Source: Dimorphilus gyrociliatus
Taxonomy: Eukaryota; Animalia; Annelida
Assembly: GCA_904063045.1 (NCBI GenBank)
Contig: CAJFCJ010000003.1
Coordinates: forward strand, 248,001 to 312,000
DNA: 64,000 nt
Reading direction: 5' to 3'
A program made the position numbers and the translations under genes. Below the pieces are notes generated by a model. It saw only the letters and a program-made list of their open reading frames with translations, had not been told where the DNA came from and ran no database searches. Positions 1 to 64,000 of the stretch are shown piece after piece. How positions within the stretch are numbered: the stretch's first letter is position 1; every line of letters begins with the position of its first letter.

Positions 1-2855
1 AGTACATTTTTCATAAAATCATATTCATTATTCATTTGTAAAAGAAAAAACAAATTCTCCTCTCATTTGTTCCTACATTTCGTTTGATAAATAAAAAATG
101 TATCCCTTGTTTTTTTATTAGAACCAAACATTCTAAAAAGAAATGTACCATTCAGGATTATAGAACGTTAATTGTTCTTTTGAGTTCAGTTACCTCTTTT
201 ATTCAAGTAATATTAGTTTAATAAATACTAACAGTCTAAGCCTTATAAAAACAATAAGCTGTTTTCATTAAACTTTTCCACCTTTTTCTACTGGTTCTTG
301 TCTTTTATTCATTGTAATCAGTAATAATTGATAAACATCCAATAATTCAAACGACTGGTATTCGTTCAATTCGTCTAACGTTCCGTCGAGTGTAAAAAGA
401 GAGTATTGCTATGAGAATTGGAAGTTCGTAGTAAAGTTAGCTGAGAAAAACGGTATATATATATAATAGGGAATGATTGTTCGATTAAGGAATGTATGCA
501 TTCGACTCGATGAAAAGATGAATAAAAGTTAATATGAACAAAAAAGCGGCATTTTCTTCTTTATCTTTTTTGTTTTAAGCTCCTTTTTCATAAATTAATT
601 GACCGGAAAGAAGAGTTGAAACATGTGGTTATTTCTCTTTTAGGCTATCTTTCAAATGGAATTTTTATGAATATTCATTCATATTTTTACGGTGTAAGAC
701 AAAAAGCTCGTAATAATTTATATAATAGGATAAAGACGACGTGTATATATTATAGATAAAAGGGTTGTGTTCATGTATACGATATATATATATACATATA
801 TACAGTATATAGGTGCGTGCCTGGTATGCACAGTAGTACGTACATACAAATATATATATATATATATTTATGGGAACAAATTGTCCTCTAGTTTTTCAGC
901 AACAATTCAGAATTGTCCAATCGATAGTGTTTTCACCCTCTGTTTATCCAAATAGCCTCACAATAGGATAGAGTATAGATAAACATGGATCACTGATACT
1001 AAAAATGGCACGAATTCATATGAATATTTGAATATTTTTACCCCAAACCTAGATAGACCCAATGTTTAGTTAATTCTTGTATATTGGAAAAAAAAAATGT
1101 CCTCTCTTCAACTCAAATAAAAATTTACTCATCTAGTTTACATTGTAATTAGTTATTTAGTTTGTTTTTCCGTTCAAATTACACGACTTGAACAGAATTC
1201 ATTTCTCTTCTTAGAATATTATTACAATTTTAAATACGCTTTTATTGAATAATGTTCAAGTTACAAATGTTTCTTTTCTATAATAAATTATGTGGGATGA
1301 TTTCTTTCATGTTTTGTCTTTCTCCTTCTTCCTCGCCGTCTTACTCGCTATACTTGAATGATACAGACAGAAGCGACATATTGTACATGTTTACTAGCGC
1401 ACCTACAGCTAAAATTGTTTATTATACAATTCTATACAGTCTAATGAAATAATATCACTTTACAAAAATTACTTTCTTTCTTCTCTTTCGTTGTATTCAT
1501 TAATAGAAATAAATAAATTGATAAGATTAATATGAATATTCATAAGCCTGTTATTTAGTATATCTAGCATAACTGAAGCTCATATTCTTGACGTGTTAAT
1601 GTAAATATTTTTTGTAATTAGGCCTTCAGCACCTAATCAATATGGATGTGTATGTTTACCTTCGCTATTCAGAGGCATCTGTAATAGACAATTCGTAAAT
1701 GAAAAATGGATCAATTGTGCGTGCTAAGTTGATCCTAGGTAATTTCGACATGTAAAGGAGAAAGCTTGGCAAGTAGCAAATCAAACAACTTGAATGGCAA
1801 TATGGAAAGAGAAGATGATAGGGATATCGTCAGTAGGTAAACAAAGGAGAGAATGAAGGAGTAGATAGATAGGAAGGGAGGGAGGGACAGAAGGAGAGAG
1901 GGGCGGGAGACTACGACAAAGTGAGTGAATAAATAAGTGGGCAAGAGAAGAAGGAATGAAAGAGAGGATTGAATGAGGAAGGAAGTAAGCATGCAGAGAA
2001 AGAGAAAACAATTGCGCAATACATTTAATTATACCGGTATTTTCTAGAAAATTTATTATTCGTTTGTCATTATATAACTAAATAGGTAAAGTAAACATGT
2101 TTAGGATTTTATTGTTTTGAATAGGATTAATCAAAATAAATAGTAATTATTTTCTCTGTAAATGTACATGCTGTTGGTACATCTACTGCTTTATTAGTCA
2201 ATAGAATTAATCAAATTAATTCCCTCATTTGCATATTTTTTATTCAGAGAGCGAATAATAATAATAGAGGAAGATAAAAGGGAATAAAGTTGCTTATTTT
2301 TTTCACTTGTTTACCCAAACCATCGGATAAAAGATAATTAAGATGGAAAATTTATCGTAATCCGATAGGGCATACAAAATACACATCTGTGCCGTATAGC
2401 CCCTCTTTTTTTTCTTTCCATTTCATGAATATTAATTCTTTGCCGCCCTCAATTAGACGCACATTTTCGTGCCGCCATACATTTTGCTCCATTGAAATCG
2501 CTCCCCTCTAATCCTCTTATACCCTTAATCCTTAGGGGTGTTCGATTGACTGGGTGAAAAGTTCGTCGAATGCTTATTTTACCGATTCTAAATAAAATAG
2601 AAGCGGCTGCGAGAAAGGTAAAGAAAAAAAATCGAAAGAAAGACGGCTTTATAAATTATTTGGTGCAGGTGTTAGTTTTACTCTTGTAAAGTTTGTATGT
2701 AAATGAAGCAGTTTTCGGATCAGTACTTGATAAGATTTATGGTTTGTATTTGATAATGTCGTTTTCCATAAATTACTTAGCAAATAACTCAACTTTCTAT
2801 ATATATGTGCATAATGTATTTATCGTTAAACAGTCTTTATTTCTCTGTCTGTGAG

Positions 2856-2886
<31 letters not shown>

Positions 2887-5800
2887 CTATCTATCTATCT
2901 ATCCCTCTAGCTATCTATCTTTCTTTAATTCTTTCTCTACCTCTGCCTACCCCTCTCTCTTTCACCGCGTTTACCACCTTCCTTTTCTTTATTGGTTGAA
3001 ATTAGATACTTGGAAAGATAGATAAACGCAAGGACAGGATTATCAGATGGAATTTTACGTGTTTCTTTGAAGAAATAGAGGAGTAATTCCAGTAAATTCT
3101 GCTGGTATAAATTGCTCCAAGATGCAGTTTTGGATAGAATGAAAGAAAATACGAAGAATTTACAGTTAAATAAACTAAAATTGGTTACAATTAAGCCTGA
3201 TTTTCATTAGGAAATTGTAATTACATATGAAACATAGTTGATTTAGAATTACTGATTTTATGACGTACAAGAGAACTAGATAGAGAATAAAGACTAATTT
3301 TTCATTGAACTATACTTGCTTTCTTTGGACTCTTCTAGCCAACCCCTTTCTCCTTTAGTCCTCTCCCCATTCTCTTTTAAATATTCCATAATTGCCCCCT
3401 AATTTTCAAGTAATGTTCATTGGGAAACCATCCAATAGAAAATGAACTACTAGTCCTTTTTCTTGAAAAATAATAGTTATTTAACATGGGAATAAGAATA
3501 AAAAAAAAACAACTAAAGCTTAATTATATCATGAACGAATTTCAATTAGAAATAGGAGAAGCTTATTCTGCAACATCGTGACAACAGATAAACTTTTCAT
3601 TAAATCCTTTCTTTCTGCTCTATTTAACAGATTGAACAATATAAAAAATTGACATTTTCGTTACTTGAATATTCAATTAAAAAAAGGAAAAGAAATACTT
3701 TTTCCCCAACAAAAACAATGTATCGTTACTTGATAAAGAAAATTGATTAATTGTTATTTTTTCGGTCAGTTTATATCTTCAAGTTGTTATACTTCCGTCG
3801 GTTTTCGTAGCTTCTATTTGTCTATGTTTTTCTTTTATTCCTCTTCATCGGTTTCTGTATTCCCCGTCGGCACCCTTCATTTCTGTTTATCCCTCTCCCT
3901 GTTACGTATCACTCACTAGCTGTATATTTCCAGTTGGCGTTGAATCTTTTACGATTTCTCCTTATCCTTCTTTGAGTTCTCTATATCGCGATTTTTCATT
4001 CTTTTATTACTTCCTTTTGTGTTGGTTAAGTAGTGAATTCAACGATTAATTTTACTTAAGCGATCATTAATGGGTTAGCCTTTTTTTTAAATATTAATAA
4101 TCGCCTTTTAAAAGTTGAATGAGATCTTAATCACTATGCAAATAACGCGAATCGGAATACGGTTGAAAAATCTATGATTAGCTTGAATGTAAATGATTAT
4201 AGAAGAATATCCTAATAGAGAGACTTTATTTTGTCAAAATTTTGGCAGTGATTCGCTAAAAATACTCTTCTCTTTGACATTTTAATCTCTTTAGCGTAGT
4301 AGATTGAGAAATTAAGGTAATTTCTTGGAAAGCGATCTGATTATTTTTAACTAGAAAGTATACAACCGTATTTTGATGTATAGAAAGCTAAACTTTATTC
4401 CAGCTTCTATTATCCTTTAAAAGAGTTGTCTTTAATTATCAAACCAACCAATACGTTCTCTTCAAACTTTCCTTCTACGATATCAATTTCGTGTTTAGCG
4501 TAAAGACGGCAGTATTTAGCTTTTATATACAATTTGCATATTTATTCTGTTAATCCCTTGCCGACTCGCCTACCAAGCAGGCGATAATGCAATAATTTAA
4601 TGATAATCCGGAAACATCGTAGTTAAAGGATTAGCTTACGTTTACTAATCTCCCTTATTATCGGATTACAACTGTCTTTCGTAATTAACAAAGGAGAAAA
4701 TTGATGAAGAGCATGAGTAGTTATGCAGAAAAGCAATAGACGTATCGGGTGTCAAACACCATCTTTAAGCAGTTGCGTAGGCGTCTATAAAGGATTAATT
4801 GCCTCGGGGAAAGGGAAAAAACTATTCAAACTTGATACTGTGATTAATGTAACATTTCTCCTAAATGAAACTCGGAAAATGTTACGATTTGAACGCGATT
4901 TCCTGAAGATAATTAATATTTAAGAGCCTCTCTCTATTTCGTTGAACTTCAATACTTGAGTTATATTCAAAAATAAGAAAATTAAAAGAAATACTACAGA
5001 TTAAAATAACTTGAAGGAGATAAGAAGAGAGAGGTAGATAGACAGATAAAAGAGAGACAGAGAGACAGAGAGAGACAGAGAGAAAGAAAGGAAGAAAGAG
5101 AAGAAAAGAGTGAGATGGAGAGATAATAATGAAAAAATTGAAAGAAAACGACGACTGTATAGTTTAAAAAACCAAATTTTTCAATAGGAACAATAGATAA
5201 AAATATCTCTAATAATTTTCAGAAGGTGAAGAAGAAGAAGAAGAAGAAGAAAATCGTAGATTAGGTAATATTCCCACTAGTATATCTTAATTATCAACTA
5301 ATAATAAAGAAAAAGCTAATAAGAGGTATTGAAATACTTGTGTAAACAAACAAAAAGTTTTTTATTTCAAAGTACAAATAGAAAAAAGCAAGGAGAGAGA
5401 GAGAGAGAGAGAAAGAGAGAAGGAAGAAATATAGCTGGAAATTAGCTATTTGCATTTCCATGTCATACTTCAATTAGAATTGGATAAAAGTTACGACTCT
5501 TCTCTCATCCTAAGCATACCATAGAAAATTCCTCTTTGGCATTACAAGCTAAATAGTTTTATTATATCTATAAATTCCCATTATATATATATACATATAT
5601 ATTACAGTTGTTGATAAAATTAAATGATTCAGATCAAAGGTGTAGGATTTTTTTTCAATTTTCTCTGCTCATTTGTTTGCGTTAAATACAGAGTTTGAGT
5701 GAGAAAAGATATTGAAAACAGAGAGAGAGAGAGAGAGGGGGGGGGGATAGACAGAGGAAAAAAACAAAAAGTACAGAGAATATATTATTTAATTAGCCTC

Positions 5801-7505
5801 TTTTTTTCGTTTGCGATTCATTGAGTAACACGTGTGCTCTCTTGAATACTTGAAAATACTCTTTATCTACTAATAATAAAATTAATTAAAGTAACATCAT
5901 GATAAATTAATACACTATTTTCAAAGGCTATAGGGGCTAGGGGGAGGAAAGGGGGAGTATCTGATTTCAAATAACGCTGTTTTACAAATGAAAACATAGT
6001 TGATTATCCTTCGTAAAAGGGCGGGATCTTTGAGAAGGTGTAAAGGGGTCAATTGTAAACGTTTCCTTTGAAAAGGGAAAAATGGGTAGGAAGGGAATTA
6101 TAGTGCCGGATCGTCACTTTCCCATAACAATTAAAAGCGACAAAGCGGGCATCAATCACAAATCAGTAAAAAATACGCGTCGCCCAGCAGGCGTCTGAAC
6201 TAACAATGTTTATTCATTTTCGATATCGTCCTTAATGAGGCGTTTTCCTTTCCAAAAATAAAAAAATAAAAGGAAATAACAATAAGGCAAGTGATTTTAA
6301 AATCAGATTTGAATTACGACAAAACAATAGAAACAACTAAAAGAATTTTTCCTTTCTTCCTTAATTAGTTTTTGAATTCTTTACTCTTTAAAAAATGAAG
6401 AAAAAGGAAGAAAGAGCAACGAAAAGACAGGGAAAGAATGATAAAAAAGAGCAGCCTTGCATTAAGTGCATAATCAAACGCTGCCGACATCAATTTTTTT
6501 TCTATTAACCTTTACATTACAGGTGAGCGTGCTTTGTCGCACCTTGTCATTGTTGTTGATATATTTAACATTTCAGAGATGGCGCCTTTATACAATTTGT
6601 AATTCATCTTTGCCACAATACAAATTGAGAATAGTAGAGAAGGGCGAACGGTAGTTCCACCTACCGGTAACTTTATAGAGAGAAGAGAAGAAGTAGATAG
6701 TAAAGAGTAAAAAGTGTTACAATATAATCATTAAATAGATGTTTATTTTAAGAACAAATTTTTTTTTATCACAAATGGGCCCATACCAGCACCATATCAC
6801 ACTAACAACATCAAATATATCATCATCACAAAATAGACAATTTACAATTTTTTACAGTAAAATTCATATTTAGAAAAAAGAAAATAAAAAGAAAAAAAAG
6901 AGAAATAAAATGGAAAAACAGTTTCTTTTCTTTCCCCATTGATTTTTTATGATTTTTCGTCTTTTTTCATCCTTTTTTTCCCCCCTTCTTTTCCCTTTTT
7001 CAGATTTAAAATCAATATAAAAAAAAAACTTATCCAAAAAACGTTTCGTAACATTTTGTACACATTGCAGTTCGTTTTTAATAGATTTTACTAATATAGG
7101 TAAACATACATTACATACAAAAAAGACATATATACTCATACATACATATTTATAAGTTTATTAATTTGTCTGCATGTGCAAAATAATACCAAGTGTTTTT
7201 ACTTTGTTTCTTTGTTTTAAAGTATTAAAAATATTCTTTAAGGTTGAGAAAAACCTTTTCGTACAGTTATATATTAGGTTAGATATCGTTTATTTATATA
7301 TGTACATACTCTTCTTTTTGTCACAATTTTGGATTAAATTGTTTTATTTGTAAATAAAAAATAAACGCCTTTTTGTTTAGGATTAATTCCGCGGCATCTG
7401 CATTTCTCTGCAGGTCTGTATCAGCCACAGAAAACTGATAAAAGAGAAGTGTTTTATTTTGATTTTTTTGTTTGTTTTTAACTATATAACTATCTTTCTC
7501 TTTTA

Positions 7506-7556
<51 letters not shown>

Positions 7557-7582
7557 GCTCTCGCTCTCTCTCTCTCTCTTTC
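7506..7582. repeat. (CT/AG)n microsatellite, one of many (also ~2856-2900, 24594-24637, 27153-27184, 46878-46960)
   Basis: Direct reading. These tracts generate most of the spurious SL/RE-repeat ORFs in the track. Confidence 0.9.
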
Positions 7583-8013
7583 TCTGCATATATAAATATA
7601 CAAAGAAAAACAATCACATTGAGGTAGGAAAATATACATGTCTCCTCTATATATACTGTAGATGTATATATATATATATATATAGATATATAATATATAA
7701 CTATATATATATATATCTATACTAAGAAAAAGTCAGCCATTTTCTTCTTCTTCTTCGCTTAGTTATCTAACTTTAAGAAAAAATAAATATCATGAGCAAA
7801 AACATTGTTAATTTAAACTCTTATCTCCTTCCTTTCTTTATTAATTTTTAATATTTTTTTGTTTTTTTAAAAAAAAAATGGAATCTTTTTTTTCTCTTTT
7901 AAGGAAAAACTCTTTATTTAATTTTATTACGTTTTTGTTTCTTCTTTAGATAATTAATTAAAATGATAAAACTGTTGTTGATAATATCGTTGCTGTTGAC
8001 GGTGATATTTTCT

Positions 8014-8616
8014 TTAGTAGAATGTATCCATTGATTTACATCGCTCGTGTAATGCTTGTAATGTTCCTGGACCAGTCTTTCTTTCTCTTCTTCTCCTTGG
8101 CGATAGTGGTGGCGATTTTGCTCCCGTTACGCTCTTCGTTCTATTCACTGCCAGTCTATTTCCTTGCAATTGTTGAGCACTCATTGTTCTTGAGGCTATC
8201 TGCTTTGATAAGGGAATTTCAAATGTATTTTTCAATACTTTATCCTGACTAAGATGTGACGGTAAAGACATGATAGAATCAGTAGTCCTTACAGAATCTA
8301 AACCGGCAATAACGGCTGGTGAGAAATTTCCGTGTGAAATTTCAATAGCTGAATGGCACGATTCGGCGTTTCGCTTTTCATCTATAGACTTTTCAGGTTC
8401 CGGAATTGGTACTAGCGGTTTCTCTTTTAATTCTTTCTTTTCCTCCGTCTCCTCCTTTTCACTCTCCCTCGGTTCTTCGGGAATTGTTGATTTATGAGCA
8501 AGACCACCTTCGTCGTCACTAGAATCGCTAAGATCTGCAGTTGCGTCGGGACGTCGCTTCCGTAACGCCTCTTTATAATTTTCTTGCGATTCTTTCAAAT
8601 GAGTCATCCAAATAGC
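8014..8616 (-). CDS. RhoGEF terminal coding exon (PH C-terminal helix plus low-complexity tail)
   Basis: Acceptor aatacag at 8617-8618, phase 0, open to TAA at 8014. Matches the 197-aa ORF in the track. Confidence 0.88.
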   Translation of the reverse strand, partial: AIWMTHLKESQENYKEALRKRRPDATADLSDSSDDEGGLAHKSTIPEEPRESEKEETEEKKELKEKPLVPIPEPEKSIDEKRNAESCHSAIEISHGNFSPAVIAGLDSVRTTDSIMSLPSHLSQDKVLKNTFEIPLSKQIASRTMSAQQLQGNRLAVNRTKSVTGAKSPPLSPRRRRERKTGPGTLQALHERCKSMDTFY

Positions 8617-11600
8617 CTGTATTATTTTAGAATTAAACGCATATTGAGTTGCAAACTTTAAGAGAGAATTTATCCTTTTTTGTGACTTTTATCTGTTCTG
8701 TGAAACGACTCAGTGCGAAAAAAAAAAAAATTAATAAACCATCATTTTTTCATTGCTTTTTATGCTATTTGCGTGTGTGAAAAGTTTGTTTTTCCTCTTA
8801 TAAACATCCTCACACGAATTGCATATACGACTAACAAGTATGTAGTGTTAAGGGCAATTACCTTGGCGGCTTCGTTTGGGGCTTGGAGGGTATAGACGCC
8901 GATTATTTGTTGGAATCTTGATATATGTACAATGACGAAGGCGTTCTTGAGCACGTTGGCTGTGGAGAGACAGCCGAAAAATAAGTTCGGTTGTCTTACA
9001 CAATCGTCTTCAGCCGCCACCTGCGAGGCCAAATCGAGGTCGTCGTAAGACGAGACTGTGTGAACTCCACACTCCCAGAATTCCCAAAGACCTGTGAAAA
9101 GGAATTGGGAAGTCTAGTCTTTCTGTTTTTCTAAACATTTGGCTCAATTTTTCTCTCTTACTAAAACAGAATTTGGTTTGGTTTTGTTTGTTTTTTTTAA
9201 AGTTTTTTTTCCATTAATTGGTGAAAGATAGACAATGACAACACGAGGCTAGGGCAAGAACTTTGGCCTAATTTAAGCAGGTAGCAGGGTCAGACACAAT
9301 AATAATTTTCAATGCTCCATAAAGTTATTTTTGACTGTTTCTAAAGCATTGAACGGTGTTCTTACTCGATTTAGGTGATCCACTTACCTGGGGTATCCGG
9401 TGGGTGAACATCGTGTAACGTAAACCGATCCAAAGCTATCGGTTGTTTATGAACAACAAATATTGCGCCATCTGTATGAGGTTTAGCGCATAACAGGTGG
9501 CTTTCAGGTAGGCTGTTTTTCTGTTGTTTTTGTTGTTATTTAGTTGATTTTGTAAGAAAAAAACAATTTATTCAAAAAAGATACAAAAGAATTAGAAGAA
9601 GGAAAAGGAGAGAGAGAGAGAAGAGGAAGAAGAGAAAAAAGAAAACAAAGACTTACATAATGTTTTCTCGGCGCCTTCTTTACTCTAGTTAAAAGCAGAA
9701 TATCGTCGAAGAGGAACATGTACATTTCAACAGTCTTGGAAATTTCTAGTAAAATGGAAGAAAATAGGGAAAAGTTAAAAAATAAAACAGAGTAAAATAA
9801 TATAAATAACGAGTCATTTTAAGAGTAAAAGTACTTTTCTTTGTCTTAATAAGAGGCTGATCTGTAGCACGGTTTCTAGACTTATTCATCACAAGAGAAA
9901 TTAACCTACCTAATAGCGTTAATGGTCCTTCGTGCAGTAATTGCCTTTTAGGGCTGGCTAGTAACCTTTCGCACGGCTGTCTATGCAAAGTTGCCTTAAG
10001 GAACTGTAAAATTAAAATTTTTTTTATCAATTCTCGGCAAAGGCCTCACACTTTATAGAGCAAATCACACTCTCTCTTTTATTCCTTACCTCGGGGATGA
10101 AAGCTCTGGGATCCAATTCCGAAACAGGTTGCCAAATTATTTGCTGCTGTATTTCTTGAACGCGTTCGAAATTCTTTAACCATTTCATTTTGGCCTCGAG
10201 ATTTTCTATTAAAAAGAATTATAATACAAACGTTTTTCCTTATAATATTCATATATAGTTAAGTTTGTTATAGCAAACAAAACTATAAGTTAAGATATAT
10301 ATCCGCTAGGTGGTAGTACGGATATAGTTTTGCTATTGATATACAAAATAACGGTAATTAAAGATATTCTAAAGGATATTTCGGGACTGGTAGAAGCGTT
10401 TAATTACGAAAAAGTTGTTTTTCTTATTAATGAAAGAATGGACTGTTAGATTTTTACTCTTTTTGGTTAATTTTTTTTCCTTCGTCCTTTCAAAGTAATC
10501 TATAAAAGCATGCAAGAAGAACAAAGAGAGTCAGGTAGTATTTAACCTTGGCCCTTTCTGGAAGGGATCACTTTTTATTTTTCCTCTTCGTTTAAACATA
10601 AATAAGAGCTTTGTTCAATAAGGTTACTTTATAGTTCTTAACTAGTCGTTAGAGTTTTACGGCCAAAGAATAGGCATAATAAAGATATGCTATATACAGT
10701 TTATATATATATATATATCTATTTTATACGTCTAGCTTAAATAGAAGATGGATAAGGAAGGTTTTAGTGAAACTGAGTAGAAGAAGGGTAGATGATTAGT
10801 TTGGGGAAAAAGCCTAACAAATCGGTTTTGTTAGTATGAACTAATTAGTATAGCATTGCTGCTGACAAGATAGTCGTGAATTATGCAATGTCGAACTGAT
10901 TAGATTAGTATTTCCATTAGAAGGGAAGACGTAGATAAACTAAGTGTTAACGAATTGTCTTTGTCGTAAGCTTATTGGTTGTTGTTGTTGTTGTTTTTTC
11001 AAAACAAATAACGTATATATAAGGAGAAATATTGAAGAAACGTAAAATGAAATCTGCAGAGATTAATAAAATAGACTTAATTATGAGAGTCATTTTCAAG
11101 TTCTCTTGAATATTGAATGGCAAAAAGAGGATAAAAAAGAATTTAATTAAAGAAAATAAAAGAAAAGGTTGAGTGAGCGAATAAGTAAACGACTGACTGA
11201 CTGAGTGAGTGAGTAAGTTAGCGAGCGAGCCAGCAAGAGAGAAGGAGAAATAAAGGATTAAAACCCTTCTGTTTTTAATTGACTAAAATATGGTGAACTG
11301 AGTAGGAAAAAAAGAGAGGAACAAAGTGACTGAAACATTTAATAATAAATGTTATATTGCATTGATGAAATCCTATTCGTTTTCTTCATATTTTCAGAGA
11401 GAAAAGGATTTGATTTGAAATTGAGTAGGCACTTTCTAATTAAATCTTAAATGAGGTTAATATTCATATAGATAATTAAAAATTAGAAAACTGTCATATC
11501 TAGAACAAATGGAACATTTTAGAAACAAAAGTTTCTTTAATATTTGAATAATTAATTCATATTTCAGTTTTACAATAATAATTGCAAATACTCACTTAAA

Positions 11601-14600
11601 GACGTCTCCAATTTTTCTAAACTGGTAGTTAACTCATTTTTTTCAGCAGGATCGTTTGTATACCGTCGAATATTTGCTAATAATAAAGGAACTTTGGTGC
11701 AGTGTTGCATTGGAGATATTAATAAATCAGTCAATTGTAGTCTGTGGCAACGAATATCACTTTCACACCATTTTTCAAATTCGCAAAAGTCTTCTCTCTT
11801 CCTAAGTTGTTCCAGATAAGTAACTGATTTTCCATAGTTTAAACAATAATTGTGATATACTTCACCATCTCTTGATAGTTGAGAATACTATAGAGGGAAG
11901 AGAAAGAAACAAGAAAAAAAAGAAAATTAGTAGAAATAATAAAAGAGCATATGACAGCCTAATGTCAAGAATGAAAAAAAAACCAATAGGTTATTATACT
12001 AGCAAACATCCTAAGTATATAATTTTTGCAGGAGACTTTGAAATTATACGCATATGTTATAACAAATAACTTGAAATGATGTGTATACAGTATATATTAA
12101 TATGAAAATTCTATATAAAGGATAAGATGTTAGCAGAATTTCACCAGGCTTTGTTATATCTATACGCCTCGTGTGTGTGTTTTTTTTTCATTGTAACGAC
12201 AATAGAAATAGTGTTAATATTTCTTTTTTTATGTATTTTTGAATTATAGGCCTATTGACGTTTTTCCTCTTTTTTTTATAATTCTACTATTCCTTCACCC
12301 ATATTCTCTATACATATTTGATAAGATAAAATAATGGAAGGAAAATCCATAGTTTTTTCTGTATTTATATAGAATAGCCGTTTAAAATTACGTGGACTAA
12401 AGTCAATTTGATGGTGTAAAGCTCAAATTTCGATTGGAATCGTTAAATCGATAATTGATTCCTTCTATAATTAAATTAAAGAGATTTTTATATACCTAAT
12501 ACTTATAAAGGAAACCAATTTCGTTTGTATATATTAATATATAACTCTGTGTATTTATACGCCAGAGTGGCAATGTATGTTTAATAGTACTTGTGTAGGT
12601 GAATATACATATATATGTATACACACACACACACACACACCTATATATATATATATATAAATATACAGTATACATAAAGTGTAGGCAATAGGTTAAGGAT
12701 ATGAGTGTTTATATAATGAAGAAAAGTTAAGAGAGGAGAGTAGAAAGCAAATTAGAAAACAACTAACCCTTTTTAAAACTTGTAAAACAACAACAGTCCT
12801 GCCGAATTCTGACGGACTAGCGTCTTTGAGCAAGAAAGATATAAAATCTCTACAAAAAGTATAGCTGACGTAGCAAAGTTCATCCAGATTATTAAATAAA
12901 TCAGCTGGTTCTGCGAACATTAAATGACCTTCTACCTGCACCTTTTTTAACGGTTCCATAAAACACTGTTTTCGATAAAAAGAAGTAGGTTAAAAAGAAG
13001 AATGAAATATTATATTATTGACTTAAAGTTTGATAAAACAGAAAAAGGTCGAATAATATAAAACTAACGTGCTTTAAAACCATGATATGATCAACAAGAA
13101 AAACACATTCACTTCTAAAAAATTCCCAAACGGCTTCTCTTCGTTTTCTTTCCGTGTCCGTTATTTCATCCGTTTGTTCTTCTTTTACGGCTGTTTTATC
13201 TTTACTCGCGAATAAGTCTGACCAGTGCAGATCCTTAAAAGCATAAAAGATTACTCGTAAATTTGTAGACTTATATTGTTAATGTTCTTTTTGAAATGAG
13301 AGAGCAATTATAATCCTTATTCGTTTAACAGAAATGTATAGTAGGTGAAACCCTTAACCGTATATTCATTTACTTGAAGCTGCTTTTCTCCTTATACTTT
13401 ATGTTAAATAAGATTGTTTACTTAGGCTTACATCGCTTTGAAAATGAAAATAAATAATACAACTTGTCTTAGCTGCTCCTATCCTCTCTATACAATTCAG
13501 TTATTGTAGTAATACTAGTCTGTTTCTGTTTTTTCATCTAATTTATCAACTTATTCATTCTCTCATCCTTCTTTCCGCTTTCTATTGTCTTTATTTATTT
13601 ATTTATGCATTTCACCTTTGTTTGCGTCTCTGCCCGCCTTATCAACCTACCTTGTACGTTACCAGCGCATTATCCTTAAAGTGAGACGCTTTTATAGAAT
13701 GTAATACATCTTCCAATGCTGATAGAGTCTCTCGAGTCTTTGACTTTTTGTCAATGAGTTTCAGGAGAGAGAATGTTCCTTTTAATTTTTTCGTGTCTGT
13801 ACGAAAGGAAGAAGAGAAACGTCATAAGAACACGTCAATTTATTAAAATTTATTTTATATAAATATTAATAAAGGAAAGTTAAATAGACTGGTTAAATGA
13901 AGATATTACAAAAGATAATGTAATGTAGAATTTCGATTATGGGGAAAATAAATAAGTTAAAAGGAGAAAAGAGAAGCGAATTGTGGTTTATTGCAGATTA
14001 ATATGGATTTTTTCCCTTTTATTGCGTAAGGAACGTATTTTTGCTGCTCTGTACATATTCATACGCCGTCATTTTTACACTCTCTACTGGAGTTTAAGTG
14101 AAAACGATTGTCGTATTCATTAGGAATATCTTTAAAATGATTAAATCATAAATGTCATTATTAATAATTATAGAAAACAAGTGAGGCAACTAAGGAGCTT
14201 TAAACGAAGGAAATCTATTTCTATGTCATATTAAATGATATTGAAGGAAAGGGGAAACAAGGTAAATCCAATTACAGATGATTTATCTCTATTTTCATAG
14301 TATCTAAAATAGAATAGAGATATTTCTGAATACCACAAATTCTTGAAATAAGTAAAATATTCTTTCTTCTTTCAATCTAATAGAAATAATATGAAAATTT
14401 CCAATAATTTTTGTTTTCCTTCCATTTTATCGTTGAATGATGGTTATTTTATCTCGTTCAATGTCCTAATAAATACTCTTACTCATAGTTAATTCATGGG
14501 CTTCATCTTTCTTTTTACGCTACGCTAAACTTATAAATACAACTATAAATATATACTAATTTATGTATCTTTTCCTTCAATTCTCTCCCTTTTTTCCGTT

Positions 14601-14662
14601 TTTTCTTGTAACAATAACTAATGCATAGATTGCTTGTTGGTGTTGTATATACATACATTATA

Positions 14663-14715
<53 letters not shown>

Positions 14716-17700
14716 CTGAATATTTATTCATTAATATACTATTTGTTGTACAGTAGTTGCATGAATTATAAATAAATGTGTCATATGTACCTTTACATTC
14801 TTTCGTCTATAATATATATATATATATATATACATATACAACTACTATTAGTTTTAAAGGTTTGCCACAAATGCACGAGATTTACATTGTGTATCAGTAT
14901 ACACCACTTATACGTCCATTTCGGCTTGAGTACTTTCCTCATATTTTTTTTTCAACCTTCAGAACTACAACCTACAAAATACTCTAGAAAGAGAAGGTAT
15001 TGGAGAGAAAAGATCCTTGCGTGACGGCAATAGCAACTACAGCTCAATGTCGACCTAAATTAGCTTGTATATAGAGTTATATAGAGCCCGGAGCGTTGAG
15101 TCTGAGAAATGATAAGTTTTATAGGCCTGTATACTTTACCTTGATCGGCTAATAAGTTTGATGTAGACGCGGCGTGTAAAGCTGTCGTTGCAGCAAAGTC
15201 GGCTATTGTGGCCCTTTTTATCAAAACTTTTCTTGGATGTCGACCAGTTTTCGGTGCTTGATTTAGCTTAGGTTTTGGTACTGTAAACGCAAATGATTAA
15301 TTAATAAGTTAACTAATTAATTGATGATAATATTTTATAGAGATAATTAGTTTTAATTAGTAAGTCGAAATAAACGATAATAAATGTTAAAGATAACAAA
15401 TAATATTAACTAATTAAAGGTAGGGAATATTTAGAAGAAGAGGAAAAGTAATAAGAGGAGGACAAGGAGTAAAGAGAAGAGAGTGAAAATTATCTGAATT
15501 ATTCAGTCTTTAAATACACAAAGCTATATTTATAACATACAGTAAACGGTGGTAAACAGGTTAGATAAGTGATTATAAAAACAACTGTCTATAATAAAAG
15601 GCTAATTTTTGCCTTTTAAGGTTAAATTACCTTTTGCAGTACACCGTTTAAAAAACTGATAATTCTACTGTAAAAGTATTTATACTGTATATACAGTATA
15701 TAAATATATACTTTTCTATATTGTTACACAGTGATTCTTTGTAGTCTAGTCCTATTCTTTCTAATCTATTCTATTTAAGAAATATGGACAGATATCATAT
15801 CTTATTCATTATATTCTTTAATCTTATCAAATAAACAGTCAGGAAGTAGTTGGGATAATTTTTTCGTTGTAGAAAAGTTAAAATGATGACGATATCATCG
15901 TATAATCGAAAAGACATGGTAAATTTACTATAGAGTTAACAAACAAAACGTAAATGTTATACAGTTCATGGTAAAGGTTAAAATTTCAATTTTCCCTATT
16001 CATTTTCTAATTGTTTATCCTCGTTATACTTAAATTTGTTCGAAAATTGCGAAATATAGAGGATATACAGTATATATACTAATATATATATATATATACA
16101 GAATATACTGTATATATAGAATCCGTTATTCTTTCAACTCTTTTTGTTTTTCTACACTTAGACTGCGTAAGCGAATTATTTAAAAAAAGTCTCAAGTTAT
16201 CAAGAATGGTTCGTCTTACAAGAAAAAGCTCTCTAATGCGAGTGTGATATGCTATCGTCTCGTTGAGCCACACGGACTTAATTTCGTTCCTCTAACCTCT
16301 TCTCTCTCCCTCTTCTCTTTTATCCTCTATCTATTCTATTCCGCTAATAATATTTTAAAGAAGAAAAACAATAAACTATTACTGCTAAATTTTTCACTTT
16401 CCTTTGTTTAACAAGATTTATGGGCGAAAAAATTTTTCATTTCCGTTTCCATTTTTTGCTTCAATGCTTTTTAAACAGTGTAATTAAAATTTCATTTAGG
16501 TCGATTAAGAAATTTACTCTTTTTCTCTTCCCTTCTCCACTTTCTCAGTGAACGTAGAAAACTGTCGGTGAAGGAAGGGAAGAGCGAGAAACAGCGGAAT
16601 ATGAACCAACTACAAATAATCTTTACTTGTCATTTTGTTTTACTTTAAGTAAGAATGCATTTATCTTAAATTAGACGAGAGTTTCTTTTTAAATTTGTTG
16701 CTTTAAGTTGCTTTATTTTGTCATTTTCTTAATCCTTTCTCGAGTATGTTTAGTGGGATTCTAATCTCTGAGTTTAGACATCTGGTTTTTGCAGGCGGAA
16801 AACACGTGACCGATAGCTAGAGAATAGGAGAGCAACAGAGGGTAAACGAGTGAAAAGAGAGAAATATAGAGAGATAGATAGTTAGATAGATAGATTTCAG
16901 AAAATTTTGGCCTATCAGGGAGCGACCTGGGTTATTTAAAAGATTCCAGGATAAAACCAATTATTTATTTATTAAACAAAAATCTAACAGAAGAAGCGAG
17001 AAAAGGAAGAGAGCAAGGTTTAAAAATTTATGAAACGTCATAGTGAAAGATAAAAGGACTAGAATGACGTGTAATTTTCCAGTATTTTTACATCCATAAA
17101 CGGGGAGTTCAGTGTACAAGGATAGAATAAAATTTGATTTACTCCAAGCTGACAGTAACATCTCTCTAACATTTTATTGCGCCAATAGAAAAAGACGGTA
17201 ACTGTATTTATTCGTCAGTTTACTTTTCTATTATTTTATACTTTCTTTGATGATAAGAAATTTTCGTAAATGACTTTATAAAAGAGAAAATAAAGTCATT
17301 ATTTCGCTCAAGTAATTTTAATCCATTTCAAATACTTTTTAAGCTTTATTTTCCCCGATACACTTCCTCGTCGACACTATCCTCTCTTTTCCTATATCTA
17401 ATTTTATCTTGTCAGCAAAACCTATCCTCTGTCCCTTTATCCTACAGTCTTTTTTTAGCCTTAATAATTTTTTCTTCCTTCACAGTAGCGTAGCTACTTT
17501 TGACAAAAATTACCATCAATAGCTCAGATTTCTTTGACAGTTCTAGCGTCTTTTATTATTATTATTCCCCTTAAGATTATCGTTAATCTATGATTTATAA
17601 GGAAAAAGGAGAAAAAAATCTTACACGGTAAACAATGAGTTAATTTTTAAACAAGGACATTGTTTGCATAATGGAATTTGTTTAGTAGAAGGACTATATA

Positions 17701-19786
17701 ATACTATATAACACCTTTACGTATGTACCGCATATAATATCTTATATACAGTATAGTATATGCTAATTAGTTTATTTGTTTATTCTTAAGCAAGTAAATT
17801 CTTGTAAATTTAACCTTTAAACAATATGAAATAAAATCTGTAATCTTTTGTTTTTTTGTAAAAAAAAAAACTAATAATATTAATTATTACCCCAAAATTG
17901 GAAAGACGACAAAATATTTATTAACTCACTTGATGCTAACAAATCTCCTGGGTAATTAACGCCTAAATCCACAGAACTTCTCTTCCTACCCATTCGTCCG
18001 TCGTCACCCTCATCACAGGAGTTGTTTGGTGATATATCTTCTGGAGCAGCTGCCAAACCCAAACTCTAAGAGATGACGGAATACAGTACAAATTAGACTT
18101 CTTATTAACAATTTATAATTAATTAATATTCAATAATAAGAGAGCAAATAAGAATAAGTTGAACATACAAGCGATATATTTTTTGCACTGACCATATAGT
18201 TGAACAAAAGAGTATCTATTTTATATACAATATCTATATACACACTATATAGAATATTTTATTCTTAGTACAGAAAAAATCACAACTAGCATTACGTTAA
18301 AGTTATTAGTCAACTGGTTTAACAAGTTAGTCAGCTGAAATGATTGATTAATTATTTAATTAATAATATCAACCATTTTGTTATCATTAAAGAAAACTAA
18401 TTCGCTATTGTTTGATTGTTCAAACAATATATGAATATTTCATTATAATTCTTCATTTATACAATAATTTTTAGTAGCAGTGTCTTAATGAATAGTATTT
18501 GAAAGACAAGTGGTGAGAAAGAGAGATAGTATATATATATATATATGTGCGTATGTGTATGTGAGATAGAGAGAGAGAGAGAGAGAGAGAGGAAATTTTC
18601 ATTTGATTTATAGGTTTATTCTTCATAGAGTTTATAAATGTCCGTTTTGAAATTTATTGGGAGAATGAAAAGAATAGTTCAAGTTGACTATAAATTTTTA
18701 AATCAACAGTTGAAAATGTAATACAATTTAATAGTATATTGTTGAAAGAATGCCAAAAATGAGAAATATACCTGTTCGATTATGTATTAAATGGAATTTC
18801 ATAAAGGTTAAAAATGTATCTTTAAGTAAAAAGATCTGTTAAAAGTTTACGGAATATATTTCCAAGTAGGCAGCTGTTAGTTATATACATTTTAATTTGT
18901 TGGTGCAGCTGGTTTAAGCTCTATTATCCTCCTTCCCTTCTCGCTCACTCCCTCCGTCTGTCCCCTACTTGCCTGACTAACCGTTGTCTTTATGTAATTG
19001 ATTACGTAATTTACGTTAAAAAATAATCGATTAAGAAAAAGACAATTTTTTGAATAATATATATTATGAATATTAATTAGGATAGAAAATTTACTTAATA
19101 CTAAGAACGCTTAAAATCAATTTTGCTATAGTTGGTAATACAATTCCCTTTCTGTTTATCAAAGCTTCACGCCCCATCCTAATAGTGTTGAAGTACTTGC
19201 CCTTCACAGTCGTGCTACTAATACAAACGTTTCGAGCTAAAAATAGGTATCTTTATGAAAAAATTATGCTCGATATGTTTTTTAAGTCTATTAGTAAAGT
19301 AAACGAATCATTAAATGTTTTTTAAAAACTGACTTTACATTGACAAAAAGCATTTTTAAAACTCTTCTATGTACAAAAATCTTTTCAATGAATAGTGTCT
19401 TTTTTTTTCTTTTTAGTCCGATTAAAATACTTTACACATGTGTAGTGTACTGTAAACTTTATACAATCCTACATACTCAGAAAGTTTGTAAACCGCTAGA
19501 AAACCAGGCGCCATTTGTTTGACATACGTTTCATTCTCACTGAGCACCAAACCTGTTGACAAACAATAAGTTCCAGGCCTAATTGCAAGCTAGCCATCGT
19601 TCTATAGTCTACAAACAACCGTAATGGAAGTTTGTCGCGAGTTTTTGAGTAGTGCTTCCGGTTCGAAAAAAGCGGTCGATCTAGGATATCGGGGTTATTC
19701 TTTAATCTAACCTTGACCCTTATCAATTTTTTAAATACAGTTTGTTCCTAAGGGTTTTTTACTTGAGAAGCGAAGAAAATAATCTA

Positions 19787-19832
<46 letters not shown>

Positions 19833-22800
19833 TATATATACTTCATAGAAAACTTTGCCTATTAAGCGATATATTTAATGTATAGAATAGGTTATTACGT
19901 CATCTACACACTTTCAATACGGATTTTTAATGATTATTAATAGAATTAAATGAAGATGGACAGAGAAATAAAAAACGGAAGCGAGTAGGCTGGAGGACTG
20001 TGGTTGGAGAAACGGAGAGAAAGAGAGGAGGAAGAATAAGAGTAAAAAGAAAGAGAAAGAAAGGAAAGGAATAAAAAGTAGAAGAAAAAAAAAAAGAAAG
20101 AGAAAGAAGGAAAATAATAAATAAGCCAAAAAAAAAAGAAGAAAAAGTCCATCTGTAGAAAAAGCTTTGAACAAAAAAAATTGAAGAACTTTGATTTTTA
20201 TTCTTGGACCAAATTAGTAAGCTAATAATTTTTTTAATAAGATTCTTTAAAGAGAGAAAAATTTACTAATGAGGTTGTGCCTGACCACTTTCAGACACAG
20301 TGATCGCTTTCGCGTGAGATATGCCTTTCATTGATTATTGCAATATCTACAACTTTTCTTCCTTTATCTCTCTCTCTCTCTCGCTCTCTCTCCCACTCAT
20401 TCTCTCTTTCTCTTCCTTTATCCGCTTTATTTCCGTTCGCTTATAATTTAGCGTATACAAATGTACAGTATGTGTATATAAGTACATGTAGCGTATCCAT
20501 TAGCCAATAGGTTGCTCAAGTATTTACATATATATAGAAATTGGCTATGCCTATTGAAATATGACTAGCTGAATCGTAATATTGAGCTTTACCTTATCCA
20601 AGTTAAACTCGTACTTGAGTGTTTTTAACAAACCTTCCTCTTCTATTAATTATTATAGAAGAAAAAAAAAATGTTCTACTTTCTCATTTATAATAAAGCA
20701 ATTATAAAAATAAAACGAAATCTCTAGCGGATTTTTACAAGACTAACAATTACCTTAGAATCGAATTTGGCTTGACGTCTTACTCTCTGCCTTATTGGAG
20801 GACTTGGTTCTGTGTCACTTTCATCCGATGTAAATCCACCATGTCCCTGACCTTGCTTTGTTCTTCTTACCTTTGAAATTTAAAAGAGAATATTGAGAAA
20901 ATTATTTCTTTTAAAATAGTCATTACAGATTTCTTTTTCCTAAGAAGTTTAAGTTCATCAATTTCATCAATTTCATAACAAGTTTCTAAATCATCTGTAT
21001 CGAACGATTTGCGGTGTCGGTTCCAAGTTCTTCTCTTCCACGTGCTTAATGTATACGATTGCATTTTCAAACGTCGACTGGCGTCTAAAACGTAGAACCA
21101 GTCTACGCTAATTCCATGACGTCATTGACTTTTCGTATCATTTTTAACCGTGTATGTATATAATTCATAAAGCGGGGAGGTGAAAAAATAAGAAATATTA
21201 CCTGTTTATTATGGGGAACAGATAATAGATTGGTTGCAGAGTCACTACTATCGATGGCTGTACTTTTAGAAGCTGAAAGCACATGAAAAGTAAGAGAAAA
21301 GAAACATTAAATTTTAAATGAACGAATCAAATAAAATGACAGAGAAAGAGAGAAAGAGAGAAAGCGCGTTAAACAATTTGATAATTAAGTTATATTAATA
21401 GTAGTTTATCCCCCTTTTCATTTATCTCACTCTAAACGCTACCCGTGTGAGAGATGGCAAAAGCGTACAACTAGCACCATCTACAGGAGCAATAGGCGTT
21501 AGTACAAAATATCTATAGGTTGTATATGTATATTTATTTATATTAGATATATATAAACTTTATATAAACCGTATAAATTTATATAGCTTTATTAATGAAA
21601 AGAATTTAATCCTAGGAACAAATGATAAAAAATATAACTGTTCTCTAACGACTGTTGAATGACTTTTATTAAGCGCAAAAACTGACAGGGAAGAGGATGA
21701 AAAGAGGGGGAAAAATGATTAACAATTTTTTTTGAGGCGGCGTCAACTAAAGCTTTTATTTATTTCTATATTCACTTAATTTCTAATGAAAAAAAATGAA
21801 TAAAAAAAAAAAAAGAGACTAAAATGAATTTTGGATAATATTGGCACTGGTGTTGTTAGCAGGCGGCATTTTTTGGCGGACGTAATTTAGCGAAAATGTC
21901 AGGCGTTATTGTTGCTGCTGTCGCCTTGATAATTTTGACCTGAATAAAAATCTATCTAGTTCTACCCTACTATTGTAAATAATTTAAAAATAAAAACATG
22001 AGCTAATTATAACATCAAAATAATTGATTATCAAATATAAATAGTTAATCATTAGCGTCCTTGTAATAAATTTGAAATGAATAGGAAAAGATGAGAAAAA
22101 GAACGATAAATGAATTTCTTTTAATTCTTTTTAAAAACTAGACAAACTAACGTTTATGATAAAAGAAGAGAAAGGAATCAATTACGATTGTTGAAAAATT
22201 TCCTTTCCTGATTTTCTCTCTCTCTCTCTCTCTCTATCTATCTCTATCTCTTTAAATTCTATTTATGTTAATTTGCAATCAATACAGACAGATATAATAT
22301 AGAGATTTTTTTTTACCATCGTCTCTTTATCCTTTATCAGAGTAGATGGAATCGTTTCCTATCCCTTAAATTAACATGCAAGCCCTGTCCTTAACAGATA
22401 CTTTTATGGTAACTCTTAAATGTAAGATTGATTTAATATGCGCTTAATGTACATACTCTTCAACAATACATAAAAAAATGTATACAAAAGCAAACGTTTG
22501 CCCCTTAATAAGTTCGCCCTATATCTATAACAGGGATTTTAACCGTATTACATCACGTTCCGCCAAGATTAAAAACCTAGTATTGTCAGGTGAAATTGAC
22601 GATAAAATTTTCAGGAATAGTATAAATATAAGGTAATAAACGCGTAATATTCATTTATATACATTGTGAATATAATCTATTCTCGCGCCTTTTTATTCTA
22701 CTTTTTCATTCGTCTATTTCCTCCGTGTTCTGCGTCTGCTTCTCCTCCTCTTCCTCCTCCTCTTCTCCCCTCCCTTCTTTTTCTAATTACTGCTTATTTC

Positions 22801-25800
22801 TACGTTTTGTTCTTTACAAATAATAGTCTTTTAAAAAGTTTCCTATTTTAATCGAAGGTGTGGAACTGGAAAGAAAAAGCTAGTATAATTTTCTTGTTTA
22901 CACGCTTTAACAAATAGATACGAGTTGAGTTGTTAGTCACACATGTGTTCTATTTAGTCTTAAATCTTATATAATATAATTAACATGACTATTATTATAT
23001 GAATACTCTATTAAAACATATGCTAAACGCTTTACTCTAATCAGTACATACAATGTTGTGATAGTTGCATACTTGGACGAATGGTAATAGTCGACAATAA
23101 GCCATAGGATAATGCAATATCACATGTTATGATGGTAAATTTTCTCTACACTTGGAGTTTTCTTCTAAAGGTAACACATATCCATATGAAAGTATTAGTT
23201 TACGTTGCAGGCCTTTCATGACTTAGTAAAAGTAGCAAACTCTAAGGGAAATATTGAGCAGAGGGAAAGGGGAAAGGGTGATAATCATGTTGTTTATTTT
23301 CATAATTATCAGATTTTTTTTTCATAAAGAAAGAAAAAACGTAAAGAAAAACACAGGTTAATTACAAGGAAAATTAGTTTGCAAATGCTAGTTTATTGTA
23401 AGGTCGGGTACAAGTAGATGGTGAATATTCCGTACAATGAATTCGCATTATACGCTTATTTCACCCTTTTATTTAATAGATTTTATATATACATCTATAT
23501 ATATATATATATATATAAAATCTATATATATATATACACTATATATAATATATGCGCAATATTTCAACAATAATCTATACATTTTTAGTAAACCGTGTAA
23601 AGATCATCACGTTATGTTACTTTTTGTAGTTGACCTGAATAAAAACACCAGTTACACTAGTTTGTCAAAAGGTGACGAACTACAGTCAACAATGTATCTG
23701 TACTTTTAAGGTATCTGCAGCCTTTTATCTTTCATGCACGAAGTAAAAATGTCTCGCCTAATGGTTAATTCAGGTTGAAAAAAAGATGACAAAACAGACA
23801 AACTTACAGATTTTGCGATAGGACGAAGATTTTGCTCTGTTTGAACTATTAAATCCAATAATCGCTTTGCAAAGTACTGACCATCTCATTTTTTGAGATG
23901 GATAACTTCAATTTTCAAAATTAGCTACAAGAAATCAGAATTTTTTTCTCTTAATCGCTTGGCCGTCCGCACGGTTCTGAGCGCCGGAAAATCTGTGACG
24001 TCATAAGTCGACGCCAACTAGACGCTGGTTTGTCCATCGTTACCACTAGGCACACGAGGAAAAATCAAGAAAGAAGATTTTCTTTTAAAAATATATAACT
24101 TAATAAGACGGGTAATCGTATTAGGTAATTATCAATTTCCGTTTGTCATTAGTGCATGCGTACGGTTGTGTTTTGATTAATACTAAAAAATAGTTACTTT
24201 GAGGTCAGAAATGCATATGTTGTGGATGGTTTATGAAATGAGAAATGAGAAATTTTCTCGTTTTTGTAGGTTAAGAGAAAGGGTTGAAAAGGTAGAGAAG
24301 GGGGTAAGGAAATAGTATAGAAAGGTATAATGAATAGCTTGGAGAGAGAACAGTCCAGATATCTTTAATTAGTTTACCGATTTTTTATGTTTATTCTCTT
24401 CTTTTTACAAACTAAAATACTTTTAATTGATTGAAAAAAAAGAGACGCTTAACAAACAATTAATTCTTAGTAATTATCTTGCCAAAGTTTTTCTCTTTTT
24501 CGGTTTACTATTCTATCTAGCATAATAAAGAAAAGTTTTCTTTCTATAAGGCAAATCAAATAACGATACTCTCTAACGAGGGAAAAGGTGAGCGAGTGAG
24601 TGAGTGAGTGAGTGAGAGAGAGAGAGAGAGAGAGAGATTGTGACAGACTCACATACAAACAGACCGGGCAGGGAATAGGACAAAATTATAAATATAGAAA
24701 AAGACCAAAGGGACAAAAGAGACGGTCGGTTATGTATATAGTTTAAATGTATTATATAGATTACACATTTCTCTCATGTACCGTACTTTCGCTAATGTAA
24801 AATTGGTAAATAATTTTTTGTAATAAGAAGAGATAAGGTTGTAAAACCTTTTTTTAAAAGCCACAAGAAAAGCATTATTGGAAAAGAACATAGGTCACAA
24901 TAGGTCATGTATTTCATATATAACGTTTTAGCATTTTACTATAAATTTCATTCTATCTTTCTTTTATAACTACGCATAATTAACGAATAGATGAGAATGA
25001 AAAGTTACATATAATTATTAGGAATTAAGGGAATTACGCTATCTCTCAGCTATGCTATAGCGTTTAATATGTCACGAAACAACAATTTTGATTTTCCCCC
25101 TTTCTCTCCTTAACTTTTTATGGTGTTTATTGCTTAGATTGACGTCGAGAATTTTTCACCGAAACTCTCTTTTCCTTTGCCTTGTCAGAAAAACTCGTTT
25201 CACTTAGGTCTTACTAAAATTCATGGAAACTATTTAGCCAAGAGCATCTTCTACACAACTATCCGTAAAAGCTATACTATCATCTTCCCTAGCAGGCTGT
25301 ATGCAGTATATATATTTATATAAATTAAATTATTGGATGATTTTCAATAATTGTAGACTTATACTTTTCCAAAGACGCATATTGTGCAATAAGAAATTGT
25401 GAATAATAAGATTATATTTTTCTCTGCCTCTTTCTGTTTCTTTTTCCCTATCACTATCGGTCTCTGTCTCTGTGTCTGTTTCTCTGCCTTTGCCTTTGCT
25501 CTACTCCTGCCTCTCTGCCTCTCTCCTCCTCCTCCTCCTCCTTTCTCTTTCCCCCTCTCTCACTCACTCACTCACTCACTCACTTACTTACTCACTCACT
25601 CACTCGCTCTAGCAAACACTTTTTCTTCTTTATATGAAGGGAAAAGTAAAAAAATTACAGAGTTAAACTTTGACTTTTTCTTTCATTTTATTTTTAAGTA
25701 AATACTGAAAAATTGCTACTTAAGAAGTCTAAGTAGACGTATTCAATTTCATGAAACGCTTGCTACTAATCTAAGGATCACATGACCTATTCTTCATAAT

Positions 25801-27146
25801 AATAGTAGTAATAATAATAGCGATAATAGCATGGTACAGAGACGAAAACAAACTGGACAACATCCTATACGTATCGTATAGAAATTATAGTTTAATAAAT
25901 ACTATTTATTTATTTATTAGCAGTTTTATTGGAGGTTAACGATAAGAATACTCTAATCATTAGCAGTAACGATAGATCAACTTTAAGTAGCTTACAGCGA
26001 GTTTCATCCCAATCCTTAAATGATATATAAGAATGAGAAAAATTGACATTCACATCCGATTTGTATCTTTTTTTTTTCTATTTTAGTTTTTTACTATTCT
26101 CCCTTTTTGCAACATTTTTCCATCTTAAGCTTTCAACGTAAAACAGTTTATTTACATTTTATAGGTTATTACAGTGTGTGTGTGATTTTTTATTATATAG
26201 AAATAATAGAATAATAGTAATAATAATAATAATAAATAAGAAAAGAAGCCTTGACAAAAAAAAAAGAAGAAGAGAGGAGCAATTCTAAATCTGTCTGAAT
26301 AACTAAGTGGAGGGGAGAGGTGAAATAGGCAAACTAGTCCGAATGAACAGCTATATCCATCATTTTCTTATAGTCACCTTCTTTCCTTAGTTATATATGG
26401 TTAATTAGACGCCTAATTATTACAGAAATTGTCATTATGTAAATAATTATGTTATTAATCTTTCTTTTTCGGGGAAAAAGTTTTCATTAAATGAAACGAA
26501 GAGGAAGAAATTATTATTTCTCCGTTTCGAATATGTCTTATGAATGTCAATCGACTCGAAGTTTCTTTGTCATATCGCGTTTATACGGTATAGAAAACTA
26601 ATCAACACAAAAAGAAGAAAACTGTTATTAATCCGCTTGGCAGTTTTATCTTCAATCTTACAGACATCCCGCCTGACTTCATCTACGTAAGCTTTTGTGT
26701 AACGAAAATATAGGTCAAAAACATGCGGCACTTACCAGAAACCTCTCCAGTAACGACTAAGGCCGGAACACCCTCATGGAGCCAGGGAAGAGGTGAAACT
26801 CTTGGAGAATGCAGAGTATCAGACCTTCCGATTAATTGAGTATCCGTATAATCCGCGTACAATCTATTGGAATCCCATTTCCTGTAGCCAGCAGGTGGAG
26901 ACACCAAACTATCAGCTCTATAACGTCCGAAAGGCCTGAAAAGGAGGAGGATCAAGGGATAAATGCCCGCTTTAATCACGCTGTGTTCTTATTCTTTGAA
27001 GTTGGTTAACACAGTATTATGTCATAGTATTATTTGATGTTTTGCAGTAGAACTTATTTTTCTTTCTTTCGCAATATGGATAAGGTGAAAATAATTTAAC
27101 GCCATCTACAATTATTTTGTCTGTCTAATGTGCCTAAAAGAAAGAA

Positions 27147-27187
<41 letters not shown>

Positions 27188-27534
27188 GATTAGCTTTTGT
27201 TCAAGTATTCTGTTAACAACGTTCCAATGAGATTAAGTGAATATAGAGTGTGAAAGTAGTAGTAGTAGTAGAGAGAGAAAAAGAGAGAGAATGAGTAGGA
27301 AAAAGAGGAGGAATGATAGAGAGAAAAGAGTGAAGCTTTTTCTATTTTTATGCTTGATAAATAGTATACTCTATTCTCAAAAGTTTACAGTCGATACTTA
27401 ATAAGAGGGACAAAATACGAGACGACTGTAAATATTTTTTCTAGGTATTTATATTGATTAAGTACAAGGATAAGATTTTTTTCAATGAGAAAGTGGTCCT
27501 AATTACATTTTTGTATGAATAATACATATATAAA

Positions 27535-27572
<38 letters not shown>

Positions 27573-30500
27573 TTGTTCTTTCATTATTCTCCCATACTCA
27601 AATTTACTGTTTTTTCCCCTTTTCCTATTTTCATTTGTAGTTCTGCTTCAAAAGAAAGTTTCTCCTACGTAAATGTTGCGTTCTCAGCAGCAGACGTGTA
27701 TTTAAGTATAGTTCATGGAACACTTCGAGAAGCCAAACTTAGATAGAGGTTATTGTTAGGAGCAACATTTTTACAATGACAAAGTATTGTAGTTAAAATA
27801 TAAATAGTCCTTAGTTTCTTTAATGAATCTTATTCGTTTTCCTCCTATCTTAATATTCTATTCTTTCTCCTATAAAATATTTATTCTTTTCGATTTTTCC
27901 TTTCCATAAAATATTCTCTTATTCAAATAGCAATTAAATTTTTCTTTTAATATACTTATTCATGCTAAGTTGTATAAGACAAATGTATAGTAAATGTATT
28001 CTAATGGGAAAAAGGAAGAGAAAGAGAGAGAGAGAAGAGGAGCAAGTTGATAAACTAAAGAGGAAGACAGATGACACAGCCCTATGACATAGGTGAAAGC
28101 TAAAATTTTATTTCGCTCTTAGGTTTTGAAAGTAATCTACAATTAATACCAAGAGCATAAATGTTGAGCTTCCCCTTCTCCTCTTTCTCCCCCTTCTTCC
28201 ACTCCTCTTCACTCCTAGAAATGTCGTCTAAAGCATGTTTTCGAGTTTGTTAAGAAAAGTTTGAACTAGTTGAGAGATTGAGCAATTTAAAAAGAAAAGA
28301 GAAAAAGCCATCGCATTAAAAGTTAAGAATCATTATAGGGATTAATTAATAAGCACATAGTTCATGCAGAATCACGTATACATTATAGATTTATACTTTA
28401 TATAGTTTTTTCTTCATTTACAGAGAGATTCCATGAATCAGAAAAGTCTAATTTTAATAAATAGAGAAAACTACAAATACAATAATAACAACAACAAGAA
28501 AAGAGAGACAACACTATTGAATTTCGTTGAATATATAGATTAATTAGAAATTTCTCTTGTAATAATTTAATATTTATCATTTAAATAATAATATTTAAAC
28601 AACGTTTGATATCGAATAATAAAGGTTTAATGTGTATTTTCTCTTTTTTCTATTTTTTATCCTACTCAATATTTTGTATTTGTAGAAAAAGCAGCAATAA
28701 CGTTTGTGCAACATCAAGTGCAGCAATCTTTCAAAAGGCAATTAGAGAAACTAATAAAGTGTAGCGCTAGGTGGCGCGTTAAGTAGGCAAATGTTTTTTT
28801 TTTTATTCATAGCCAAAAGCGCAGCATTTTAGCGGTTATGTCAAACAAACTTCATTTTATTTTTGCTGCATTATGGATATAGAAAGGAAACGTAAAGGGA
28901 GAATGGAGAGGGAGAGAATATTAATCTTAAATTTGGCCGATAGGCAGCAGTACAGTCGTTAATACATTTTTACATAAATATCAGAACGGCTTTATTAAGA
29001 CGTGTGTATATGTCATATGTCAAGCACAATTAGCGACTGTGAGTCACGCACAAGTCGGCATTGTGTGAATAAACTAGGAATAAATCGACACGATCATAAA
29101 ATTATATCAGGAGTCATAACGTTTCTCTCCGACAATTTTTCCCCTAATGTTTCCACTTTCCAATTCAATTTTCATAATAAAGCAAAATGTTTATCTCTTG
29201 AACGTTTTAATATATATCAAGTTGTTTTCCTACATCTAGAATATATACAATTATATATCAGTACGTTACTCTGTATGTAAATAATTAATGAGCTTTTGTT
29301 GAAATAACTAAAAAGAGCAGAAGAGAATCAAGTGGGGATCTAACGGGGAAAAAAAAATTCAAGTATCCATAAGAGTCAACAGGCTATAAAAAGAAAGTGT
29401 ATAGGAGAGTAAAATACCAATAAAAATTACATTCCACTTTTGTCTTCGCTTGTGTAAACATTGTAAAGAGAGAATCCTAAAGCTTGAAACATATTTTCAT
29501 CTTTTTTATTCCGAAGCTGACTTCCCCTTAAAAATCTCTCATTTCTCTTTATCATTTATTAGTAATTATAGGATATTTAATACTCTACAAAAACATCTAA
29601 CCTACGAATAAATTCTTTTATTATATAAGAATAGAAGTAAAATCCATTAAACCTTTACGAATTCGTAAATTGGCATTTAATAGAAATATTTCATATTGTA
29701 GAAAGATACCTTCTCATTAAGAGAAGAACTCTTCTTAATATTTCAAAGCTTTAGTTAATTCCATTTAACATATGTACGTTTATGCATTTATACTAATACA
29801 TCTATACTGTATATACATATAAGATGTATATACTCTGTATTAGTTCTCTTTCTAACCTCTTCCTTTTCATCTCTCGTCTTATTCTTTTTTATACGACAAA
29901 AAAAAGCACGTCTAATGGAATAACAATTTTGAATTAAGAATAACATCTGTAATTGATTAATAACACGACATTCATCAAGAAAGCTACTGTATTAGAGGTA
30001 ATTAATTAATTCCCCAAGGATATGCAAATTATCTTAAAAATCTGCCATGTTTTGACCTGAAAATCATTATTTGTTAAATCTTAAATCTCTTAAGTCAAGG
30101 ACAACTAATATGGTTATATCATTGTTAAATTTGACTTTTTTTTCTAATTAATTCTGATAAAAGAAAGAAACAAGGAAAAGGAAAAAATAACAGAGACTTT
30201 TATTACCTAAAAATCTGAGTAAATAATATATTTCCCTTCAAATATAATAAGAAATTCGAATATATATATATATATACTGTATATAAACGATTTAACAGCA
30301 TTATTAGATCTTATTCTAGCACAGTAATTTTCTTTTATGCTATATCAATATCTATTGCATGCTTCAGAAAGCAAAGTAGGCCTAGGTTAGCATAGTTCAC
30401 CTTTAATATACAAGGGTATCTGCACAAGGAATTAGGAAAAGAGAAGACAAAACGAAAGAGAAAAATAATTAATTTTAGAACATTTTGCTGTATTTTCTTT

Positions 30501-33500
30501 GTTTTCTTTTTTTTTTGATAAATAAATAGATAAGTAAGTAATTAGAGAATTTAGGTAATTTCCTTTAGCCTACAAACAAATTAACCTATTTTTTTCCTTT
30601 ATATTAAAAGAAAGAAAAGAAGAAAAATAAATTAATAAATAGAAAAGAATAAGGAAAAGTTGATGAGACGAATCTCCAGATTATCCTCAGATAATAGCTA
30701 CAAATTATATTAAGATTGTATTTGTAGGTATACAATCTTCATACTCTATGGTTTATATATACTATATGTATTTACTATAGAAAATGACGGGCGTGTATTT
30801 TATATATATAAATATTGCTAAGATGTAAATTGAATTTGGATTAAAACTCATTCAATCAATCTAATCTTAACACTAGTTTAATTGCAGGAAATTTTAATTT
30901 AGCAGGCGTAATCTCTTCTCATTTAGCATTCTCCCTCTTCTTTTCATTTTGTCTACTCGCCGTTTCCCTCTCATAGCTACTTTCATTATTTTATACTTCA
31001 ATTTCATTAGATTAATTCTCTCCCGGAAAAAGATTATCTGATGCTTGCTTATCTTATTCTCATTGATACATTTTGTTTCTTTTGAAATGGATTAACGCTT
31101 CTAATGGCAATTAGTAATAAATAATTTATATTAATCCAATTTAGTCAAACTATTAAACAATCAAAAAATCATTTCAAATGAGACACGAAATTCATTTATA
31201 AACTAGATATTTCCTGCACTGGATAAATAACTACTACATGATACCTAAACTCCCCAAGAGCTGATTAGGTACATCCAATTAGGCTTTAGACATTCAATCA
31301 CGTATTTTGCCCCTAGTAACTTGTTAGGTGGGACTTTGACGGCCGTTAACGTTTAACTTACGAATTCGAATATAAACTAAACAAGTTGTTTTTATTAAAT
31401 TATCAACATTGTTTTGTTTTTGATTGATTTATACGATTTTTAAATTTCTCTATGAAAAAGGCCTATAACAGATAAAAGGGTGAAGAATACTACATTATCC
31501 TGTCTGTTCTTTATTAACTATGCGTCAAGCTTATTTGTATTTTAAGTCTCTACATAAAACCGAATTTTAAGTTGATTAACTACTTTAATTCGTTATCAGT
31601 TTATAGTCTTATTTGAAGAGTTTTACACTCAACAAGAAAGGAACAACGTCGAAGGAATAAAAGAAAATAAAAAGATCACTTTTACGGTTTCCTCTTTCTT
31701 TTACTCGTGATGCCGTGTAAGATATTTTACCTCTTACGCATTAATTCAACATCTTATCTTTGTCTTTTGTGCTGGTCAGTAGAGATATAGCTGTGACTAC
31801 GTGTGTATAGAAATGACTTATTAACATCTAGTTTGTTTTGTTTTCTCCCTTTTCCCTCTCTCTCCCTCTCTTTCTTTCTTTCTCCCACTCAAACTAACTA
31901 ACGCACAACAACTGTACATCTTATCAAACGTTCACGAAAGCTTTAAAGTATTAGGGAATAGTTATTAAGGGCACTTTTTGGCTGTTCTGTGTAGTGTAGC
32001 AAGACTGAATGTGATGTAACCAAATGTTTGCTAATTAAATTTAATCAATTTCCTCTTGTGTAAGGAAAATTGTAATGATAAAAATAATCAAGTACTTACT
32101 TTACTTCATCTTCATTCGGCTCTTGAGTTTGTCCATTTTCGAATAGCGCCGCAACTTCCAAATCACTTCCGGTTGGATCATCTATAGCTCCTAGTGATGG
32201 TGATGGTCTATGCCTACTAATTGGTACTGGAATCGATAGTTCAGATGTGGAATGAAACGTTCCCGCTGGTGCCGTATGAGCAACGGTAGTTCCGGGACTT
32301 TTCAAATCCAAAGAAAGTGTTTTACTAATAGATTTTCTATGCGTTGCTAGACTTCTTATTTGCCTAGGAGACGGTGGCGGTGGAGGTATCTTGGGAGGAT
32401 CAGCTAAAGTATGAAGAGAATATAACTATTAAACTACGGCCTATCGAAAGCTGGAGAGGAAAGACAATCATTTATTTAAAAGTGCAATAAAAAAGGAAGC
32501 TAATGTAGCTTAAGGAGGAGCTTTATTCCAGTTAATACAGGTTATTTACTCTTTTGCTCAAGAGGTGCTGTTGACCTTTAACTGTGGTCACATTGTTGAA
32601 CAAATAAATATGAAAAGTAGATAAACATCCTAAATAGCAATATGAAAAGAATGGCAGGGGGAAAAAATCAACTTTGTCAACTAGAAGGAAATACTTTTAA
32701 CTCTTCTTTGTTTATACTATTAACTCTTAATTATTATATTTATTTGTATTAGTACTGGGTTATTGCGTAATAATTTAATCTATATTTAATTCGCTATAGT
32801 CTCTTTCTTTTACGTAGTTTTGTCCCATATTAAGGCCATATTCATATAGCCAAGACTATCATGACAACGCTTGATTTTTTTTTTTTGCTTATCTGCTTTA
32901 TGCTTAAAACCTCTCACCCTCTTCCTCCTCCTTCCCTCCATCCGATTTAGTATAATCATAAATAATAAGTTGGCACAGATTTTGTTTAATTTATGTATTA
33001 TATTAGTATAGCTAATTATCTGTAACTCTCTCCAATCTATCTTTCTGTCTATCTTCTCTTCTCATTCCTCCTTAAATATTAATTTACGTGCAATAGTATA
33101 GAATGTTTTAAATTAAATGTAGATGAAATTATACGGAGTCTATAAACTTGGGTAAAAACTACCACTAAAAACTTAATATTTACCTAACGAAAGACCAAGT
33201 TCTGCAAAATATGCCAAGTTTTCAAAAGAATAAAGAAAAAAATTAAAGTTTTTCTTTAATAAGAAGAAAGTTTTTTTTATTAAAAAAAAAAAAGAAAGAA
33301 AAAAAAAATAACTTAAAAATTGTTCTTGTTTGAGGGAGGGAAAGAAAAAAGAAAAACGTCTTTTCGCATTAAAAAGGTAAGGGAAAATGAAAAAAGAAAA
33401 AAATTAGGCCATAGTGAAAACGATGATTCCATTTAATTAGTTTACTTTAACTTGTCAATGACTGTGGAGACATTACTCATTCATTTACCATAGTGCGTAT

Positions 33501-36500
33501 ATGTGATTTTTTTTTCCCCTCTAGATAAACAAATTAATGTTGATTTAAAAAAAAAAACATAGAACATAAAAGAATAAAAGAAATGAGATAGTCTACTTTG
33601 TCTTTTATACCGTACAAAAAATATTGGAAAAGTAAGATTTTCTACCCTCGTAACCTTAACATGATTTTCTTTACTACGTCTTTATTTTTTAAATAAGAAT
33701 TCTATCAGCTTCTATAATTTATAAAGAAAGGCAATTTATATATAAAAAGAAGAGGAAGGAGGGGAAGAATATAGAAGATAGAGAGAAGAAAAAAAGAGAT
33801 GAAAGAAAAAAAGTTTAGGATGAATAAATTTAAATTATTTTAATAAGTTAAAATAAGATCCGTTAATCATTATTTATTTACATTAAAATGACAATTTTAT
33901 CATTTTCATTATTTATAAATCTGACATATCATTGATTAAAGAGATTTATCATCCTTTAAATATATATACATATATTTATATATATAGTATATATACAGGT
34001 TGCTTTTATTTTCTTAAATCTTATACTTAACATAGCGGAAGGAAGTACAAGTTAATTTTGTCTATATTTCTTAGCACTTTGGCTATAACATTTTAGTCTT
34101 TATGTCCTGTTCCAGGCTCAAAGGCAAAAGTTACTTTTCTCCTTTAGCTCTTTTGCTTAAAAAGATGATAGAACTGATGTTTCTCAGAAATCATTACACA
34201 TATATATGTATATGTTTTTCCTCCATATCTTGCCTCCCCCCCCCCTCCTTCCCGCCCACTCATTCTTTCTCTTCTTCCATTATTTAATAATATCGCTCGA
34301 AAGTATAGAAAAAATGTGAAGAATAAGAAATGAAATAATGAAAATTACCCATTTTCAAGACTGTTCTAGTACAAAGTCATGTTCAGAGATGATTTTGCCT
34401 TAGAGCGAGGACAAGTAAATAAAGGAGGGAAGAGAATTTGAAAGAAAGGAAGGCTACTGAATAGATAGGGAAAATTTGCTGATTCAGCTATAGAAAAAAA
34501 AACTAGTTTGTCTATTGTATTTTGAAGAGTAAATCAACCACCGAAAAAGTTATTTTATCACATCCTCTTCACTTTGTAAGGATTCTTTAAACTATCAACA
34601 AACTTTATGGTTGGTTGTCTGCTCAGCTCTTAATAGCATATAATTTTATGGCATTTTAAAGAGTGCATCAACTAAAGGTAACGCTAAACATATTATATAC
34701 GATCATTTACATTGGGATAATAATATCAAATAGAAATAATTTCTTGTGGTTTTTCTAGCTAACTCACCTTTTAAAAGTTCACATTGCACTCCGATATCCC
34801 TTTGCCAAGGAAATTTTGTAACTTGTGTAACTCTAGCTCCGCAAAATAGGGAGTCCCTCGATTGAGCTCTGGAACCAGGAAGTGCAAGTTGAGATTTATC
34901 CAACCCCTTATTTTCTCCTAATAGGGGATTAGCGGAGGAGACTCTTTCTGGCCTATGTGGTAGTAAGAGATCTTCCGTGCTTCTCGAAATCGGTTCTTCG
35001 GGAACCGGCATGGACATGACGTCCGAGTAGGAGTAGCATTCGCTGTCGCCACTTCCAGAACTGAAGCGTTCCTGACGACGGTCGAAGATTTTTCCTGTTG
35101 AAAAAAAATAAGGTGACGTCTAGCGGATTGAAGAGAAAATGAAATCCTTCAAATATTTTCATACAGAAAGGTTTCTTATCATTGCAATATTTCTCAGCTC
35201 ACACCAGTAAAATGTCCTATCTAAAGAGCAACATAATTTTTACATTATCGAATAAAATGTTAAGTATTCATGAAAATGTTAGCGACATCTATCGTATGTT
35301 ATTTTAAGCATGGAGTCTCAATTGTTGACGTTACTATCTTGTTAAAGGCAAGGGTAAAAAAAAAAAAAAGGAAAAGCTGATTAAGTGCAGATTCCTTCAA
35401 CCTCAAGTGCAAATTTAGAGAGGAAATAGATATTATTTCTTTTTGACGATTAATACTTTTAATTAATTTCTCTCTAGTTGAAAGAAAGAGTAAGAAATAA
35501 AATTAAATCTTTTTCTTTTAAGCGAAAAGCCAGTTCAAGGTTTCCATATGTTTTCCCTTTTTTTTACACTTTAAACAGTTCAAAATGTCACCTAGTCAAA
35601 ATTTCAATTCTTAGTAGTACTATCCCTTTCTTACCAATTCCGTATACAGTATATGTTGAAAACTAGTTAAAAGTTGATGAAAAAGTTAAAGTAACAGCAT
35701 AAAAGTTCAATAATAAATTTTTGATACGATATAGTGGAGAAAAGAGCAAGATGAATCCAACTAATATTCACTATTCGACCTCTTTAAATAATTAAATACA
35801 ATAGTTTTAGCGGTTTGATAATTACAAATTGTATAAATTTCTTTTTTCCCTTTTCGAACATTAGATTGCGAATAGAAAAAAAGTTAATATAACTGTTGAT
35901 TTTTGTTTTTCCCTTTTGTTATTATTTTTTAAGAGATGTTCATTTATTTCCTCTTTTCCTCTCCCTCTCTCTCTCTCTCTCTCTCTATGTGTCTATGTGA
36001 CTGTCTCCCTTTATAAACGTTCTCCTCTTTATATTCTTTTATCTACATTTTCACGTTAACCACTTCATAATTTATCAAGATCTAAGGAAATTTTAATAAT
36101 GTAAATACTAAGATGAAAACGTTTAATTAAAAATGACAAATTATGATTGAAAAATACTTTGACCATTAAACTCTTATTAAGGAATAAAATATGCAAATAT
36201 AAAATAAACCAACAATTTGTTACTCTTATTTTAAATCACACTATCTATTCCCTTCTTTCCTTCAATGAAATGAGTAATCTTTCATATGAATAATGTCTTA
36301 TATATAACATTAAAATTCATGAACAAACAACGTTATTAAACGTTCTGATAGTACGGTCTATATGGGTAGATCTATTACGTTACGTATAGTACTAATACAT
36401 TATCATTATTATTAATTGGTTATTGTTGGTTGATGGTGAAAGCGAAATGAAAAGGGGAAAAGATCCAAATGAAAATATAAACAAGTCAAAAAAAAGCAAT

Positions 36501-39500
36501 AAAAAACACGTAAACAATCAATCAAAACTAGTCTTTTGATTCCATATATATAGTATATATATATATATATATATATTTTACTTTAAACTTCTAGATGACT
36601 TACAGACAGTCTTTAACCTTTCGCTAAATTGTTATTGGTATTAGAAAAATGTCACGTGATCGTATATACCTAAGGTGATGGAAGTATTTAAAAAATCATT
36701 GATATATATATATATATATGATTAAAAAACATAAATATAGCATAATAGAAGGGTAAAGTGGTTTTTTTTATTTAATAATTTAGGTATACTAAGTAAGTTT
36801 AAATTACAAATATTAAGTTATATTTTCAGTTAATATTCGAAACCTCACGTTGAAGGTTAGGAATAGGAAAACAGGATAGCAATTATAAAAAGATTATAGT
36901 GATTTTGATTGACAAAGACAGATAGCTGTAATAGGCAGTCTAATTCGAAACAAAGAAATAATCAAACCGTCTAAATTATAAAGAAAAAGGAAAAGGGGAG
37001 ACAACAAAAGAAGAGAGAGAAAGACTACAGAAAGGTAAGATGCAAAAAATATTTTACAGGTTAAATTATCTATGCAGAAATAGTAATAAATTCGAAAAAT
37101 ATCTTAATCTTCTAGATAAAGTCTGCATTAACGCTGCATTTAACTAAATATATCAAGGCAATCTCTATGAAAATGTACGTTCGTGTAATATCATTTTAAT
37201 GAACTAATCGATATCATTATACTCATATGAAACATCAAAAAAATGATGATCTAAAAGTAGCTTTGATCTACATTCACTATCCAAGGTCACTTACTTTTGG
37301 CCTTTCCATAAAGAGCGTTCAATCAATGATGCACTCTTACGCTTGTTTTTGCGAAACAGAAAAAAATGTCGTTTACTAGAAGACAGTTCTAAAAATAAAC
37401 AATTAACCAAGAAATTTACTAAGTAAATAAAATTAATTAGTTAAACGAACATTTATAACTAATTAGAATTAAATAATTTGTAATAATTGTAGATATTTTG
37501 CGCTGTATTTTACACATATAAACATAAATAAGGTGACTTAAAGAGCAACGTAGAAAGAGGGAGAGAGAGGGAAACAAGTACACAGCCAAGAGTAAAGGAT
37601 GCTTCACCTAATTTTATCAAAGACTATTTTGATAAATAGAAATATAAACAACGTTTAAAAGTGACAATTGGGCTAGAAATATTGTCGACCCCTAAAGAAA
37701 AATAGGTGAGAAGAAAGGTTGATACACCTCGATTACAGGTTGAGAATTTTTTCCCCATTTCTCGTATAATTAAGTGAATAATAGAATAAAGTCATGCGCA
37801 ATAATACCGTCTAACGTCAAGTGCAATGTTATTTTACTGTCATTCCTCAATGCGCTGGGGCGTAAACTCATTAGGTTTACGTAAAAACAAGTTGACGTTA
37901 GGAAATTATTTTATAATTCTTATAAAAATTGACCATACTGCCTAATAGAATTTCTTTTTAATAATTGTAAAACACTATAGACAAAGCTAACCAGATTTTG
38001 CCAATTTATAAGAATACATGCGCTGGGCCAATTGAACCCTTGCAGCAACATCGTCATCTCCTTCTCCAGGGTCGTTGTCCTCGACAACAATTCCATCTTC
38101 TTCGTCCTCTTCAATGCAAATTGCCACAGGCTGACTCCCTCGTCTACAGGGTGGTGGGGGTGTTGCTGGTTTCGATTCAATATTCGCCCATCTTTGAGCT
38201 ACACCAACCAATAATCCGGCACTCTGAACTAAGCCTCCCATACCGGGTGGGGTTCCAGAGCTGCTATTCGATCTCTGAAGAAGAGATTTGAGGCTACCGG
38301 ATGATCTTCGAGATTCCTTGGTTTTTGAAATCAGTGCTTGCAGAGACATGGCTTTGATCGAATGACGGCGGTGTTTCGGAGACGTCTGACGTCATTCCGA
38401 TGCACTTAGTTACACTCTCATTAGCATGTTTAGTGCAATAAAAAAATTCCTGGGTACTTTTATGCCATTTTCGTGGATTTCAACCACGCCTGCCATAGTC
38501 AGCAAATTTAGAAATCATACCCTGAAATTTGCATCATGGCTTACTTTGCTCTAAAGTTCTATTATTATCTATCTTAATTTTGCGGAATCACTAAATAAGC
38601 ATCAGTAATGAAAATACCATTCACCCCATCCATCTTCAACCAAAGAAATAAGAATGGCAGCGCCATCTATCGAGTTATTTTTTCTACTCCTACTCCTACG
38701 TTCTCCTCTAAAGAGTACCCTGGATTGGTCAAATCCTTATGAGATATGGAGCTAAACTAAAAAAAATAGCTACTCTCCCACTTAGCAATAAATGGAAGCT
38801 TAAAATGTTTTGCCTATTGGGAAGGATTTCTTTCATGTAAATCACCCAGAGGGAAACTTTCCGATAGGTAGGAGAAACTACAGTATCAAAAGTAGGTTTA
38901 AAATAAAAAAAGACAGAAAGAGGTCAATTCTATGATGATTATGAAGCCATGTCAAACAAAAAAGAAAAAAGGAATGTGAATGAATGAATAAAGCGGAGAT
39001 GGAGGAATGGTTGGGAAGAAAGAGAAGAGATCTAATAATAGAAATAAGATAATTTTCTTGAATAGTTGGACGAACTTTGGGAAAACTATGAAAGAAGAGC
39101 TTCATTGGTAATGGAACAAGAAAATTAACAATGTCTACTCGGTTTTCCAAAATCTCTCTTATTCCCAATTGCATAAAAATTATGAAGAAAATATAAAGAA
39201 ATACGAAATTGAATGCGATGATCGTCTAACGCTTTTAAAAGAGATTAATCGTCTTTCGTCGTTACCTAACACGCCTACCAAGAATCCCAATTTCCCAAAA
39301 AAAGAAAATTGTAAGAACTCGGCTACCTCTAAAGCGACATCTAACAGCTAGTTCGTTCTTTAAGTCATCTATATTAAATAGTTTAATAGTTCTATTGGAG
39401 TAATCTCTCAACAAGTTTCTTTCTTTGTTTTTTTCTGTCCTGATAGAATATTGGAAATTTTCCTGTTTTTTATTCTTGGTGTTAAGTAATCATTACAAAA

Positions 39501-42131
39501 TCCTTTTTCGTATCTAATCCTGCATTCAAGTTTCTCAATTTTCTCAATTCAATTTTCAAAGTCTCCCTCTCATCTTATAAGCCTCATAACAGTCCAGTCG
39601 AATTCAGTAACGCTTTTTTTTTATAAAGAATTTTTTTGGGTCGTCGAATTAGCCATGCAGTAAGGAGCAACATCCTTCGCTAAGTAATAATTCTCACCGT
39701 ACGAGAGAGTGAGCTGCTGGAATTAGACGTTTCCAACAGCCTTCGTTCTTGTTGGCTTCCTCTCATACAAAACTCAATACTTTTCTATTGTATCTTTCTT
39801 TACCAAACAGTTGAAAATATATGTAACATTATTGTAAGAGACGAAATTGAAGATATCTGTTAAATATTTGCTTTCTCTCCTCCATCTCTCATTCTTCATT
39901 ATCGTTGTTTTTTTATTTTTCATTCGGCAAGGAAGAGCGTATTAAAATATTGGATTGTTGACGGTTTAGCCATTTTTTTACGAGTACGGAGATAGAGGAG
40001 ATAAACGCCTAGTATCTTCTTTCTTTTATATATTTATTACCGTGTAAAGTAAAAAAATTTTTCATTCATCTATGCATATATTCCACCATAAAAAAAGACA
40101 GTAACAGTAATACAATCAACTACTCAATACTTAAAGTTATGCTTTGTATAAATAGAGAATATATTGGATATAAAGAAGATGATACTATTGATAAATCTTG
40201 TAAATTAAAACGCCATCTACGGCCTTTGAAAACTCTTAACGAATATGTGTTACATTTAAAATAGATATAACTGTTTCTCCTGTCATTAGTATCTTATTGC
40301 AAGAACGAAATGCTCAATTAATTTAGAGCATAAGGAATTTTTAATAGATGACACAAGATAAAAAGAAGCCAAAAGGAAACATACTATACCATCTGAATTG
40401 ATGTAGATACTGAATATTCTAGGGAAAACAAAGAAGAATAAGAGCACTTTAAAGAGGAATATTCGATTTTCATCTTTATAATAATTCTTCTCAGTAAAAT
40501 TGAAAAACCATTTTTTTCTTTTCTCTCTTCCCTTTTCTGTCTGTTAATATGTCTTATTTTATCTCTCTTTCTTTCTCTCTCTCTCTCTCTCTCCTTCTCT
40601 TTCTTTCTTTATTTCTATTCCTCGTATGCCTATATTGTAATTAAAGAAAAGATGACATATTTTTTCACGCTTTTATTCTTGAACAAAACACTTTGTTGTT
40701 TAGTTCCTTCTTTGATACCTGCTCATAGCGGAATAAATCGCATTCCCTTTTGTCAATCTCACTACGAAAGGATGTTATCGATCAATTTATTATCATATAT
40801 AGAAAATCAATGAACTGCAAAGTTATCCGACTCTTCGATCTAATCCAAGCAGATAGTAAAAACTGTTGCAATTGTTAAATATCGATTTGTTTATTTTGCT
40901 TTGAGGTTTATTTCTTGATTTACCAATTGGGTGGACATTGTTCAAATGGACGATTCTCCCTCCACTCAGGAAATTAGTTGCACAGGGAAACCGTTTCAAG
41001 TAATAGCAATCGGATATTCGATCGTTGGGTACATTTACAAAATACGGACTATTCTTTACCTAAGGGCAAGTTCTTATCTAAAGCTACCTAAATGGCATTA
41101 TCAGAAGACTTTGCTACAAATTTTAATGATTCAGAATATTAATAGGCATAATTTTAACCCATTAAAGACAATCAATGAGGGCTGGTCACTTAACCTTTTA
41201 TCATCATCTCGTTTTTTGTCGTTGTCCCTGTCTCTCCTCCTCTCCTTCTTTATCTTCCCCTCTGTCTCTCTCTCTCCGTCACTTTCTTAATTTTATTTTA
41301 AAATCTAAATGAAGCGTAATAAAGTTTTCTTATTTTCTTTCTCAGTTAGAATATACGGTATACTATATATGTATTGAGGGAAAGAAGGTCTTGAAGCTTA
41401 TATTCTTTCCCTTAGCTTCTTTTTTTCCCCCTCTCACTTTAATCATCTATTAAAATGCACTATCCCTTTTATTCGGTTATACGAAATGAAAGAAACGTAA
41501 AAATAATTGCAGATTATTCTTCATAGTCTGTGAAATTCTAGGACATATCTTTCTTGTTATTTAAAAAAATTTATCAACAAGAAGACATAGAGTTTAGTAA
41601 TTTTCTATATAAGTACAACATAGACGTGGCTATAGTACGTGCGTAAGTACGCAGTTGAATTAACTTGTTCTGTTGGATATAACCGATTAATTGTAATTAA
41701 AGACTTTAAAGAAAACAGATTTATTCCTTTTTGCCAACTGGTTTAGTTTTTATGTATCTAATTCGAACTTTTTTTTTACTTTGTTACAAGGAATATCGTA
41801 TCAGTCTACTGACTGCAAAGTGTAATTTAAAGCTGCATGATTTTAGAGTTTTAAAAACCTTTTTCTTCCACTTTCTATTTTAGCTCTCTTTTTTTTTATG
41901 TCGAAAATTCTAGAGTGAGGAAGTGGAAGAGAAACTGCTCTAAAAATACTAAGCAAATGTTCGCTTACCTCTTGTTCGTCGTTTGATCAATGAATCTGGA
42001 CAACTCCATACTCTAGAACGAGGAACAACATCGTCATCTTCGTCGTCGTTTCGAAGACTTTGAAAATTTCGATTTTTCGTAAATTTCATTAAGATCGGAG
42101 ACCAGATATAACGTTCTAAATCGCGCGACAT
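8014..42131 (-). CDS. Dbl-family RhoGEF (DH-PH), PLEKHG5/6/7-like; 18-exon model, ~1130 aa
   Basis: Hand-spliced exons, 5' to 3' on minus: 41969-42131, 34768-35094, 32100-32403, 26736-26935, 21202-21272, 20754-20870, 17930-18065, 15140-15280, 13651-13796, 13069-13233, 12768-12965, 11596-11887, 10090-10205, 9910-10003, 9657-9745, 9388-9520, 8862-8959, 8014-8616. All are GT-AG, phases match and the total is 3393 nt. The product has a low-complexity N-terminus, then DH (ERKRREAVWEFFRSECVFLVDH...RLQLTDLLISPMQHCTKVPLLL) and PH (RQLLHEGPLTL...MYMFLFDDILLLTRVK). N-terminal exons are less certain than the DH-PH exons. Confidence 0.85.
8862..10205 (-). CDS. RhoGEF DH end and PH-domain exons (10090-10205, 9910-10003, 9657-9745, 9388-9520, 8862-8959)
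   Basis: LLHEGPLTLL, YMFLFDDILLLTRVKK, VVHKQPIALDRF and NAFVIVHISRFQQIIGVYTLQA lead into the C-terminal helix AIWMTHLKE in the last exon. Splice phases are consistent. Confidence 0.9.
11596..13233 (-). CDS. RhoGEF DH-domain exons (13069-13233, 12768-12965, 11596-11887)
   Basis: They translate contiguously to EAVWEFFRSECVFLVDHIMVLKH/CFMEPLKKVQVEG...LFNNLDEL.../YSQLSRDGEVYHNYCLNY...FEKWCESDIRCHRLQLTDLLISPMQ, i.e. Dbl CR1-CR3 patterns. Two of the three exons are absent from the ORF track. Confidence 0.92.
14666..14714. repeat. (AT)n microsatellite, one of many (also ~19791-19829, 27539-27570, 36541-36575)
   Basis: Direct reading of the sequence. Confidence 0.9.
20927..21084 (-). CDS. Candidate alternative (mutually exclusive) RhoGEF exon
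   Basis: Acceptor gttttag (21085-21086), open phase-1 frame ASRRLKMQSY...LLRKKKS, and donor TCT|GTAATG in phase 0. These are the same in/out phases as exon 21202-21272. Confidence 0.5.
23808..23889 (-). CDS. Candidate internal first coding exon of the RhoGEF (MRWSVLCKAIIGFNSSNRAKSSSYRKI)
   Basis: ATG at 23889 is open to a consensus donor T|GTAAGT (23806-23807) in phase 1, matching the acceptors at 21272 and 21084. A GC-rich promoter-like patch lies ~100 bp upstream. Confidence 0.5.
23950..24060. promoter_or_regulatory. Putative internal promoter: full CRE plus ETS-like site in a CpG-rich patch
   Basis: TGACGTCA at 23996-24003 and CCGGAA at 23984-23989, locally GC/CpG-rich in a very AT-rich intron, just upstream of the candidate exon 23808-23889. 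Confidence 0.4.
37992..38349 (-). CDS. Probable alternative first (or cassette) coding exon of the RhoGEF
   Basis: The 120-aa ORF MSLQALISK...YKLAKSG ends at TCT G|GTTAGC, a phase-1 donor matching the phase-1 acceptor at 35094. It is GC-richer than the surrounding intron. Confidence 0.7.
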
Positions 42132-45100
42132 CCTCGGTAATTTGTCTAGAATACAAAGAGAAGAAGATTATATTAAAAAACAAGAATACGTTATCATTAC
42201 ATTTCGATTTGTTTAGTACTTAGTATATTTGTTAAAGCTCTAGAGAAAAACGTTAAACATCGATTTATTCCTATATACAAAGATTTTCAAGTATTTCTAC
42301 AAAGTTATAAAAGTATAATATTAATAAAATAATGAATTGACAAATATATTTCATTAAATAACAGACATTTATAGTTTTTTACTTCTAATTAGGTTAATTT
42401 GATTTTTTAAATAAACTAGAGGATTATGTCGATTATGTTGTCATTTAAAAGATGAGGTGACTCTGTTCGTCTGTATGTCAACATCTACATTTGAATCTGC
42501 AGGGCATAACACAGACTCTTCTTCTTCCTCTATACAATCAATCTATTATTATCACCGTTTAATAGTAAAATGTATGCTATTTTTAAGATTATTTTCTTTT
42601 TATATTCTTTATCTTTAGTCTTTTCTCTCTCTTTGGTTTATGTTAAATCTTGATATAAAAATATTGATTATTCTATATTATAACATTTATGTCAACATCT
42701 TTTAAATTTTCTAATGAACTACTTTTGCGACATAAGCAGACAATTTACTTATAGTCGAAAATAGCTCTGAACCTAAAATACTCGTCTCTTTTAGTCCCTT
42801 TCTTTGTTATAAAATGTTTTAATAGTCATTTTTTTTATCATATAGGAAATGATCGAATTTTTTAAAATGTTCTTGTTTAATTAGGTAAAGAGGATAATAA
42901 GGATTGTTACTATAATAGAGATAGAATGCATATATCTTTAATCTAGTTGTTAAACAATTTACATATTCAAATCGTTTTGTTTTTTATCTTAATTTATTAA
43001 ATGAACAAATAATAAAGATAACCTTTATCATAATGCTCTTCATCATCTCTCTTAACAGATGTTTAATTATAGTCAACGAAGAGATTTTTAATGTATTTAG
43101 AGGGCAAAAACTAACGTAGAGTATGCTAAGCGGCAAAAAAGATCAAAATAATCATTGGAGTGTATACGATAAAGCTGGTGTAGTAAAGTCGTACGCCCTT
43201 ATTATTGATATGTTTTGTACAGAAATATCTAGATGACATGCAACCTTGTTTCTTGACAATTAGAAAAAGAACAGCTAGAGAGTATTTGAGATAAAGAGAA
43301 CGACTTAAGATGAAAAAGTCTAGGGAAGACGGTGAAAAGAGACAAAAAAGAAAAGATGATTTAATATCTCATAAACTGTCTTAAACGTTTACAAGTTTTA
43401 TGTTGCCTATAAAATTATGGAAATAAATATTTCTTTTCGTAATCTTAACTTGTTACCGGAGAACATTCGACATTTTAAATGAAAAATTAAGCCTTTAGTT
43501 CCGGAGGATGAGCACGAGGTATAGAGTTAACAAAATGCTATAAATTACATGCAACATGTCATATTTAGACAATAACAACAATAATTATGATAAAAATAAG
43601 TGAGAAAAGAAAGTAAATTTTCAATTAAGAGGAAGTTTATAAAAAGTATATACTGTATATATATATATACAGAATATATCTGTATATTGTACATATTAAA
43701 CAACTGGCGAATTAGCATGCAAAATCGGCTTTGACTAATTGACTGACTAACAAATTCTTTATAAATCTTGTTTTATTCTATCTTCGTTTTGAAAATAAAC
43801 TGGGACAGCTTTGAAAAATTGTCTTTGTAGATGCGTCATTATATGTACATGAGTCGTATTCAATAAACTATCGATAAAATACACATATGACTCCATTGTG
43901 GTTAAGAAAAGTAAGAAATGTGTAGTAAAGTAGTTATTGATGTGTTTCTATCCCTACTAAACTTTATTAGTATGAGTGGAAAAAAAGTCTATTGTACTGT
44001 TTAAGCTGATTGTAAATATCTTTATTAAACCTATTTTAACTCTACATATTTTTTTTACCTAATGTCGTACTTTCTTCCATTCTTTTATTTATTCTAAGAG
44101 ACCATTAACTCTCGAAAATGATAAAAGATTGAAAGAGGAAGAAGAGGAAAAAGAGGGGAAAGGAAAAGAAGAAAAAGAGATAGAGCGAAAAAAAAAAAAA
44201 AACAACAACCAACTAAGAAAGATGGAGCAAAAGAGAAGAATAGGGTTAATAACGAATGAATATAAATTAATTAAAACGACTTAAAGAGAAATATTTAAAT
44301 ATTTTTTTTACAATCAGTCTCCTGTTGCTGACTAATAAAGTCAAATGTCTAATTTTGCCTACATGCAATCGAATTAAAGCCAAAAATCTTTGAGGAGGAA
44401 GCCGTTGCCGAACAAGATACCTACATCCTCTAAGGTTTCTACTCTATTAATTTTGACTACATTCTACTAGGTGGAGTAATTTGTTTTTTTGACCTTTTAA
44501 TCGACCAATCTTTAATTTTCCCTTATTCATCCTCAATGTGACATCGTACACGTTTTATTACCTATTGTATATCTAAACGAGTAATGTTTAAAAAAGTATG
44601 CTAAGGGAGGAGGAAATATTATTAGATTTATTATTAATGAGTGAAGAATTTCGGGTAAAAGACTCTTATGGCTTTTTAGGTACAAGTGTTGTTAATCCAT
44701 TCTACGGTAAGAGAATATTATCACTAAAATCCAAGACCTTACTCTTATTTTACTATTGGAAACAAAAATTGCAGTTAGGCTTCTATAAAACTATATTGCA
44801 TTACGGAATTGGAGATGTTGGTAATAGACGGCTAATTATTTCAACTTTTGTCGTTGTGGGAGCAAAAACCACATATTATTGGTAATGGTTCCGTCAAATT
44901 GTATACTAGAAACATATATTCTATACATATACACATTTATAAGGACACTATGTTTTAATTATACACTATTTAAACAGGCAAACTAAGGAATGTTATTTAT
45001 CACTTTTCTTTCTTTGTTTCTTTGTTTCTTTCTCTGTTTCTCTCTCATCGTTTGACCTATAATTTCCTTAAAGATAAAGCATATTTCAACTGTTTCCTTA

Positions 45101-45623
45101 ATCATCTAAACGTTACTCTATCTTAATGAATAATCATTAAGCGAGATTACATCGCAGTAATAATAATTTACTATTATTATTTACATACATAAGTTTATAT
45201 ACTGTTTACAGCTTCTTCTCTTTATCCTTATTAATAAAGTTATCTTTCTCAAAAACAACAAAAATTTGATAGTTAATGGTAATTCTCAACAAGGTTTATA
45301 CAGTTTATGTATATATTCTCCATACATTTGATGACACAGAACTATTTACCATGCAATAGGCCTCTCCGCAAGTCTAATAACTATACGTTGCAACAAATTG
45401 TAAACTGTAAAAGCGTACAGTTATAAATACAGTAAATGTGACGTATATACAGTATATATTTTACTTTTACACATATATTTACTATATACAGAATATATAG
45501 ATATATATATATATGTTATATATATGTTATATATATATATACAATAGAAAATTAGATTTCAAACATTCTCTCTTAGTTCTCTTTACCTTTAAGATTATTT
45601 TGATAATAAAATAAATTATTTAC

Positions 45624-45776
45624 CTGAACTCTAACGGCTTGATATAACTTATTTTCTATCGTTTTGCAACTGAATAGAAGTCGATATACACAATCTTTCT
45701 TCAAAGTAACTTAGTGAAAAGGAAGCGTCACTCGGGCGTCGCATGGCGGCGTCTAACCAAATGGGTTTGATTAATG
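45624..45776 (-). other. Candidate 5' leader exon of the RhoGEF containing a 31-codon uORF
   Basis: Acceptor cttacttgcag (45777-45778), donor CAG|GTAAAT (45622-45623), and GCCGCCATG at 45744 open to TAA at 45649. Confidence 0.4.
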
Positions 45777-46927
45777 CTGCAAGTAAGATAACCTGAAGAT
45801 GGCAGTTATTTTTTGTATCGACATTTACTTACAAGCCACCTGTTTATATTCAATGACTACAATGATGTAGGGTGAAAAAATTCTAATTCCTATACATCTA
45901 ATAGAAACATGTACTGTAAGAAAAACATTAAGTAAATATATTGCTATATAACAATCAAAGCTTTATATATATACATGTTATAGTCAGTCCCCATGTATAC
46001 TGTATATACAATTTTATTACATAGTCTTTTTCAGGGTAAATTTTTGTCTATGTACTCAAATACATCAATACAAGTATAACTGATATTTTAGATGATTAAA
46101 CAGTATATGGGCATTGTCAATTCGTATTTAGAGACTTAAAAACTCTTCACATTCTCTCTCCACTGACTGCCTTACTGTTACATAAATTATACCTTTGAAC
46201 TCTATTTTAAGTAGATATATTCAAATTAGCCAAAAAGTAAAATAGTCAATTTGTGTGCATATTTCGTTAACTTTTCCTTTTGTCGTGTCTCTAACCCCAA
46301 CTTTTTCTTTTTTTACCATCATTCTCTCCACTTCAAAATAGAGTAGAAACGAAGAAACAGAAACTTATTAATTGTAATGTAATAATAAATTTTGCCTTTA
46401 ACAATCCCTTTCCTTATAAAGTCAGTATACCCTTTGAGGTATTCAGTAGCGACAATTTTCTTCCCTTCAGATGATATAAACAATTCTTTTTCATTCTTAG
46501 AAAAACCTCGTCTATTCTTTTTATTATTGTTTCAACCCAATTTATATTTATAGGCCGATTTAATTAAAATTAAAAGCGTTTTATTACTTTTACACACATT
46601 TTTTATTATTTCACGCAATTTATTCTTTACGGAAAAGAAAAAAACTTACTTAATGTGTTTTTCGATTTAAAACCTTTTTCGGGTAGGCCTAAAATATTAA
46701 TTGGAATAAATTAATTTATTCATTTGAAAAAATTCACCAAAATATGAGATTGCTGTATATACTAATAGATACGCCTACTTTCTCTTTCCTTAAGTTATTG
46801 CCATAGATGCATTATACCTTATTCGAGTGAAAATCTGCAATTCCCCAAATTGGTATAAACTAACAGGAATAAGAGAGAGACACAGGCAGACAGAGACACA
46901 GACAGAGACAGAGACAGACAGACAGAC

Positions 46928-46964
<37 letters not shown>

Positions 46965-49900
46965 TAAGAGACACTAATGCTCTGATACTGTAATAGAAGA
47001 GTAGAGGAGAGAAGGGGGTGAGAAAGATTTGTAGGCACTCTGTTTATTTTATTCAGTATCTTCAAAGTTACTTAGAGGTTTCTTTGTTTTTTTCAACTTT
47101 TCTATGAATAATTGAGTGGTTTTTTAAAAGATACCTCTTTCAATTATTAATAGTTATCAAATATTTTGCTATAATGCACAGACTAAAGAATACTGAATAA
47201 AGTAACTAAGGGAAAAGAAAGAGGCGGTGGTGGTGGTGGTGGTGATGGGGTTAGGGGGAGGGTGGGGGGGAAAAGAAGAAGATGGAATTATTAGCGAGTA
47301 AAACTTAATAAAAGGATATTTTCTACATGCATTAGAAGGTTAATCAATAGTGAGTAAATATCCTTTTCAGTATATATCATATGCTTTAATTGACTACTTG
47401 TTGAACGATCTATGAAATTACTATAACTAACTTATTAAAATAAAGCCATTCTTTAAGAAAACGGTATGAATGGAAAGTTGTTGTTGGTTTGTATTGTGGT
47501 TGAAAAGAAAAGATAAAGAGAAGAATAAAGTGCGAAATTTGGAAGGTTAGTAAGGACAAATTAAAGTTAAAACTATTTATCATTTGTACACAAGATTACG
47601 TTTTGCTTTGAGGGAAAACGATTAACATTATTATCTAGTCAGGAAAAGAGACGCTTAAGGAATAACTTGGAAAAGTATAAGTGGAAATGATCGGATATTA
47701 AAGAAAAAAGTAGAAATAAATCATAAGTTTCCCTTTAACTAAATTAGATAATATCATTTATAGTCATAAATATTATGAGTTTTTATTACTAAAGGGGATA
47801 AGCCTCTATCTCGTTTAAATACTATAGAAATAAATTAAAGAAACAAAGGATTGGACAATACATCTCTTTTAACTTTATTTTATCATTATAATTTATTCAA
47901 ATTTATTACCATATATCACTTGCTTTCGATACGATTATTAAAGGGAGAAACAACGGCAACAGATCGAAATTTACCCGTTCAAATTGAATACAAAGTAAAC
48001 GTATTGATTCATTTGCACCTAATAAAATGTAATAGTGTAAAAAATGAAGGAAAAATTAACATACTTGTATTGATAGATTTTTGTAGCTATTTAATAAAAT
48101 TTTATACACTAGAGTGCCTCTCTTTGCACGCAATACGTTAATGTACCTGGAGGCTCTATGGCGGCTATTTACCGTTTTCTAGTATCTGTCTTCAGAAAAT
48201 CAATACGACTGAAAAAAACGTGTTTTTATGGTCCTTACTCTCACTTACTCCTTAGCTCTCCTAGTCACTCACTCGCTTACCATTTCTTTCTATTTGCCAG
48301 TTTTATTCGCTACCTCGTTCCTTCTTTGTTCTTTAATTCCTTCTATCCATCCATCCATCCATCTATCTGTCTATCTATCTATCTATCCCTCTGTTTGTCC
48401 CGTTCTCCCTCTACTTGATTTTCTTTCTATCACTACCGCCTTTTTGCGAAATTATAATTATTTTTGCCCTTTACTCAATGCTAAAGTTTTTTGTTAAGTA
48501 TATATTTATTATTATATTTATCCATCAGTCAAACTGGATTTTATTTATTTTCCAGTCTCTCTTTTCTATGTAACTTGTCAATTTTGTTCTTTTTCTTTTT
48601 CTTTATACTTAATTTTTAATCATTCTTTACACTCTTCCCCTTAAAGAAATCACTTTTGCATAAAAAAAACATATAATAAAAATCCACTTTTAGTAAACAA
48701 TGATAAATATATTCATTTAAAATAATCAATAATTCATTAATAGACTTAATCAATAGTGTGTTTTACCTTTTATTCTTTCGTTTTTTAGACATTTCATAAT
48801 TGTAAAAAATATACTTGAACCATTTAAAGATTTTGAACAATTGTTTGTTTATGTTGTTTACAAAGTTTAACATTACCGTACGCATTCATACACACACACA
48901 CACACATACATACACTAACTATATTTATAAGATATTTTAATATTTGCACCGAGGGCTGGATTTTGTCGAAATACTTATTTTTAAGATTATACTTTTCCAT
49001 TAAAATAAATTGATTAGTCCTTTAAAAGTTGTTAATGTTGTTGTTATGAGTAATAAGAAAAAATGTAGAATAAAGAAAAGAGACGCCTCGAATATTTAAT
49101 CAAATGGAGACAAAATTAGATGCTTGATGAAATATTAAAAAGCGAGATTGATATGTTAAAAATGATAGAAAAAAGTGAAAGAGTAAGCAAAGTATTTAGT
49201 TATATAAATCTTGTAACATTGTACAATTGTTAATTTACTTTATTCTTGATATTCCCTCTCATGATTGTCTTCCATAGGGAAATTTTAGGGCTTTTCATTG
49301 GAAAATGAAAACCACTGAGGAAAATTTATCCCAGGGTGTACAGAGGAAAACAACAATTTTATTATATTTGATAGTAGCCCGATTATATAGCAGAGAAAAA
49401 TAAAGGGAAAGCGCGTGATATTAGAGGGAAAGATGCATAAAATATATCTTTTATTTATCCCTATAATAAGGCCTATATACCGAATATATATATATACATA
49501 TATACTATATACATAGCAATTTGTGTGTTTTACTATTGCTCCTTAATTTTCGTAGCGAGAATTTCAATAGGAATTCAACGCATAGTATAAAATAACAGGA
49601 AGAGCAACGGAAGTAACTAGCGATCAAATCATAAATACAAACGGCACACCGCATAAAAAGTAATAATAATGATAATTCATAAGGAAGGCAACCGGTACTA
49701 TCCGGCAAAAATGAAGTGTGAGAAAGAGGAAATGTCATTAAAACTCTACATAGTTCTTTCCCTTAAAACGCATTCTCTTCTATCTGTCTCTGCCTACGTC
49801 TCTCGGTCGTCTTCCTATCAGTTGATTAAAATATACTGTAAACAGTATATATATAAACTGTATATAAACTACACGTCTGTAAATTTTATGTCATTTTTTT

Positions 49901-50558
49901 GTCTGCAATAAAATTGCAGTTTACATGAAAGAGAGTTTAAAGTTCAACTTGTTCACTTATATATTCAAAGAGATTATTTATACTAGTATATTACATATCA
50001 TACTGTCTATATAGAGTTTGCATACTATATATAAGTTTTTAATAAATATTACCCATAATTAAATCATTATATACACTATACAGTATATCCTAAAAAATAT
50101 GATTTATGCTTATATGCTACACTAAACCTATATTACATAAACTTGCTTAGTTTTAGTCTTCAAAAACCTTTCTTTGGATTGACGCATTTTTTTTTCACTT
50201 GTTTTTCTGCTTCAGCAACTGGTTCTAATCTAACTTTCATGCCTTATCCTATCTCCTCTTTAGGTTGATTTTAATATATAAATACTATATATACAATATA
50301 TATGTAGAGAGAGAGAGATTGTCTATGCAGGAAAATCTCGCCTAAAACTACAATAAGAAGCTGTTTCTATGGGGTTTTATTTCGGGGAATGCAAGTTGGT
50401 TAGATAGTCCATTTATTTATATATAGACTAATAGTACGCATTAAAAATCTTGATATTAACGAAAAGAGAACAGTTCTATAGTATTAGTGTACTTAAGGAA
50501 TATTCTGATTAATTAGAAAAAAAGCCCTAAAAGACTATAATAGCGTTAATTTATTATA

Positions 50559-50780
50559 CAGTCGCGATATTAAGTAATTATAAGAAGAGTAAAAATGTCT
50601 AAAAATCAAAATATTTTGATTTAGGAATAAAGTGTATGGTTGTGAATATTTTTTTCTATAGGATAGATGACTTGTGAAACATGATGGAAAATTTCAGATA
50701 AATATCTATATTTTAAGAATCAATTTATCTTTCTTTTTTACCATAAATATGAATTTAGACAGCTATTAAGTAATTATAAC
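50559..50780 (+). repeat. Left terminal inverted repeat of the Tc1 element (outer and inner direct repeats)
   Basis: Outer CAGTCGCGATATTAAGTAATTATAA and inner GACAGCTATTAAGTAATTATAAC. Aligns end to end with the reverse complement of 51941-52162. Confidence 0.9.
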
Positions 50781-50890
50781 ATCATCATTATGACCTCATA
50801 ATTATGAGTAGTATCATTGAAAAACAATTTGGTCTACAAATATTGTTCCCTTGAACTTACAACATACAATTCTTTTGGAAATATTAAAAA

Positions 50891-51850
50891 ATGCATCAGC
50901 TATCTTTAGAAATCTGCAAAGATATCCTGTTCCACTTAAGCAGGCCAAAATTGACCATTCAAGGCATAACAGCAAAATTTAATTGCAGCCCAGTTACAGT
51001 GCAGAATATAAAGAATCAGTTCAAGCAATTTAAAACAATAAATGACCTGCATATGTCTGGTAGACCACATAAAATCGCCAGCAACTCACAAGAACATGTA
51101 GATCAACCCAAAATCGACAGCTAGAGGTATTCTAGAAATACTGAAATTCCTATTCAGTATCACTATCTAGTGTGAAAAAAATCCTATGTAAGTACAAACT
51201 TCTATGGCAGAATTGCTGCAAAGAAGCCAGCCCTAAATAGAAAGCAAATTAAAAACAGAATAGAATTTTGCAAATAAAAACTTAAATGGAGTTCAGATAC
51301 ATGGAGAAAAGCAATGAAAGCAAGATTAAACTGGATCTTCATTGTTAGGTGGCCAGTTGGTAAAAGAGATGATCCAAAATATACAACTAAAACAGTAAAG
51401 TTTGGTGGTGGTAGCATCATGGTCTTTGGATTCAAAAAATAATAAGGAAAGAGAGGACTCTGCAAGGTTCCTACTAGAATGAATGCAGATGACTATATAG
51501 TTATACTCTCAGAAAATGTGTTGCCTACCTACAAATGGGGAGAAATTTTCCAGCAAGATGGAGTGAGCTGCCATACAGCAAAAAGAACTATTGCATACAT
51601 CAAGAATGAGATGAAAATGCTAGAAAACTGGCCTGCAAATAGTCCAAATATTAACATTATTGAGCCCATTTGAGGTATTTGCAAGAAAAAAAGCATGCTC
51701 AGACAGCCTAGAAATTTGAAAGAGCTGTGGGAAATTTTTGAGAAGGAATTTTTCAAAATATCAAATTTTGAGATACAGGGATTGTATGCCTCTATTGAAA
51801 GGAGGCTAAATGCAGCAAGAAAGGCAAAAGGCATACATACCAAGTATTAA
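50891..51850 (+). pseudogene. Disrupted Tc1 transposase
   Basis: Fragments: HTH with SGRPHK, RIAAKKP, TVKFGGGSIMVFG, FQQDG...WPANSPNINIIE (34 residues between D and E), and KGIHTKY*. There are frameshifts and stops, and the first catalytic Asp segment (FSDES-type) is missing. Confidence 0.92.
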
Positions 51851-51940
51851 ATTTGAAAATTTTATCATTTACAATCATTTGCCTATCTAAAAATGTATAA
51901 GTAAAATAAAAAAAGTACTTTTGATGGACCTGATTGATTT

Positions 51941-52162
51941 GTTATAATTACTTAATAGCGGTCTAAATTCATAGTATTGTAAAAAAAAGAGTGAAAAACT
52001 GATCATTAAAATATAGATATTTTAAAAAATTTTGCCTGATGCCTCATAAGTCATCTCTCTTACAGAAAAAATTATTCCTAACCATAAACTTCATTTGTAA
52101 ATCAAGATATTTGGAATTTTAGATATTTTTACTCTTGTTATAATTACTTAATATCGCGACTG
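51941..52162 (-). repeat. Right terminal inverted repeat of the Tc1 element
   Basis: The reverse complement matches the left TIR. The first 25 nt are identical and the spacer is roughly 80% identical by eye. Confidence 0.9.
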
Positions 52163-53422
52163 TATAATAAAAAGGAAAGATATCTTATCTGTTATTTTAA
52201 TGATTTCTTTCTTTTATCATAAATAAAGTAAATTATTATTACAAAAGATAGAATTGTAATTTCTACTAATAAATTAATTAATCAAGCTATTAATTAATTA
52301 AGTAATTAATTATTTCATATCTCTATTATATTCTCGAATAATGTATTAATTTGTTTTCTTATCTGCCCACTTCTTTTTCCACCTTACACTCAGTCTCTAT
52401 ATGCACCTTTTAGTAAATCAGCATTAAATAATACTAAATGAACTAGTCTGGGGACTATTTATCTATTTTCCTTTTGCCCTTGCTAAAATCCTTCCACCAC
52501 GTGTTTGTCTGCAAGTTTTATGCCGTTTAACGGTAAAAATGTACAATAGGTGACACCACTACCGCACATAACCCTGGTTTTTCGACAATGTTCTTGTAGT
52601 AAGTAATATATATATGAAGAGAAAAAGAGAGAGGGAGAGAGAAAGAGTATACATATAACGCTAAATACTGTATATATACATATATATATACATTTATATA
52701 TACTGTATATATAAATCAACAGAAATAAGGAGGAAAGAAAATGCAGTAAAGGGTCTATAAAACATAATACAACTATGACCTTGTCATTTATATAGATCTT
52801 GGTAAAATTACAAATAAGCCTTTTTTAAGTATTAACGCAATGTTTGGAAGGTTGAAAATAATTAAAAAGAAGAAAGGAACGAAAGAGGAAAAGATGGGAA
52901 ATGAGTAAGGAAGATATTGTTAAAGAAACAGTAAATTCAAGAAAAACCGCCAATGTTTCTATTATTTTGTACTAGAGAAAATATTATATTAAATATACTC
53001 TTCTAACAAAAGAAATAAGAACTACTGTTCTTTCTCTTTCTTTATATAAAATAGAAGTTTATATGCATCGTTTAATAGGTGTTCCTTAATGATTGTAAAC
53101 AGTTGTAGGCTATTCTATTTTGCTTCTCTTTCTTTTTAACAATTCGGAATTGAAAGTACAAATTCTTTTGGCTATTTTTGAAAATCTAAAAATATGAATC
53201 TTTTTCGATTATTCCAAAAGTAAAACATTTTTCGGCCAATATCCCACAAAACAAGACTAAAAATAGATATTCCTATTTATAATAAAAACAGGCTCCAGAT
53301 AAAAGGCCCAATCTCTTTAGGGTCAGCCCGGTTGTTCAACGTTGTTTGAACTCTTATAACATTGAACTATCAAGGTTATTGCCTATGAGATTTTAGACTA
53401 CTTCAGCCTAGTAAGCTATCCA

Positions 53423-55743
53423 ATGAATATTAATTCTTTTATTACAATCGGTGATTGGCCGAATACTTCCGAAATTAGCTTTCACTCCCAGACCATGAAC
53501 GATAGCGGCCAGATCTCTTTTTTTGAATTAAAAACAAAAAAAAGAAAGCTAAGTGAACTTTCGGACGATAAAAGCGAGTTTAATGCACTTTCGTCAAACG
53601 AAAATTCTCAATTTTTAGAATCGGAAAAGTGCGAATTTTCAACAATTTTCTCAAATGATATTCCACAGAATTACGATAATGAAACTTTTTCGAAAGATCA
53701 AAGTTCAATTTCCACAATAAATAGTGAATTATCTGCACCATTGGATTTATGCATAAAAAAAGAGGAGGAGGAAATAGAATGCGCGATATGTTCCGATAAA
53801 GCAACGGGATTACATTACGGTATTTTAACATGCGAAGGGTAATACTTTTATTTCTCTATATTAACAATAAAGAAACAGTATGTTATTTATATAGATAATA
53901 AATAAATAATCTTTCAATTAAAAACTTTAAACTCGTTAAAAGACAAAGTAATTTAAAACTTTTTAAGTCAATTATATATAGACTGAATATGCATGCTAAG
54001 TATGTGTGCAATGTATTTGTTTTACTGTATTTACCTATGGGTATAAAGCTTATCTGTCTTTAATGCGTAATGTATAATGTGATTGTAGCAATAGTTGGAA
54101 AGATAGAGGGAGAAACTTTATCAAATGCAACTTTAAATCATAAAGTGATATTATAGAAAGAAAAAAAAACCAGGTATATCTGGGGCCTAGGAATATCACA
54201 GCTATATGCACAAAAAATATCAATATATAAATATATAACAAGAGAGAGAGAGAGAGAGAGGAAGGAAGGGAGGACGAAAATGAAAAGAACGAAAAGTTGT
54301 TTTTTATTAATAAAAACACATAAACATACGATTTTAATTTAGTATTTAGTTGATTTTTACAGTTTTTCCGTTCTTGAACACTGTACTTTATCGACTTTTT
54401 AATTAAATAAACAGCTTGCAGAATATATATATATGTATATATATATATACGATTATAGGTTAACCACCGCAGCGAGCATCTATCGCTCTAAACAGTATAC
54501 AATGTTTCTAGACAACAAAAAGAAATATAAATTGGATGGCCTAACTTTTTCAAGCCCAATTTATCTGGTTTTTTTTTAAAAAAAAAAAACTTGTAATAAA
54601 AACACTAATATTTCTGATAATAGAAAAGTTTGGTAAACTTTTTATAGGCTGAAAGTTTTATATTATCGGTAAATTGTCAAATATCCTTGTTGAATGGATG
54701 CTTTTTCTTTATATATATATATATATATATATAAACCAGACAAATATAACATGCTCACTTTATCGTTATGCTGGCCTATAATATTTATTTTGATTATTAA
54801 TTTATTCGTCAGATGCAAGGGATTCTTTAAAAGAACAGTTCAAAATAAAAAGATTTACGTCTGCACTGAGACTGGGAATTGTATTATTACAAAATTAAAA
54901 AGGAACAAGTGCCAATACTGTCGTTTTAAAAAATGTCTTAACGAGGGTATGGTCTTAGCGGCTGTTAGAGAAGATAGAATGCCTGGAGGTAGGAATAGTG
55001 GCGCCCTCTATGCGAATTGCGATTCAAAATATAAGAAATTAAGGAAAAAGATAAAAAAACAACCGAAACAGACATTGAATCTAAATGAAGGATCTACAAG
55101 AGATATTCAAGATTGGCTATCAAATTTTCATAATAAAACTAAAACGGAAGAGATTTGCGAATCGGCTAAAGTTGAATATCTAAGTAATGAGGAAGATTAC
55201 TTCCGTAATACTTTATCTTATATATCTCTTATTCAAACGATATCTAATTGCGAAAAGGATGAATTTCTTCCGACTGGCATCACGAGTTTGTATTCTGGCC
55301 AATTCGAAAATCAATTTGTTAATTACCTTGTACAATGGGCTGAAAAAATTCCATATTTTAAACAACTTTCTTTAGAGGAGCAGACAAAAGCCTTAATAGC
55401 CAAATGGCCTCAACTCTTAATGTTAATATATTCGGATAATAATTACTATTTGCCTAGGAATCATATTCAAATTATTGACGAACTTCGCGACTATTTCATT
55501 AATACCGGTATTAGTCGTATAGAAATAGGCCTACTAAAGGCATTTTTGTTGCTTTCTTCTAATAAAATTTACGGCGAAGAAGTAATAAAGACGTTGAAAT
55601 ATCATATATATTCAACAAATGGATTAGACAATTACGAAGAGAGAGTTGATAAGTTTTTGAATTTATTAAAATTTATAGAAATGGCGGCCGAAGAATTGGC
55701 AAAGAATAATTTACTCTTTTCACCCTTGTTACCTCTTGTTTAA
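53423..55743 (+). CDS. Hr4: Nuclear hormone receptor Hr4/GCNF-like (NR6A), two exons (53423-53838, 54813-55743), 448 aa
   Basis: A phase-2 intron (GG|GTAATA...cgtcag|A) restores [33 protein letters not shown]...[31 protein letters not shown], the DBD and C-terminal extension typical of Hr4/NR6A. The LBD signature is [11 protein letters not shown]...KWPQLLML. Confidence 0.85.
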
Positions 55744-55928
55744 TTAAGAAACAAATTCAAAGATTAAAAGTAAAGTATAAACGAACGAAACGTGTCATTA
55801 TAAAGAAAAACTATTATATTAATATACTGTGTATATACAGCTACATGTATTTTGTTGTAAATGTTGTACTCGATTGTGTTATTTGTTTGTTTGCTTTTTC
55901 TTTTTAATTCTTGCAGTTTTCTCTTTTC

Positions 55929-55966
55929 CCTCCTCCTCCTCCTCCTCCTCCTCCTCCTCCTCCTCC
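55929..55966. repeat. (CCT)n trinucleotide repeat downstream of the nuclear receptor stop
   Basis: Direct reading. It produces the poly-Arg and poly-Ser ORFs at 55764-56020. Confidence 0.9.
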
Positions 55967-56509
55967 ACCTTCTCATTCTCTTCCCTTCCCTCTCTCCTCT
56001 ATATCGAAACAGTAATTTAATTTTATTTTAAACGAATGAAAAGAGAAATAAGTGAAATGAGCATATAAAGAAAAGAAAATAAAGCCAAAATACAAACAAC
56101 TGCTGATTATTGCCTGCAAAAAGAAGACAATATATATATATATACTGTACAAGTAACTTTTTATTAACTGATTGGTTACAAAAGAAGAATGTAAACAAAA
56201 AAACATAAAAAAATATTAATAGCTCTATTTTTAACATTATTAAATAGAGAGGAAATATAAACGTATTGTTTCTTGGTTGTTGCCATAATTTGACAGAGTT
56301 TTTTTGTTTTTTCCTTTAAATAAATACTGTATAATAGTCTAAATATAGTATATATAGGCTTAGTTTTTTTCTCTTCTTCCTTGTTTATATTATTATTTTA
56401 ATAGTACTTTGATTTATTTTTTTTTAGTTTTGCATGTTTTATAATTATATTTAATATTCTTTCTTTTACTTTCTTTTCTCATTCATTCAAATCTCTTTGA
56501 ATAAACTTT

Positions 56510-56541
<32 letters not shown>

Positions 56542-59500
56542 TTTCTTATCTTTCATATGTTCAGTAATAGATGTATTTATGGTAGATATCAAATAACTCA
56601 TTTACTATTGTATATTAATACGACAGATTTAGTCTAAATTCCAAATAGTACTTTTTAATTGAATGAGGAAGATGTTAAAATTGTATTTCTAATAAACTGA
56701 AAATAAATGACCTTGAATATTACATACTGTGTACAATTATATAGCGAATTTTATCATCTCTTCTATAGAACATGTAAGCAAATCATCACATATTTCGTTT
56801 ATGAATTTGTTTTTTAAAAAAACAAAATATCGTTTATTTTTTATATATGTACTTGTAATTAATCCTATCAATGGTGGATAGTTTAGCTATTTTAAACACG
56901 GCCTTTTCATAGTCTATGATCCTTGACGAAACACTAATGACAACCGTAAATCACTGGGGAATGTTCTCCAAAATTCGTAATAAAGAGGAGAGTATAGTTT
57001 AAAAAGAACCACATAATAAATGATAAATATAAATAATTATAAGATTAGAACTCTAATTGTAATCGATATGCATTAATATGTTTCCTTCTAATTTCATATA
57101 AAATTTCCGAGTATTCTTTACAGTTCGCATGAATAACCTAATATAAATATAGCTAATCAATGCTACAATGATTATTCATCCGTTAGATAAGTTAATTGTT
57201 ATAACATTTTTCTTTTTCTGTATAAACATTAATAATTTCTAATTTATCTAAAAACTTATCAAAGTTCATTAAATTATTCATTCAATACAATTTCGTTCAT
57301 CATCTTTTTCTGTTGTTAATTTGGGATTATTTAAGGAAAGTTGCTAGATTTAGATATTAGAAAGACTTTTGTCGAGTCAAGTGTATATATAAACAAAATA
57401 TCATATCTGTACAATTGTTATTGTTGTTAATATTAGCGTATATCATATTTTATCATTTATGACCAACATGTAAATGTACCAGAATTATAAATCTGTGCCT
57501 ATATATCATTACAATACATTTCCTACCTTAATCGGTATACCATTTTAATTATTCTACTTTTCTATTAAAACTCGATTATTGTTTCGCTATTCTCTTTCCA
57601 AAGTAAACTATAATTCTACTTACAAGATCACTTCCTTTCTTTCTTCCTTATGTAGTCTCCTCTCTCCTACTTCTTTTGAGAGCCTTTCGTAAATTCGGCA
57701 AGCAACGTCTACCAGTTTACCGATAGACTGAAAAAGAATTAATCCTTACAAGGAAATATGTTTTGTCATTTTTTTCCAATCCGCTAAATCTGGTATAGAT
57801 GAGCTTAAAGAAATATCTTAGAGTATTCTCTCGCAATTATAATAATTATATTAAAAATATGCAAATTATATTTAAAAATATTCAAATATGTTGATGGAAA
57901 AACTAAAAAGGGGAGAGTTTAATATTTTAATAATTTCCTACTTATAACTAACTAGATATTGCAATAATAAAATAATAAAGAAATCATTATATCTGGATTT
58001 AATTCAGATCTTTCACGAGAATTTCTTTTCCTGTTAAAATGACTATTTACATAAATATTTCATTATCACATTATCACCGTCATACCTCATTAATGTCACT
58101 GTTTACAGTTTTCATATTAAATGTGAGGGGAAGAGAGAGAGAGAAAGAGAGAGAAAGAGTTCAGTTTCTAAATATTTCTTTTTTAATTAGCGTAGTACAG
58201 TATTTTATTTAAATACTAATTGCGAATATTTTCACTAATTGAGGTTAATTAACCCACCTCTTTCCCTATTTGATTTATAATTATTCGTTGAGATATATCA
58301 CACTGAAAAACTATATTCATTATAGAGTTTCTTTCGAAGTAAGTGTTAAGTTGCTTATTAAACTTATCCATGTCAGTTTCTTTCTTTCTCTCTCTCTCTC
58401 TCATTCTCTTGATTAAGTTATTGTCCTATTTCCAGAACTGTATAAGGCCAATTAAATAATACAAGGTTGTAGGACTTAATTAAAAGAATTTGGTTTAATT
58501 GCAAAGATAGCTTGTAGTCTAACCCTTCTTCGATCGGAGCAGAGCACGAATAAATAAAAGTATATAGCGTCTTTATCGTCTCTTAACGATAGGAAAGAAG
58601 AAATACTTTTCAAAGAAAAAACATAAAGAAGTAAAAAAATAAACAATAAAAGTTGATATAAAATACAAGAACTAAAGCTTTAAAATATAAAGATGGGCAT
58701 CAATTTTTTTTCCTTTTCCAAGCAAATAATACATCAGAAGGTGTCTAATGATTCAATTTACTGCGGAAATATCGCATCGTCAACTGTAATTTGTAATTAT
58801 ACTAGTCTGGGAGAAGGGGGAATTATCATAGTTTATTGCTGTTTATTCACCTAATTGAACAGAGAAAAAGAGCATAATATTTATTTATCTTGAACTTGAA
58901 CTCTATTCAAAAGCTCTATATAATTATATTCTGTATATTCAGTATTGATTGTAACGTATAGAATATAACTTTTAAGGAAACTAACAGAGAAATAAATTGC
59001 ATTTAAATATATCTGTTACAGACGTTAAGAGAGAGAGAGAGAGACGCAGAAAGAGACAGATACAGATACAGAAAGACAAACAGCCTGAGAAAATTTTCAA
59101 CATAACTCCTCCATTAATGGTTAAAATATGAAAAAGTATTGCATAACTCTTTTTTCTCTCCTCTCTTCGTATTTAATTATTTTCTATCATATTTTTAGAA
59201 AATATTATAGTTTCTTTGTTCTATCTTTGCATTTGTTTGACTTAATCGAGTGGAATGATATACTCTTTTTTCTATTATGTATATACTATGTATACTGTAA
59301 TTTGCATAATTAAAACTATCTCTTGATAGCATCATTTTAACAGATGTAAGGTGGTATAGTGGCAGAATAACGATAATTCAGTAGAATCTAATAATTCGTT
59401 TAACAATATTCCCATCACGAATATGGTTTTTAGGGAAGAGAGAAAAAAACTTTCAAGTTATAGCTGAAGAATTGTATAGACTTTTAAAATAGAGAGCGAA

Positions 59501-60687
59501 TAGAGAGATTCCTAATCAAAAGGATATTAGTTACTTTCCCTTCCTGGAAAAGGATTGTTAAATAAGTAAAAAATAGTTAATAAGTTATCGATTGAAGAAT
59601 ATTAAACGTTTATTCTAATATTAAGAGTTTTTTACTACGAAATCTTTTTCTAAAGAAAGAGAAAATCAACTTTTAGTTTTTTACTTGTTTAGAAAAAATT
59701 TCGTTTCAAGGTAGAAATGTTTATACTTAACTCACAAAGTGTATTGGCATAGAATAATAAATATTTATACTAAAAATAAATAATAGAATACTCTAAAGAA
59801 ATATCTGTACAAAATCTTCTTCAACAAACTTTTGATAGATAGAGAGAGGGAGAGAGGAGACGCAGGCAGGGAGGAAGGAGGAAAGAAAAATACATTTTCA
59901 TTATCTATCTCAATCTTCCTCTTCTTCTTCTTTTAATAGTTATTAAAAATTCTCCCTTTCCTACTTTTTTCTTGGATTACATAACGAGCCCATGAAGAAT
60001 TCTAAAAGTTTTTGTTAAGAACTCCAAAAGTTCTTATCTCCCTATCTGTCGATATACAATTGTTTTATTCTAATTATTTTATGACAATTACATCCTCTTT
60101 AAACAATTATTCCATCAGATAGGTTGATAATTATCTTGTTACAATGACATTTCGCTAAAGAAAATCTCCATTACTGCACACCGATAATAGAATCTGATGA
60201 AAGTTCAAGGGAGTTAGATAATTAACATATCGCTATTCATATCACGAAACTAGTTTTTAGACATGTAAAAGAGAAGGTCTATTTATAGAATAAATATTAT
60301 TCATATATAAGTATATATATATATACGGAAAATCATAAAAGTACAATTTAATAAATAATTTTTTTTTTATAAAAAAAAAATAAATAAGAAAATAAAATAT
60401 TTTTATTTTTTATTAATAGGACTACAGCGCTTATTAAAATACAGTGTATATTGATTTATAAGGCGCCCTAAAATTGACAATTCATTATCGAATCATTCGA
60501 TTACAAACAATTGGGTTTATTTCAAAAAATTGAAACTTGAAAATATACTTTTATGTATAATTATATAAATTTATGCATATTATAATTTATATTATAAATG
60601 TTATAAACCTTTGTACAATTTATAAGTTTTAAGAGACTTTAACATTTGTATATTTAGGTTAGTTGACTTATAAACGATGTTTGTTAT

Positions 60688-62996
60688 CTAAACGTCGTCG
60701 GCGTCAAAAGTCCTTCCGTGAAATGATGCCACGGCCGTTTGTAAACCCATCCTTCTTTGTTTCCTTCTTTCTTCTATTAAGGCTCTGGCTCTTTTCTTTT
60801 CTAATAACACTTTAAAAAAGTTATGAATAACAGCGTCGGCTAGTTCGCACATTGTTAAAACAGACGCGCCGATAAACAATCCCAGTGAACCGCCGATATC
60901 GGACCATAAATTTGTGACTTCGTATCCAACTTGTTGTTCAACGTGCTCGTAATACAATTCCTTCATAAAGACGTCAACTTCCATAAAATTACTTCTAATG
61001 AAAGCAACGTCAATTTCATTGCCCTGCTTGAACTTGTCGAGGTCTTGACGCCAGGCGGAGAAAGCTTTAAAGAATCTATCGTCCGTATCGCCAACTTTTT
61101 TCGACATATCCGATTTATTTTGAATATCGCCCATCGTCTTTTCAATTCGTTTAGTAATTTTGAAAATCATATTAACAGTTCGCCAAGGAAGATCGATGCT
61201 GTAAAAATGTCTTATCGAAGTACAGTCACCTAAATTTGGTTGCTTCATCGCTCTATAATCTGATGAATTTGTTCGATATCCATCAGCTAATTCCATATAA
61301 AACTTTCTAGTTATTTCCTCATCACCAATCGATACCAAAACACCGAGATAAGTGTTTGTAAATTTTTTCCAATCGTGGTTAAAGTTTCTAGTTCTAGCCC
61401 TAATATCGTTAAAAAGCACTTGAAATTGTTGCATCTTTTCAGTTACACCTCCCGATAGAATTCGTCGGGCTAGTTCAGTTTTACTTGAATTTTTTCCAGC
61501 CGAGATATAAGCTTTCGATAGATTAATTTGACTCTCGAAAAATGGCCATATAACTTTATTCAATTTGTTCATTAGGTCGTCAATATTACCGAGAAGCATA
61601 AGTAGATCACTTCTTTCCTTAAGGAATAGAGCGTATTTCTTATCAAAACTAGTCAGCTTCTTTTCTAATTCATCCCTTATCGAGTAGATAAGATCTTCTC
61701 TGATATATTGTCTATGCTTCACCATTCTCTTTGCGGCCGATCTCAAACTTTTTAAAGTTGAAAGGTAGTCGTTTATTTGTTCTGGTTTACTTGATTTTAG
61801 AAAATCGTGCAGATCAGTTAAATTGTGGAATGTGGCGTTAACGTCTTGTTCAAGATTAACAAAATGTTCATAAGTTATCTTCCATTTTTTAGATAGTAAT
61901 TCACTGGGAACAAGAGCTAATTTATACTTTTCGGGAAACTCTCGAAAGTCTAAATTTGACAATTTATACGGTTTTCCACTCTCGAATGCTCTTCTTACTT
62001 TTACCAAAGAAGAAACAGAGTCTTTTGCCAATTTTCTTTGAACTCTGGTCGCCTTCTCAGCCTGCCATAGATACAAGTTTCGTTCTTTAGTAGAATTTGA
62101 TAGCATAGCCTTTTGAATATTCAATTTCAAATCGTAGGTAAACATTCTCATATTTGTCGTTAAGGAAGACAGCAATTCATCTTCGAAATTTTGCCAAGTG
62201 GCTAAAAAGCTAAAAGTAGTAAATTTAACGACAAATGGAAGAGCAAAATTCCTATGAAATTGGCATCTGCACTCGTGTTCTCGCTTTTTATCTTTAACTA
62301 TTTGATATAAATCTTGTAATATTGAATTTATTTGAATAAAAGCCTGGTACAAAATCTTTGACGTCCTCCATACCGCTTCAACTTTCTCTCTATCCTTACT
62401 AACGGCATGAGGTTTAACCTTCTGACCCGTTTCTCTAGCTTTAATATAATTTTGCTTTAGATTATGTATCCTCTTCCCATGAAGGATCCTATCCGTATCA
62501 AATTCGGAAGTGGTCGAATAAGATATACTAGCCTCGTACATTGTTCTACTACAAGGCATCGAACAAGAACAAGGATATCTCTTTTTCAGCTCTCCCATTA
62601 CGCAATATTTCATATCGCTAAAGTTACATACAGGATAATTTTGCTTCGTATTCGTCTCCTTTCCGGCTGGCATGTAAACTTCTCTACATTTGCAAATATT
62701 GCCAACATGTCTTAGTTTACATTCAATTTTACATCCGGGAATCGAATACAAATCATAGTAGTCTAACGTTTCTCTATCATCACACTTTCCATACGGATGC
62801 TTTAGATTATTAACTTGAAGTATTTGCAAGCCAACCAGGGCTTTTGACGATGGCGGAATAGCTTGTCCGAGCTCCCTTACAAGAGGAACTTCTTGTTGAT
62901 CGTGAACCAAAATTTTGAGACCCGCAGCGTTATTAGGTCCTTTCATATATTCGTATTGTTCAATATTTATCTTAACTGAAAGACCACGGCCAGCTC
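60688..62996 (-). CDS. DEG/ENaC (ASIC-like) sodium channel subunit, final exon only (5' exons not found in the window)
   Basis: Acceptor ttctttttag at 62997-62998, then GAGRGLSVKINIEQYEYMKGP..AGLKILVHDQ, Cys-rich thumb (C..EC...C.C...C...C.C...C), and TM2 WSDIGGSLGLFIGASVLTMCE with an intact GAS filter. Open to the stop at 60688. Confidence 0.93.
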
Positions 62997-64000
62997 CTAA
63001 AAAGAAAAAATTATTCTTCTATTATCCTATTACCAATAAAATAATATTTCCTTATTAATTCAAATTAATAAATATATCTAATTAATTAACTAATTACATT
63101 AATAATCAAATTTATTAGAGTAAAGTCGAATATTAATTGAATATTTGAGCTAATCTTGCCTTATTGACAGGCTTGTCGATTTCGAGTACAATTTCGTCCA
63201 ATAAATAAGATAAGAGTCTAGTCTTTAATCCGCGTTATAAGAATACACTTAGTGGCATATGGATATTAATAATTGATATTTAATCAAATCATAAACCTTG
63301 ACAAATTAACAAGATGGATAAATAGGGAAGAAGAAGAAGAAGTATGATTGATAAATATTATTTCCATTTCTTCTTCTTTAATATAAATACGGTCACTTGT
63401 AGAGATGTCAACTATAGACAATTTAATTAGTTTTTAATAAACATTTCCTGCGAGACTGTAAGGGAGAAAAGCCATTAAGAAATAATTATTCATCTATTTC
63501 ATCATCCCCCCTCCCTCTCTTTTTTCTCTATATCTAGACGAGTTTTATGCGCATTTATGACATTTTGAAGTTGAAGAAAAGAGATCTCCAACAGTTATGA
63601 TACGAAATAGCAGAAAATAATGCGGAGAAGAGGAAGAAAACTGAAGATATACATGTATAGCTATACAAATTAAGAACTCTAAACATACTAATTTGTTGTT
63701 AAGTCCCCTAAGTTATTCGAACATATTCTTTTTATAATTTCTCTCTCTCTCTCTCTCTCTTCCTCTCTAACTGCTATCTCTCTGTCTCCTTGTCACATAT
63801 GTTCGTTATTGTTTTTCTTATCTAAACAAAAGTTAGCAATCTTAACTTTTCTTTCCCTAACTTTTAGAGAGATCTTTCATTGAAACAACTGCAAAAGTAA
63901 TCTTCTTAATGGTCATTTTTTATAGTCGAGCTATATACAATTTATACAACTTGGTTTTCTTGAAAATTTATCTTAAATATTTATCTCTGATTCTTTTATA

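Follow-up and report, generated by a model that had tools for sequence, protein, structure and literature searches.

The last exon of an intact three-exon gene of the annelid Dimorphilus gyrociliatus lies on the minus strand of the window (the whole 64-kb stretch of DNA analysed here, G000:C3:248001-312000, to which positions refer unless stated otherwise), and this gene almost certainly encodes a 1,004-residue ASIC/ASIC5-like DEG/ENaC cation-channel subunit whose knuckle is longer by some 470 residues, placed between α6-like and α7-like helices. The protein is present in the public databases as DgyrCDS2005 (P0096; CAD5112795.1; 1,004 aa), where it has no functional name, and it is the same as our exon model at every residue. 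The finger, thumb and knuckle of DEG/ENaC channels are thought to set the stimulus to which each channel responds, and the DEG/ENaC knuckles known to us are short.

The longest open reading frame of the window (60688..62946, minus strand; G+C content of the window about 30%) has 752 codons, while the runner-up has 349. The frame remains open upstream of its first ATG as far as a polypyrimidine tract and an AG acceptor (62997-62998, minus strand), and exon 3, which is the last exon, therefore starts at 62996, where it reads (G)AGRGLSVKINIEQYEY..., and extends to the stop codon at 60688-60690 (60688..62996, minus strand; GT-AG exon model, identical to the public protein residue for residue). Exons 1 and 2 were found by tblastn using an annotated paralogue as the query, and both lie on the minus strand beyond the end of the window; exon 1 (G000:C3:316421-316663) carries the start codon and the HG motif (TTLHGI), and exon 2 (G000:C3:313319-313777) carries TM1 (LVWILLLLGGIGVF) and YPAVTLCN. 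All three exons join in frame via split codons and canonical GT-AG sites. The exons were searched one by one, and full-length searches used the public protein. No part of the window had a human, viral or toxin-like appearance.

The preliminary description had proposed that the 752-aa frame encodes a DEG/ENaC channel with a large knuckle insertion, and this proved to be real, as the Pfam ASC domain (PF00858) matched exon 3 in two stretches (E 3e-44, 152 bits) and matched full-length DgyrCDS2005 with E 2.5e-89 (300.9 bits, where 23.6 is the cut-off), the match being split at profile position 394. The first stretch (aa 6-162 of the 752-aa frame, profile positions 225-394) covers the core before the insert (62506..62996, minus strand), with β-ball, palm, Cys-rich thumb and strand β10 (YEASISYSTTS). 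The part after the insert (60691..60990, minus strand), which HMMER aligned to chicken ASIC1 398-458, holds β11-β12 (NFMEVDVFMKELYYE), TM2 and a cytoplasmic tail ending in DADDV, and the G-A-S selectivity-filter codons in TM2 (60862..60870, minus strand) align with the GAS of ASIC1. The sequence hallmarks of the superfamily are present (an HG motif before TM1, two TM helices, a Cys-rich ectodomain and FIGAS in TM2), and the thumb cysteines align with those of ASIC1. The pore looks intact, as had been noted earlier from its GAS filter and DIGGSLGLF. In the predicted structure the exon 3 core consists of strands and thumb helices and superposes on ASIC1/ASIC5 with Z 10.4-11.6 (9e4c_A: Z 10.9, rmsd 4.0 Å, 186 residues; 9mky_A: Z 10.4, rmsd 3.9 Å, 190 residues), and the part after the insert is modelled as strands 673-678 and 685-687 and a helix 694-757. 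The confidence of the core flanks in this model was moderate because exons 1 and 2 were absent from the folded sequence.

Searches against solved structures placed exon 3 closest to ASIC1/2 (E ~1e-34), followed by ASIC5 (E ~1e-23), FaNaC (E ~1e-15) and ENaC (E ~1e-14), and exon 2 matched ASIC5 with E 9e-20. Five residues (H73, D78, K211, E411 and E416 in rat ASIC1a numbering) are fairly conserved in all ASICs (PMC9949801). Only one of these, E416, is kept in DgyrCDS2005, which has V, A, T, K and E at the five positions (E411 and E416 were read from the HMMER alignment; H73, D78 and K211 were located by counting residues without gaps, starting at the FPAVTLCN and GxGxGL anchors), and hence it was not filed as an ASIC.

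The insertion had been described as some 495 residues at 61012-62499; the insertion itself stands, but those boundaries fall a few codons short on each side. The knuckle interval, between YEASISYSTTS and NFMEVDVF, is 505 residues long (60991..62505, minus strand; aa 148-652 of the frame and residues 400-904 of DgyrCDS2005). In the HMMER alignment, residues 1-159 of exon 3 correspond to chicken ASIC1 214-376 and residues 665-725 to 398-458, so the 505 residues take the place of the 21 residues of ASIC1 377-397, which form the β10-β11 knuckle. When exon 3 was folded in context, β10 (150-162) was followed after a gap of two residues by helices 165-172 and 177-194, while at the other end a helix (664-670, VAFIRSN) was separated from β11 (673-678) by a further two-residue gap, with a pLDDT of 75-84 at the junctions; HMMER also paired AFIRSNF at the end of the insert with QYIGENI of ASIC1. 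The first ~30 and the last ~8 residues of the insert thus look like knuckle helices that have been kept, giving a net gain of ~470 residues between them. From this model and alignment the native knuckle helices (165-172, 177-194 and 664-670) would be retained, and on this reading the earlier wording, in which the insertion stood in place of the knuckle, would not hold. The interval is accordingly read as α6-like entry helices, a stalk of ~470 aa and an α7-like exit helix.

A run of 505 codons without a stop has a probability of ~1.6e-18 at 31% G+C, and so the open frame of the insert is not a chance event. Logan contig L028 (run SRR23372229) contains an orthologue whose insert is identical at 90% of its amino acids, and the paralogue on C19 has a separate orthologue in L029. 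For the window gene against L028, dN/dS was 0.013 in the core and 0.036 in the insert (dS ~1.6 in both), and for the paralogue pair it was 0.045 in the core and 0.109 in the insert (all Nei-Gojobori). The insert is 40% identical to that of the C19 paralogue along its full length and the two share long invariant blocks. Judged by these comparisons of sequence, the insert is translated and under selection.

Four inserts were combined into a profile, which in a search of 1.84 billion representative proteins matched 90 protein clusters at E<=1e-3, of which 48 passed E<=1e-10; many of the matches cover profile positions 1-500. In all seven of the full-length or near-full-length matches that were scanned, ASC was found on both sides, with its first stretch ending at profile position 388-393. 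The named matches were two in Capitella teleta, three genes in Lineus longissimus, one in Tubulanus polymorphus and one in Lingula anatina, and every one of them carries the public label "hypothetical" or "uncharacterized", in line with the earlier suggestion that similar long subunits might exist unannotated in other invertebrates. The insert is kept in both pairs of annotated Lineus isoforms. Many matches are ORF-sized pieces of 500-560 aa running from β10 to just short of β11, suggesting that in other species the domain is usually a single exon, and that exon skipping is conceivable there. Within the D. gyrociliatus genome (assembly of 77.9 Mb, with more than 100 ASC matches) the family profile had three matches, namely this gene (E 1.3e-130), its paralogue on C19 (E 2.7e-117) and a divergent ORF on C1. 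We define here a spiralian knuckle-stalk DEG/ENaC subfamily by a full-profile domain of ~500 aa between ASC positions ~390 and 399; DgyrCDS2005 belongs to it, as do the Capitella, Lineus, Tubulanus and Lingula matches (profile 1-500, ASC on both sides). The insert domain is old, being present in channels of annelids, of nemerteans and of one brachiopod, and it is maintained by selection.

Conservation is strongest across phyla in two blocks, insert residues 81-120 and 161-200, in which polar and aromatic positions are included. Residues 80-115 (62161..62268, minus strand) fall in one of the two best 40-residue stretches by column conservation over 46 sequences, with R80, F83, H84, L89, F100, W104 and D109/E110 as conserved positions and a family consensus of R..FH...GL..V.Y...H.F.RGW....ERTL. 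Y194 and K195 also count among the conserved residues of the insert. The counts given in the preliminary description, seven N-x-S/T sequons and three cysteines in the insert, were correct; the family median is eight sequons and cysteines are few throughout, and from its sequons the insert is probably glycosylated. Net charge varies across the family (+27 in the DgyrCDS2005 insert against a median of -8.5), which argues against one common electrostatic partner.

The insert had been described as helical and amphipathic, and structure prediction agreed with this. AlphaFold2, run as a monomer with the 46-sequence alignment on the insert alone, returned a confident all-helical model (mean pLDDT 90.9, pTM 0.81, 86% helix, no segment below 50), and when exon 3 was folded in context the pLDDT exceeded 90 over most of the insert. 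In insert numbering the predicted helices are 11-30, 32-117, 119-135, 139-176, 201-238, 241-335, 352-395, 397-412, 446-464 and 474-495, the longest having 86 and 95 residues. Hydrophobic periodicity in the long helices was 3.46-3.58 residues, and none of 500 shuffles matched helices 241-335 and 446-495. Each copy of the insert is thus predicted by the monomer model to be a self-contained all-helical bundle. Insert residues 87-286 (61648..62247, minus strand) would form the distal four-helix bundle of the stalk, and here VIA-align matched generic bundles with Z 10-15; two further matches cover insert residues 30/37-492/497. From the helix lengths and these partial bundle matches we infer two stacked antiparallel four-helix bundles which share the 86- and 95-residue helices, and a rise of 1.5 Å per residue would give the stalk a length of some 13-14 nm.

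The preliminary description had placed the channel in an uncharacterised subfamily, and searches with the insert against Pfam, PDB sequences and by Foldseek gave no specific relative that would speak against this. With Pfam, neither this insert nor 46 family members gave more than sub-threshold noise; an ABC_toxin_N match in one Capitella protein (E 2.9e-4) was below the cut-off, was absent from other members and was rejected. The family profile against PDB sequences matched only designed or low-complexity helical proteins, and Foldseek against the PDB gave no match at E<=1e-3, the McpZ sensing domain (8f7n) being at rank 4 with E 0.11. A wide VIA-align search returned only generic bundles, mostly over insert residues 87-286, among them designed proteins, chemoreceptor and sensor-kinase ligand-binding domains, talin, vinculin and ClyA; the scores (PcaY_PP Z 11.0, Adeh_2942 Z 11.7, Tsr Z 9.9, TorS Z 10.0, designed bundles Z 12-15) lie in the range common for helical bundles. 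Dynein-tail look-alikes from the ESM Atlas had a low recognition score and were set aside as a generic long-helix signal. Literature searches found no description of the insert domain or of its accession labels, and the genome paper of D. gyrociliatus says of ENaC that the repertoires are canonical and nothing further. Sequences of the insert domain are already public yet unnamed, and there is no Pfam family for them.

In ASICs it is through β11-β12 and the lower palm that the ectodomain acts on the gate, as known from the structures of the Gouaux laboratory. The predicted stalk would be joined by two-residue linkers straight onto the palm strands β10 and β11, which would lead down to TM2 and the β11-β12 linker, by which gating is controlled in ASICs, and because of these short linkers to gating-linked strands we read the stalk as an integral and fairly rigid arm on the outside of the channel. 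In the outer half of the arm, a conserved site would bind a macromolecular partner (matrix, cuticle, cilium or a neighbouring cell), and a pull on the stalk, or its displacement, would pass to the gate, the stalk thus serving as a protein tether or lever through which force or contact would gate the channel. On the predicted model we tentatively favour this reading, in which the stalk may be an integral tether or lever, binding a macromolecular partner and relaying displacement to the gate, while regarding it as far from assured. The conserved insert residues could also be a structural core and not a binding site, which counts against the tether reading.

Somewhat unlikely, though to be taken seriously, is a purely structural or assembly role, in which the stalk would be a crown or spacer with no direct input to gating, stabilising the trimer, lifting it through glycocalyx or cuticle, or guiding trafficking or clustering. 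A self-contained helical bundle in which the conserved positions are mostly hydrophobic would suit such a role, as would the many sequons and the variable net charge of the family, and a second subfamily of the same genome (subfamily B, described below) has an unrelated-looking insert of similar size at the same site, suggesting that bulk may outweigh sequence. Against this, polar and aromatic residues of the outer half (R80, H84, W104, D109/E110 and K195) are strongly conserved across phyla, dN/dS is almost as low in the insert as in the core, and the two-residue linkers attach the stalk to the gating strands. It is less probable, and we consider it improbable, that the stalk is a ligand sensor whose helical bundles bind a small molecule, ion or peptide, with the effect of opening the channel or modulating it. 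In bacteria, chemoreceptors and sensor kinases have four-helix-bundle sensor domains that bind soluble ligands, and the distal bundle resembles such ligand-binding domains (VIA-align Z 9.9-11.7; McpZ by Foldseek E 0.11), while the DEG/ENaC superfamily includes members gated by peptide, proton or bile acid; however, these Z-scores are in the range of any helical bundle, those of designed bundles are higher (Z 12-15), and the insert has no sequence similarity to sensor domains. It is extremely improbable that the insert is spliced out and absent from the mature protein, whether as a retained intron, as an open frame derived from an element or through an error of annotation, and this reading was rejected, since beyond the exon skipping conceivable in species with the insert on its own exon nothing in this gene supported it, a single exon carries the insert continuous with both core flanks, the chance of the open frame (~1e-18) and the insert dN/dS of 0.036 oppose it, the insert is conserved in three phyla, and it is present in the public models of DgyrCDS2005, of its paralogue and of the Lineus isoforms.

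To return to the tether or lever reading, a more far-reaching form of it would have the stalks of a trimer make up a tower of ~13 nm that acts as a gating tether or spring, its conserved outer motif binding matrix or ciliary material and pulling on β10/β11. To this form, which is built on the predicted model, we give slightly less credence again than to the ligand sensor. The tether model of DEG/ENaC mechanotransduction has long been debated, and if the tower were real, the extracellular tether would be made of protein and be part of the channel itself, which would offer a direct structural handle on that model. More generally, a whole domain that can be folded confidently sits on the knuckle in at least three spiralian phyla, with very short linkers to the gating strands, and the stalk provides a case from nature in which to test how such an arm can drive or tune a trimeric sodium channel. 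Extracellular tethers in mechanosensation are a further question on which it may shed light. As the proteins are already public as "uncharacterized", cloning and testing them should be straightforward.

Among known systems, the bacterial four-helix-bundle sensor domains (PcaY_PP 6s18, Tsr 2d4u, TorS 3o1h and McpZ 8f7n) are like the predicted stalk in being extracellular antiparallel bundles whose ends lie near a membrane-linked part, and they match the insert structurally at residues ~87-286 with Z 10-12, which is within the range of generic bundles. They differ in having no sequence relation to the insert, in belonging to another kingdom and in being part of another host protein, and the likeness is one of analogy only. 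The best solved sequence relatives of DgyrCDS2005 are ASIC1, ASIC2 and ASIC5 (BASIC) (for example 6ave, 2qts and 9mky), which share with it the order palm, β-ball, thumb, β10, knuckle, β11-β12 and TM2, as well as the thumb cysteines, the HG motif and the GAS filter, but the knuckle of chicken ASIC1 has 21 residues compared to 505 in DgyrCDS2005.

Relatives of the core are also found in the D. gyrociliatus genome itself, where subfamily B comprises at least 12 paralogues, spread over contigs C20, C116, C118, C41 and others. A word search on the core found nothing beyond three relatives of the gene itself, and the subfamily B cores are the nearest paralogues of the DgyrCDS2005 core, with 30-38% identity. 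In a core-only tree (178 columns, 28 rows; the only insert-less rows were four D. gyrociliatus paralogues, and named reference sequences were left out) all insert-bearing sequences formed one clade with support of 98/97 against the four insert-less paralogues, and within the tree the knuckle-stalk family had support of 91/71 and subfamily B of 100/99. Subfamily B also has an insert of ~500 aa at exactly the same site, and the first ~30 residues after β10 are alike in the two, but its inserts have six invariant cysteines whereas the knuckle-stalk family has few, and hhalign of the knuckle-stalk against the subfamily B inserts gave a probability of 2-6%, with no homology past those first ~30 residues. 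A single ancient insertion with later divergence is plausible as the origin of both subfamilies' inserts.

A parallel to such a tether is found in ENaC. N-glycans of the αENaC knuckle and palm are reported to be tethers for the sensing of shear force (PMC10178586, citing Knoepp et al. 2020), and the β10-α6 linker of ENaC is the site of a gain-of-function variant (PMC10178586). The αENaC knuckle glycans were counted as a precedent in support of the tether reading, together with the seven sequons of the insert. The ENaC knuckle occupies the same position in the subunit as the stalk, is glycosylated and is proposed to link matrix and gating; in ENaC, a far more distant relative of DgyrCDS2005 than the ASICs, a short knuckle carries a glycan as the tether, whereas in DgyrCDS2005 a stalk of ~470 aa is built into the channel protein.

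The genome of D. gyrociliatus holds, in subfamily B, at least 12 paralogous DEG/ENaC genes that also bear an insert, and several of these are arranged in tandem (loci L012-L022 and L027, at G000:C20:20736-38202 and on contigs C116, C118, C41, C78, C157, C46, C138, C57 and C124). The subfamily B insert, of about 500 amino acids and with six invariant cysteines, lies at the same knuckle site as the insert of the channel gene DgyrCDS2005, and it is usually encoded together with the core by a single exon of approximately 777 amino acids. Homology between the two inserts was undetectable past the first 30 or so residues, but the channel cores of subfamily B nonetheless group with those of the DgyrCDS2005 family. 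Stretches of N, each several kilobases long, lie beside or within some of the insert-bearing channel genes (L021 on G000:C146, L027 and L009 on G000:C116), and the “3790-aa open frame” at C146 passes through such a stretch.

The core of a further DEG/ENaC locus, L016 (G000:C12:788000-797500), groups beside subfamily B. Its thumb-to-TM2 stretch is divided among several long ORFs, of 461, 276 and 391 amino acids, suggesting that the extracellular addition here may be even larger, or different.

A third, divergent copy of the DgyrCDS2005 insert domain was found in the same genome on contig C1 (L030:5960-7414, equivalent to G000:C1:1099959-1101413, + strand), matching the family profile with an E value of 7.9e-10 (positions 299-525). 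The FH and NAD motifs are present and the copy is flanked by TM1-like and β11-like ORFs; the remaining ectodomain appears unusually short. The locus could represent a channel gene that is decaying or has diverged very far.

The DgyrCDS2005 insert (window 60991-62505, - strand) is strongly basic, with a net charge of +27, and that of its orthologue (L028) carries +25, unlike the family as a whole, with its median of -8.5, and the paralogue on C19, at +4 to +8, and so the strongly basic insert is a shift particular to the lineage of DgyrCDS2005 and its orthologue.

A nuclear hormone receptor gene (window 53423-55743, + strand) neighbours DgyrCDS2005 at a distance of about 5 kb and is seen in two ORFs of 139 and 349 amino acids, between which the halves of the C4 zinc finger (PF00105) are divided; the match of these ORFs to the ligand-binding domain (PF00104) is weak.

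The cytoplasmic tail of DgyrCDS2005 finishes in the residues DADDV (window 60691-60705, - strand), an ending which the L028 orthologue shares unchanged and the C19 paralogue lacks, and which we take to resemble a class III PDZ-binding C-terminus.
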